Source of the DNA: Pelomyxa schiedti
Lineage: Eukaryota; Protista; Evosea
Assembly: GCA_020536535.1 (NCBI GenBank)
Contig: JAHLWZ010000820.1
Coordinates: 49,106 to 113,105, forward strand
Reading direction: 5' to 3'
DNA: 64,000 bases
Shown here: positions 1 through 64,000 of the stretch, in pieces
Layout of the letters: each line of letters begins with the position of its first letter
Position numbering within the stretch: the first letter of the stretch is position 1
The notes under the pieces: generated by a model
What the model saw: the letters and a program-made list of their open reading frames with translations, nothing else
The model's database searches: none
Told to the model about the DNA's origin: nothing
Program-made: the position numbers and the translations under genes

Positions 1-386
1 CAGAACAGGTGGCCTACCTTTCTCCTCATTTCTTTTTCATTCCTCTGAAATCTAACTTCTGGGTTCAGATCACCCACATTAAAGCAGAGTTGATTGTACC
101 CTCTGTTGTAAGAAGAGAGAGAGCACAACGGATGATGCAGTATTGGTTATACCAAACAGAACAGCATAATCTTGGCCCCATCCTACCTCTCACTATTCTT
201 CCCAAAAAAATCCCTCCGCCGAGTCCCTCCAAACCCATACCAACACCAAAACCAACACCTACTGCATCAGACCAAATACAAACGGAAACAGCAATACCTG
301 CAACAGAACAAACAAGTTGCCCAATCACTACCACAACAACTACCTCTTGTGCATCCCCAAATGACCCAGCGGCTCTTCGTTTTTGA
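1..386 (+). CDS. 3' end of a hypothetical protein (gene starts before the window)
   Basis: GT..CAG intron at about 9-68, then a last exon ITHIKAEL...Pro/Thr-rich tail...AALRF-stop. No family motif recognised. Confidence 0.5.
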   Translation, partial: EQVAYLSPHFFFIPLKSNFWVQITHIKAELIVPSVVRRERAQRMMQYWLYQTEQHNLGPILPLTILPKKIPPPSPSKPIPTPKPTPTASDQIQTETAIPATEQTSCPITTTTTTSCASPNDPAALRF

Positions 387-635
387 TGAGATTTTTTCGT
401 GTTCTATGCTGGATTCTTCTAGTTTGGACCAAAATTTCGAATGAGAAATTTGTTCTCTGGCGTCCTTCTGCACTTCTGGACTGCGTCCAGAGAGACAAAA
501 GAACTGTCCCCAAGCCACACCTTTTAATCAAAAGCGCAAACGAACACAGAGGGGAATTGTTAAATTTAAACTCAAAAACTCTCCGGAAAACAAAAAAAAA
601 AGCAAAAACAACCATCAACCGAAAAACCCCACAAG

Positions 636-1486
636 ATGTTGTTGTCTCTGTTGTTGACCGTTTTGGGCAGGACCGTGAACGACATTTGCCCCGCCTATGC
701 GCCCTTCTTTGGTTTCATGGGAATCACCGCTGCTAGCGTATTTACTGGTTCGTACTATTTTTTTCCCCTGTCGCACCAACTCCCCCCTCTTCTAAAAAAT
801 AAATACGATTGAATTTTATTATTATTCTATGTTAATGTTCGTTTTCTAGTGATTGGATCGGCGTATGGGACGGCCAAGTCCTCAGTCGGTATTAGCAGCA
901 TGGGTATTCTTAAGCCCGAGCTCGTCATGAAGTGTATTATCCCGACAATTTTCGCCGGTATCATCGGTATCTATGGGCTGATCCTGTGTGTCATTCTTCT
1001 CGGCAACAGTATGACACCCCTCCCCTGTAGTTACTGGCCTTTGACTTTGTTCTTTCTTTTTTTTCCTTTCCTCGCAGTCGACACCTCCAAGAACTATCCA
1101 CTTATGCGTGCCTTCAGTGATCTTGCCAGTGGACTTTGCTGTGGACTCTGTGGAATGGCCGCAGGTCCGTTTCTTTTCTCTATCCACTACCGCTCACTAA
1201 GCGAATTCACACTCAAACCAACACCTAAACGCGGCGTTTCGAATCCCCCACCCCACACAAACTTCGACCCCTCGCGCTCCCTTCTCACCAAACAACAGGC
1301 ATGGCCATCGGCATTGTGGGAGACAGCGGCGTGCGTGCCACCGGTGCCCAGCCCAGGCTTTTCGTGCCCATGGTGCTAGTCCTGATCTTCAGCGAGGCCT
1401 TGGCTCTGTACGGCGTCATCGTCGCCATTCTGTGCGCCACCAAGCCCGACGAGTGGTGCGGCGACTCCACGTCAACTTCTGGCTAA
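636..1486 (+). CDS. ATP6V0C: V-type H+-ATPase V0 proteolipid subunit c (4 exons)
   Basis: Spliced: [12 protein letters not shown]...GSAYGTAKS...[10 protein letters not shown]...GIIGIYGL...[18 protein letters not shown]...[11 protein letters not shown], with the conserved proton-binding Glu. Three GT-AG introns. Confidence 0.96.
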
Positions 1487-1717
1487 GTCCTGCCAGATTC
1501 AGCCTTCCATTCTCAGATTATCATACATTCACCTCACTCACACCATCCACCTGCACAACACAACAACTCGTGGAAAACGAATTTTCAAAACAAAGACAGA
1601 AATTGTCAATCATTTTTTTCTTTTTAGCTTTTGGCAGTTTCTAAGCAAGCAACTGATTAAAAGCGGAAAAATATAAAAAGGAAAAAGGAAAAAAAAAGGA
1701 GGTGGAGGTGGTGCGTA

Positions 1718-2741
1718 ATGTCGTCGGCAGCGGTGTCATCAGCGGCAGCAAGCGACGTGCACATGGGCGACATTCCCCCGGGGCAGACAATTTATGTGAC
1801 CAACTTGGATACAAAGGTGAACAAGAACGGTGTGACCTTCGTGTCTTTTTTTTTTTTTGTTTTCTTTCTTTTTCTTTTTTTCTCCTTTCCCCTTTCGTTG
1901 CTGGTGTGACACCCTTCCTTGTGTAGAAATAAAGCTCAGTCTTTATTGCTTGTTTTCACAATTTGGCTCCATACTCGACATTGTGGCCATGAAAACACCG
2001 AGAATGCGCGGGCAAGCTTTTGTTGTTTTTAGGGACTTGCCTTCTGCCACTCTGGCATTACGACAATTACAAGGATTCCCGTTTTATGACAAACCACTTC
2101 GCCTAGCCTACGCCAAATCCAAATCGGACGTTGTTGCTAGACTCGATGGTTCTTATGTGGACAGAAAGAAAACTCCGGCTCCAGCAGCACCTGCTGCCAG
2201 AAAACCTGACGAAAGTGTGTTGTGCATCACTAATGTCAATTGGCTTACCAAATCCCTCTATCACTTTGTCATTGTGTTGTCAAACAGAACGAGCTAAGGC
2301 CAGACCGGAAGTACACCCACGGCTACCCAAGACTGGGGCCGCCGCTTCACCCAATCACATTCTTTTTGTTGAAAATCTACCGGCAAATGTCAATGAATCC
2401 ATGTTGACAATGGTTTTCCAACAGTATGTAAACGCCTTACCTCCTAACTTTTATCACAGTCCACATGCTCACATTACTTCCTTCTCTCTTTCTCCCTTTC
2501 TCTATAATAAATACGGAATAAAGCCTCAAATAACCAGGAACACCTCGCAATTTAATTTTATACTCACACAATTGCCCACAGATTCCCAGGATACAAAGAA
2601 ATCCGACTTGTTCCAACCAAGGAGGGGATTGCCTTTGTTGAATTTGAGAACGAAATGCTTGCCGGTGTTGCAATGCAAGCTCTCAATGGCTTCAAAATCA
2701 CACACGATCACGCCATGGCAATATCTTTCGCGAAACGCTAA
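1718..2741 (+). CDS. SNRPA: U1 snRNP A / U2 snRNP B'' (two RRMs)
   Basis: RRM1 TIYVTNL...[26 protein letters not shown]...[20 protein letters not shown]; RRM2 [11 protein letters not shown]...FPGYKEIRL...IAFVEF. U1A versus U2B'' not resolvable by eye. Confidence 0.9.
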
Positions 2742-2874
2742 CAGCCCCAACACCACCTGCTCCACCCGTCATTTTGCCGCTTCTTTTCAGAAAAGATTAT
2801 GTGCACATAAGAAACATAAAAAGCTTGCCTGTACGAATTTTCACCAACAAACTTTCGGTGTAAGTAAATCCACA

Positions 2875-4105
2875 ATGGATGGGAACATGCACGCCACGAG
2901 TACTAGTACTACGCGACACGGGTGCCCGTCTGATTTCGAGGTGAGGTCCACCAGGACCACTACTCCTACTGACATAGTGCCACGCACGTGCAGTGGATAG
3001 AGAGATGCACTCGCCCACGTGGGGAGGCAGCAGCGAAGGGGGGAGGAGGAAGAGGAAGAGGCAGCGAGGAGGAGGAGGAGCCGATGTGGGAGGGGTGCCA
3101 GTGCGTGGGTGACAGGGAGTGCTTCTCTGTGCCCTGCATATGTGACTGTGTGGAAAGGAGTGGCGGCACTCGTGTGTCCTGTGCCACTCCCTCGTTGTGT
3201 TGTGTGTTGCTGTTGTTTGTGTGCGGCGTTTGGGGGTTGATGTTTCTGCTATGTTAACATAATGAGTAGCAGCGTATGATCCAGCCACGGGGTTGGTGAA
3301 AGAAGAAAGGCTGGGAGTGCACTCACTTCCTATCTACGAGTGCTCCTCATTGTGCTCATGTAATTGTGCCAATAGAGTGGTTCAGAGGGGCCGGGCACCG
3401 CCGTTGCAGGTTGAGTTGCCTCTGCTGCATCACGTGCCTTTTTATTAACACCCAGGCAGTGCTTTATGACTGAACATAAAGGCTGGGGAGTAAGAACTTT
3501 GCAGTCCCTGCCAAAGGGACAATTTGTGACTGAATACTGGTGTTTCATCTTTTTCGTTTCTTCATTTCCGCTTATGCCAGATAATACAGTGGGGAAATAA
3601 TTTCCTCTGTGGAGGCGAAGTCACGGCGAGAAGCGCGAGCAATAAATACACCAGAAGCTCCAACATTTTTACTGGTTAATTTTCCCCAGCTCCTCTCTCT
3701 TCCCCACTAATGCGAAAATACAAGACCACCCGCGAAATAATCGAAACTCCACAAGGAAACAACAAAGTTCTCACGCTCAACATTGACAGCACAACTCAGG
3801 GGAATATAGCACGGTTCTTCAACCACTCGTGTGAGCCTAATCTTTCCTTGCTACTCGTAAGCAAGCAAGCAAGCTATCAATAGGCCTATTGTTTCATACT
3901 AACAAACAACAAGGTCCGTACAACGTCACTCCTCCCACAAGTGGCTTTTTTCACATCAAGAGCCGTTGTTACAGGTGAGGAACTCTGCTGGAATTATGGG
4001 GGTGGTGGAACTGGAGTTCAAGCACCTGAATACTGTGGGTCTCTGCCCAAGAAAATTTGCAATTGTGGTTCCGTCCATTGTCTGGGCTACATCCCATTCA
4101 TGTGA
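2875..4105 (+). CDS. Pre-SET/SET/post-SET histone-lysine methyltransferase (SUV39/SETMAR-like), multi-exon, largely missed by the ORF track
   Basis: Exons read GCQC..C..C, IYECSSLCSCNCANRVVQRG, KGWGVRT..LPKGQFVTEY, IDSTTQGNIARFFNHSCEPN, GEELCWNYG and post-SET CNCGSVHCLG. Confidence 0.88.
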
Positions 4106-5209
4106 AAAAAACGTGACTTGCCTTCGGTGTACATTCTGCAAATCCTCCCAGTGCATTTGTGATGAGAAAGCGGCCTTCATTTCGCTGGGCAGGAAGCCCC
4201 AGTTTGGTAAATACCAGGGGCAAAAAGCTGGTGCTGACAGGAGTTTTTACACTTGGGAGGTTGTTTGTTTGGGTTGGTGTTGGGAAAAAAAACCAAAAAA
4301 TCGATGTTTGGTTCCACCATGCCGGTGTTTCGTGAGGATCCAATCCCACTACCAGTTTCAAGTTCCTCTCCGAGGTTTAAATTTCGTTTCGTTTTCGTTT
4401 ATCTCACATCAACACAGGTCATTGAAGATAATGATGAGAAGCACAGCGGTAGTTTCCATTTATCTTCTCCATTTTTCTTTTTCCCACTTCTCACATTTGA
4501 AAATCAGGTGCTGTTGCATACGTAGTTGAGAGGCAGACAGGAAAGTAATGCTTACAAGTGAACTTGCACCACTCGCTCCCTGCAAACCAAGGAAGCTTCC
4601 TCCAGCGCTGCTTTCTCGTGACGAGACTAAAAGGCATCACTTTGACGAGGGTTGTTTGGTGGTCACAGTGGGCCGAAACCGGTGTCTCTGCCAATCCACG
4701 TTATACTGCGCCTTCCTTGATCAGCAACTACAATATTCTCTGTGGGATCGAAGGAATATCGAGGGTGGATGCTCCAATGGTTACAACCTTTTCTTGTCAT
4801 GTTAGTGAACTTTCACCACTCCACTGTATCATCATACCAGAACTCATAATTATCATTCTGAGCTTGTTGTTGAGATGGTCAGAAACAAGGTTGGTTCCCT
4901 GCAGGTCAAAAGTCACCCTACGAGGGACTGTTGAATTGCCGTTGGATCTGGGGCGCGGCCCACTCCCACACAAAAATCGAAGTGGAAACTGCCCGCTAGA
5001 CATAGGCAGCCCGGAGTCGTAACGTCAGGAGAACCGCCGCTGTGTTGGTTGCAACATCATGACAAGGGGTTTCTTTAAATGAAAATGTAATTCTTTTCGT
5101 AGCCGCACGATGTTTATGTGTCTGCTCTCCTCTCGTGGCTCCCTAACGGCGGAACTAAGAAAAGATCTTTTTTTTAGGCACCTAACACCGTATAACGAGC
5201 AGGCTCCGC

Positions 5210-5669
5210 ATTAATAGTAGGAAGGAAATTTATACTGCTCAGAGGAATTTCTACAGAGACCATCCATCCTCTCTGCAAATCAATATTAGGCGTGGAGGTA
5301 AAGTAAGGTGAATGGAATACTTGAGACTCTGTAATCTGCAAAGTCCGCGGCGAGATATAACCTCAGCAGCTCGGCTCGTGCAAACAACACCCCCTTGGCG
5401 CCAATCGGCACCAAAGGGGTGTTTCCGTTGTTCCCTTGGCGCCAATCGGCACCAAGGGGTGTGTTTTGAGACCCACCTTTTACCTTTTGCAGCAATGAAA
5501 CCACCCTTGGAGATTTTGTTGTAGTTGTTAATAAATGTGATATGATACACTGTGCAAGGTAAAAAAGATTAATAGTAGGAAGGAAATTTATACTGCTCAG
5601 AGGAATTTCTACAGAGACCATCCATCCTCTCTGCAAATCAATATTAGGCGTGGAGGTAAAGTAAGGTGA
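5210..5669. repeat. Perfect 102-bp direct repeats (5210-5311 and 5568-5669) flanking a 256-bp spacer
   Basis: Both copies read attaatagtaggaagg...ggtaaagtaaggtga and matched base for base on inspection. Confidence 0.95.
5386..5459. repeat. Two tandem GC-rich hairpins (ccttggcgcc-aatc-ggcaccaa(a)gg) inside the direct-repeat spacer
   Basis: 5386-5423 aacacccccttggcgccaatcggcaccaaaggggtgtt; 5433-5459 cccttggcgccaatcggcaccaagggg. Confidence 0.9.
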
Positions 5670-6588
5670 TTTTGTGGTAAATTAGTGCTTAAACGATACG
5701 TAGGTGTGCAAGAAAAGCGTCTTGATGTAAAATGAATTGTAATACCTTCCGTGCGTTACACAACTACGAAGATGACTACGAAGATGCTTGCGGTAGAGTT
5801 GGTCCACTGGGTTTTTTTATTTTTATGATTTGTTTTGAAGAAATTGAAATATAAAGACACACCACGTGGCGAAATTTCGCAAATTTTTGCGCAACTGAGG
5901 GTCTCCAAAGTCAAGGTCAAATGGCTGAATAAAATAATCAACAGACCGGAACGCTGTACTTTTCGTTATCGTCGCTCAGGATCGGCGGTCTGGTGTTTTT
6001 TTTATTCAGCCAAATGGGCACGGTGTGTTGGTAACGGCGGTACAGACGACAAAGGGGCCAGGCAAGATCTCTGCGTGAGAGGTGCCGCCCCTTCTGACAC
6101 AGATCCGCGACAAGATCTGCGACACAAAGAAGAAGAAAAAAAAAGGGAGCGCGAACGAACGCGCAAACGTGGCTTTTTTTATGTACCCACTTGGTACTAA
6201 AAAACAAGGCGACGACGAAGACAGGTGACGTGCTCAGGGGGTGCATCACGCGCCGCGGGCTCGGCTCGCCGCTCCAACTTCCAACCACCACTCGGGTTTA
6301 TTACTTCGTTAATCAGGGTTTTCCAATGCAGGGAAATCAACCTTTCGGTGACTTAGACAACTTCCTTTTTCAAAACCGTTTGAACGGAAGGGAAATTAAC
6401 GACGACGACACCGAAGCCGACAGTAGTGCAGTCCCAACAAACACAACAATCTGAAGACCACACCACAAAACTGCATAGTAAATGAACCAAAAGAAAAACT
6501 TTCATCCATCTAGGTGCTTTCCCTTATTGAGTCCCGTAAATAAGGGAAACAACCCAAAAGGAGCGAGAAAAGCGAAAAAAAAAAACGG

Positions 6589-8375
6589 ATGTATCAACCG
6601 GAGCACTACGCAGCACAGTGTAGAAGTGCATGTGTCGCTCTGACTTGTGCTCTTGTTCCACGGCTTGGCGCTTACAGTCAGGCCTCGTGTTTGCATACTG
6701 ATGACATAAGATTGATCCACGCTGTCCTGCTTAGAGAGCGTTAGTTCGTAAATTGGCATGTACTTGTCGGTGACAAGCCAGTAGGGGCAAAGGCCACGCC
6801 GTTTCTGTGGGGACAGAACACTGATTCTCAGCTTGGATGCGGTTCCGTGCAGTCGCCTAGCACTCCCTGGAAAGCTGTGCTTTGTAATAGTTACAGCTGC
6901 TCTGCACTTAGTGGTAACTGAACGCATTGGGTAATTGGTGGATGGGGGCTTGGCATATTTGTTTAATGCACTTAGCACTCGGTATGTGCTATTGGGGATT
7001 TCAAAGCGCTGGGCGGGGAGGCAGGCACGTATCCGCTTTTCCTGAACCGATGCAGCCTGATATTCCTATTGGAAGTCAAGTGACTCTCATTGCTGCTGGT
7101 GGGAGGACAACTGTGGCCCAGGTACACACATTGCCTGTCTTTGGCTGACATATGAGAATAATGGTTTCATTCAGCTTGCGAATAATGATCTTTATATCTG
7201 GGGGCAAGGAGCCAGAGTTCGTGTGGGCTTCGGCGGCAAAGTCTCGTTTGTGGGACCTTCCCCAAAGGTCACAGCCATTTCTTGTGGGAGTAGTTTCTTT
7301 GTGCTTCAAGTTGGTGAGTAAAGCTGGAAGTACCTTCATATCTTACTCTTAAAGACTCTGGAGTTGTTTACTCCTGTGGATCTAATGAATTCGGACAACT
7401 CGGAGTAAACTCTTTCTCACCACACTCTGAGCTGATTCAAGTATCCTCTGAGTTTCTGCCCTTGAACAAAAAAATTACTGCGATCGGGTGTGGATACGCT
7501 CATACTGTTCTTCAGCTTGGTATTACTTGTAATACATACTCCCAACATTTTGAAGAAAATTTCAGATTCCATGGAAATTGTGGTGTGGGGGGCAAATGAA
7601 GGCTTCCAACTCGCACTGAGCGATTTCACTGCCTACTTTCCTTCACCTACACTCTTACGACGTTCTGCCTTACTCGGTAAAAGGATACTCTGCGTTGCTG
7701 GAGGCCAAGGTCACACTGCTGTTACATTAGGTTCTACTGGTGCCAGTAGTTCTGAGCAATAATTCCTACTAGAATCCGGGGAGCTATATGCATGGGGTAA
7801 GAATACCTGCGGGCAGCTCGGTACAGGAGACTTTTTGGATAGGCTAACACCAGAATGGATAGTGAGTCCAGTATTTCTTGGTAGAAGAGTGTCTAAGGTA
7901 TCTTGTGGCCTCCTGCATACAGTGGCGTATTGTGGTATGGCTCAATTTCCCCGCCCTCGTTTTCTAACAAATTCCGCACAAGATACTAACAACACCCTTT
8001 ATGTGTGGGGTGACAATTCCCAATCTCAATTTGGAGCCGGGTACGAAGATCAGGAAAGGTCTGCAGTACCACAGCCTCTCAAGGCTACACCAAGAGGTAG
8101 TGTGGAGCTCCTGACTTGTGGAGCCTATCACACTGCAGCTTTATTGTGGTGAACAATCACCTCTTGTTCTCACTAACAAAGAAAAGGAAAATAAAAAAGG
8201 CCAATTTGCCTGCAAAACTTTTATCCAACTATTGCGTACTTGGCAACACTGTTCTCAGTTTAACAAAGCTAATTTTTCAGGGCTCTCAGTCGCTATGTGG
8301 AGGAGTTGCTTGTGGGTGTGCCGGGATTGTGGGAGGAGCACTGTGCCACACGCAAACAATATTCGTGACGCCTAG
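6589..8375 (+). CDS. RCC1-repeat protein with N-terminal PRLG motif (3' end approximate)
   Basis: Repeats: LWGQNTDSQLG, IAAGGRTT, CGYAHT, WGANEGFQL, AGGQGHT, LYAWGKNTCGQLGTG, VSCGLLHTVA, LYVWGDNSQSQFG, CGAYHTAA. Confidence 0.82.
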
Positions 8376-8386
8376 AACAAGCATTA

Positions 8387-11300
8387 CTATGCCCACAATG
8401 TCCGCGCAAGTGCACCACGTGTACACTTGGGTAGCGCAAACAGCAGAGGCAAGGATGCATACCCTGTAATGGCTATGTTAAGAAATGTAAGCCTTGTTGT
8501 TAGGGAAACCAAACCATTTTCTGGGAAGGCTGAAATGCCACTTGCTTCCGGCCTGGTAATGCGTTGATAAAGAGAATAGCAGAGAGCTGAGAGCAACTGG
8601 TTCAAAGTAATCCCAAGTTGACTTGAGTGCCCTAGATTGTCGGTGAGAAGGATTAGTGGTGCTGGACACTAACGTTACGCTACTGAAAACAGGAAGCAAT
8701 GATAGTATGCCTATGGGCAGTAATGTTGAAAATGTCCATTCTTTAATTCTGCGGCTCTGTTATTTGCTTTAGTACTCCCTGTATTTTCTTTCACTTTTTG
8801 GATACCTTTAATGTGATGGTAGAATCAAAGGCAGTCAGTACGTTGTACAGCATTACAATAAAGAGTGTAATGCATGAGTGCATCCAAACCAGTGTAGCAC
8901 AAGAAGAGGTAAAAATGACTACAACGGCAGTTTTGTACTTCCAAAAACTGAAAAGTAAATAGTGTCATAAGGTTAACAGACAGAAATAGGAACCTGAAGT
9001 GAAGGGGAAGACAGGAGAGCACGTGAAACACCAAGAAGGTGAAAACGATGGTGAAAAATTCAACTGTAGCACCACCAAGGAATATAAACCACATCTGAGA
9101 GAGGTTATTGAATTGAGTGTGCAGAGAGATTACATCGACTATAGAGAAAGTGTAAGGTTCTTCCCCAATGGAAAAAGGTGTATTAAAATAAAGGAAGGCA
9201 ATGCCGATCAGGATAGATGCGCTTGTTCCGCCAAGAATAGTGAGACTCAATGGAAAACCTAACGAGACATTGTCCCACAAACAGAACGAAAAAAGCGAAA
9301 ATGTGATAGCAGTGCCAATAAATGCAAGCATGTAAGATCGAGTAAGTTGCACGAGGGCCTGGGAAAAGTCGTAGTGGAAAATCACCTAGTATGGTAAGAG
9401 GTAATGAGGGTGGATTGAAATATGAAACCTCGTATGATGAACTTGGGTGAGAGAACACAAAGAAATTGATGTGATTGTCAAAGTTATGTGACTTCAGGGT
9501 GACTTCCGAATGATTTTCCCAAGTGAAAATACCAGATCTTTGCTCGTTGCCGGGGTTTGTTACATAGTACCAGGTTATGTTTCTACCAGTGCCTTGTAAT
9601 GTTTAAGGAAAAATTTATTAAACATAGGGACATACTTCCAGGTTTAAGTTGGAACCTAACCGAAACGGGCAGATGCTTAAAAGTGGGCACGGAAAAATTA
9701 GAGAACACATAGCCCTCTTGTACTGTGAAAATGTGATCTGTATTTGAGTAAGTAAAATCCCCAGACAATATGCAGCACCTGAGAACAGGCTAAGACTAAA
9801 GGCTTCCGGAATAACCTTTACTGATGTTGGTACACACGTCAGCAAAAAGGGAATAGTTGGAAAGGGCAACCATATGCATTAACTGGTGACGCAATAAATG
9901 AAGAAGAGGAGGCTGATGCTGGTTTTGGAAACTGGACAATCAGTGAACTAAATCCTTAGTTGGAGGTGAATTGATTGTTGGGCTAGTTATTAGTTGCTTA
10001 CCATTTTCCTGGATATTTTTAGGTGCAATGTAAAAAAGAAGGTCTGGGTTGTCATATCCCGGAAGGAGTACACTATGATCTTCTATTGAAAGTTTCGAAC
10101 ACTATGCTAGATTAGTCTATGCGACTACTATGTAAAGCTACCTGTGCACTGTAGAGTGGGTTGCAACCAAGAACGGACATTGCTGTATTTGGTGCCGGGG
10201 ATGTAATGAGTATTGCAAATCCTTGGCCGTTCTGCCTAATCACGTGCTGTAAGGTCTTGCGTTGGTTTCTAGACATACATATAAAATTCATATGAACTGC
10301 CATATTGCAATTGATGTGAACTAGTTGCCAACCAATCAACTCTGTTAGCTTTGGGCATTTCTACTGGACCCCCAACAGAAATATCACGTTCTTTCATCAT
10401 TACATCATAGAATGGATTGGCACCAAACACGTGTCTCAGTGTCACATTCTGGCGCTCCTTTACCGCAATGAGGCAATTTGTGCAAGTCTCCTTTTTAAGG
10501 TCCCACAGCAAAGAATTTAGGTATTTCACTACTTGGTTGCACCAAAGAATGGCCTGTTAGAGGTTTGCAAAGGAACGATCATTGCTAGGTAAAACCTCAT
10601 GGTCAGCATCAACCCAAACTGAAGGTATTGCTGCTGTGTACCATGATACAAATTTTGAGACATTAGGCTGAACAGCCAATTTCGAGTGAACCAATAGATC
10701 ATGATATCCACCGCTCAGAGATACAATTATCATCTCCTGCGAAACTTGTCCTATTCAAGTTTGAGAAAAAATGTCCAAAAGGGAAAACCAACCTGCCCAG
10801 AATGTGTCTAGAGTCCTATAAAGTGACAACATGCTGTGTTGTGAAAGGAGAGGGGGAGCAGAATGGGGAGTATTGAGGGTGATGATAGTTTTCACAGATT
10901 GGGGTAGGTAATTTGGCATGATTGCGAGACTGCGTGCCACTATTCCTCCCATACTGTGGGCAATCACAATGACCTCAAAAGGAGAAGGCACATCCAAGGG
11001 TGTTCCATGACTTGCGAATGTAGTTTGCATTTTATGGATCTCTTTGATGCACTCATTTGCAAATTCTGCCTGGCGGTGAAGGATACCACTATCCAGTACA
11101 GAAAGTTCTTCCTTATTCTCTGTCACTTGCAATCGTGAAGAAAGTCTTTACATCAAAATCAGCTGCAAAGAAGTCGAATTTCCCCTCTGCAGACTTATGT
11201 TCGCGAGCATGTCGTACTGCTTGAGTCCATGCAGTCAGCTGCGACTCGCTTGCAATTGACCGAACTTGTTTGTAGCTGCCTGCATTCCCTGGGAGGAACA

Positions 11301-11755
11301 GTACAGGAATACCTACTGCGGATTGGAACTCTTTCTCAGAAACCTTTTGCCAAGTCAGAGCCAAGAATAAAAACAAGAAGCCAGGATAATGTCCTACCGA
11401 CGGATGAGTGGCCCGAGTTTGCCGTGCCAACTGTCCCTCGTGATATCGCCAAAGGTGATACCTACATTAATTTCAGTGCTTTTTTACAAAGTGCATAAAC
11501 AACAACCAACCTTGGAAACGCGGCCTGAACGGAGACAGACAAGTTTATACGCTCGTAAGAAGGATACATCCACGTCATCTTGCAAGTGGCGATCTGCGAC
11601 GCGCCTGCCGTGGCGCCGCTGGCGTTCCCTTTCTCGTCAAGATCTCCGCCTTTACTCTCGCGCCACAGCGTCAAAGAACTCCTCACCACACATGCCGTGA
11701 ACAATCCACAAACAACCACAGCCAATATCACCGTAGCCCCCCGAAACAACGACAT
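8387..11755 (-). CDS. PGAP1: GPI inositol-deacylase PGAP1/Bst1 (3' end approximate)
   Basis: N-terminal TM, then CKMTWMYPSY, GIPVLFLPGNAGSYKQVRSIAS, lipase-like AHSMGGIVAR, ITLNTPH, and a multi-TM C-terminal half. Confidence 0.92.
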
Positions 11756-11989
11756 CCGCCTGATGGATTCAGACGGTCAAAAAATTGTAGGTGGAATGAC
11801 CTTACTGAACTGACTGCGGCAACAAAGACTCCGGTGAAAGTTCTTCACAAGTGCAAACAAACACTCCAGGTGGATCGTCCCGCAGACAAGGTTGAATAAG
11901 GTAATTCCCCTTCGCTGCACATATTGACTTCTCTCTAGAGCGTTCTTAGTGCCCAACTATCTTGCTCCACGGGATTGTGGGTTGACATG

Positions 11990-12980
11990 TTCACAACCTG
12001 CGAACCATCAGTTCAGATGAGAGAGAAGCAGTGATGGGGTGGTTGTGCGGAAAACAGCAGTGCCAGAGACTTGCGAAGTGCAGCTGCCACAACATATGCC
12101 AACTTTTGATTCCAAAAGATGTCCCGGCTTTTTACACTTGTCTCATGCTGATTGGTGTTATGGGCGTCTCGGCTGCAGTGTTGGTTTTATGCCTCCCGTA
12201 ATACTATGCACTAAAGGAATGTGGGGGTTGTAAAACAAACAGGAGGTGCCGTACTGGGGCTTTGTGACAGAAAAATCAAGCACCTGTGGTGGCGGAGCCA
12301 GGCACCCAATTCCTCTTTTTATCTGGCGACTTCTTACTTATGGGTCAGATTCGGGCTTGTGGAGGTCGTCACGTGCTGGTGTGATTACTGCTTTGTTCAG
12401 CAGATTCCTAGACTTTGCAGTGAAAAGTTATGGGAAGGATGCTTCCAGCTAAATGCTGCTTGTGTGATTTTGCCCCCTTTTTTTTTCCCATCGTCTTTGA
12501 AAACAAAATCCCTTCACACTCACCTATTCATAGGCTTATCTGTTTTGTGCTGTGTGTATCTTGCTCAAGTTCCTTATTCTCTTGCTACTCTTTACGCTTT
12601 TAGTAAAGCCTATAAGATACACCGTACATTTTTTACTTCTTAGGAAAAAAAAATTAACTCAATACAAGAGATCCACGAGATTTTAAGTGAGGTACCACCT
12701 GTGGCCTTTCCCATAGCAGGTGTGACCGTGGGAATAATGCCTCTATTGCTCACTTATTGGAATTCTAGGCTTCCTTATCTCCACTTTTGGGCTTATTCTA
12801 TATGCCGCACTATTCCTAAGTAGTGGTATTGTTACTCAGATGCTCCGAATTTGGGGTGAAAGTGCCTACATGTATTACTCTTGGTTTGCTTTATTAGCAG
12901 TAAACTTGCTTCTTGTTTTGCCTGCGTGCAAAGCAACAAGTGTAATAAGCAGAATACAACACCCACACAAAGGAGTGTAA
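11990..12980 (+). CDS. Hypothetical multi-exon membrane protein (start not determined)
   Basis: Open exon-like segments with hydrophobic helices (FYTCLMLIGVMGVSAAVL; VAFPIAGVTVGIMPLLL; YSWFALLAVNLLLVLP) ending in TAA at 12980. No family recognised. Confidence 0.35.
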
Positions 12981-13206
12981 AGGGGAAAAATGTAAATGAA
13001 GAAATTATTTGGGACTCCCGCTTTTGCCCATCAACGGAGCAGAAAAGGTTCTATGTAATTACCCTGAGGGAAAACACTGAAATGTCTGGACCACCTCTGG
13101 TCCATACACGTTCTACCGTTTCGTGGTCTTCCAAAGCATCACATGGCAAGATCCGAAGACCCAAAGAAACAACAAGTGCGGGTCCCACATTAAATTCTTT
13201 CTTTTG

Positions 13207-14120
13207 TTATGACCTGTGCCAAGGAGGCACAGCTCCTGGTATTGGTGCCTCTTCATGCCTTGGAAGGGTAATACAAGGTGTCTGTGGGCATCCAGTATAG
13301 AAGCAGCACAAATAGCGTGGATTGTTGTCTTCACTTACTACTGTCCTGGGTCCAGGATGGTACCTACAGGCATCACCTCTGCATAGATATGCACGGAGAT
13401 GTATATAAAAAAAAAATTAACAACAAGTGGGGAACAACTGAGTGAGGAGAGGCAGCGAGTATGTGGGTTTACCTTATGACACAGTTCCTATCCTTTGTAA
13501 ACCCATTCCGGCAGTAATAGCACACTCGCGGCAGAGTGCTGTCAGCGTCCTGCAGCTGTTGCAAGCACCTGGAGTTGGTCTGCACCCAAACCTCGCCGTC
13601 TCCACCATTGACAACACGGACTTGTTCTCTAGCCAATGCCGGCCACCTGCGCAAAAGACATGCTTCCACAGGCTGGCAGTTCCACTTGTGTGCCAGCAAC
13701 AAAACACCAAGAGCATCAACATTAGGGTCCACCAACGCCACCCCCTGCGCACTATTGAGCACACTCCTCACATACCTGCACCCCTATGATTAAAAACAAA
13801 CAAACAATCAAACATTCAACCAACACCAAGCACCCCCCAAAAAACAACAACAATAATAAAGGGTACACACACTGGGGATCCTCGTCGAGGAGCAGGGCCG
13901 GGGGCGCGCCGTCATCCCTCGCCGTGTGCATGCCCCCGCTTATGATCCTCCAGGGGACGCTGTCTGTGCCCAGAAGGGCCAGTGTGGACTGGCTCGTCCA
14001 CAGCCGCGTGCCCCGGGCATTGAACCACACCGCGCCGTCGCACGTGCTTGCTGTCGACGAGGCACTGCTGCCCCCTGTAGTTGTTCCCGTACCTGGCTCC
14101 TGGAAACCCGAATCCATCAT
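13207..14120 (-). CDS. KCTD-type BTB/POZ protein with C-terminal Cys/His zinc-binding motif (end approximate)
   Basis: VWFNARGTRLWTSQSTL...LLLDEDP.YVRSVLN resembles a T1-type BTB. The C-terminus reads CYYC...CRYHPG...YLCC...C...C...H. Confidence 0.7.
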
Positions 14121-14354
14121 GATGAGATTAGATTGTTCTTCTGGAGAACATTCAAGATGTGGTGTTGTAGTGTTTTATGCTGGAAGCTGAGGTACAAGGT
14201 ACAAGGTTTCTCCCAAGTACTGTTGAGTTACTGCTTGCACAGACAGACTGGGGCATCTGTGTCAACGAACTTTGGAGTGCCGAAAGCGTTGTTTTGATCG
14301 TCGCCAGTGGCGTGCCGCGTTGCGGTGGAAGAAAGAGAGGCAAAAGAACCAAAA

Positions 14355-16524
14355 ATGAGCAATCTGAGCTTCAGACCACGGCCGCTTGACATCGCCAAGC
14401 CACTCACTGTTATAACTACGACTGATGTGTGGGACGACACTACGGCGATGCGGTCGGTTCCGGACATGCCAACGGGGATGGAGCGTGAGGAGGAGATGGT
14501 GCCATCCCCATTGCCCCTTAGTTTTTCTTTTTTAGGGGTGTGTGCGCGTGTGGTGGCTGATGTTCGGTAAAAATAGGAAGCACACATCAAAAATATAGTG
14601 AGGCAAAAGGTCAACAACCTTGCACCAATTATACCAACGCCGATGTATTCAGAGGTGCCTTCATATGCCATTGAAGAGTTCGCTGTACCTTATGAAAGGC
14701 CTTCTTCTACATATATAGTTTATCAAGGTTTTAAAAACCTCAAAAACACGAAACTGCAGATGTAATTATTTACGTTGGCAATTACAGAAAAGAGTGAAGA
14801 AGAACTGGCCTTGATTGTGGAGTATGATGCTGATTCTGAAGACAGACGTTTTATCTCCAAATTCAATTTCCTGAGACCAGGGTTTGGGCTTGATGAAACC
14901 ATATTGGAGGTGATGATCGACACTTTTGAAAAAGAGAACTTCAGGGCTCCAACAGTACTTCCCACTTGCATGGAGGGGCACTCAAGTCTTCTAGGAACCC
15001 TTCACAGTCGAGCAAGCTCAAGCAGCTTGTTCCAAGCCTTTTCACCCCGAGGTAGTTGCACAAGTGTATAAACATTGGAAAGAAAAGCGCGAGAGACATG
15101 CAAATGGTGACTTCCTAACACTGAGATTTAAGGTAGGTTTTTAATATTGGACCACTTATAATTTCAAAAGAAACCACCTGCCTCCAATGATCCTTCTCCT
15201 CTTGTTGCCTTCCGACCGAGAGATGAAGAAGCAGGGCGACTCAAAAAGGCATCACATTACCTAAAATAAAGCAAAGGAGCATCCACACAACATTTTGACT
15301 TTCCACGTGAGAGCATGACAATTATACAGTTCCCAAGAAAAGCAATACCTGATCTTGCAGCCCTAAAAAAGCTGCGGCAACTTAGGAAAGATCTGGACCG
15401 ACTCCGGACTTTGTGTGACATGGTTCATAACCGTGAAAGACTCAAGCAAAAGTCTATGGAAATGAGTGCAGCACTATTTGAGAAAATGGTTGCCAGTGGA
15501 GACTTTTCTCCGATGAACTTTCAGCCATTTGTTACACCAATTGCACAGTCTATGGAAACAGCCCCTGCAGTGCACGAGGCACAGGCGCTGCCTACACACA
15601 TCAGCCAGTCTTTACCACGAGCACCTGTCGCATCGCACACAAATTCTGCTACTTCCCGTTCATCTGGCATCCCCGGAACCAATAACGTCAGTACCGATTT
15701 TCACACTTCCCGTACAAAAGTTCATGGAGCCGAACAAAAAAAGCCTTCTGCGTCCTATTTCAGTGATGAAGAAGAGGATGATGATGAGAGTTCCTCAGAC
15801 TCCTTGTACTGCCCTGGTTCATCCAGTGAAGGGGAATCCTTTACCACACAACATCCCCGATCGTTCGCTAATGTAAATTCCATACCTCACAACACACCGA
15901 CTTCATTATCAACCTCAGCATCACTCCTTGCAGAACCGTCTCCCATTCACATAACCGTTCATGCGCCTCACACTTCCCCTCAACAAAGCAACTCCAACAC
16001 AAACACTACGTACCTACCACACATTGCCGCCCCACCTCCCACTCCTTCAGTATGTGACTTCACTCAACTCCTTGGCTTCATGCAACCGATTTTTCCTGAA
16101 CTATTTCCAGATTCACCTTCAGTATCAGTATGTTTTCTTCCCTTTCCCCAGGTCAATTTTACTAAGTGGTGGATAGGACGCAACCCCACCTCGCAAGGCT
16201 AGCCATATTCACAAACACACCACCACAAAAGATATGACTGTTGACGAAGACGGAATTCTCAAAGCCAGCAACACCAACAACTCCGCAAGTGACGGCGGTG
16301 GTTGCCCAACACTACAAACCATCATACATGGTAGAGCACGAGTAGACCAATGTGGCAGACTGGTCTTTTCCCGCTGCTCTGTACTTAAAGAGCCTGACAA
16401 CTCATCATGCACACACCCAACCTGCTGCAGGCTATGCTTTCACTCTGTTTTTGCACCCAGCGTTCACTGCAGTGGGTGTATTGAGAGCACTCGGCAGCAG
16501 AGCACCCCACGTTGTGTACCATAA
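14355..16524 (+). CDS. EPC: Enhancer of polycomb-like protein (NuA4 subunit)
   Basis: MSNLSFRPRPLDIAKPL...MPTGMEREEE, IPTP, EYDADSED, LEVMIDTFEK, YKHWKEKR, DPSPLVAFRPR, LRQLRKDL...REKL-like RERLK, and GRARVDQCGRLVF. Confidence 0.87.
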
Positions 16525-16613
16525 CTGGCAACTTGCAGTTATTTATTAGTTGTTGGGTGGAAGGAATGTAAAATAAGTGCTGGCTTGAAGAAGAGAAAAG
16601 GGTTTGTTTTTGG

Positions 16614-17929
16614 TCAAGTCTTTTTCTCAAGATGGTACTGTGTGATGTGTATGTAACCAACCCCATCTGGGCCTACGTGCTTTTGAAACCCATCTCTGGG
16701 GATTTGGTTAGGAGGAATTGTGAAAAGATAGCACACATTACGATTTTTTTCTTGTACAGAGGACAGTCAAGAACCAGTGACTCATATTCACCTGCACAAA
16801 GTGTTAGTACCGGCAGTAGAAAAAGAAACTAATGTTCATACCTCCTTCACCACAGACATGAATCCCATACTTGGTGTTCTGCAGAAATTCAGTGGTAGGA
16901 AAACGAACTGACCACACACCAAATCCAATAAACGTGGAAAAGCGTCACGAAGGTGCATCCCAAGCATGGGTGGAGTAAGTCCTTAGCAGGGCTGTTAGAA
17001 TTCTTCGATAAGTAAGACTTGCAGCACTTCCCATTTCATTTAGGAAAAAAGTTACATACCCAATGCTGCTACTTTGATTATAATTGGATCAACACCAGAG
17101 TCCAGGATTTCCGTTAACAGAGGAACTTGCTCACGGGACCACAAATAAGAAAGTGGAGTAAGACCAAGCCTCTCGCATCTGTAAGATTTAGCACCCATTG
17201 AATAAAGATGAAAGGAGGAATTTTACACGTTTGTTACTCGATTTTTTTGGTAGGTTGACAAGATGGCCCCTGAGCAAACAGCTTGTATTTCAGGGAATTG
17301 TGCCTGGCCAATTTATTAGAAAATGGGAACATTGTGCAAGAATTATATAAGTACTTTGGCCCTGGCCAATGCATTGTACATGCACTCCACCTCATCCCCA
17401 CAAGTGGGTGTATACTCCAGTTGAGTATTATTTGAGCCACCAAGAATGTCGTGCATGAGAAGAGGGATCTCAAGGCACTCAGCAACAGCAGCGATAGCCT
17501 GTATAACAAGGAAATAAATTATAAAGAGAAGGAATCTGATAAGTGAACAACCTCATGTCCCACAGTCTGATACATGAAACTGTCCAATTCGTCTAATCCA
17601 GGAACATTATTTACAGCTTAAAAAAAAAACTCGAACATCAAACACTAACCAGACAGATATATACTCTATAAACTCCAAAACCTACCAATAACTTCGTCGT
17701 CGGCAGGGTTCACAGGGGTTATGACAGCCGGCGTTGTTTGTGGATGTTCTGATTGCACAGCTGACGCGGACGGTGGTTGTGACTGTGACTGGGACTGTGA
17801 GGACAGCAGCGCAGAACGAGTGGGAGGCTGCAGGTTGACAAGGACCGAGATAGTGTGTCCGTGCGCGACGCACTGCATCATGGAATAGATGCTGTCTTTG
17901 CCTCCACTCACAAGTGCCGCTACTTTCAT
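16614..17929 (-). CDS. DPH6: Diphthine--ammonia ligase
   Basis: MKVAALVSGGKDS, DELDSFMYQTVGH, GDEVE, GAILSTYQKNRV..VCERLGL..LSYLW, IIKVAALG, HVCGEGGEYESLVLDCPLY. Confidence 0.94.
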
Positions 17930-18798
17930 GGTACTGTTTCGCCTCTTTTTTTTCACGCCTCGTTCGTGTTCCTTTGTTGATCCTGGTTTTTTGTCCCCTA
18001 ATTGTTTCTCGGGGAGCGCCAATCATGGGGAGGGGTTCTCTTGCAGTTAGCATTTGTTTGCAGACACACACCCCCGTCCGGAGTTGATTCTGTCGTGGGA
18101 ATTTCACCCTGCATAGAACCCGTGGAATTAATTAACTGAGGAGGTACACCCAGTGGTTCCTTGGTCAGTCTTTCCCCGAAATAACTTTTTTTCCCGTTTT
18201 GAGTTGTGTGGAACCAATGAAGGAGACAGTGAGTGGTGGTTAGGAAGACATTCTCTGGTGCAAGAGGTTATCTTTAGTGCCCACAGGTTTGTGACTGTGG
18301 TAATGTGCTGCTGCTGCAGGTGGTGGCCTTGATATTTTCAGTTGAGGAAAGTGCAGTTACACACTTGCTGCACTAAGGACTGAGCATGTCCAAAAGTGTG
18401 CCATCTGCATGCATTCATCTAGGAACATATACTCTGGTTAATTTACAAGTGACTACGAGTTGTTCATATTTGCAGTAACATATGCCCAGGACAGGCAACT
18501 AAACTCACATAGGCCTGCAAAATACCAACATAAGCAGGCCACCGTGCAATTATATCCCCTTCTAGAGTGGTTTTCGGCACCACTATTGATGTCAATTCAG
18601 GGTTCTCCCTCAACAACAAACTCTGCTAATGAATTCGCGCCGGATTACAAAGTGTTTGTGGAGAACGGGCCCATATTGTTGAGCACAGATGTAAAACTGT
18701 ATTACCGAACTGTCGGTCATCACCACCAACAAGTTCGTGCGCAAAAAAAACGCCGAATAACGGATTCGTAGATTTCCCAGAACGACGTACCCACATCC

Positions 18799-20388
18799 AT
18801 GGGTAACACCAGCGAGCCAGCAGTTTCCCACGAGGATTGCCGTGTCAAAGTGCGTATGCCTCTGCGGCACGTGCGATCCTACCAGGCCCTGTCCCTGTCT
18901 TGTGGCCGGCACCCTCGGCTGGGCCCCCGCAGCCCCGCCAGGCTCCTCGACCCGTCGTGCTTGCACCTGGTCTGCCGCTTCTTCTTCCGGCTGCCTCCCC
19001 ACGCCTTCCCCCCGCCCGGCTCCTGGGCCTCCTTCGGCCCGCTGGCCGTGGTGCACCGCCCCGGCTGGAGCTCCTCCACCGGCGGCGGCCTCGGCCTGGT
19101 CGACGTATCGGCCCCGGGGGCCGGCCGCTTGGACGTGCCGTGGGTGCTGAGCGTGCCCCCTGAGTCCCAGGCAAGGGCCTACTACACTTCCCAGGGAGAG
19201 GGGCTGGCGCAGGCCCTGTGGGCCGCTGCCGGCGGCCGCGGCGGGAGTGCCAAGCCGGAGGAGGCGAGGGACGTCTGCAGTTGCGCGACGGTGTGTGGCG
19301 TGGGGTGTTCATATAAAGAGGGCGGGATGAAGGTGGCCCTTGGGGAAGTGCGTAGGATCCCAAGAGACACGGAGGTGGTGGTGAGCCTGAGGCTGTGGAC
19401 TGGAAGGAGTTCGCGCCTTGGCTCTGGCTCGTGTGCCGCTGAACTGGCTGTGGTCACCGAGGTGGTGAGGCTGAGGAAATCGCGAGTAACAACTCTGGAA
19501 TATACTAGGCAGTTCGACGCTGTTAAGTGGTATGAGCATGCCAGTGCTTTGGTCTCGGTGACCCCCTGTGTTGATAAAATACATGTAGCAGTTGTAGATA
19601 CTTGTGAGTGCTTAAGCAGAGTTGAACACATCACTCTGGACCAAGATTGCTCATACAAGTGGCTTGTTAGCATGGGTCTTGGCACTGTGGGAACGAAACT
19701 TTGTGCTGTGTTTGTTATTATGTACACGGAATGGAATCACATTGACACAGAAGAGAAGCGTCAGGAAATGCCGTCTGGCTTGGACATACGCCACCACTGC
19801 GCTGTAGTATTTGATGTCAGAGCCATGGCTGTAATCGGTTCTATTGACAAAGAAGGGAACATAGCCACAGCAGAGTCTCTGCTACCAAAGAACCTTCCAA
19901 CAGGAGAATCATACGCCTACGCCGTCAGTGATTCTCTGGAATTGTTCATCTGCAGTTCCCGGGAACTCTTTATATGTGATATTCTGTCCACCCCAGTCTG
20001 CAGTCCACAGAGGAAACTTACCTTTGAGCGCGGAAGCTGGACTGGGTTACTATGCTTTCCCCAATCACAGCGGCCCACTCTTGTGTGCTACTCAACAAGG
20101 GATGTTTTCTTCCTTCAGGAAAACCCATCGGGATGGACAATTGAACCTGAGCCCTATGGTTTCACGTGTATGGCCGGAATGGTGCGAGCCGTTCAGCCGG
20201 TGTTTTCTTCTCGTCCTGTTGCCACCACCTCCACAGAACAAAGAGCGGGAACCAGTGTGCTGATTGCAGCAGGACAGAAGACTTACTTGTGGGATTGTTC
20301 CCCTGTTAGTGGTGGCATTGTAAACCATGGAACGTGGGAAATGTTGAGTTGCTATGGAAGAGAGAACCTCATTGTCCTCGATTTGTGA
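18799..20388 (+). CDS. Intronless 529-aa hypothetical protein: N-terminal HPRLG motif, beta-rich (propeller-like) C-terminal part
   Basis: Long uninterrupted ORF with a very GC-rich 5' third. N-terminal ALSLSCGRHPRLGPRSPARLL. C-terminal strand-like segments (LFICDI, TYLWDC). Confidence 0.75.
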   Translation: MGNTSEPAVSHEDCRVKVRMPLRHVRSYQALSLSCGRHPRLGPRSPARLLDPSCLHLVCRFFFRLPPHAFPPPGSWASFGPLAVVHRPGWSSSTGGGLGLVDVSAPGAGRLDVPWVLSVPPESQARAYYTSQGEGLAQALWAAAGGRGGSAKPEEARDVCSCATVCGVGCSYKEGGMKVALGEVRRIPRDTEVVVSLRLWTGRSSRLGSGSCAAELAVVTEVVRLRKSRVTTLEYTRQFDAVKWYEHASALVSVTPCVDKIHVAVVDTCECLSRVEHITLDQDCSYKWLVSMGLGTVGTKLCAVFVIMYTEWNHIDTEEKRQEMPSGLDIRHHCAVVFDVRAMAVIGSIDKEGNIATAESLLPKNLPTGESYAYAVSDSLELFICSSRELFICDILSTPVCSPQRKLTFERGSWTGLLCFPQSQRPTLVCYSTRDVFFLQENPSGWTIEPEPYGFTCMAGMVRAVQPVFSSRPVATTSTEQRAGTSVLIAAGQKTYLWDCSPVSGGIVNHGTWEMLSCYGRENLIVLDL

Positions 20389-20495
20389 GTTGCCAAACCC
20401 AGAAGGAAAAGAAAACAACATCAAAAAAAGGTGCCCGCCGTGTTGCTGCGGGTAATAATAGCTTTACTTTTCTTTTCATACAGATTTAGGTGCTA

Positions 20496-23400
20496 TCAGC
20501 ACACAAAGTGCCAGTTGGCTGGAGCAAGCACTTTGTTCAGTTTTTCTTTTTGCTGGAGGAAAACGAGTCTGAATCCTGAGTCCTTGGTGGCCAGTCTGGC
20601 TATCAGTCCACCTAAGAATTTGATTGTGTCTTTGCACAACACCGGGTCTTGCTTGTTCAACTCAACCTTGATGGCCTTCATCACTGCTTTGCAGCGCCAG
20701 TCTTTCAGGGGGTCACTCAAGGAAAGGAAGACCTTCATGGCCTTGTAATAAGGCTTGAATAGAATCAGGTCCATTCCCATTCGGGCCATTCCCTCTGCAA
20801 AGACTTCACAGAGTTTCTGACTGCGGTCTTTGTTGCCCAGGCAAAGTGTGTTGATTAGAGAGGATACAGAAGATGGTGAAGCATTGTCCCGTATTAATTT
20901 TCCCCAGAAATTCTGTTACAGTAAATATACAGAAGTAAAGGGGTTGTAAAATACTTTGTCCAAAAGTGCAAGTAGGTCCTTCATGGGAAGGCATGCAGCA
21001 GGAGTTGCTTCAACTCCTGCAGTTTCCTCTGTAGTGCCTTTAACTGGTGTGACAGTAGGTGTGACCGTGGGTGTTCCAGAATCCGAGGATTCCCCCTCAG
21101 CAGGTAAATCGGGAAGTGCTACTGATGACAAAAGCATGGGGAGTGTTTCAATTAGATGGACTAAATACCGACTGCTAGCAAATGGGCTGGAGTAAGGCTA
21201 GGGAACCATGAGAAAACGTTTAGTTTGACATACATACCAAATAGGGTGGGGCAGGTGGAATGGCTCCTGGGGCCTTGGGTGGTGGAGGTGCTGGGGGAGC
21301 CCCCAAGGTTGTTTCTGTGGTTGAACTTGTGGTTGTGGGTTGAGGAGTTTCAGTGCTTGTGGTTGCACTTGGGGCTGTTGGTGCGGGCGGTGGGGGCAGG
21401 AGTGAAGTGTATTCTTTACCAAGGAAGTAGCTGATTGCGGCACTGACAAATGAACGTTGGAATATCAAGTAATGTTTCTTTTTAGTTTTGGGTTTTGTTG
21501 TAGTTTTTGTTAAAAAGTACCTGCTCAGTGCCTAGTTTGGCGAATTGTAAAACTATCGCAAACATTTCCTGAGCAAAACGGGATTTTGATCTGGCACTTT
21601 TGAACTGCCATGCCATTAAGAGGAATATAGGAAGTACGTACATACCAAGGAAAAAATGGTGTTGAGGAAGTTGATGACAATACTGTTGGCTTCTTCTTTA
21701 GGTATGCCACCAGGGGAAGTAACCTTTGGGTTGTTAAAATGATATAGCTGCCTGGTTGAGAGAAATCGTGCCAGTTGAGTAATCGAATGCATCACAAGTT
21801 CCACGGAAGACTGTCTCGCACGTTCAAGAGGACAATAAATAAAGAGCTTTTTCAAAAAGTCTCTATTTTCGACAAGGAAGGGAAGGAACCACATATTGGC
21901 CTGTAGAAGTGTCATTTTTTTCCTCAATAAGAGCTACTCAAAACCTGCTCACAAGACAGCAGTGATTTGATACGATGGATCCAGGCTAAAAATAGAGGTT
22001 TATCTTTAGCTCTGGCATACACCAGGAAACAAAATTTAAGGGAAAATTTGAGAGTTTCAATGTACGCCTCTGAATTATTGGTGAATATACGAATTTCCAT
22101 AGAGTATCTTACTGTGCTCGGGATGGTTTGTGTAGATTTTCATTAAATCCCAAATGAAGTTGAGGTAATCGGGGTGAAATATCTGCTTCTTTAGAATGAG
22201 AGCACAATTATCAACCCAAATTCTCTTTGCCAAGAATTTTGGAATGCCAGCTTTGCTCATGTCATACAAGTTCATATCTACCGTTTCAGTGGTTGATGAT
22301 GTAGTCGTTGATGTAGTGGCTGCTGTAAGGGTTGGCGGAGGTGAAGCTGTAGTTCCGGTTTCTACTTGGTTGTCGCTGGTTTCAGGTTGAGCAGATGACG
22401 ACTCAGGGGGGGGTTTTGGAGCTGGGGATGGTGGAGGTGGAGGCAGTATTGGTTCGACTGTATGCTCGCGATTTGTGGATGGATGCACTCGTTGATAGAA
22501 GAGAATATAGGCGTTGTTTATTTTAGCTCGGGTTTGCTGCACGTATCGTTGCTCCGATGCATCCCATACATTAACATCTTCGTAGCCGCCAAAACACTCA
22601 TTTGGTATTTGTTTGGGGTCGAAGGGCATGACAAGTGTATCATTGAACTCAAACCATCGGGTATAAGGGGGTGTAGTTTCTCTGTGAAGAGAATAATAAT
22701 GACCACTATCAGCAGTTCCCTATAGATCGGGTTTGAACAGGAACAAATACAAATATCCTTACCTGGTGAACAACTATACCCACTAATTCATACTGGTAGT
22801 ACCAGGAAGGATGCTGTGGTGGTGCTGTGGAACCACTTTCACGTCTCTCCACACCATCTCGTGTATACGGTTCCATGTTGAGTTGCATGGGAAACTCACA
22901 AGAGTCGTTGATTTTAATGTTTCTCATTAACTCCATCTTGAAGGAAATGAGTTATCCCACTAACTTACAGTTTTGAACCTTAAATTCAAAGCGTTTTAGG
23001 TGCAACAAAAGCATATGCGGAAGGGTTTCTACACAAGCTCGTTTGAGTGTGTCAACCCTCTTATTGCATGTTTCGCACTTCCAGGCGTTGTCTCCTGCCA
23101 ATAACTCTCCCTCGATAAACAGGTTCAGTGCCTCCTACGTTTTGTTGCTTTGTGAGTACAGGTTTTTTTTTTTCTGTGTGAGTACCTGTATGTTTTTTTT
23201 ATTCTTTATCTCAACACTGAGGGAATAGAAATTTTCCTCGCGTCGAGAGGCATGTGAACATTCTTTCGGAATCAGCTGTTGTGACAGCGTTCCAGAGAAT
23301 ACTTGTTTCAGCAAGTCTTTCTTTAAGGGAGTTAGTCGGGGGAATGAATGGACTTATCACCTGTGATGGGATTTTCTTCAATGTGGTTTCCATCTTATCA

Positions 23401-26400
23401 AACACCATGTTGAAGAATTCATTTGCATCCATTTGTTGATTGGTGTTTACAGGGTTCCCTTCAAAGTCCTATTTTGAGGGTTTACTTTTTTTTCTCCCAC
23501 ACTCTCATACCTTGATGGTGGTGCAAAACGGGGCAGTATCATAGGCCCTCTTTAAGCTCTCTTGTAGATTTGAAAAGAGTATCTGCAACTGCGTGAGTAC
23601 ATCCCATGCCCCTGAAGTATTATCATTTTCTTTGGTTAACTCGGCTACTCCTTCAATTGACAAAATGCCCCTCCTGAAACCTGAATAGAACTGTGAAAAA
23701 AAAAAAAAAAAGAGAAGTCAACAGGGTGCCTACATGGAATATGGAAAAGCTGCTGAAGCAAAGAATTCATGTAGCAAGTGGCCCCTTGGTTCCTCAGACC
23801 AACAAATCCCCACTGACTCCGCTCATTGTCCATGGGGTGGTAGGACCAATCAATACCCATGTCGAGTTTTGCAAGTTGTTCATCAATGAAGTGAACAAGT
23901 TCCTTTTTTTTTGTCATAAAAAAATCGAGGGGAAAAGGGGAATCACAAAAAAGTTATCTGGGTTTATGCGACTGAATTCCAGAAGTAAACGATAAGCAGC
24001 ACGTCTGCTCTCATCTGTTTTGCACTTGGGGAGACCAAGTTGTCTAATACAATGGTAAGGACTAAGGCAAAGAGCCAGGAAGTTACCCAAATTTCTTGAA
24101 ATTTGGGACTTTAAATAGACAGTTTCTGAAAAGTTCTCGCACAAATCCTGTTCTAGGGAAGGAATTTTTTGTGAGGACAGAGAAGATTGTTGGAAAAGCA
24201 ACTTGAATTTGTATTTTTGATATAGCGTCAGTAGCAGTGACAATAACCCCGTAAAAACTTGATCGGTTAAGGAGGAAGAGGACTCCTAATTGAGTTGGCT
24301 TATATCCTGCGATTTTCGAGCACCACTACATACTTCACAAGGTGGATGTTCGATCATTTTTTGTGCAACAGTTTGTGCAACAGCCACTGGATTATCAATA
24401 TTTGTTACATCAACCCCATCCACTTGAACAAGAAGGAGGTCACACATAAGGCAGAAAAATTTTTTACATGTTGTTTTGTACCTTAAGAAAAAAAAAGTAG
24501 AGGATGTATTCAGTAAGAGATGTAAAAGGAGCGGGGCATACACATCCACACTGTTCAGCATTAATAGCATAATTTTGAGAAAGAAAGCAACTGGGTGCTC
24601 CATATCTCCTTTCGGCTGGAAGAACTGAGATAAGAGAAAGGCTGAAGCTTCGTACCAGTATCTTGAAATTCACACATATTCGGAAAATATATTCTGCAAC
24701 CTCACTTCGCAGCTTATTTTGTGGAGCAACAAGGAGAACAGATTGGAGCCAATCATCTTCCTCCTGTGTCAGCCAACGAAATAAAATCGTGCACATTGAT
24801 GCATCTTTTTGTATTGCCAGAGAAATAAGTTGCATTCCCATCATGGCAGCATCGCCGTCTCCGTCATCATCACAAAGTGCCGATCGAGGGTCTCTTATTG
24901 ATGCCCGAGTTACTACCAGAAAGCAAATAAGGTCATTAGAGTAAAATGGATATAACACAAGACTAAATACACGCTAAAGCCCGGAGAAGCTGGAGAATTT
25001 TGCAAATAAATTCCGCAGTTACAATACTTGTTGCACTTTCACGTAAGATTGAAATGGGTTCTTTAGGAGGGGACGTAGTCACTGAAGAGCTAGACGGTGG
25101 TGATGATTTTTCTATTGTTGCATCAACAAAATTCTCCATCACTCAATATCAGTACCAGTGAGCAGAAAATGAAGATTTGATAAAGTCAGGTGAAAGCTCT
25201 TTCGGCAGCCCACACTTGGAAAAGAGCGGTCCATTTCCATGAGAATTTTAACAAGTTGAGTAAGGCCACCCTTGGTAATGAAAGATTCTTGCCATTTCAC
25301 TGTTGCTAACTAGAAAGAGAACTTAGAGGGAAAGGAAAAAGGAGACCAACCTGTGACTTGATACATGAATTAATAACTTGCAAGGAATACAAAAGGAGGT
25401 ATGGTTTTGCCGGATTTAGAGCTTCTGACCAGTTTAAAAATGGAGGAGTTGCCGTATCAGTACTTAGTAGCATATCCAGTAATTCCCAACACTGCAAATG
25501 ATTTGTGTGCCGAAGATTTAATGGGGAAACCCTACCTGATACCCAATCTTGTCACCAGCTGGACCTTCTAGATTCATTTGAAGGAGTTTTTGTAAGATCT
25601 CAAAATTTTTGGGCTGGGAAAGGATGTTGATTGGATGGCCAGGATCTTTCGTTCCTGAATTTGTTGCAGTTGTCCCTCGATTGACTGTCTCCTGTAGAAG
25701 AGGTTAACATCATTACAGCTAGGGCAAAACATCGCACTTCATGGAGCTCAGAACTTCTTGGCGGTAACCCGACAAAAGTATTTGCCAGATTACCTATGTG
25801 TGAATTGATTGCTTCCATTGTTTCTGTCTGGACCAGAAAAGGAGATAAGAAAATAGGGAAAAAAAAATTGTAGAGAAACCTCCTGGACAGCTTCATATTT
25901 AACATAGATAAGTGATTGCTCTCTTATTGTGTCCACAGTTCTGTTGTCTTCCTTTAATTCCTTGCCATTTAGAAACAAGGTCACTTTTGGCTTTGGAAGT
26001 GTAACGCCTTGAATTCCCTCATACAAACTTATTTGAAGTGGTTGTGGTATAGAATTGGCAACTTTTGTCCTACAGGAATCTTAGATGGAAATAGAGAGAG
26101 CCAAGAAACCGTAATGCGGCAATGGTATCTGTAGAAAAAATCCCAGTAACCATGAGATTTCCGGGTGCTTTTTTAAAAACTGGAGTCATAGCTTTTCTCT
26201 TGGGCTCTTCAGGAGGGTGAATATATTCCAGTTGCTGGAAATTTGTGAGACTCGAAGAACTTGGGTTTTGGACACACCACTAGATCTTTGTTCGATTTAG
26301 AAAAAAATTTGCCCCATTTACTGGTGTCAGCTTTTTCTTTGGCTTTGGGATCATCCAGTTGGAAAAATAGCTTCATTGGGGAGCCCAGTGGTGAACTAAC

Positions 26401-29400
26401 TTTTGCAATTGCCGTGTTTCTTGCTGTGAGATCTTCCCATTCTTGAATGTAGCTTTTAAGAAGCAGTAAACAGCGTTGTAACTCCGTATTAGCATGTTTG
26501 TGTCGTGTTAAGACAGCTTCATCAACAGGTTTTGCTGTATCAGATTCAAGTTCAGAGATTGTACACGTTATATGGTCCAGTGTGGACTTGATGTAGAACT
26601 CCCTGAACTGTGCTCGTTGTCGAGGTTTTGCATCATTGAGTATCTGAAAGATATTATGCCTATCCACATATAAAAAAAAAGGGCACTACATAGAGGTGGA
26701 GATTATTAAGTAAATGAATTGCCATTAAGGCCACATCTTCATCCATTGCACCCATAGCAATAGCACGAAGAGTATCTTCCCCACTCAAAAAAGATTAAAA
26801 AGAAATAAAAGATGGTGTACTTACTTGAGTGACTGCGCAATGGCATAAAATTCGGGTTCAACTGCCTTCTGAGACTCTTCTTCTTGCTCAGTCCTAATCA
26901 GCTCCGCTTTGAAGTTGATGTAGAGGAAAAAGCGCCTAAAAAGTGCAAAGAGGGTTTTTGATATCCCAGAGCAGTCTAGAGACTTGGCCATTTTATCAAA
27001 AAGATGTAGCACTACTGGGTCACTGAAGGCGGTGATACTGGGATCCTCACCCCATGTGGTCCAGAAACTACCAGCTGAGTAATATTAGTTTCAAATCGCA
27101 GTACTGTAAGATAACTTTTTGGCTGCAGGGCCTCCGCCGGAACGGAAGTGTTAGCAAGCCATGAATAAAAAAGTTCACGCTCTTCCCAAGTCAAAGTAGT
27201 TGACACTAACGCCTCCCATAGAGCATCCACCTGAAGAGAATTAACAGAGTTACAGGTATGGCTGTAGGAGTCACCTGTGGTTCAGATAAACTAAGAAAGC
27301 CATTGTGTACAATGAATTGCAGGAATTCCAAACGGAATTTAAGTTGTTCAAGATGAGGAAATTCCCCATCCAAAATAGCAGAATTCAAGGAAGGTTTTGG
27401 GCTTCGTGGGTCTCCTCCCTTAAGAATTGATTGATTACGAAAAGTTGAGAGAAAATACAGCACACCAAAGTGGCTGCTTTGTCTACAGCTGCTTTTTTGT
27501 AAACAACAATATCTTGTATTACTTTGTCTAGAAGGTTATAATTCCTATTCAAGGTCTCAATTATTTTGCTTCGGCGCTTGACAGGGAATGTTCCTATTTT
27601 TCTGCTGTGAGGACATTTTCTTGTAGGAACTGGCACACCAATGACTTCTTGGAGTACTTGAAAAGAAATCCACACTTTTTGCCTCTGACCGACGTTTTCA
27701 GCAGCAAAGTATAAATATTTCAGTCGCATTCTGAGAGAAGATTAAAAACCACCTAAAATGTCAAACAAAAAAATATACTGTTCAGGTAGACTGTCAGAGT
27801 CCTTCAACAATTCAAGTAGATACTCAAATGCTTTGTCAGCAATTGATGTCTGTATCCTGGCTTCAGTCTTCATGGCCAATTTCCACAAAACCTCCACACC
27901 ATCTGGTAAATCAGACACACTCTTTGTTCCTACCACCTCCTGGGTGAATTTTTTAAGGAAGGCAATCGACTCGATATCATGTTCCTCGAGTGGAATTTGC
28001 TTGATTTTATTGCAGAGGTCAGTTACGAGTGGTGCTACAGGTCATTAGCATGCACAAGAGATTCTTGGAGGCAATAACCAGAAAGAGTAGGAACAAGTTG
28101 CAGCAAGGTCGAAAAAACTGCATGCTTAATTGACTCATGCTTTCCCTGTGTAAAGCATCAAACACTCAATGAAAGTGAGCGTTCCACATACCACAGCCTG
28201 TGACCAGATTCTTGAAATGTGACTTGTGGCAAGCAGTGTCGTATACTTAGTATAAAACACAAGAACGTCGGCACCGTTTCGAATAAGTTCGGGATGTGTA
28301 AAATCACAAACTTTATCAAGGATGTGATGTTCTTCAAACTTAGTTACAAGGTACCTGCATGGTAAAAAAAAAAAAAGTCAACTTGTATTTCAAGAAACAA
28401 TAAAACACACTTGGGTGCAATTTGCCGTGGTGGGGGTGGGGGAGGAGGTTTGGCATTGGGACCTGCCCACTGTCCACTCATATAATACATTGCATAGGTT
28501 TTTAGTCTGTTTTCGGTTGGCTCGGTTCTTTGTATCATCTTCCTGAGAAGCTGTAGCAGAGTTATTTTGTTGCCGTTAAGCTGCCTCCCACCCACTGTGT
28601 TTGCAGTATTCAACAACCTTAAGGCCACGGAACCGCGCTTCTAAGCCTGACGAATCAAAATTGGTGAAAGCTATATCCAGTGTACAAGCATCTTTAGCAA
28701 TGCTAACACGCTCTGGATCAAAGAGTATTTTCATGGTCTCGGTAGTATTTTTCATGCACTAGTATTTGTTAAATGTGTTAGGGATAAACAGGATACCTCC
28801 TTGAACGCTTGTCTTGTTGGAATATTCATTTCTTGTTTTCCCAAAACAGGAAGTTGAGCAAATGCTACTTTGGCAAGTTTTGGTACAAATGGGTCAGCAA
28901 ATTGGGGAAGGAAACATTCACTGCACTGTGCAGGGGAATGAGCAATTGAATGTGCTGTGAGAAGAGAAGAGAGACATATTTCACAGCACGTAGTAGGTAT
29001 CGTGTGATTTCCACATTTGGTGGAGGAGTGGTGGCCTGTAGCCTCTCCAATATTTTCTCAAATCCATTCAATTTGCCAAAGTAATTTATCATGTCAATGT
29101 AATCAGGATGCAAATCCTTCCTCTAGTGTTTTGTTAGTGTAAAATGGGAAGAGCCACCTTGCCTTGATGTTTGCATAATTCATTGGTGGCCGCTCATGAG
29201 GCTCTTCAGGAGGAGGTGCTGTTTGTTGTGCGACGGCTTGAGCAAGAGTGATAGTGCCAGGCTTTCCATTCCCCTCAGGTGGTGTAGGTGTAGGTGCTGG
29301 GGGAGTGCTTGTAGGCTAAAATAAAATAAGAAACGCAGTTAACTTGATGAACTACTTTGGACATCTTCTGTAAATGAAGCTTTTCATTCGAGGTAAGTTC

Positions 29401-30538
29401 TTTCCAATAAACTTGCCCAGAAAAAAAAATTCTACTCAGTGTTGCAGTGAGGTCCAACATCTACAAAAGACACCTCAGAAAAAGTGCTCACATTCTTAGG
29501 ATGCTTACATCATCCATCATCTTAAGCACAATTATTCTCAATGACCCTTCCAAAATTTTCAAAATTAGGCCTCTGTAAGGATATTGAAAGTCCCTAAAAA
29601 ATTAACATTAACAATAATTGAATTGGTTTACGGAACTATACTTTCTGGATAATATTGCAGCAACACATTTAGGAACACCATTTGAGGCAAAAATTTTTGC
29701 TGGCTCAGGGTCCATTTTATTTGTCTCAAATTGTTCGATTTCACGGATAAAATCTTGCATTATCATGGTGGGTGTATTTTCTTCAAGATTGTCAACCACT
29801 ATACTGGAAAAACGCACCAGAAACCTATTTTCAGTGCTGCTTCAACTCTGATATAATGAATTTTCAAATCCTGCAATGGATCATCTTCAAATGTAAGTCA
29901 GAAACCAGGGGAACAATGGGAAGGTTGTCGCACAAGTAAACAAAGGAATAGGCTAGACGCAATTATACCCTACCAATTGTTTGTGCTGAACTCCTTGAGC
30001 CAGGCTTTCCATCCACATCCCCAGGGGCTGCCGTGGGACCTTGCACTGGTGGAGGACAATTTGGTGGTGGCGTACTTGGCGGGGGGATAGTGACTGGGGT
30101 TTCGTTTGTGGCTGGTGTTTCATTTGGTGCTGAAGTTTCAGTGGGAGCAGGAGATGCAACTTGTGTAGAAGTGGTAGAATTTAGAGGAGGTGGAGACGTG
30201 GAAGGGGAGTGATGTGAGTGCTTCTTGTGGTGGTGCCTTCGTGAAGGCTCTTTGGTTGTGTCATTCGCGTTTCCTCCGTCGTTTTCTTTATGAGAGTGAC
30301 GTGAGTGTGAAGACTCTGCACCACCCGACGAGGATGATGTTGTGCGACTCAAGCCAGACTCTGACTCTGGTGGTCGTGTTGCGGGTGACTGGGCATCACC
30401 GTGAGGATCTACGACATGGTCCGGATCTCCGTTCTCACTCGTTTTTCCCTCATTGTTGTCCGTTGTTTCCCGTGTTGCGTCGTTTCCTTCGTCGCGAGAG
30501 TGAGAGCTCTCGTGCAACTCGCTCCCACTGTTCGACAT
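20496..30538 (-). CDS. Large ubiquitin C-terminal hydrolase, USP9X/USP24/USP34 type (many exons)
   Basis: Cys box FVGLRNQGATCYMNSLLQQLF, QMDANEFF, HLKRFEF, KINDSCEFP, YELVGIVVH, NAYILFYQR; upstream UBL-like VTLFLNGKEL; long helical N-terminal region. Confidence 0.92.
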
Positions 30539-30738
30539 TTCTCACGTCGAGATCTCTTCTGCGGCCGCGCGCGTCCAACGCCTTGTTGGTTTTTTTTTTT
30601 TTGTATTCGCTTTTTTACGCTAAGAGCCCACGAGCGTTTCAAAACCAAAAAAGACAAAAAATAAAGGTAAACAACGTGGGCAAGGGCTAACAGATCCAAC
30701 CAAAACGAAAAAAAAAAAGTGCAGGCAACCACTGCCAA

Positions 30739-32365
30739 TCAGGGTTCGTCCTCACTTGAGCTCGTTTCGGATTTGGTGTGGCAGTTGCTTTTGGATTTGG
30801 CACAAAGGGAGCAAACTCTCTTTGTTTTTCTGGGTGCTGATGGAGCTGGTATCTTCCTGAGGCAAGATTCACACACAACCTGCTGGCACTCAGTGCATTC
30901 TGCTCTAGTCTCAGAACTTAGTTTGCTTTTGCATATTTTGCACTTCTCTATGTTGAGTGTGACAGGTGGTGTTTTTGCTGTGGTTTTTGATGTGCTGGAG
31001 GTTGCTGTTGATGTTGAGGTTGAGGTTGAAGTTTTTGCTGAACTGGAACTGGAACAGCCTGTTGATTGTGATGATGGTTTTGTGGTTGTTGCTGTTGCTG
31101 CTGTTAATGTTGTTGGTGTTTTGCTGGTGGTTACAATCCTTGATGATTTTACACTGCCTTTGCCTCCTTTGCCTGTTGGTCTTGTTATCCTTTCACCTTC
31201 ACTTCCAATCTCACTGTCATCCTCACTGGAATCTTCCTCACTGGTCGCTGTTGTGCTAGAAGAAGTAGGTTTTGGAGTAGCAGTGATAACTTTTTTCCTG
31301 GATACAGCAGATTCTTCAGAGGTTTCTTCTTCAATAGTTTCTGAGTCTTCCTCGGTGTTTGAAGAAGGTTTGTTCTCAACTACTTTGGCACTTGTTATGG
31401 GTGTTGCTTTGGCACTTGCTTTTTGTGAAGTTGAAGTTGGCTTACTTCCTTGTTGTCTAGAGGAAGATCCACGTGTGGTAGGTGGTGTGCCAACTTTGAT
31501 TTTTCTTTTTGGCTCATCCTTTTTATAGTCATCTTCAGAATCACTTTCTGGATCAGTGATATCACTATCCACAACGGGTTTGGTATCCCCAGGCTTTTGC
31601 AATGGAATCCAATCTCCTTGGCGAAGATCAAAGGGCCTCACACGGTGAACAGGAGGATCGAAAACTACAAGTACTGAAACGATTTAAATAATAGAAGCAT
31701 GGGGGAAAGCTGCTTACCAGAAGCGGTATTACATTTATAGCCAGGAATGTTAAGCCTATGGTATTATAGTTTAAAAAACGGATTTAGAGTAAGAGTGGAC
31801 AAACAAATAAGTACCTGTCATTAGCAGCTACCATTTTCCAGCACTTGTTAACCCACTTGGCAACAGCGCGAATGACACTCCTCTCAGCCATTCCTGCATC
31901 CATTTCCTGTGCAGCCTACAAACAAACAAAAAATAAAGAAAACTTAGTTATTTCACTCCAGTTTGTTTTTGGCAAGCAGAGCAGACCAAATTTTCGTTTC
32001 TTATTAATAAGTTGGTCGAGTGAATCACTCTCATAAAGAGTGTGTTTGCACGAAAGTGAAAGTGTGCCGCGCACCTCGTTGTCGAAAATTCCCCTGAGAA
32101 AAGCAGTCGCCGACGTAATGAGAGGCCGGCGCGCGGCGTCGCCAATCGTGGCGAGGGACGTCTGCAATTGGACGGGGAACCCAGCCGCGCCCTCGAGGTC
32201 CTCGCGGCTCGTGAGCACGTAGAACTGAATCCACGACAGCGAGGTGGCGGTCTGCGACAGCAGCAGCTTCTGGAGGGAGCTGCACGCCGGGCCCACGGCG
32301 CCCCGCAGGCCCCGGTTCACTGCCGCCTCGACCTTCTGCCGAGCAGTGAGCTCCTTCTTGCCCAT
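30739..32365 (-). CDS. Hypothetical protein with Ser/Thr-rich linker and C-terminal FYVE/RING-like zinc finger
   Basis: C-terminus CKIC...CTECQQVVCESC...RVCSLC (8 Cys). The N-terminal exons join through GT-AG introns. Confidence 0.7.
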
Positions 32366-32464
32366 TCCACCGCGGCAGTTCGTGGCCGATCGACCGTCGC
32401 TTTACAGTTTTCTTTGTTTGTTTGGGTCGTTGATCAGATCGTCTGATTGCCAATTCGGGATTTC

Positions 32465-33645
32465 ATGGCAGCGGTGCCCGGGGTGTCGAACGATAACGAG
32501 GCTACGGTGGAGACAGAGGGCGCCACAGTGACAGAGCAAGAAACAACCGAGGGCGAAGGAGGACTCGAGGAGGAGTGCAACTGCGCCGAGGGAGCTGAAG
32601 GGGAGGAGGACGGAGAAGGGGGAGGGGAGGGGGAACCAGCAGCAGAGGTAGAGGAGGACGGGGAGGGGGAGGGGGAGGGGGAAGAGGAGGAGGAAGAAGA
32701 GGACGACTGTAGGCTTGTCAAGAGCAAGTTGGGAACAAAGACCTAGTATGCCATTCCACACCATTACCTTTTTTTTTGTTGTTATTTATCTTGATGGTGC
32801 TTCTAGCTGGGATGACACATATTCGAGGGAAATAGGCAACTTTGACAACACCGGCGATGTGGGGACCGTGTGGTTTGGATCACCAGTTCTGGCCAAAGTC
32901 GTCACCTGCGTTGTATCGCTTCCTGGGATCACCAAGTCCTCGTCTGTTTTAGACATTGGTGCTTTTTCCCAGTTTTTTTAGTCGTTATGTTAATCTCTGT
33001 ATAGGCACTGGGAATGGTCTAACGCTTATCACTCTGGTTTTCTTTCTTTTTAAAAACATTTAAAAATTAAATAGCAAACGAAAAATAAACAAATGACTTC
33101 TTGTTTGGGCCAGGTAGGCTGCCAAGTATGGCTTCACCAGCCTTGTCGGCAGCGATTTCTCTGAGCCTGCAGTACAACTTGCTACGAAAATTTCTGCCAA
33201 ACGGGGCTTGGACATTAAATTTATAGTTGATGATGTGACTCATTCCATCATTGATCACAAGTGTGTCCCAAATATTGGTACCCCATATCCTATCACAATT
33301 AATCATAAGCCAAGATTCCAGCTTGTGATAGATAAAGGAACATTTGATGCTATAGCACTCACACAGCAAACCGAGCGGGAGGAGAAAAAGGAACAGTACC
33401 GGCGAGCCATTGTGTCCTTCCTGCAACCACCACCAGCCATTTCATACTTTGTCATCACGTCGTGCAATTTTACCACAGCTGAACTGCGTGAATTCTTTGG
33501 GCCAGGCACCTTCCCCCTTTTTCCCTTTCTCATCCCTTGACCTAGTTCATTAGTCTTGCACTACCACAGCCAACTAGAGTACCCTGTATTTACATTTGGG
33601 GGAAAACAAGGAAGTACCAACAGCACAGCCATTTTCTGCCTCTGA
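32465..33645 (+). CDS. EEF1AKMT2: EEF1A lysine methyltransferase 2 (Efm4/METTL10)
   Basis: SKLGTK..WDDTYSREIGNF...GTVWFG, VLDIGTGNG, GSDFS, IDKGTFDAI, ITSCNFT..EL, YPVFTFGGKQGS. Acidic N-terminal extension. Confidence 0.92.
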
Positions 33646-33945
33646 TTTTGGAATTTTCTTTTGCCTTCCCTGTAAAAACCCCAACCTTCGTTTTTAATTT
33701 TACTTGTAGTACGGGATACTGTTCTCTTCTGAAATCCTTTGTTCTCGGCCAGTCAACACGCCCAAGGTTGGGCCATTCCGAAATTGTGACTGTCAGGCCG
33801 TTCGGCACTTTTTCGTGAAACACCAAGTTCAAGATCTTGGTTCGGAACAAAAACAAACAAAGGTGAAATTGGCGCCGACCTTACCGCCAGGGCCCAGTTC
33901 CACCAGTTTGACAGGTCGCCAGCCCCAAAAACCACACGACGCGGC

Positions 33946-36900
33946 ATGTTCAACATTTTTGGCACGACTACGCGGGAGGTGGGCCTCTGCGGCACCCTGG
34001 ACGTGCCCCACGTGTGCAACGTAGCAGTGGCCGTGTCGCCCCTCACTGGCGTCGAGACAGTGGCCTTCGCAACGAGGGCCCACAACGGCGTGGGGCAGCT
34101 CATTGGCGGCACCAGGTCTGTGTGTAGTTCGCTATCTCGCACTTAAAGTGCCACTTTGGCACTGCTACCCCGTTCAAACTAAAAACCAACCGATCGACCA
34201 ACACACTCCAGAGTGCACGTGGAGTGCAGATTTGTAGGGGGGGATGTGCAGGGCCAAAAGGGCGGGTGGTCTCGCAAGGTCGTGCCCCCAAAGCCCGCCG
34301 TGTTGAACGCCAACGCAACTTGCGTCGCCCTTGTTGACGACGGCACCAGGCTCGTCCACGACGCCGGCAGAACTCCTCCGACTCTCTTGGTCAGTGACAT
34401 ACTGGGTAATGTAACGTTTCTGGGTTTTTCCTTCCCATAACTTACTGAACCCACCCCTTCCCCCCCCTTGTTGCAGCACTGGACAAGAACCCGCGCATGA
34501 TCCCTCGGTTTGAGATTCCTCACCCAGGCGCATCCTTTGTTTCCGCCTGCAAGTTCATCCAATCGTCTTCGCTCATCACTCTATCCAATGGGCGCGATAG
34601 CTCTCTTCTGAATATCTGGCGCGTACCTCGCAGCACTCCTGCTCCTCGCCCTATCAATTCTGAGCACAGCCACCTTATGACTCCGCCTCCTCCGCAATCA
34701 CTTTCGCTCATTGAAAGTGTTCCGTGCGCCCCATCACCTGCGTTTGTGGACACGCTGAACTCTTTTGCCGCCATTGCAAGTGAAGCTGGCGGAGTATCTC
34801 TGTGGGATATAACTCGCAATGCACAGATAACTACTGTGGACGTCCCTGCAGCTGTATGCTGCCGGTTTATAGCTCCCTCAATGCTAGTAGCCTGTGGCCC
34901 AAAGGAGACCAGTGTGCATGACTTAAGAATCCCTGAGCTGTCTCCTTCATCTATTCAGCCACCTTACAGCAGCCCATCCTCGACATCCACAACCACAACT
35001 ACATCCACAACGACATCAGCAGCACTACCTGCAATTAATGCATCATCCGCACTCACCTCGCGTGTGGCCTTGTTCCGGCACAATCATTCCTGTACTTGTT
35101 ACTGCTGCATGCCCCTGGGGGACGGGCCCATTATCATGACAGGCTGCAGTGTCGGAATGTTGTTATTTGACCTAAGACGGCCAGACCAAGTCCAATATCT
35201 ATGTAGTACAATGCCTCACCTACGCTGCTGTGATGCATATGGTCCCTTGACAGTGGCTTGTGGTGAAGCCCATGTAAAGACATACCACACAAAAAGTAAC
35301 ATCCACACTATGTGTGATAGGGAGTAAAGTGTTTCAGGTTTAATATCGCTTGGTCTCGAATCTCTCTCCGACCCTTCACCTCGGGTTGACTTGTTTTCTC
35401 CAATCTGTAATTTTCCTTACAAAATAAACTTGAGAGCTTCCCCAGCTCACATCTCTAATTTTGCTTTCAGCATTTAGCCATATTGACGTCTGGCTACCAG
35501 GAAATTGGGCGCGAAAGCAATTTGATGTAAATTTGCTTTCCACTGAAATTCAACTGCGCAAGGACAACCAGATTATTGATATAATTCACCTAACAGATAT
35601 CAACATGGCCGCATCCAGGTATGGATATATGGATCAATAATCACTTATGTACTCTTTTTTAACAGAGATGCTTCACGGGAGAGATTAGTGCTTTTCACAA
35701 ATTTTGGTGTGAAATATGAATTAGCAGTACCGCCTTCCCCTTTTCTGGATACCCTAGAGAACTACATTTCTGAAATGCCAAGGGCTGCACTCGGAAATCA
35801 TTTAAGAGAAGAAGACTTTGTCATGGAATCTAATGTAGAAACCCTCCAAACAAACTGTCATTCAGCTCACATTTTCCAGCCTTTTGAACAAGGAAGTTAT
35901 GGCAATGTATTTGTGGGGAGGAGGAAACGTTCAGTGGATAACATGCGCTATGCTATCAAGAGATTGAAGAAACCTTTTGTCTGCATGTCTCCTAAAGATA
36001 AGGAAGACTTTATGAGAGAAGTTTCCGCTCTTGCCCATACGCATCATCAGTTTGTTCTCAATGCACTGGGTTTCTATCAAACGGTATTAAATTATGTGCC
36101 AAGAAGGAATCTGATCACATTTAGTCAGATGGGTACCTGTGCCTTGTTACAGAATATATCGGTGGGGGAGATTTGACACGATACTTATATGATCCTGCCA
36201 AGTATCCAATGAATACTCAACAGGTCTTCAAGCTTGCTTACAACGTTAGTAACTCAGTCTCCGAGTGACTACTTAATTGCGTTTGACAGTTTAGCCTGGG
36301 GATGGAATATATTCACCAGATTAATCTCATGCACAGGTTCAGTTATCTTTCCACTTTTTGTAAATCTTAAGAATAGCAAAGGGATCTCAAGGTTTTTTTT
36401 GTATTGAATTGAAACTATGGTGACCATTTTAGCCTGCTAATATCCTAGTTCAATCTTGGGCAAGCTTTTCTATCAAAATTGGTTTCATACCTGTACCTCT
36501 ATTTTTTTTTTAATGACCCAAATAGCTGACTTCGGATTGGCAAGAATGGCTGATAGTAACAACTTGAGTTTCACTGCTCATGTGGGGACTCATGCGTATG
36601 CCTTTTATTTTCAGGAAAAGTGCTAACTGATAAATTAAGGTACACGGCCCCTGAAATCGATGCCTCGGGGGAATACGACAAATCGATTGATATTTTTGCA
36701 TTTGGTATTTTTTTGTGGGCGTGCTGTAGCTGGTGATTTCTTTGGGTTATAGTTACAAGGTATTATTCTGTGGGAAATGGTTACAAGAAAGCGTCCCTGG
36801 ATATATGAATACCGCCCAGCAGAAGTCGTTTACCTCAAGTCATTGTAGGCCTCTATCCCTTAATTCATTGAATTCACATGTGCAAGAGGAAAACGACCAA

Positions 36901-37610
36901 CAATCCCACCTGACACCAATCCAAAGTTAGCGTCACTTATTGAACGATGCTGGCACCAGAACGTTGAGTCCAGGCCAGCATTCACGGATATTGTAAGGGA
37001 ATTGACAGGTAAGAGTTGTAGCCCCAATTTTCTTTAACATGCCATAGAGGCCTGTCCAAACGTGGCTGCCTTGTTTTGCACTTCTAACCCTCTTACTGCT
37101 ACTCGGGGTCCAAATGCTATTTTTTCCAGTGTGCAATCGGCAGCTATCATGTCAACTACACCGTTATCTTCTTCAAGTCATTTACATGCGAATTCTCAAT
37201 TACCGTTTGCATCTTTAAGCCCAAATCCTGTGAAAACCCAAGCCCCGCCGATAACACCGGCGGTTCCACCTCCCGATTCACATGTAACGGCCAAATCACC
37301 TGAAATCATATCCCCGAAAGGCGACAGGCAATCCGATCCAACATTTCGGTATGCGGGACCACATAGTTTCCTGCTCTCTAACTTTCATTACTATCTCCCA
37401 GAAGCTCCAGCACTGCAGCCACCCCAGCAAGTCGCCTGGTTTGTAAAAATGTAATCAAATGATACTAACACACCCAAAAGTATGCCACAACAGGGGAACC
37501 TGTGTGCAAGAAATGTGGAGCGAGAATCCCTCCTGCTGGTGAGGTATGACTTTACTTTTCAAATGCAAAGTAAAAGTACATAGTGTGCCTGTGATCCTCC
37601 CTTGTTTTAA
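33946..37610 (+). CDS. WD40-like + PH-like + TKL protein kinase + C-terminal Cys motif (paralog 1)
   Basis: WD-like strands (LNIWRV, VSLWDI, SVHDLR, LLFDLR). Kinase: YAIKRL, EDFMREV, HRDLKPANIL, DFG, YTAPE, DIFAFGIILWEM, CW. C-terminal CKKC. Confidence 0.85.
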
Positions 37611-37923
37611 GGGCTGATGGAGAAAACTTGTTTCTAATGTTTGTATCTTGTACTATCAAGTAATAGAAGGAAGGCAATGAAATCTTGAAAAATAAACTCC
37701 GCTTGACTCTCACAAACGAATTTATAAAAGGAAAGAATACATGAGCGCGGGTTCTGTTCCCTTTTCGGGTTGCAGGGCACAGGTGTCACTTTTTTCTACG
37801 ATTCGAATCGAACTGCATCAAAACCGGAACGAAACTGAAGAGAAGAAGTCAAAAAAAAAGAAAACAAAAACTACAAGGGAGAGCCAAGATCTCCGTACCG
37901 TCGCTACACAAGGAGATCCAAAC

Positions 37924-40900
37924 ATGTGGTGGTCAGGGAAACGAGAGGTGGGTCTAACAGCAGCCATCGTAGAGAGAAACGTGCGTCAAGTAGCGGTGGC
38001 TCGAAACCGCAATGGCGGTGAATCGCTTGCATTTGCTTCACGAAACCACACGGCAATGGGGCAGTTGATAGGCGGCACGGGCGTAATTCTACGCCCGTCA
38101 AGAGGCGGCGAGCCGACGAGAGTGAGGCCCCCCAAGCCAGCCGTGCTTAACGCGAATGCCGTTTGTGTGGCTCTTACGTCGGACGGTGGATTGGTGGCAC
38201 ACGACGCAGGGAGGTCTCAGCCTTCCCTCCTGGTCAGTGAGCTATCTGAATGTATGCCTCATACACATTATTTGGCGAAGTATTGAGTCTCTTTCTTTTT
38301 TTCTTTAGTACCAAAGCCAAGAATCACACCAAGGTATGAAGCAGTGCATAGAGATGCTTTATCTATTACCGCATGTAAATTTATCCCAGGCCAGGATCAT
38401 TTTGCATTGGTTACAGCTTCAACTCCGGCTCCTTCTTCAGGGGCACAACCACGTGTAACCATTTGGGCATGTGACTCGGAGTCGTCACCTTTTACCCACT
38501 CTTCAACGTCAATAAATGTTCAACCTCTCTCACCAAAGCTGCCTCTCTCTTGTCCTGGCAACCCTTTTTCGCTTGACACAAGTGAAACAAAAGTAGCTGC
38601 AGCATGCGGTGCGGCGGGTATTGCTGTGTGGGATACACATAGGGGAGAAATGGTATTTTCAGCAGATGTTGCTAGTGCTGTGTGCTGTAACTTCTGCAAT
38701 AATGATTCTATGATTGCTGTATGCACAGAAAAGGATGTGTCTGTTTATGATTTAAGAATTGGGGATTCTTCAGGCACAAAATCCAGCCCTACGATGCCAA
38801 ATCCTATTCCAATTCCTTTGAGTACTTCTTCAGGTCTGACTACGACACCTACTACACCGTCAACTTCTTTCACTTCTTCAAATTCTGCTTCTTCCATGGA
38901 CGCAGCCGTGGCAATTGCAGAGGCAGCAACGCTTGATACACCGCCCATACTACCACACCCTTCACCAGTACTGTCGCACCCTTCACCAAGACTGCCATCT
39001 CCTTCACCAATTCTACCACCTCCTTCCCCTCAATCAATCCACGCAACCCCTCCAACGCCACACCTTCTATTGCCAACCCCACCTCCTCCAAAATCGCGAA
39101 CTCCAACACCGTCTCCACCACCCACCCCACCACTTCCTCCATATCCACAATCTCCTCCACCCCTTCCAAGCTTTGGCACTACATCCGTTGTTACCCCGTG
39201 GTCTCCAGCTAGAGTATCTCTGTTTCAACATAATCACCCATCAGCTCGCTGCACATGCTTTTGCTGCTCCTGCCTAGGAGATAGCCCCATCATACTTACA
39301 GGGTGCAGTTTAGGCATGGCGTTATTTGATATTAGGCGTGGTGACAGGTAACTCAAAATGCCTTGCATTTTTAACAGGTTTTCTAGACCCCACTATGTAT
39401 GTGATGCAATGCCATGTGTCCGTTGCAGTTCTGTAGCGGGAACAACAACAGTTATCTGTGGGCAGGAGCACATCAAGCGTTATCACACAAAGAGTATAAA
39501 CTCCTACAACAGTATCTTGAAAGATAACCAGCAAATCAGGTCTAATCTCCTTAGCTGATGTTCACCCTGATACAAGTCTTGAAAATGACCGTAGTAAGTT
39601 TTCTTGGATGTATAAGGATACCTCTAATTCCTTTAAGGGATTGTAAAGCAGTTTCGCCCCATACCAGTCAAGCTTCCCGACAAATGGGTACATCGAAGTT
39701 ATGATGTATACGTTCTACCCACAGAAATTCAAATACGAAATTCTGCTGATGAAGTTATTGACATTATCCATTTATCTGAACTGAACATGTCTGCAACCAG
39801 GTATTGAGGGTTCAGTGAGGTGCCAAGAGGCTCCATTAACAAAGAATAAAAAGGGAGCTCACACGCAACGGATTGGTGTTGGTCACTCACGCGGGTGCCA
39901 AGTTCTTCTTCGCCATAAATGAACCACTAGAGACACTGGAATTAATTTCTCGACTCGCTTCAGAAATTCCAAGCCTTGGCTTAGGTACATCACTCAAGGC
40001 GGATGATTTTGACTTAGAACCAACAGTAAGTTATTTTTTTTTTTTTTGATTCACAAGTAAATGGCACATAGCCAATTGGGGAAGGCTTTTATGGAAATGT
40101 GTATATTGGTAGGAAAAAGAGGTCCACAGATAACACGCAATATGCAATAAAAAGGTTGAAAAAACCTTTTGTTGCCATGAACCAAAAGGAGCAAGACGAA
40201 TTCATGAGAGAAGTTACAGCTTTGGCTTCTATACGCCACAAATTTGTGTTGAGCAGCCTTGGTTACTTTCAAAAAGAAGGCCACCTTTGTCTGGTTACAG
40301 AATTCATTCCTGGTGGAAATCTTACAAGATATCTGTATGATCCTCACCGCTATCCAATGAGTGACATTCAAGTGTATCGACTTGCTTACAATGTAAACCA
40401 AAAGCAGCCAACTGTGGTTTTTAATAAATGCAGGTTGCCTGTGGGATGGAATACATTCACAGTCAAAAACTAATGCACAGGTAACTTTCTACTCTCATGA
40501 CTATCAAACTCACAACTTTCCAATAGAGATCTCAAGGTAAAAACCCTCCTTTTCACTGTGTAATAATTGCAGTAGCCAGCAAATATTTTGGTCCAAGACT
40601 GGACACATGCCATAATTAAAATAGGTTTCTACCCTTCCACTCTACACTTTTTGAAATAAAAATAAAACAAAGCCGACTTTGGCCTTGCAAGATGCTCGGA
40701 CAGTCACCAGTTTACTGCAAGTGTTGGTACTCCAGCGTATGCCCAAAATCTTCATTTGCTCCCATACTAACTTAAGCAGTTACTCTGCACCTGAAATGGA
40801 TATGGGTGGTGACTACACACAGTCGGTGGATGTTTTTTCCTTTGGGCTTATCTTGTGGGAAATGATTGCAAGAATATTGCCATGGAGTGAATTTCACCAA

Positions 40901-41525
40901 GCAACTGTTCTACTTAAAAAAATTCAGTGTGCAAAGAGGGTCATGTAACATCCATTCTTACTTTAAAAGGGGAGAGAGGCCCACCCTACCTCCTGCACAC
41001 CCTGATATTTGCGACCTGGTTAAGAAATGTTGGGCGCACACACCCTCAGCAAGACCAACATTTGCGGAAGTGCTGAACATCATTTCAAGTTCCTTCATCC
41101 ATTCCAATTCCTTCATAACCAAATCACAGCACAGTGTCCACAGGCAACCTGTTTACTTGTTCCAACCAAAGGCCCAAACCTCGACCCAATATCACCTAGT
41201 GTGCTTGGTTCTCCTGAAAGAATGGCCGATACAAACTTCAGGTACATATCCTTAAGGAATAGGTTTTTTTTATCAATCCCAGCACTTAGCACTGCACCTG
41301 CACCTAAACCCGATGAATCCAAGCTGGTGTGCAAACAAACTCCCAATTGCCCTTTTAACTGCAGCTAGTTTGCAACTGACCCAAGGAAAAAGAAAAGTGA
41401 AATTTGTAGCCACTGCAAGGCTGCCCTGCTGCCAAATGCCACGGCAAGTACCCAACGAGAAATGTTCGTTTTTTTTTTTTGACAAACCATAGATGTGCCT
41501 TACCTGCGGTCAATCTTGTTCATGA
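37924..41525 (+). CDS. WD40-like + PH-like + TKL protein kinase + zinc ribbon (paralog 2)
   Basis: Same layout. Kinase: GEGFYGNV, YAIKRL, HRDLKPANIL, DFG, YSAPE, DVFSFGLILWEM, RPTF. C-terminal CSHC...CLTCG. Confidence 0.88.
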
Positions 41526-41649
41526 CACGAGAGTGCTAATTATCTAACTGGAAAAGAAGTGTAGGAGTATTACAAGAAGTTTTGCTTGAGAGCATCACCT
41601 CAAAAAAAAAAAAAAAAAGACAATTTTACAAGAGCTTTTATTATTCCAA

Positions 41650-42734
<1,085 letters not shown>

Positions 42735-43026
42735 CACCGCTTGGACTTTTTTTTTTTTATTTTTTTGTGTGTAAGTTTCTTGTGATTTCCTTTGGGAGGA
42801 AAAGTGGCCCCAACTGTGACAATTGGCTTTTTAGAAAAACAGAGTTCTACCGGTTCTTTTCTATTGGTGCCGGGGACGGGGGATCGGCGTCAACAAGTGA
42901 CATGTTAAATATGAGAAAATTAAGCGCAGGGGCTTCATAAAAAGCAAAAAAACCTACGTTGGTGAGAGGGAGATTTGTGCTTGTGTTGCGTAGATCCCTC
43001 ACGTGAGTCCTCAACAACTACAAACT

Positions 43027-43744
43027 ATGTTAAAGGTGTGTGTTAGCTGTACTTTGGTCGGCACTGATGGTTGTCTCGCGTCCCGTTGACTTGCTTTTCT
43101 TTCTTTCGGGATTTTGTACATCTTGTTTGTTTAGGTCAGATACAACGGGACTTCTTTTCTCTTTGGAGGCGAGCGGTACGACCCCTTCGAATAAGCGTTA
43201 TCTTGACTCCCTTCTCACCTAAAAATACAAGAATTCAGGTTTAATCACGGCTACATTGTGGTGAAAATCAATGTGTCTCCTATTGGATGGAACCACGAAG
43301 TTGGACTGGTCTGCACAACTGACTCGTGGGTGACAGGTTGTCTAACAACCGTGTGCTAGTCTAACACAATACTTAGTCCACCACTGTTATGCGTACTGGG
43401 TACATAATGATGACACTGGAGAAGAAAATTGGGAAGTTGCACTGTGCCTAAACCGAAGCAGTTTTTCTTCAGCCACTCACATACAAGTTCTTATTCTCGT
43501 TCCTTATTCTATTTGGAAACTGTGCCAATAGATAAAATTTGCTATCTATGCCAAAGACACCTTCAGGAACACGACTTCCTGGGATAACAACGATATGCTC
43601 AACTATGAGGTCAACATTGCTGAATTGTGGGAAACCCCTGCACAAAAGACAGAGCCATTCACCGAGGGACGTATAGCTTGTGCTTTTTCCCTTGACCCCC
43701 TTGTATCCAACCAAGAAAACATTGGAACAGCAAGATTCTTTTAG
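43027..43744 (+). CDS. Small CBM21-like (glycogen/starch-binding) protein, multi-exon, start uncertain
   Basis: Spliced GYIVVKINV...EVGLVCTTDSW...ENWEV...IKFAIYA....SWDNNDMLNY, matching the CBM21 pattern FAI...WDNN...NY. Absent from the ORF track. Confidence 0.6.
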
Positions 43745-43894
43745 TGTGTTGTGCTTTTTCTCCTTTGATCTGTTTTTTTGTACCAACACGAAACCGGGAA
43801 CAAAGAAAGGTTTTTTTTTACAAACTTTTCCTTTTCTTAAAGTGTAGAATACAATGAGGCAAAAAGGAAAAAAAAGACAAAATCAGCATCATAA

Positions 43895-44678
43895 CTAGCT
43901 AGAAAGAGATACTTCCCACAAGATAACTTGTGAATGCCCTCGCTCATTTCCAAGACGTCTTAGTTTCAGGAATCCAGTTGGTGAAACATGAGACTCTGTA
44001 TACTCACTGGGAAACCTGTGGGTGCAGTTGTTAGAGATGGTTGTATGTATTTACCATAAGTACTTACTTTCCAAATGGGTGGTTCCAACAGACCATGAAG
44101 TTGCATTTCATAGGAGTTTCAGTGGCAGAGAGCTGCATAAACGCAGAGCCTTTGGCACCTTTCATAACTGTACTACTAGTCAGTACACAACGGTAGGTGT
44201 GGGGACGGAATACATTTTTGCCGGCACTGCCAGAAAAGGGCATCGCCGTATGCTGCCGGTGGAAGTGCCTCTGGATTCTGAGGTCCATTGTATATTATGC
44301 CGGTCTACACAACAAAAAAACGTGCATTGTATGAGTTTGTTGTTTTATTTTGTGTTCTGTTCGCCGACAAGAAGGAAAATGCGTGTGGGCGAACGTAAAA
44401 CTGCTACCCACTCACACTACCTGCAAAATCAAGCTTATTACAGTCATTTCGTAGCCGGGGCAGTTGTTCTTCACAATCAAAGTAACAGGCCTTCTGATTC
44501 CCACGGCCTTGTCAATTACAGACGCCAGGCGCAACCGAGTTTCTGGGGGAAGAGTCTCGACGGTGGCCGAGACAGCGCTGTCAACCACAGAGTCATCTGG
44601 CTCCTGTTGTGATGCAGTCATTGATGACGAAGTAATCGCCACAATGGACGACGTTGGCGACGTTGGCGCCGTTGCCAT
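43895..44678 (-). CDS. Aegerolysin/actinoporin-like beta-sandwich protein (4 exons)
   Basis: Spliced VTLIVKNN...LILQTG...PEALPP...LFWQ...KGAKGSAFMQ...FMVCWNHPFG...GHSQVILWEV. Pattern resemblance only. Confidence 0.5.
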
Positions 44679-45164
44679 CACTCCTCAGTCAATTCAGGGG
44701 TTGTTTCTTTCTTTTTTTTTTTGTTTCAGTCTGGCAATCTTTTTTGGTTCTTCAAAGACCCAACTGTGTGGGACCAAGGACCATGGTGTCCCCAGAGGAG
44801 CAAAAAGAAAAAAAAAAAACAGCTTTGGGGGATTAGCAGTGTAATTACTTGTGGATTGCACTGTTGGTTGAATGTGACCACTGGTGTGAGTTGTTACTGC
44901 CGTGCCAGTGTTATGCCTGTGGAGCAAATTCACATCATTAATGACCCCCCACGACTCGACAGGACCTTTTCGAAAAAACCATGTACTGGCACTGAAAAAA
45001 AAGTCCCATAATCCGAGAATAGTGTTCCTGGTTGCAGGCTTTATTCCTCGGAGATCTGCACTCTGAGCTGATGAAATTGTGCAATAAAATTTTAATTAAC
45101 CGTGAAATCACTTTCTTTGACTGAATTTTTTGCCTTTACAAAAACCAAAAGAAACTGTACGGGC

Positions 45165-46405
45165 ATGGCGGCCAACAACAAACTCGTTAGATTCCAAGAG
45201 CTCTCTCGTCTATGTTACAAAGACCAAGCCATTTGGTTTTTGGTACCTTTTCCTTTTGTTATTATTGCTATCGGTTTCCTTTTCAATCCACCAACGTGCC
45301 TGACACACCTGTGTGTAGAACGGGTTTTGGGGAGACCCTATCGACCCAACTATTGCCGAGAAAGTGTGGAACTTCGTGGACAAATTTGTACAACTCGACT
45401 CGAAGACTCCCGAAGGGAAAGGCGCAGCAGGAAATGAGCTCGATCAGGTTTGTAACTTTGGTCACATCTCTACAGAATAATTAAAGTTAATAACTGCTGC
45501 AGTTCTGGTCTGCAAAGTTCCTTGAGGAGAACAACCAAACAATGAGGTTTTCCCATTTTGAGATAGTCCCTTTCTTTATCATTGTTGTTGTACAGTGCAC
45601 TGGCTCGAAAGGAAGCATTCCGTCAAATAGATGTTGATTCCAATGGAAAAATGTCATGCCTGGAGTATTGTGCTTGGCTCTATAAGAAAAATATGGATCA
45701 AATCGTGGATGCCCCACAAGGAACCTGTCCTGAACTGGAGGATGCACGCCGCGCTTTAGCCAAGGTACAACAGGCTCTCACTGAGACGAAGAAACTAGCA
45801 GATGAACTGACAACGGCTGTTGCCGAGGTAATGGTGCCTATTCAAACTATCCTACTCTGACCCTTTGCCTAGCTCAAAAAGCAAGAAGATGACTATAATC
45901 TCCGCGTGAAGACACTAGAAGACAAGGTCAATAGTCCAACTGCCACCACTGTCCAGAAGAGTAAAGCCGCTGCCGAATTGGCTGCTTTAAAGGTGTGCTG
46001 TTTTAACATTCATTGAGTTTATTCTGAACTTCTTACTTATAGGGTGAAGACCCTCTTCCTCTGAGGTATGGGTCCTAGCAATCCAAGTCTTCACCTTAAT
46101 AAACAAAAGGAAAGCCAAGATCACACAGGAAGCGGCACTTAGAAAATGCCAGAAACAAGAAGACAAGCTAGCCCAGGAAATGACAGCTGCACAAGCTTCA
46201 GTTGAAGCAGCCAAAGGAAGGGGAGGTGGTGCAGCCCCTGGCCTTCTTTGGTGGATGGTATCTTCCAGCCCAGGTTTTTTCTATTCACTAAACCAATAAA
46301 TTCCAGCAACGTGAGCTGTTTGCTTCTGACCGCTATCTTCCCAAAGCCAAGCAAAAATTCGACCACACCAGACCTTTCATCTATGACCCCACTAGCAGGA
46401 CCTAA
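45165..46405 (+). CDS. Calcium-regulated actin-bundling protein (Dictyostelium ABP34/abpB family)
   Basis: QAIWFLNGFW, GNELD, ALARKEAFRQIDVDSNGKMSCLEY (EF-hand), PELEDARRAL, ITQEAALR, GLLWWMQRE. Confidence 0.85.
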
Positions 46406-46492
46406 AAGTCCCTTATTCTGTTATTCAATTTCAAAAAACAAAAACTTTTACCAGAACTGATCTTTGCATCAAATTCCAGTAATTCGTCCAAA

Positions 46493-49400
46493 ATGGACGC
46501 CGAAGCCAACAACCGGAAGAGACGAACAACCAACAACGAGGGCCAAGCCTATAACTTCAAGGCATCACCGCAACAACCACAGCGTGCAGGTGCCTCGTCG
46601 TCATCGACCCAGCAACAGCAGGCACCCGCGTCCCATAAGTCCGGTGGCGGCGGACCCCACCACTCCCCGCCACCGTCCACTGCTTCTTCGGCGTCGTCGC
46701 AGTCGCCGGCACAGGCACAAGCACACGCGCATGCACAACAGCAGGCGCAGGTACCCTCGGCTGGTGCCAGGCAGAAAAGGGAATTGTGGGTGATACAACG
46801 GAGGAGCCACGGGAACGGCGCGGTGAATTTTGCGTGGCACCCCGACGGAAATTGGGTGGCGACCGTGGGAATAAACAACGTAGTGAACTTATGGGACAGG
46901 ACTGGTGCTGAAGCATCCTCTGTTGCTCTAAACACGTTGAGTTTTGTGAATTTTTTGGACTTGGTTATGGAATTTGCTCTAGTAACTTTCTTGTGAAACC
47001 CCAATCACTAAAAGCTTTTGCTTTTCTGTAGGCCGTGTTTGGGGATGGACTGGGATACCGAAGGAGAAATTCTGGCCATTTTGAGTGAGGGGTCATCAAG
47101 TGTGACATTTTGGGATTCTCACACACGAAAGTCTACATCAATGGAATGTGGCCTGAAAGAGAATTTGTGTTGCTTGAAGTGGACAGTTGAGGGAAAGCAG
47201 GTATGAGTCCTTCATTTCACATAGGTGCTCAGCTAACAATTGGTTAACTGCAGCTGGCTATTTGTTCTGATAGAGGCTCCCTTGTTCTTTACAACAAGCG
47301 TAATGAAAAGAAGATCACCCTTCAAGGCAAACACAGTAGTAAGATAATTGATGTAGCCTGGAGCAAAGATAACTTTCTTGCACTATCGAGTGAAGATAAG
47401 CAGGCATGAAAACTCTTTCAGAGCTAATGATCTTCAATTTACATTAACATTTATGTAGATATCTGTAAGTGATGGAAGTGGAGTCACAATAGGAAGTTTT
47501 GATTTAAAGAGTACACCAAGAAACCTCCAGGTAGCTTTTAAAGCCGTACTACTGTACTTAACTTTTTACACAAGTGGTCTAGAATTAAAACAGATGTTGC
47601 ACCTCTGCACAAACAGAATGTTGTCTCTTTTATTGCTGGAACGAAAACTCTGTATCTATACAACATTGAACCACCAGGTAGGTTTTTGTTCACACCACAT
47701 TACTCACTAAAATGGGGGAAAAAGCCAGTCTTGTGGATATAGCCTTTCAACCAAAATACGGCAATATAGTGAAGCATGTCTGCTATGGAGATGGCTATAT
47801 AATGGTTGGGTTCAGTTTAGGATTTTTTGTAGCAATTTCAACCAGTATGTGCTTTCACAGAAAGGAGTCAGATTCTGAGATTCAAAACAGATATGTCTGA
47901 GATTGGCCACGAGCTATTTTCTGTTGAAATGTTTCACTCAGATGTGATGGATGTTTCATATAATGAGTCCTTGAGACGTGTAGCTGTGTGTGGTGAGGAT
48001 AAAGTCAGAATCCTGGACACAAAGACATGGAAGGTAGCATTCCCTTTATCAGAATAGGTGGGATAAGATATATATGGGACGAAGATAAATATCGAATGCC
48101 TGAAACGATTCTGTAGGCCACTTCTGATGGTATAACTATAAATAAAGATCGTGGTGCTCCATTACGCATTGATTGGACTTGTGATGGTCAAATGCTTGGT
48201 GTTAGCACTGCAGGGGGCTACTTCTCTACTTTACTAACAAAGCCTCCTTTGCTGCACGCTTCGTATAACTCCAAATGTGCTTACCTAAGTTCACTACGAA
48301 CTATCACTGTCTTGGATGTTGTTGCGAGATGTGCGCAAGTTGAAATTGAACTTCCAATAGAACCTACTTTCCTTGCAGTAGGACCAAAATTTGTAATTTT
48401 TCCATTGTCAGTTTTATTTGAGGTTCATAGACCTTATCAGGTTGTAGCTGGAATGAATAACCAGGCGTTATACTATCCAATAGATCCACCGTCTTCTAAA
48501 CCTATTAATGACACTACTTATATGGGAATAATTGATTGTGTTTTTTTGAATACAAGGTAAAATCAAGTCGCCTCCCAACCTAACCCTACCTGATTTTATT
48601 TGAAGGTGGGCAGCTCTCATGTTTGAAGGGAAAGTCATGCTTCATCTTGTTGACAAAAGTGATAAAGCTGGTAGGTAACAACTTCGGAAAAATCGTAGCT
48701 TAATTGATATTCTCCAATCGGTCCAAGAGAATGAAATTCTTTCAAAGCAGTTTCCTGAAAAAGAGGACAGTTCCACCAAAATCTCCTGCATTTCACTGAA
48801 TGAAAATTTTCTCATCTATGGCACTTCCACTGGTTTCATTGTTCTATTTCATTTACAGGAGTGGGCAGTTGTGAGCAAGTAAGTACATTAACATATTCTA
48901 GAATCAATTTATCATGTAATAGGTTTAAATTACCTGATGTTGGAATTAAGCAAGTTGTTGGAAATGCACAAGGAACACGGATTGCTATTATTGATACCGC
49001 CAATAAGGGATCTCTCTACAATCCTGTTAACGACTTCATACTGTCTTTTCCTGATTGGTCAGGTTGTTATACATACTAAAGCAACTCAGATGTCTTCAAT
49101 CAATTCCTTACCCAGACACAGAAGAGACATACAACATCCTCTGGGACATTACCGATCCCTATGTTCTCGTCACTAGTGACAAGGACAAGTTCTATACGTA
49201 CACATATCTACCGGTTTCCATTTCAGGACCCCAGGTACCTTGGAGTCCTTGAATGTAAATAACACCCACATCAGCTTAACCGAGTATCTATTACCCAGAG
49301 GTCTCCAGCCTTGAAACCAATTCTAGGAAATAATGGAGTCTTACTTTGCCAGGTACCTGAAAGTTAAGAGATTGACTAATTACAATATCTAAACAAAAGG

Positions 49401-52400
49401 ATCTGACAACTAGTGTCCTTAACAATGTTTTTCTTGCTTCGCATGGTAGTGGTGCACCTCAAGATAAGAGGACTCAATTTGCCCAATCATTGAGACTGAA
49501 CCATTTGAATGGTGGGTTCTGCATCACGTAATTTGTTTTTTACACCTCCACAGAAGGATGGAACCTAGCTAAGCAGATCAACACCGAGGACTGCTTTAGG
49601 AAGCTTGGCATTGACGCCTTGCGTCAGTTGGATATACCACTTGCAATCAAAGCTTGTATCATTTTATGTGAAGCCTTGTTCAAGTTCCTTTGGTGTTTTA
49701 CTTTAACTGTTTTGGAGATAGACACCTTGGGGATGCAGGGATGGTTATGACACTGGAAAAAATTGAGTATGCCGAAGAAACACAGCTTCTTGCAGGGCAT
49801 GTGGAACTCCTTTTTGGGCACTACAACGAAGCCCAGGCATTTTTACAACAGAATTTCCCTCGAGTAATATCAAGCAGAAGTTATTTTTGGCATCATCCCA
49901 GCCAATTTTGGCTCTGCAGATGCGCCGTGATTTACTGCACTGGGATCAAGCCTTATCTTTAGCCAAAGCACTTGCACCAGATCTCCTTCCTGTAATATCA
50001 ATTGAGTATGCGAACCAACTGGAATTCAAAGGTGCATCTCTATATTACAAAACTAGATAGATGACACGAAGAAGGTGAGTACAAGGCAGCCCTGGAAATG
50101 TACAAAGAAGGTGCAAATGGGTTGAGTGCTGATTCTGATCAAGCTCTCAAGTGCAAAGGAGGAATAGTACGGATGAGCCTACGAGTAGGTGATATAGTCC
50201 AAGGAACTGGTACTTCATTCTTTGTTTTCATGTTGCACTTATGCCGTAAGCTTTGGCAATTAAGCTTGGGAATCCTCAATTACTAAGAGAGAGTGCTCAA
50301 ATTCTAGAATCGATGAACCAATTTCAAGAAGCAGCCCAACTCTATCACCATGGTGGCCTTCATGATAAGGCGGCATCTATTTTCTTGAAATGTACTGCAA
50401 TATCTACAACTTCCTTCTGACTTAAATACTCCAGCTAAGAACTATGGCCCACTAAAAGAAATAATGGCTAGTGTGACCTCTCCTGCGCTTCACAGTCTCT
50501 ATGCAAAAGCTAAGGAAGGTGCTTGTCTGTTGGGTTTTTATGCAATTTGTAACCCAAGTAAATAGAACAAGGAGACATTGCCGAAGCTGAACGTGCCTAC
50601 ACCCGGGCACAAGATTTTGATAACGTGATACGCATCATTCTGAAATCCACAACAACGCCCGAAAGGGTACCCTTTCAACTCACATGCTATGCAACTCTCT
50701 TATTTGCTTAGGCTTTTGCTATTGTACGGAAGACAGGCTCTCAATCTGGCGCAAAACTGGCTGCCGAGTTCTGCAAGGACCATGACGGTTGAATTGTCCT
50801 CGTCCCCTCTGCTTTTTTAATCAGGAAACTGCAGATTTCCGTTCAGCAATTGAGTTTTTGTATCGAGCTCACTTAGATGATGAAGCTTTCACCATGGCTC
50901 AGGTGCCCAAACCTCCTCCGTCTTTCTGTAATTCCAATAAAATTTTCAGCAACACTCTCATGTGGATGTATATGCTGACGTAATAGGGGAATCTGGAACC
51001 ACCGAACAATGTATGCAATAGTTTTTATCTCCCATAACCAAATTTCCTGCAGATACAAAGATTGCTGCTTTTTTTGAAGCACATGGAGACTTTCAGGCTG
51101 CAGGAAATTTCTATGCCTTATGTGGGCAATACCCTAAGGCTCTTGATTTATTCATACGTTGTGGGTCAAGCGCTATTCTTTCCGCTATTCGGATGGTATG
51201 CACCTTTTTATTTTTATTTTTTCACTGAATGTATGAAGGTGGGAAAAGCGAGAGACAATAACCTCACCAGTACATTACAAGGCTATCTTCTTGGTACCGC
51301 AGATGGTGTCCCCAAAGTACTATTCATGTCTCCTTCTTAAATAACACTTCTTTTAAGGATCCTAATAACATTTTCCGCTTGTTTATGGCCCTTGGTGAAC
51401 ATTTGCAAGCAGCTAGGACAGCTATTATCATTGCACGGCAAGAACAACTTGTAGGTCGGTAAGCACTCAATGCCATGATTTTGCCTCATTGCCGCCAAGG
51501 AAATTATACCACGGCCCATAAAGTTATCCTGGAAACTTTCAGGATACTTGTAGCAAATAAAATCAAGGTCCTTCCTGATCTGAGGAGAACTTTATGCTTG
51601 CTACATAGTTATCTTCTTGCAAAGGTTTAGTACCTTCATTCCCTTTTTCCATCTTATGGAAAACAGACTCTGATTTCCAGGAAGTTTCATGAAGCTGGGG
51701 CAAGAATGCTAGTCCGTGTTGCCCGGAATATTAGCAAATTCCCTACCTGTATGAACTTGTCGACTCATCAATACATCAAACCGTTGTAGATACTGTTCAA
51801 ATTCTTGTTAGTACCGTTCTGGAGTGCCAGATAGCCGGAATGAACAAGACAGCGTTCGAGTTCGCGTCTATTCTTGTTTCTGAATACCGAGAACACATAC
51901 CTCAGAAGTACAAACTCAAAATAGAAGGGATAGTGCGGTAGTTTGCACAACGATTTAGGTTTTCTTCTTATGAATCCACAGGAAAATGGATAAAACCGAA
52001 AGTCCTGAGAAGACCACTCCTTGCCCAAATTGTAATACTCCCCTTTTCCGTACGGAATTAGATTGCCCGAACTGCAAAAGCTTTCTCCCTTTCTGTATTG
52101 TTACAGTGCGAAGAAGCATTTTATAGTTAGCGCTAACTCTCAAAAAGGGGCGTCACATGGTTATTGACGATTGGACGAACTGCCCTTTCTGCGAATTTCC
52201 CGCCCTTTTCAAACATTTCACCACACACGCCGCAGCAGGACTTCCTTGTCCTATGTGCGATAAGCAAATTGACCCCAACACACTTATCCAGAACCCAAAT
52301 CCCATGCCACTCCTCAAGCGTGACATCGAGTCTGTTGACATCAACTCGCTCCAGCCGTCTGATGAACAATCATTTCCCTTGGCACCACAAATAATAGCCG

Positions 52401-52819
52401 CGGCTGCCGCCGCCGCATCTTCTGCAGCACAAAAAAAAGCCACGCAACGAAATTCAGAGCCACCATCGCAACCACATACAGAACCACAGTCCCAATCTCA
52501 ATCTCAATCCCCATCACAATCACAACCACAGTCACAATCGCAAAGTCAATCACCACAAACACAAACACCAACACAACAACAGCGAATACCACAACAGCAT
52601 AATGTAGGAAAACCAACACAAGCACACAGTTCACCTTCATCAAGGATGGGGGCTGTTGCCAAGACCCTCTCCACAAGACCAGTAGCTAGAACTTTGACCT
52701 CAAAGACTAACCCTCCTTTAATCCCCATTTCACGAAACACAAACACAACAAACCAAAACCAAAATTCAAATGCAAATACAAGTACATACCCACAACAGCC
52801 TGAGGAAGGCCAAAGTTAA
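46493..52819 (+). CDS. WDR19: WD repeat-containing protein 19 / IFT144 (IFT-A), many exons
   Basis: [84 protein letters not shown]...LPFCIVTGRHMV.DDW..CP.C.FPA. Confidence 0.95.
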
Positions 52820-52853
52820 AGAGAAAAAGAGTTTTATGTTCATTTACCTTCTA

Positions 52854-54826
52854 TTACAATTTCATACTCTGTAGTTCTTCCTCCAATTGTTTCCTCTTAG
52901 CTTCTCGTTCACGTCTCCTCTGGGGAAGAGAGTCAGTCAACCATACATAACTTAAGGGGTAAATTCTTACCTGTTCAAAGACTGAAAGAGTTCCCGTGGT
53001 TGCAGTGGATATTGGTGGAGAAGGCGAAGCAGAAGTCGAACCAGGTGCCTTGTCAAAGAATGAGTACTTAAACAGAAAGTACAGAACTCACGGATTGGAT
53101 TGAAGCTGGTGCTGTTGTTTTGTCTTGCCTATTTCCAGATGGGGCTGGGGGAGTGATTGCGGCGGTAGTTTGGGCTTCAGATTTCCTCTTTTCTTCAATA
53201 AGTTGCTGTTTTTGGGCCTGAGCCCGGCGGCGATTCTCTTCTTCCTCTTTTAATCTGGCCTGTTCCAGTTCTTCACGTCGGCAGTTCTCTGCTTCCTCTT
53301 TGATTCTTGCCTCTTCCCTAGCTCGTTGCAGTGCCGCTGCCTCCTGTTGCCTTCTTTCTTCTTCCTCCCTTCTGGAGCGTTCATGGGGATCCACTCCTAG
53401 AAGACCAAACATGTTTTCAGTTGTCTGGGTTACTTGGGGTGATGGAGTTCTTGTATTGGATGCAACTGCTAATTTGTCTCGTTCAACAACCTGAAGGAGG
53501 TGAAGGCAGAAAGCGAATTGTCGAGTGAACCTCTCGTTTGTTCGCAGCTTCCATCGCATTTGTGCGATTTCTTAAGAGTTTTTGTCTTTCTTCCGCCTCT
53601 GTACTATTTAGTACTTACTAATCTCAATGGGTAGTAGAACTACCGCGCTTCCTGGCGGCTGCCCATGCCTCAGCTTCACGGCGCCTTTGTTCTTCGGCTT
53701 TCTTTTCTTTGAGAAGCTTGTTTGCCTCGACTTGCTTGGCCACTTTATCTGCAGCAGCAGCTTTTTCCCTATAGGCTTTGAGTTGAGGGGATTACCTCTT
53801 TAAAGAGAGTGATTACATTAATCCTTTCAAGTAAACTTCCTTTTCTTTTCTTATTTGTTCTTCTCTGGCAATTCGAACTTTCTCTTTTGTGTCCTCTATC
53901 TAATGATGGTAACAGTAAAAATGTGACCAAATACAATTACGGCTTTTCTTTGTCTTTCTTGGAGTTGCCGATCTTCCCTTAGTGATGAAAAATTAGACAA
54001 TGTTGCCCCAGGAAAGGACCGTACTCAATTTGTTGTCGTGTAACTCTTTCTATCTCTAGTCTCTCAGCTTCGATCCTTTTGGCTTTTTCCACACGCCTAT
54101 TAACATGTCCACATAGAAATGAAGATTGTCGAAGCAGACCGTTTTTCAATGTCAGAGTGCATTTTAGAAGCCAGTGACCTGGATTTTTCTTCTTGCTTGC
54201 GGAAAGCAATCTCATCTCTTTTCCTCTTCTCTTCCATTTTTGCGCGGACCTGACAATAACATGAGTTCCTGTTTTAGAACGAAAGAACAAACCACGGCCT
54301 TTCTTTTCTCCACTTCAATCAACAACCAGTTTGAGTTTCCTTTGTGTCTGGCAACTTCTTTGGCCCACAGCTCTTCTTCGAGCTTCTTGTTATCGTCCTC
54401 CTGTTTTTTTCAAAAGTGTGAGGATAATGGCTTCTTCTAATTTGGAGTTCGGCGCACACCCTCTTCTTTCTCATTTCAGCAATTTTGTTGAGCACCCTTT
54501 TCTTTACTTCAGCTTCCACTTCAGCCAGTGTCATTCCCTCCATGGACTAGCAGCACTTAACAATAACAAAAAAAAAAACAACAACATAAGATACAAACAA
54601 AGAAAAACTAATGACACACGTCATCTAAGGCAGTATCTATCTCTTCTTCCTCTTCCTCCACTACCTCCTCCTCTTCCACCTCCACTTCCTCATACTCCAC
54701 CTCCTCCCCATCACCATCCTCGCCCTCTACTACTACCTCTTCCTCTATCTCCACCACCTCCTCCACGGTATCGTCCGCGCAACCAGGAGCTGCAGTAACC
54801 ACCGTATCAACCGTCGTGCGAGACAT
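52854..54826 (-). CDS. Uncharacterised E/K/R-rich coiled-coil protein with acidic N-terminus
   Basis: About 11 short exons joined in frame by GT-AG introns, with charged helical content throughout. No domain recognised. Confidence 0.7.
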
Positions 54827-54870
54827 TTGTTGATTTTGTTTTTTTTTTTTTTAACAAATGTCAATCTTAT

Positions 54871-56376
54871 CTACTCTATATCGGGCAATCGGGCGTTCTG
54901 TGCCTGTGCCGTCGGGAATGAAGCGGCTAGCTTGGATAGAGCCAAGATCGCCATGTGTGTGTTGCGGCCCCCTTGCCCAGGCGGGGTGCTGGGTGGCAGT
55001 GTGATGCTGACAGTAGCCTCGCCTCCAAATACAATTGCGGATTTCTTGGCTGTGCTGCTACTGTGAGTGGTGGTGGTGATCAGGGCCAGGGCCAAGTCGG
55101 CTACGTTGGTACCCGTTGGCCCGGTTTCGAGGGCTAAGGTGCTGCCGCCCACGAGCTGGAAGAAGGACGCCGAGTCGAAGCGGGCGGCGTAGTGCTGTGG
55201 GTCTGCTCCTTTGGCCGCGGATAGGGCCGGAGTTGTGAGGGAGTCTGCAATGGCCCCGGCTAGGTGTGAGTGCCCGTCCACCCCGTCTGTGGAGAAGAAC
55301 GCCAAGGTGACGCGGTCGCCCTGGGAAGAGTCCGCTACGAGTGAAACTGCTTTTACAATTCGGTCGACTTCCACGTTCGCCTCAGCGTGCATTTTGGTGC
55401 TGTTGATTTGGACCTTGTAGCCTAGCTCCTCCGCGCGCAGTGCGGCTGCAGATACCGCGGTATCATTATTTGACAGCAGCACATACTGTGACTTTTCGGG
55501 GGAGAGAAGCGGGGAGCAGACCCGCAGCGTTTCGTGATCAGTTCGCCCCACGTTCTCATCTATGTACTCCCTGACGCTATTTGGCACCGATTCCCACACG
55601 CCATACTCCAGCAGTACGGCTTTGGCATCCGCAAAGGTTGTCCCATCACAAACCGTTGGCCCGGAAGCTATCACAGAGGGGTCATCCCCCAGAACATCAG
55701 ATATGGCCAATGTGACAAAGGCACCACACCCAGAAGCAGCGATTCGCATCCTTCCGCCCTTGAGCAAGTCAATGTGCTTCCTTACAGCGTTTATCTTCGA
55801 GATTGGAATAGGGGCTCTCAGAAGCACCGCGTTTGTTTCCCTGTAGTCCCTGAGCGTGATTCTCGGGTCAGCCGGCACGGCCATCATAGCCGACCCACCA
55901 CCAGATATCAGTCCAATCACGAGTGTGTCATCACTCAGCCCCCTTAACAGATCGCACATGGCCCTGGCCCCAGTCTCGCCGTCCTCAGTTGGGTGCGGGT
56001 GGTCACTTTCTACAAGTTTGACGCGGCTCAGGCCCGGGCACAGGCAAGAATTATGGGAGCCCTCCGCCGACCCACAATTGCGTGCGTTGAAGCTGCAAAG
56101 TGACCCCCGGGGCACGTTGATGACGCCGGCCGAGATTCGCGTGGGACCCAGGACCTCGGCCAGGCTCAGTGCGCACGTGAGGGAGGCTTTACCGCCACCA
56201 ACGAGGACTACTTTGGGGTAACGATTGAGGTTGTAGGGGCGGCCGCATACGACGAGCGTGTCGCCTGATGGGCTGAGGGACACACTGCGCTTGATTACAT
56301 TATGGGGCAAAACCGCCTCGACAGTTCGCTTCACGATATCGTGCACGTCGCCCAGCACTTCGTCAGTTGTGTCCAT
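54871..56376 (-). CDS. GLYCTK: Class II (MOFRL) glycerate kinase, intronless, with permuted MOFRL segments
   Basis: GGGKA, HPHP, LISGGGSA, INAVRKH..LKGG, ISDVLGDDPSVIASGPT; then TDGVDG, AGA, TGPTGTNVADL, and only afterwards GGEATV and GGRN. Confidence 0.92.
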   Translation of the reverse strand: MDTTDEVLGDVHDIVKRTVEAVLPHNVIKRSVSLSPSGDTLVVCGRPYNLNRYPKVVLVGGGKASLTCALSLAEVLGPTRISAGVINVPRGSLCSFNARNCGSAEGSHNSCLCPGLSRVKLVESDHPHPTEDGETGARAMCDLLRGLSDDTLVIGLISGGGSAMMAVPADPRITLRDYRETNAVLLRAPIPISKINAVRKHIDLLKGGRMRIAASGCGAFVTLAISDVLGDDPSVIASGPTVCDGTTFADAKAVLLEYGVWESVPNSVREYIDENVGRTDHETLRVCSPLLSPEKSQYVLLSNNDTAVSAAALRAEELGYKVQINSTKMHAEANVEVDRIVKAVSLVADSSQGDRVTLAFFSTDGVDGHSHLAGAIADSLTTPALSAAKGADPQHYAARFDSASFFQLVGGSTLALETGPTGTNVADLALALITTTTHSSSTAKKSAIVFGGEATVSITLPPSTPPGQGGRNTHMAILALSKLAASFPTAQAQNARLPDIE

Positions 56377-56433
56377 TCAAAATTTAACCGAAAAACCGTT
56401 TCCAAAATAATTGATTGTTTTGGATGATGCTGT

Positions 56434-59400
56434 TTATTCTACAAGAGTTACTTGAACTGCCAAAATTTCAGTGTTTGTTCGCGCAGAGAAGTACTTGATT
56501 GTGGCTTGTCCTGGTGGAACCTAGACCGTGATTAGGAGGGTGTGGAAATTGGGTTAAAGGGTTGGGATTCATGCCTTCTTAAGGTCTGCTTTGGTGAAGG
56601 TTACATTTCCCAGGTCACCTTGCGGCGTAACAACACCCTTGGATGTTATCTGGTAGCAAAGGCATCTACCATTGCCATCATAAATACCAATCCAGTCACT
56701 TTTGTGTGGCTGGACCGAGGATAATTCCCAGGTAACCACCAGCTCATGGTCATACCTGTGATATAATGCCATATTATACTCACATACATGAAAAATAAAA
56801 GGTGAGAGCTATGCACACTCAATGTGGTCCTGGGGGGAGCTGAGCGACAGGCAATCGGACATTGGAAGAGCAACGGGATTTGACCTCCCGGAGTGGATCA
56901 ACACCTCCCCGCCACTTCCTCCTCCGACTGATGTGTCCACGGTACATCCAAATTTGAAGTATCTGGCTTCGTATGTCTGGGTGCCTTTGACGTAGGGTAA
57001 TGGGCCTAAAATCACACTGGACTGGGAACTGTGCCGGTTTTTTTTAATGATGTACTTTCGGTTGTTCTTCTCGTTCTGTGTACGTAAGCATGCATTAACA
57101 GATAAGAGGAAGGCTCAACCTTGTTGTAAACTGCAATCCAATCCATATCGGGAACAGAACTATGAAACTCTGGCTCGTACGAAACGATGATGTTGCGATC
57201 CTGTAGAGTTGCTGTTAGGGGAACAAAATTCCCCACAAACAACTCTTCACTTCTTTGTTGAATAATTGTTTTACTCTGTAAAACTAGATTCAAATGGTAA
57301 AACCCATCTGGAAGCCCACAGAAACTGTTACAACCAGATCGGGTAACTTTCAAGGTTAGTTGCTGAGGCACACTGAAAAAGACCCACCAAATTTGTGCGC
57401 AGCGATAATTTTATCAGTGTAGTCCAGAGCAAACAAATGAATAGACACACCAAGTATTGGCAGATAGCCGTTAATTTCAAAGGAATAGGAGATTCTGCCC
57501 TCCTTCCAATGTAAAAGGTAGGTCCACAAGAAAAAGGCTTACCTCTTCCGCTGCATCCAGGAGTATCTGCCCGCCTTCTGGTGCATGTGCAGCTTTAAAC
57601 CGGTTTACTTCTATAGAAGGACGAATAACTTGAATACCTGAAATTACATCTTCTGTGGATAGGGTGACCTTGCGGCAATTCTTGAGTGAAAGCTGTTCAA
57701 CAGTCTTCAAGTAACACAAGCGAAGGACCCCTTCATTAGTGAGGTTGCACCAATCGAGGTTCAAAAATCTCAAACAAGGACAAATATCTGGTAGTACACT
57801 AACAGTTTTATCAGAAATGCTGCACTTGGAAAGGTCTAGATGTTGCAGGGAATGCCAGATCACCCCCTTCTCCAGAAAAGGTGCGTCTGTCACTCTGTAA
57901 CACAGATTGAGGAACAGAACCACAAGGCTTGCATTGCAACTCTTAGCAACTTCGACCACACCATAGTCACTTATCTTCGTGCAGCCAGAGAGGTCAAGGG
58001 CAGTTATTTGTCTACAATATTTTGCAATGGCACACAATGTAAGGTCAGTGAGTCCAACGCAGTAGGAAACCTCCAGAACAGACAAGGAAGGGCTTGCTTC
58101 CAATAATGATACAAAACCCCTATCCGTTATGCCAGTACAATTGTTCAAAGAAACAACTGTTAGCCGGTGTGCCGAAAACTTAGCAAGCTGCTGAAGGGTG
58201 TAGCTACTGACTTGAATCGATTCACTACGGTAAAAACCAATCGTTGTTATTCGGCCAAGGAGGATTGGTGCACATCGTTCCGCACCTATAAGTAGGGCTT
58301 GCTTAGCAGTTGTGTGTAAATCTTTTTCTGTGCATTGAGGAAGCAAAAAGTTGACCACTTCTGCTTGGTCCTGATCAACAGCACTGTATAAGGCTTCACT
58401 GATAAGACGTGGAACAACACTGGGGTCCTCCTGCTGTTGCTTATTCAGTATTGCACTAACGCCAACCACACTTCCAATAGACGCAGGCAGTGACACACTC
58501 ACTTCACCAACGTTCTTCCTTTGGAGGATGTGTATGACTTTCTGTTGTCCTGTTATATAGGCTTCTACGAGCGCCTGGTTTGAGTCAGCGGTTCCTATTC
58601 TATTCATTACATCCTCCAGTAGTAGCAGGTTCCCATATCTAGCAGCAGGTTCCAACAGCAAGTGGAAGATCATTGGAGGTCTGAAGATGAGTTTTGACAT
58701 CGTAGAAGGTGCAATGCTATGTATGAATTTTTGTGTTGCAGTTTCGCCAAGAAGGGTTGCTAATTCAACAACAACGTCTACATATAGATTTGCCCTCCAC
58801 TGCACTCGGGTGGAGTAGCTTCTACCGCTTTTATCCATATTCTTTTCAAACTCAACTGTACGTTGAGTCAAGTTATTAACAAACTTGGTGAGAATGATAT
58901 CGAAAACTGCATCACTTTGCTTGTTTTCTTGTGCAATATTTACAAGAATTATAAGCAAAACACGTTGTTCCAGTGCAAGACTTATCTCCGTGTTAAAGGT
59001 CTTGGCGTGCCACAGTGCTTTAGCAAGAAAATAATCTCCGATCATGTGGTGGACAAATTCTACAGTTGGGTTTGGTGATATGACATCACATTCTTCCGAG
59101 GGAGATTTAGATACCAAACCACTCTTGAAGGCAAAACTGTCACATTTCCTGCCAAGCTTCAAAGTGAATGTAGGTTGTTTGTGGAGGTAAGATTTGAGAG
59201 CAAGTTCACGGAGTCTTTCCATTGCCTCTTTCTTATGTGTGTGGAATAGATTCTGGTCCATCAAAGGATTCTTATTTTGCATCCGTTGCCAAAGCCACTC
59301 AATTAAACTTTTTAGGAACAGTTTCAAGGTTACACCAACAGGATTTTCACGTCGTAGCGATTTAATTAGCGTGCAAGCCAACTCACAGTAAAGAGGAATC

Positions 59401-62400
59401 GAGATAAAGTCGAAGAAATCGGGAATGGATTGCATTTTATCCACTGTCCAGTACTGATCCTGAGGGTTGCTATCCACGGTAGAGAAAAACTGCTTGATGT
59501 ATAGCATCACAGTCTCCATGGTCCAGCGCTCAATTCTGGTAAACATAGCCTGTGGGAAGAGAGTGTGGAGATTTCCTTTATTTCGGGAAGTGAAGATGGC
59601 CCATTCCACCCACTGGACGTTCCCGATTCTCAATGCTGACAACCAGTCTTGGATGCCAGATGATAGAGAATGTTGCTCGAGTTCATCAAACCCATCAAAT
59701 ATCCACAAAACATTGCTGGAGTTTCCTTGTATAAACCCAACAACTTCAGGGTCAGAAATTCCAATAGCTACAAGTAAATCCTGTACTTCAGTTGGAGCCA
59801 ATTGGAGTGCATTGAACTTCCCTAATTCTACCACAATCACTGCCTGGAATTGGGTCCAGTTATCCAGGCCCTGCTTTCTGCCTAATTGCTTGCACAAAGT
59901 GGACTTCCCAGAGCCACCAATTCCCTCCAATACTACCAGTCTTTTTCCTTCCTTTCTGGCCATTTCCCACAACTTATCAATAGAGATGCTATACTGAATT
60001 CCAAGAGCATGATTACTGCTGATACAAGATAACTTGATGTTGCTAATAAACATCCTCTCGAAATCAGTAGAAATTGTGCTGTTATCGCCAGCGAGAAATG
60101 ACATTGTAGAGTAGAATTGCTTATAGTGAATTCTGAGTTTTTCGCGAATGGGGGTGGCACTTGGATTTGCTGGCTGAAAACTCAATACAGGTAGTTTTAC
60201 CTTCTTGCGAGAGTGAATAGCCCACCTGATAGTCTCCACTTCTTTTTTTACTGTATCCCGTATTGTCTCAGTGACACCTCGAAGCCGAGCTTCATCATAC
60301 TCAAAGCATGCTGTGTTGATTGTAGTATTTCCCATGAAATATATGATAACTGGGTCCCCCTGTTTCCCGGGAAAGAATACTCTTACACTTTCCTTGATAT
60401 CAAACTTTGTGGACAAAAGAATTTTGTCAGCTTCTCGTACACTCACATAACCTCTATCCACTGCATTTCTCAATTCTTCACATCCACTTGCTCCACCACT
60501 CGCATCCATTACAATGACTACATCAACTCCTCTACCTACAAACGCGGGAAATGGCACGTTGAAGTCTATTCCAGCATCTCTCATATTCCCGACATCAGGA
60601 TCAGTGCTTGTAGCACCACCTAAAAAGGACTCAATTGCCGGTTTTGTGGAGTCAAGCCACGCCTCATTTGGCATCATCCTCTGCACAACATGAGGAAACA
60701 TGTTCTGAACAGTCGGGAGAACGTGAGTCCGCCAATCAAAGGCAAAGGCACTGCCGCACACAGCCATGAGATGAGGGATACTGTCATCATGGAGTTGTGA
60801 CGTGGACTTGATATACTTCCCAGATTTGTGCACTGTGAAAGGAGTGATGGTCACCCAATCCCATCCAATCTTTCCAGCTGCTTCTGGGCATTCCATGCTT
60901 TGAACAGTAGTTGGTCTGGTACTTATCGATGCAAGAGGGGGTAGTATTACACTTGGATTGTTCACTGCCTCTGAGGTGCTAGATAGTGAGCTTCCTGTTG
61001 TTTCAATAGCTGGGATAGACAACACACTTCCAGTGGGTGGAGTTCCAGTTGATATTGCCGTGGAGAAGGAATGCTGTTCGTCACAGGAAGAGGAGGTAGT
61101 TCCTGGTCGAGACTCTGTTATAGCTGTGCAAATTGGTATGGGGTATGCTCCACTTAGGAGCTTTTCGGCAGAGGCACTCAGCCTCAATGAAAAAGGATCG
61201 ACGTCATCTGGAAGAGCCTTCTTGAGCATCAAATTTGCCAAAAATTTGGCCCATGCCGTCATTACACTGCCGCCTCTCCCTTCAGATAACATAGATATTG
61301 CACCAGCTATCGTATTGAATCCAGTATCCAGAGTAAGGAGGTGAGTTAAATGAACTAGTAATCGCGGAGTCCACTTGCTACTTTTGGTTTCTTTAAGCAT
61401 GGATACCAACCCTTTGTGTGTGTGCCTTTCACTGTTATATCTACCACCCAGAACCCATGGATCATCTTCCGTTTGTCCACTGTGAAAAGGATTTCCGGAA
61501 GAGGCAATCCACTGCAATAAACACCAAGTACTGCCACTGAGTCCTGCACAATAAGTAATGCCATCAAGAAGACCAATAGAACTAAGGCCGTTTAGGAAAG
61601 CTATCATGCTAACCATTGCTCTCACACCACCACCACTTCCACATACTGCGACACAGGGCATATCACTCTCTGCAGAAGGTTCTCCAATAAATGAAGCAAG
61701 TGCAGCACGGCATACAACTTCCCTGGCTTTCACAGCTTGACTTTCTTGTTCTAGGGAATTCCTTTAAGTACGAAGTAAACGTCCAAAAACAAAAGGGAGA
61801 TGGGGAAAACAGGTTCGAAAGGAGAACGTACATGTTGATATCTTGCAGGAACGAGCTGCTAGTTCTCAGAGCATCTGCAAGGTGTTACAACGAAAATCAT
61901 TTGAAAAGGAAAAAAGCAGAAGAAGGGGAAAAAAAAAAAAGAAAAAAAAGAACCACTTTGAATACCAGCAACAGCGATACTCAACCTGCTAGGAGTTTCA
62001 TCGTTCAGTGAAGGTGACATGGACTGAGCCTTTGAGACCATATTAGACCCCAAAGCAACATCTTTCTCCTTCCCTCCAGAAATGTCATTTTCCACGGCAA
62101 TGGAGCTGCTGCTGGTACAACAATAAGGTGGCATTACAGGAGGATCACTCAGTGGTAGTTGTGGTGCAGGAGACATCGGGGCAGAAGGTGCTTCATCTGT
62201 TATTACTGAAGAAAAATCATGAAATTCCTCACTCCCACCATTCACCTGCTCTGGTTGCAATTGCTTTTCAAATTCCCGTTCCAACTCCAATTTCGATTCC
62301 TGATCGCAATTGGTCCCCGACGTCATGCACTTGTCGGCCACGTTCGGTTCAGGTGGCGGCGGGGCATCGATTGGGCACCAAGTTGGCGGAGATGGAGGCC

Positions 62401-62617
62401 TGAAATCGGGTGTCGGAATCGGCGCGTAGTCATTGGGAGCCTCTGGGGTTTTGTCCAAATTTGGGGGGACCACTTCCGCGCCTCCCCGATTTCCACTGAG
62501 AAATTCAGCCTCGGCCCCGGTATCGTTGAGAGACACCGGTGGGTCAACCTTGTTCTCGTTGGGAATTACTTCTCCGTCATTTGGCGTTACAACCCCCGGC
62601 ACCGCCCTGCAACTCAT
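56434..62617 (-). CDS. NLR-like protein: Pro-rich N-terminus, cPLA2-type phospholipase, NACHT, ankyrin-like, LRR, 2-3 SKICH-like domains
   Basis: PLA2c: SGGGVRAM, GLSGSTW, DAGIDFNVPFP, RGVDVVIVMDAS. NACHT: GIGGSGKST, WIFDGFDEL, FTSR, PLYCEL, FVHHMIGDYFLA. Cys-containing LRRs (LDLSGCTKISD). C-terminal DWIAVY and DWIGIY exons. Confidence 0.88.
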
Positions 62618-62700
62618 TGGGAAAAAAATAAATTCGCTCGATCGTGTGTTAGCGACAATCACTAAAAGCTGAAATTGTGAGATGCAAAGACTTGGTTTTT

Positions 62701-63773
62701 TTATAGGTTTGGGTGCCAAAACTTAGCTGTTATCATCATGTTACGGCCAGAACCAAGGCTGGCTGAAGGCCACACTTTGTCAGGAAGGTTTTTGAAAACT
62801 GATTTGAGGGAAAGTTCCCCAGAGATGTAGTAATCAGCTTCACGTCTATTCATGTCAATCAGCAGTGACACATCAGTGGAATAGTCCGCCTTTGTAACTC
62901 TACATAGTGTTGTACCCTTATAGTGGGCACAGGTATCAGGGCTGGAAATAGAATTAAACAAAAGTAAATTTGTGAAGAGGAGACCTTATGGCCCATGCAA
63001 CAACCCACAAGTCTTCATGAAGATATTTTTGAACTGCTTCCTCATCAGCCAAACCAATCCTGAGCACATTCAAGATGTCATTCCAGTGGTATCCTCCTGG
63101 AGGTTGCACCACATGTATGCTGTAAAAAACAACTTCTCTTGGCATCAGGGGCCTGTTTGTGATCACAAGTTGGTCTGACCGCTGGAAAGTGACAGCATTC
63201 TCGATAACATCTGTAACCAACACATCTCTTCCATGTACAATTGGGTCCCAGTGCAACTTCTTCCAGACATCATAGCCTGTTAAAGGAGTCAGTAACATAC
63301 ATTAGGATTGGGTTGTTGGGCAATGAACCCCACACCACAAGTTGGTCTTAAGAAAGAAAAGAAAACACACATTGTTTGAAGTGGGATTTCCATGAAAGAG
63401 GAGACCCAGGAAGTTGCTCCAGGGGAATTGTGGGAGGCAGAGCTGAGTCACACCAAGGCGACTTCTCGCACCAGACTCGCCACAGTTGCTCGTTTTGAAG
63501 GACACCATGGAAGAATCTACAAACTGCCGAAAGTGCCACACAGGACTCAAGTGGGCCCAGCCACGTGAAAACTGCATTCCAAGCAGCAAAAAACCGATCA
63601 GAAGTAAGGTCCACAGTTTCATGGGTTGTGTTGTCATTAGATGCAGAGGATACACATTCAGATGCAGGCGTTGATGGTGGGTGTGCAGGGGTCCCTGTTG
63701 CGTTGGGGATATGATCGTCAGTGAGGGATTCCCAGGAGTCAGGGATTTCATTGGGATCGTTGGACTTGGACAT
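62701..63773 (-). CDS. F-box + SPRY/B30.2-like protein
   Basis: F-box AWNAVFTWL...LSAVCRFF...NEQLWR. SPRY-like LRIGLA, VSLLIDMNRREADYYISG...FKNLPDKVWPSASL. Confidence 0.75.
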
Positions 63774-63843
63774 GGCGATTCGTGGTTAACCCTTTAGCTA
63801 AAATCTCCGGTGACCGGCGGTGCGATGTTCTGGGATCGACAAA

Positions 63844-63915
63844 GATGGATCGCGGTGGACCGCGATGCATCGGGATGGAATAGGGGGATGGAGCGGGATG
63901 GATCGCGGTGGACCG
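63844..63915. repeat. 19-bp direct repeat (gatggatcgcggtggaccg x2) with palindrome atcgcggt-gg-accgcgat, upstream of the F-box gene
   Basis: Copies at 63844-63862 and 63897-63915; inverted repeat at 63849-63866. Confidence 0.7.
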
Positions 63916-64000
63916 GGATGGATGGTGATGGTGAGCCGTCGGCGAGGGTTTTTGGAGCCAGGCTGGCAACAAATAAATAAATAAATTTCTTTTTCCCTTT

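Follow-up and report, generated by a model that had tools for sequence, protein, structure and literature searches.

The window analysed, a 64,000-nucleotide stretch of a Pelomyxa schiedti contig, carries on its reverse strand one uninterrupted, intron-less open reading frame (ORF) of 501 amino acids plus stop, which Pfam assigns to the class II glycerate kinases (GK-II; DUF4147 + MOFRL) (Table 1). The DUF4147 profile, PF13660, is matched with E 3.8e-61 (207 bits against a cut-off of 23) and the MOFRL profile, PF05161, with E 7e-21 (74.9 bits against a gathering cut-off of 28.3). As judged from the sequence, the family match is far beyond chance. The MOFRL match is split into two stretches, the best of which comprises profile positions 29-106 only and lies at aa 346-427. 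The motifs of the amoeba kinase follow each other in the order TDGxDG, TGPTGTN, a linker of 12 residues, GGEATV and GGRN. This order and these positions had been claimed in the first-pass annotation and were confirmed by the ORF translation, by Pfam and by out-of-order phmmer matches to 1X3L; that all motifs are intact and in frame likewise holds, as they lie in a single uninterrupted ORF.

Table 1. Features of the kinase gene, its surroundings and related loci. Positions are those of the window unless a locus is named.
Feature	Residues (aa)	Position	Strand	Basis or remark
Kinase ORF	501 + stop	54871-56376	-	ORF translation, Pfam
N-terminal Rossmann-like DUF4147 domain	11-272	55561..56346	-	Pfam PF13660; GGGKA loop (K63), SDV (D227)
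Cys-rich insert, about 18-20 aa	about 91-113	56038..56106	-	alignments; pLDDT about 54
Start of C-terminal domain: strand 296-302, helix, strand 321-324, helix 333-347		55336..55491	-	AlphaFold2 secondary structure and 1X3L alignment
TDGVDG strand through TGPTGTNVAD and next strand; D364, N424	354-435	55072..55317	-	MOFRL profile positions 29-106
TDGVDG	363-368	about 55290	-	
TGPTGTNVADL	418-428	about 55110	-	
Linker TTTTHSSSTAKK	between TGPTGTNVADL and GGEATV		-	
New linker, Thr/Ser-rich in amoeba	436-444 and flanks	55045..55071	-	alignments
Relocated strand-loop-helix unit: GGEATV (E453), GGRNTH (R471)	445-486	54919..55044	-	equals 1X3L residues 323-356
GGEATV	451-456	about 55026	-	
GGRN	469-472	about 54965	-	
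Upstream neighbour, NACHT + LRR protein		57477-61733	-	N-terminal phospholipase (PLA2_B) match
Acidic ORF	72	54608-54826	-	Glu/Val-rich
ORF without Pfam match	538	18772-20385	+	GC3 0.62
Decayed kinase fragment	about 70	G000:C605:82440-82547 (locus L002, about 1398-1602)		outside the window
Fused dehydrogenase gene after bacterial kinase	about 1020	L083:9547-12591		
Fused dehydrogenase gene after bacterial kinase	about 1020	L088:6436-9516		
Fused dehydrogenase gene after bacterial kinase	about 1020	L084:1635-4679		

The contig around the kinase gene is eukaryotic, with the NACHT-LRR protein and its phospholipase domain as a neighbour and WD40 fragments nearby. At 0.66, the GC3 of the kinase exceeds that of every other long ORF in the window, of which one reaches 0.62 and the rest lie between 0.31 and 0.50. 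The ORF with 0.62, of 538 amino acids, is thus likewise above most of the window. The extremely acidic ORF of 72 amino acids starts about 45 bp past the kinase stop, after an A-run, and is partly covered by an RNA-library contig at low depth. DNA contigs show two alleles or variants within it, at 54632 and 54662.

Among the PDB sequences only two relatives were found with phmmer, PH0495 of Pyrococcus horikoshii (1X3L) and TM1585 of Thermotoga maritima (2B8N), and both are canonical. The solved canonical enzymes have the order GGE, GGRN, TDG, TGPTGTN, and the same order is seen in the TM1585 alignment. The GGE strand and GGRN helix, which precede the TDG strand in TM1585, come after the last strand in the amoeba kinase. 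PH0495 is the best solved match in sequence (E 1.7e-49) as well as in structure, but its sequence matches are out of order, query residues 358-435 matching chain residues 362-435 and query residues 447-484 matching chain residues 323-356. Such out-of-order segment matches were the check proposed in the first-pass annotation. Query residues 322-334 correspond to chain residues 286-298 of 1X3L, and helix 333-347 then runs straight into the TDG strand, at the place where canonical enzymes have the GGE strand and the GGRN helix. The C-terminal domain of TM1585 is a six-stranded mixed sheet of order 126345 (Cheek et al., PMC1079889), and the amoeba kinase departs from the canonical chain order through this sheet.

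The stretch is present in four public runs, all from one study, and both new junctions lie inside contigs of three DNA runs and of one RNA run. The whole kinase gene is contained, without gap or joint, in DNA contigs of 22.6 kb and 11 kb, which show no difference at the junctions. A contig of 600 nucleotides from the single-cell RNA library is identical to positions 54873-55472 (0 differences) and has both junctions inside. The RNA library has a depth of 14 across this contig; in the neighbouring bins, both within the gene towards its 5' end and in the downstream spacer, the depth is 0. Misassembly, which the first-pass annotation had named as the reading to be checked at the junctions, is ruled out by these contigs, although the per-run contigs are not independent of the assembly because they stem from the source study. 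The RNA evidence for the gene is at contig level, and with DNA carry-over possible it suggests that the kinase is expressed.

The protein collection searched with the amoeba kinase held 5.8 billion proteins. The best 120 BLASTP matches are 456-512 amino acids long, apart from two longer gene calls, and have 43-47% identity at 91-97% query coverage. They are all colinear with the amoeba kinase and none is canonical (0/120), which rules out a rearrangement private to the amoeba. The exact order TDG, TGPTGTN, GGE, GGRN was found in 110 of the 120, the other 10 failing one regular expression through a motif variant. These bacterial proteins carry names such as glycerate 2-kinase, DUF4147 domain-containing or glycerate kinase type-2 family, and are identical to the amoeba kinase in order, breakpoints and signatures, with 46-50% identity over about 95% of its length. 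The named sources are uncultured Spirochaetales, Deltaproteobacteria/Syntrophales, Thermoflexales, Caldilineaceae, Dehalococcoidia and Thermodesulfobacteriota; examples are P0024 (Spirochaetales), P0092 (Thermoflexales), P0116 (Syntrophales), L004 (Dehalococcoidia) and L005 (Caldilineaceae).

In species-representative genomes the permuted type accounts for 5 of the best 80 loci (42-46% identity), three of them full length and permuted and two cut by a contig end. The other 75 have 29-38% identity, most matches ending near query residues 430-445 and few reaching about 470, and all 45 proteins translated from these loci are canonical. A class II kinase was found in 129 of 301 Chloroflexota species genomes sampled evenly; the permuted type occurred there only in the centre genome, which was picked for being permuted. 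In metagenomes the permuted clade comprises at least about 130 clusters at 90% identity. A query of the junction only (aa 412-462) gave 60 matches from 172 word candidates, all colinear, which is no real estimate of clade size. Shape search of the ESM Atlas gave a single canonical cluster, aligned to residues 1-440. On these sequences the permuted form is rare among genome-sequenced species, yet it is a real clade. No intermediate with two GGE/GGRN units was seen among 165 sequences inspected, class II glycerate kinases as a whole accounting for at least 7,700 database matches. The natural segment permutation suggested in the first-pass annotation is thus real and in frame, as shown by the contigs and by at least 118 colinear bacterial homologues, the other proteins of the same order that it had proposed to look for; the event itself did not take place in this genome but defines a bacterial clade.

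The proposed active-site residues of TM1585 are K47, D189, E312, R325, D351 and N407 (PMC1079889). All six are present in the amoeba kinase, as K63, D227, E453, R471, D364 and N424, respectively. In an alignment of 119 sequences K63, D227, D364, E453 and R471 do not vary, and conservation of N424 is 90% or higher; G61, G62, K63 and A64 of the GGGKA loop are invariant too. The AlphaFold2 model made with this alignment has pLDDT 87.8 and pTM 0.87. It shows a strand at 427-435, a loop, a strand at 445-452 and a helix at 471-486, with pLDDT 84-95 in the moved unit.

Foldseek found, by target, only 1X3L (TM 0.74) and 2B8N (TM 0.77). With VIA-align, 393 residues were aligned to 1X3L (Z 31.9, model residues 5-436) and 374 of 414 to 2B8N (Z 30.9, rmsd 2.9 Å, model residues 4-434), and the next unrelated match had Z 6.3. 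According to the model, the two-domain GK-II fold is kept, as in the class II (MOFRL family) glycerate 2-kinase TM1585 (2B8N / 1O0U), and the first 435 residues superpose on the canonical structures. About 40 target residues are left unaligned; ordered alignment to TM1585 leaves out about 40 of its residues and model residues 445-486. This is as expected if the strand-helix unit is the sole topological difference in the modelled structure. Since ordered aligners respect sequence order, the position of the moved unit in space is predicted from the AlphaFold2 model and conservation alone.

The moved unit is strand 3 of the canonical sheet with its helix. It carries the catalytic Glu (GGE) and Arg (GGRN) and has left its usual place, which follows the second strand of the C-terminal domain and precedes the TDG strand, for a new one behind the last strand, where a linker of 9-12 residues attaches it. 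Strand 3 and the last strand, strand 6, are neighbours in the canonical sheet, which would make a short link from strand 6 to the re-attached strand 3 geometrically plausible. The moved strand probably keeps its old position in the sheet, beside the last strand, and would so rebuild the active site; the conserved catalytic residues and the confident model are as expected if the same site is rebuilt.

The permuted proteins differ from the canonical ones by four signatures. GGRN is followed by TH in 117 of 119 permuted proteins and by QE in 40 of 45 canonical proteins, TDGxDG by HS and PT, GGE by ATV and TTV, and TGPTGTN by VAD and VND, respectively. TM1585 has QE after GGRN, and GGETxV, where the amoeba kinase has TH and GGEATV. 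All four permuted signatures (TH, HS, ATV, VAD) are carried by the amoeba kinase together with the permuted order. The spacing from TGPTGTN to GGE is 29 residues in 105 of 110 members. Two inserts are found in all 118 bacterial permuted members but not in the amoeba, PVTKTG after the catalytic SDV and an insert of 7 amino acids after the second strand of the C-terminal domain; PVTKTG is also missing from 45 of 45 canonical proteins. The bacterial linker, TNPxxPxRK, is Pro-rich and 3 residues shorter than that of the amoeba. The Cys-rich insert is specific for the amoeba and absent from all bacterial permuted and canonical relatives in the alignments.

A maximum likelihood tree of the query, 26 bacterial permuted and 45 canonical proteins, built on all columns, places the permuted proteins on one side of one branch (SH-aLRT 100), and the permuted/canonical label changes once against about 22 changes expected with shuffled labels. 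A second tree, restricted to the 300 columns that precede all rearranged segments and rooted on a canonical leaf, again has one change on one branch with SH-aLRT 100. There the amoeba is sister to all 26 bacterial permuted members (support 97). The amoeba branch is long (0.65-0.88). As the amoeba kinase lacks both inserts, like the canonical proteins with respect to PVTKTG, the permutation is older than the inserts, and the amoeba lineage left the clade early or had a donor that is not among the sampled ones. Indels and the second tree agree that, by sequence, the amoeba kinase falls outside the sampled bacterial crown group. The permutation probably arose once, in bacteria; a plausible route would be that the MOFRL segment was duplicated and its redundant parts were then lost.

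The amoeba assembly has one DUF4147 match, the kinase gene itself, and no class I glycerate kinase was found in it. Nor was a second, canonical kinase copy found, only a decayed fragment corresponding to query residues 90-159. It has 41-81% identity by piece, a frameshift and a TAG stop, includes the Cys-rich insert, and appears to be a partial copy that is decaying within the nuclear genome. The closest relative of the amoeba kinase among the 5.8 billion proteins has 47% identity. The absence of introns, the GC3 of 0.66, the identity of at most 47% and the decayed copy fit a gene of bacterial origin long resident in the nucleus. Against the GC3 argument stands the similarly high value of the ORF at 18772-20385. 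Pelomyxa schiedti would have gained an early-branching member of the clade horizontally, probably from bacteria, and no other glycerate kinase of class I or II was found in its assembly. Since the amoeba kinase has a long branch and stands beside the bacterial clade as its sister instead of within it, the donor and the direction of transfer are only inferred. Recent transfer from a Syntrophus-like endosymbiont is unsupported, the Syntrophales protein P0116 being 48% identical and part of a derived subclade.

The amoeba enzyme is predicted most likely to convert ATP and D-glycerate to 2-phosphoglycerate and to feed glycerate into lower glycolysis; substrate and product would be as for TM1585. 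The NCBIfam equivalogs score far under the cut-off for it (136 against 550). In three of eight bacterial contexts read (P0086, P0001 and P0009) a gene of about 1020 amino acids lies directly downstream of the permuted kinase, with FAD_binding_4, FAD-oxidase_C, 4Fe-4S (Fer4) and CCG domains and thus GlcD/GlcF-like. In the gene calls P0001 and P0028 the kinase is fused with the start of the dehydrogenase gene (FAD_binding_4). Near the bacterial permuted kinases there are also GntR/FCD regulators, transketolase genes in split or whole form and a gene of the glyoxalase family, and one permuted kinase adjoins genes for PGK, phosphoglycerate mutase and TIM. The bacterial context fits a kinase of C2/C3 hydroxy acids, most simply a glycerate 2-kinase. 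The kinase, FAD/Fe-S dehydrogenase, regulator, transketolase and glyoxalase genes may form an uncharacterised hydroxy-acid module. The partner dehydrogenase was not found in the amoeba assembly with that dehydrogenase as query, and co-transfer of the bacterial neighbour was likewise not found with that query.

An assembly artefact or chimeric contig as the source of the permuted order is suggested by the oddity of that order alone and by the origin of all runs in one study, not independent of the source assembly; with gapless contigs of 22.6 kb, 11 kb and, from the RNA library, 600 nucleotides across both junctions and more than 118 unrelated metagenomic proteins of the same order, it has next to no probability. 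A different arrangement of the real protein is conceivable, a domain-swapped oligomer in which each sheet is completed by the C-terminal strand-helix unit of another subunit. Units that are tethered by a short linker at the end of a chain, as this one is, can often swap, and the oligomeric state in the family varies between monomer and dimer (Table 1 of PMC2063504). The AlphaFold2 monomer, however, puts the unit in cis with high pLDDT and a pTM of 0.87, and the spacing from TGPTGTN to GGE is strongly conserved, which makes swapping improbable. About equally improbable is a permutation in the amoeba independent of the bacterial one (convergence), or a vertically inherited eukaryotic gene. The missing PVTKTG and 7-aa inserts and the position outside the sampled bacterial members would agree with it, but the breakpoints are identical, the four motif signatures are held in common, identity is 46-50% to permuted and 29-38% to canonical proteins, columns outside the rearrangement give the grouping a support of 100, and no closer relative exists among the proteins searched. 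The human and fly enzymes, moreover, are colinear with TM1585 (Fig. 4 of PMC2063504).

More weight, though still that of an unlikely alternative, belongs to the possibility that the permuted clade has kept the fold and taken another job, with another hydroxy-acid substrate or product than the canonical glycerate 2-kinase, the bacterial partners perhaps being the FAD/Fe-S (GlcD/GlcF-like) dehydrogenase and transketolase in an uncharacterised pathway. The changes beside catalytic residues (TH for QE, HS for PT and, in bacteria, PVTKTG after the catalytic Asp) agree with this, as do the dehydrogenase gene directly downstream in three of eight contexts, the P0028 fusion and the GntR/FCD and transketolase genes close by. 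It is opposed by the conserved catalytic residues, the member beside PGK, phosphoglycerate mutase and TIM genes, and, in the amoeba, by the lack of a detectable partner dehydrogenase and of any other class I or II glycerate kinase found. A joint reading can be put forward only tentatively, and is more doubtful than not: in-place re-ordering of MOFRL, non-circular for the domain, would have made an undescribed monophyletic GK-II clade with altered catalytic-loop signatures in anaerobic uncultured bacteria, where a GlcD/GlcF-like FAD/Fe-S dehydrogenase and transketolase would be its partners in an uncharacterised hydroxy-acid pathway, and an early-branching member would have been captured by an anaerobic amoeba as what is now its sole glycerate kinase. 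The explanation preferred here, held with good though not full confidence, is that the gene encodes an expressed class II glycerate kinase of the permuted clade, whose catalytic strand-loop-helix unit has moved and whose active site is rebuilt, that the permutation had a single origin in bacteria, and that the gene was acquired horizontally and serves a TM1585-like reaction.

The bacterial members and the amoeba kinase differ in features of their own, PVTKTG, the 7-aa insert and the shorter Pro-rich linker on one side and the Cys-rich insert on the other, and in the gene context, several bacterial kinase genes lying upstream of a GlcD/GlcF-like dehydrogenase gene that was not found in the amoeba. 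As in classical permutations, of which eukaryotic glutathione synthetase is an example (cited in PMC2876114), the same fold and active site would be obtained from a re-ordered chain. Classical permutations are circular for the whole protein or domain, whereas the cyclic re-ordering seen here is confined to the MOFRL segment, which stays in place, and the permutation is therefore non-circular both for the C-terminal domain and for the protein. The alignment and tree of class II kinases by Kehrer et al. 2007 (PMC2063504), in which human and fly are colinear with TM1585, do not mention a permutation. No description of the permuted order, as an already known subfamily or otherwise, was found in the literature searched, which covered few subscription journals, so that 'undescribed' is provisional; texts pairing glycerate kinase with circular permutation concerned unrelated contexts.

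The order is a real natural permutation in a known enzyme family, common to a bacterial clade that has gone unremarked. It is uncommon for a natural permutation to carry an interior catalytic strand-helix unit to the end of the chain. With the catalytic residues kept and a whole clade permuted, the family offers a natural test of how much strand rewiring an alpha/beta domain tolerates before its active site is lost; the permuted and the canonical form are each represented by more than 100 natural sequences. Of the MOFRL domain in such proteins only about 80% is recognised by Pfam, NCBIfam and ordered structure aligners, so that the catalytic Glu and Arg may be overlooked. To the central carbon metabolism of the amoeba the gene adds a probable bacterial acquisition.

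Follow-up and report, generated by a model that had tools for sequence, protein, structure and literature searches.

The minus-strand gene Pelo_11631 of Pelomyxa schiedti, located in the 64,000-nucleotide stretch of DNA analysed here (the window), encodes in one frame, from N- to C-terminus, a cPLA2 catalytic domain, a NACHT module, ankyrin repeats of degenerate form and an LRR domain of seven FBXL-type repeats. No description of this cPLA2-NACHT-ANK-LRR architecture was found in literature searches, in line with the original prediction, which knew of no described NLR with a cPLA2-family effector. By analogy with the fungal protein PLP-1, with which it would be convergent, the protein appears somewhat more probably than otherwise to be a ligand-gated STAND phospholipase of a non-self response.

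Gene structure

All motifs described below lie on the minus strand inside a single stop-free frame of 1407 codons (61763-57543) that extends from the PLA2 domain through the LRRs. The expectation of one reading frame thus holds for this core, while the coding sequence at the 5' end and in the SKICH tail is joined to it by predicted introns, all of them short (40-110 nt). A candidate first exon (61966..62617, minus strand) starts at ATG 62617 and would encode 216 aa that are Pro/acidic-rich and probably disordered; its codon-usage score is +0.15 in its own frame against -0.25 and -0.23 for the remaining frames. The deposited model instead uses an alternative start at ATG 62001 within a 16-nt exon, and the next exon is frame-compatible with both starts. 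Mapping of the deposited model and the splice sites in the sequence place a short exon 2 at 61832..61874 (minus strand), flanked by GT-AG introns. For searches with the joined protein the deposited NCBI protein was used; otherwise exons were searched singly.

Two merged genes are ruled out for the PLA2-to-LRR core by its one open frame, and a frameshift in the tail was rejected, the deposited model bridging this region with short introns that have canonical sites. In favour of an annotation that fused neighbouring genes, or of an assembly chimera, is the dependence of the 5' exon and SKICH tail on predicted introns. Such an artefact is nevertheless hardly credible: the stretch from PLA2 through LRR is uninterrupted, the same core recurs at five other loci, and the Mastigella and Papus transcriptomes carry it as single ORFs. 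The one part that might yet belong to another gene is the SKICH tail.

The lipase domain

The cPLA2 (PLA2c) catalytic domain (60201..61761, minus strand) was recognised by a phmmer match to cPLA2-alpha (1cjy, E 5e-12) and by a structural model match. Its motifs GSGGGVR (61640-61620; Arg codon 61622-61620), GLSGS (61544-61530; Ser codon 61538-61536) and DAGIDFN (60578-60558; Asp codon 60578-60576) supply the Arg, Ser and Asp that align with R200, S228 and D549 of cPLA2-alpha. Because the Pfam PLA2_B score of 21.9 bits falls slightly below the cut-off of 23, the PLA2 assignment is based on this phmmer match together with the fold. More specifically, residues 1-521 of the model match 1cjy with a Z of 34.4 and an rmsd of 2.9 over 352 aligned residues, and cPLA2-delta with a Z of 33.6 (~350 residues for both), versus 14-16.5 for patatins. 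The model comparison reveals the cPLA2 catalytic fold with its cap region, not the smaller patatin fold, and a patatin identity was excluded on these values. The alignment and the fold match bear out the predicted catalytic set (GGGxR, the GLSGS Ser and the DAG Asp), and the domain is catalytically complete as judged from sequence and model.

Neither the main frame nor the 5' exon has a Pfam match to a C2 domain, and Ca2+-driven membrane targeting by the C2 route is therefore not expected. The lipase also contains a Ser/Thr-rich disordered insertion (60870..61106, minus strand; residues 220-298, pLDDT <50) that corresponds to a gap in other members and is found at full length in Pelo_11631 alone among the paralogs.

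The NACHT and HD2 domains

The NACHT module (58989..60167, minus strand), defined by Pfam and the model, comprises a leading helix, the NBD, HD1 and a winged helix with a conserved His. It scores 42.3 bits against Pfam NACHT (cut-off 26.7) and only 17 against NB-ARC, on which basis an NB-ARC identity was dropped. The predicted elements are all present, namely Walker A (GIGGSGKST, 59924-59898; Lys codon 59906-59904), Walker B (IFDGFDE, 59702-59682), the FTSR with the sensor-1 Arg (59594-59583), IPLYC (59399-59385) and the winged-helix motif FVHHMIGDY (59057-59031), and residues K620, D690, R727 and H905 are invariant in an alignment of 7 close members. The NACHT model matches NLRC4 (Z 25.4), NLRP3 (19.8) and NOD2 (17.2). 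By both sequence and model the ATPase is intact, in keeping with what had been predicted. The orientation of the lipase relative to the NACHT module is not fixed by the model, whose pTM is 0.52.

Following the winged helix is an HD2-like domain (58689..58988, minus strand) that is all-helical in the model, carries a family-wide TRxxWR motif and is kept across the family and in the Bodo-type relatives described below. Pfam detected no CARD, PYD, DEATH or BIR N-terminus in Pelo_11631. A word search restricted to the NACHT returned the query itself and nothing else.

The ankyrin, LRR and SKICH regions

Approximately five degenerate ankyrin-like helix pairs (58251..58688, minus strand) are indicated by a family profile and by helix pairs in the model. 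In the query region alone Ank_2 reaches E 0.018, which is below Pfam significance, and it is found at E<=1 in 7 of 16 members (best 6.5e-5). A fold search with the C-terminal half gave a list filled by LRR matches, and the ankyrin part was tested by profile search instead; the family profile of this region retrieves ankyrin-repeat proteins from the PDB, including Kidins220, NompC, ankyrins, FEM1 and DARPins, with a best E of 1.5e-12.

The Cys-containing (FBXL-type) LRR domain (57639..58250, minus strand) contains seven LxxLxLxxC repeats (58163-57675), scores 37.9 bits against Pfam LRR_6 (cut-off 23.4) and in the model resembles FBXL17 (Z 25.7) and FBXL2 (Z 25.1). In the deposited model the LRRs are followed by a triple SKICH-like beta-sandwich tail (56434..57502, minus strand) spread over five short exons with predicted junctions (57502-57389, 57347-57120, 57075-56818, 56754-56575 and 56520-56434). 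Pfam SKICH scores 32.5 bits on the deposited model (cut-off 23.4), with single exons below the cut-off (E 0.003 and 0.03), and the tail shows similarity, at best with E 4e-10, to further SKICH-repeat genes of Pelomyxa. It is missing from 17 family members, Pelo_11631 being the one paralog that has it, and may have been integrated recently as a module for targeting or as bait.

The predicted cPLA2-NACHT-ANK-LRR-SKICH architecture is thus fully supported by the combination of Pfam, phmmer, model folds, the ankyrin family profile and the deposited model for SKICH. Of the domain matches that had been expected in the query, NACHT, LRR and (on the deposited model) SKICH were obtained, while PLA2_B and Ank_2 fell under the Pfam cut-off.

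Distribution of the family

A search for paralogs and other PLA2_B+NACHT proteins, as originally suggested, revealed that the core is common to ~20 relatives: six in Pelomyxa, three Mastigella transcripts, the kinetoplastid Papus and metagenomic contigs. Across these members, at 23-42% identity, the catalytic and ATPase residues are conserved, and their lipases form a separate branch in a PLA2 tree (SH-aLRT 99). The class of LRR varies on the unchanged core and may be FBXL-type, RI-like, LRR_8 or BspA. No prokaryotic members appeared in protein searches, where several matches are of unknown origin, and no relatives were found in IMG/VR with the family alignment. One member lies on an ORFan-dense, virus-like contig; no hallmark viral gene was found in the ~60 kb of it that were walked.

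Pelomyxa has six copies and harbours three prokaryotes as symbionts, of which one lives inside vesicles (PMC10579272); this might suggest a system specialised for endosymbiont control. The fusion was also found, however, in the transcriptome of a kinetoplastid and on further contigs, some of them kinetoplastid-like, and thus did not arise for the Pelomyxa consortium, which weakens this explanation and makes it improbable.

A Dracoamoeba protein of the same NACHT lineage has a C-terminal kinase and lacks the lipase, showing that domains are exchangeable. On this ground the lipase could be an integrated decoy that serves as bait or binds a ligand, with the signal leaving by another route; this is very improbable, given that the Arg, Ser and Asp are retained in every full-length member examined and that the lipase, placed at the effector end, is under stronger constraint than any other part of the protein.

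Evolutionary pattern and proposed function

Among recent paralogs (three only) the lipase has a dN/dS of 0.21-0.24 (CI up to 0.34), and the LRRs have values of 0.48, 0.64 and 0.72 in three pairs, with intervals clear of the lipase's in two of the three. The lipase is under purifying selection and the LRRs diverge faster. In no region does dN/dS exceed 1, and thus relaxed constraint explains the pattern no less well than diversifying selection. A tandem pair occurs in the family, as does a single mosaic tract (p 0.004).

As an alternative, which we judge unlikely but of real weight, the protein may be a housekeeping or signalling phospholipase under STAND control, its ANK-LRR arm responding to an endogenous cue and its activity serving membrane remodelling or lipid messengers in phagocytosis, digestion or encystment rather than defence. 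A non-immune role is possible because a six-frame search of the Pelomyxa genome detected PLA2_B at six loci, each of them a lipase-NACHT fusion, and no further cPLA2-type gene; the search may have overlooked PLA2 genes split by introns. Ortholog pairs are retained between Pelomyxa and Mastigella, several of the animal NLR folds that the model matched (NLRP2/7/14) serve functions outside immunity, and the NBD-less Bodo-type proteins have intact catalytic residues. The swaps of LRR class, faster LRR divergence, mosaic tandem pair and patchy distribution are, by contrast, more typical of conflict genes.

The preferred reading, a gated phospholipase of a non-self response, rests on the PLP-1 analogy and the family's evolutionary pattern. 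Pointing toward it are residue conservation, the constrained lipase relative to the LRRs, the LRR-class swaps, the tandem and mosaic pair, PLP-1 and the prokaryotes that Pelomyxa harbours, some enclosed in vesicles and others free in its cytosol (PMC10579272); pointing against it are the lack of any dN/dS above 1, a copy number of only six, the status of these genes as the sole PLA2_B genes detected, the Bodo-type lipases without ATPase or LRRs and the loosely modelled placement of lipase against NACHT. The protein would act as an NLR-type switch in a single chain, with hydrolysis of phospholipids as its output. By extension from STAND biology, the ANK-LRR arm would at rest hold the NACHT closed on ADP; once the LRRs sensed a ligand, whether a molecule from a microbe or a host protein in a disturbed state, ATP exchange and oligomerisation would follow. 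Brought together in clusters, the lipase domains could then bind membrane by avidity, in place of the Ca2+/C2 step that animal cPLA2 uses, and hydrolyse phospholipids. The non-self response might in turn proceed through damage to the microbe's vacuole, killing of the infected cell or release of a lipid alarm. Of the function first envisaged, sensor-triggered lipid hydrolysis in immunity or symbiont control, the gated phospholipase is favoured by this analogy and pattern, while symbiont control fares poorly.

A broader scenario, which is possible but which we would not favour, is a mobile protist immune-receptor family in which a cPLA2-NACHT-ANK core with interchangeable LRR sensors destroys membranes on activation and has spread between amoebozoans and kinetoplastids, possibly via large DNA viruses, giving a tripartite NACHT-LRR receptor in single-celled eukaryotes. 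If the proposed function is correct, the gene would offer a single-gene handle on cell-autonomous immunity of phagotrophic protists, and its one chain with a measurable enzyme output makes it directly testable.

Comparison with known systems

Group IV cPLA2 enzymes (cPLA2-alpha, -delta) and fungal phospholipase B share the catalytic fold and the Arg, Ser and Asp (residues as in PMC6550875), but Pelo_11631 lacks the C2 domain of group IV cPLA2, is fused to a STAND module and falls on the separate PLA2 branch. On that same branch are Bodo saltans CUG86623.1 (UniRef 'PLA2c domain-containing protein') and 13 relatives, a group that retains the winged helix, HD2 and ankyrin-like parts, which hhalign matches to those of the family (98.4%, E 9e-15). 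The NBD and LRRs are missing from these proteins and the catalytic residues intact; they are probably a derived, switch-less form that lost the ATPase and LRRs.

Animal NLRs (NLRC4, NAIP, NLRP3, NOD2) are the nearest Atlas clusters and resemble Pelo_11631 in NACHT fold, HD1, winged helix and C-terminal LRRs. The NLR layout is found here as an N-terminal effector directly upstream of NACHT in the same frame and a C-terminal LRR domain; the differences are that an enzyme stands in place of CARD/PYD/BIR, that ankyrin repeats separate HD2 from the LRRs, and that the LRRs are of the FBXL type. In a small, unrooted tree its NACHT stands apart from three Ig-NACHT-LRR proteins (89/93). Effector-bearing NACHT-LRR receptors have been regarded as an innovation of animals (PMC3879445), and the NACHT-LRR proteins of choanoflagellates lack death-fold effectors (PMC6040629). 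With the present family, a tripartite NACHT-LRR whose output is an enzyme occurs in two distantly related groups of free-living protists.

Neurospora crassa PLP-1 and related fungal patatin NLRs likewise join a phospholipase effector, a STAND ATPase and a repeat sensor on one chain; cell death by PLP-1 requires both patatin activity and the P-loop, and PLP-1 self-associates (reviewed in PMC12881547 and PMC10197012). PLP-1 consists of patatin, NB-ARC and TPR, where Pelo_11631 has cPLA2, NACHT, ANK and LRR. Because all three modules belong to different families, the likeness is convergent. LRRs and a PLA2 effector are absent from fungal NLR surveys (PMC4986451; bioRxiv 2022.03.16.484565).

The bacterial defence phospholipases CapV and CapE of CBASS, in which a lipase also executes for a sensor system, match the lipase model at Z ~15. 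CapV is patatin-type and is gated by a cyclic nucleotide made by a separate enzyme. A survey of bacterial NACHT proteins does not mention a lipase. If the proposed function holds, a STAND switch and membrane lipid hydrolysis would have been coupled independently in bacteria, fungi and protists, each from different parts.

Gene structure and domain composition

The cPLA2-NACHT-ANK-LRR gene Pelo_11631 is real and is a form of enzyme-effector NLR. Its product is deposited as a "hypothetical protein" (KAH3756603.1) in the 52-Mb Pelomyxa schiedti assembly, a portion of whose contig JAHLWZ010000820.1 forms the window. The core frame runs free of stops from 61763 to 57543 on the minus strand and holds every motif that the original prediction had assigned to a single frame. 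The deposited model has nine exons separated by introns of 40-110 nt. The start originally proposed, at 62617, would add an exon of 216 residues that is rich in Pro and acidic residues and whose codon usage resembles that of coding sequence; the deposited model predicts an alternative start at 62001 (both minus strand). Fewer than 100 bases separate the gene from its neighbor on either side. The upstream F-box-like gene (62701-63773, minus strand, E 1e-4) has no evidence of a functional link to Pelo_11631. Downstream lies an intronless DUF4147/MOFRL glycerate-kinase-type gene (Pfam; 54871-56376, minus strand) of higher GC content (~0.55-0.58); its MOFRL half gives two separate matches, a sign that the order may be rearranged.

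Matches to PLA2_B, NACHT, Ank, LRR and SKICH had been expected. NACHT (42.3 bits) and LRR_6 (37.9 bits) exceed the Pfam cut-off, the deposited model matches SKICH and a family profile of the ankyrin region finds ankyrin-repeat proteins, while PLA2_B (21.9) falls slightly below the cut-off. By phmmer, Arg48, Ser76 and Asp396 align with R200, S228 and D549 of human cPLA2-alpha, which are catalytic-site residues of that enzyme (PMC6550875). Residues 1-521 of an AlphaFold2 model (mean pLDDT 75.8) match cPLA2-alpha with Z 34.4 and rmsd 2.9 A, and match patatin, iPLA2-beta, VipD, PlpD and CapV with Z 14-16.5. Together, the alignment and the modeled fold secure the predicted lipase domain as cPLA2 type. 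Residues 533-954 of the model match NLRC4 (Z 25.4), NLRP3, NLRP9 and NOD2. The C-terminal model (pLDDT 87.7) comprises a helical HD2, five helix pairs and an LRR nearest to those of FBXL17 and FBXL2 (Z 25). Because a PDB search with the family profile of the helix-pair region brings up ankyrin-repeat proteins (best E 1.5e-12), the five predicted pairs are read as degenerate ankyrin repeats.

The deposited model ends in a triple SKICH-like module, which scores 32.5 bits. This module occurs in at least five other Pelomyxa loci yet was found in none of the 17 other family members examined, and is therefore a putative recent gain of this paralog, provided that the predicted splicing onto Pelo_11631 holds. 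Loci L038-L042 (Pelomyxa genome G000, contigs C626, C455, C792, C255 and C632) constitute a family of SKICH-repeat proteins, one of which has a weak UBA match upstream (E 0.01) that recalls selective-autophagy receptors.

Proposed mechanism and family distribution

In STAND proteins, repeat domains keep the NACHT closed until a ligand lets ATP bind and oligomerization proceed. The Pelo_11631 family has the requisite parts in conserved order, with intact catalytic and nucleotide-binding residues. Oligomerization would gather the C2-less lipase domains at a membrane and so turn hydrolysis on; the trigger may further be non-self, and activation may damage a vacuole, kill the cell or raise a lipid alarm. 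Such a non-self-triggered phospholipase switch is somewhat favored.

Paralogs and further PLA2_B-NACHT architectures, which the original prediction had proposed seeking, were both found. Six Pelomyxa loci, two of them in tandem, combine lipase, NACHT and LRR and account for all PLA2_B matches in the genome, six being a lower bound. That no cPLA2-type genes other than these fusions were detected in Pelomyxa speaks for the main rival, a housekeeping or signaling lipase under regulation, which is less likely. A search of 1.84 billion representatives found the cPLA2-NACHT architecture in ~20 proteins in all, including three from the transcriptome of Mastigella eilhardi and one from the kinetoplastid Papus ankaliazontas. 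Another lies on a contig of kinetoplastid appearance (intronless, single-strand, 65% GC), and several were recovered from metagenomes of unassigned origin. Of the roles originally suggested, symbiont control, if confined to Pelomyxa, would leave the kinetoplastid members unexplained and is improbable. Transcriptome ORFs of relatives place lipase, NACHT, ankyrins and LRR on one transcript, and catalytic and ATPase residues are retained across the family.

Several individual members are distinctive. The frame of one Pelomyxa paralog (L013:4404-4440, contig C951) is broken by one TAA, which reads as lying inside a very short intron (GTAACT...AAAG) that the deposited model splices over. Protein P0021 has a PH-like domain (E 4e-4) N-terminal to its lipase and stops before any LRR. 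The member at L029:10001-14128 (JGI Ga0606305_0018) carries BspA-type LRRs, and its called start cuts the GGGxR motif, which is in frame immediately upstream. Its ORFan-dense contig, present in 17 assemblies, bears DUF5710, T5orf172, SET and HNH genes, the DUF5710 neighbor being closest to Nucleocytoviricota-rich clusters. Because no viral hallmark gene was seen over ~60 kb, this contig is graded only as virus-like. Loci L018-L023 (contigs C185, C381, C42, C424, C790 and C231) are further Pelomyxa NACHT genes, of NACHT-WD40 and ARM-NACHT-pentapeptide-WD40 types, on a branch other than that of the lipase family.

Evolutionary history

In a PLA2-domain tree (quick search, midpoint root), a single branch (SH-aLRT 99) unites all NACHT-fused lipases with 14 longer NACHT-less proteins and sets them apart from animal, fungal and Babeliales enzymes. 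Lipase-fused NACHTs likewise share one branch of the NACHT tree (89/93), which a Dracoamoeba NACHT-kinase joins. Both trees are compatible with, without proving, a single lipase-NACHT fusion. The Dracoamoeba jomungandri protein (P0167) combines a NACHT of the same lineage with a C-terminal Tyr/Ser-Thr kinase domain and carries no lipase. Paralogs of Pelomyxa are interleaved with those of Mastigella, and the ancestor of the two therefore had several copies.

The NACHT-less group, including Bodo saltans CUG86623.1 (P0026), retains winged helix, HD2 and ankyrin-like parts (hhalign 98.4%) and the catalytic residues, without ATPase or LRRs. P0026 and its 13 relatives are ~1000-1270 aa long, with a tandem pair at L033:6562-12940; one relative, P0023, has an N-terminal C2 domain.

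The sensor end differs between members while the core is fixed: the LRRs are FBXL-type in Pelomyxa, Mastigella and Papus, RI-like in P0016, P0067 and P0166, LRR_8 in P0015 and BspA in P0036. For the three Pelomyxa paralogs of recent origin, dN/dS amounts to 0.21-0.24 in the lipase, 0.24-0.44 from NACHT to ankyrin and 0.48-0.72 in the LRR. The tandem pair shares one tract spanning the ankyrin-LRR border beyond chance (p 0.004 before correction, three tests). Taken together, these sequence comparisons present the pattern expected of an NLR, short of positive selection.

Relation to known systems

The cPLA2-NACHT-ANK-LRR architecture has apparently not been described before. Targeted full-text searches, whose coverage excludes most subscription journals and which are thus not proof, yielded no account of a cPLA2-NACHT fusion, in agreement with the original prediction, which knew of no NLR with such an effector. 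In the non-animal eukaryotes surveyed by Yuen et al., NACHT was paired only with ANK, TPR or WD40 (PMC3879445), and Richter et al. reported choanoflagellate NACHT-LRR proteins without death-fold effectors (PMC6040629). Fungal effector catalogs include patatin and SesB-like lipases, but not PLA2.

By analogy, the nearest experimentally tested precedent is PLP-1, a patatin-NB-ARC-TPR protein of Neurospora crassa, whose cell death requires patatin activity and the P-loop (PMC12881547; PMC10197012). Pelo_11631 would resemble PLP-1 in its mode of working but lies outside the PLP-1 family, because each of its three modules belongs to a different family from its PLP-1 counterpart. With NACHT, LRR and an N-terminal effector, Pelo_11631 fits the architectural definition of an NLR, but not the definition of the animal NLR family.
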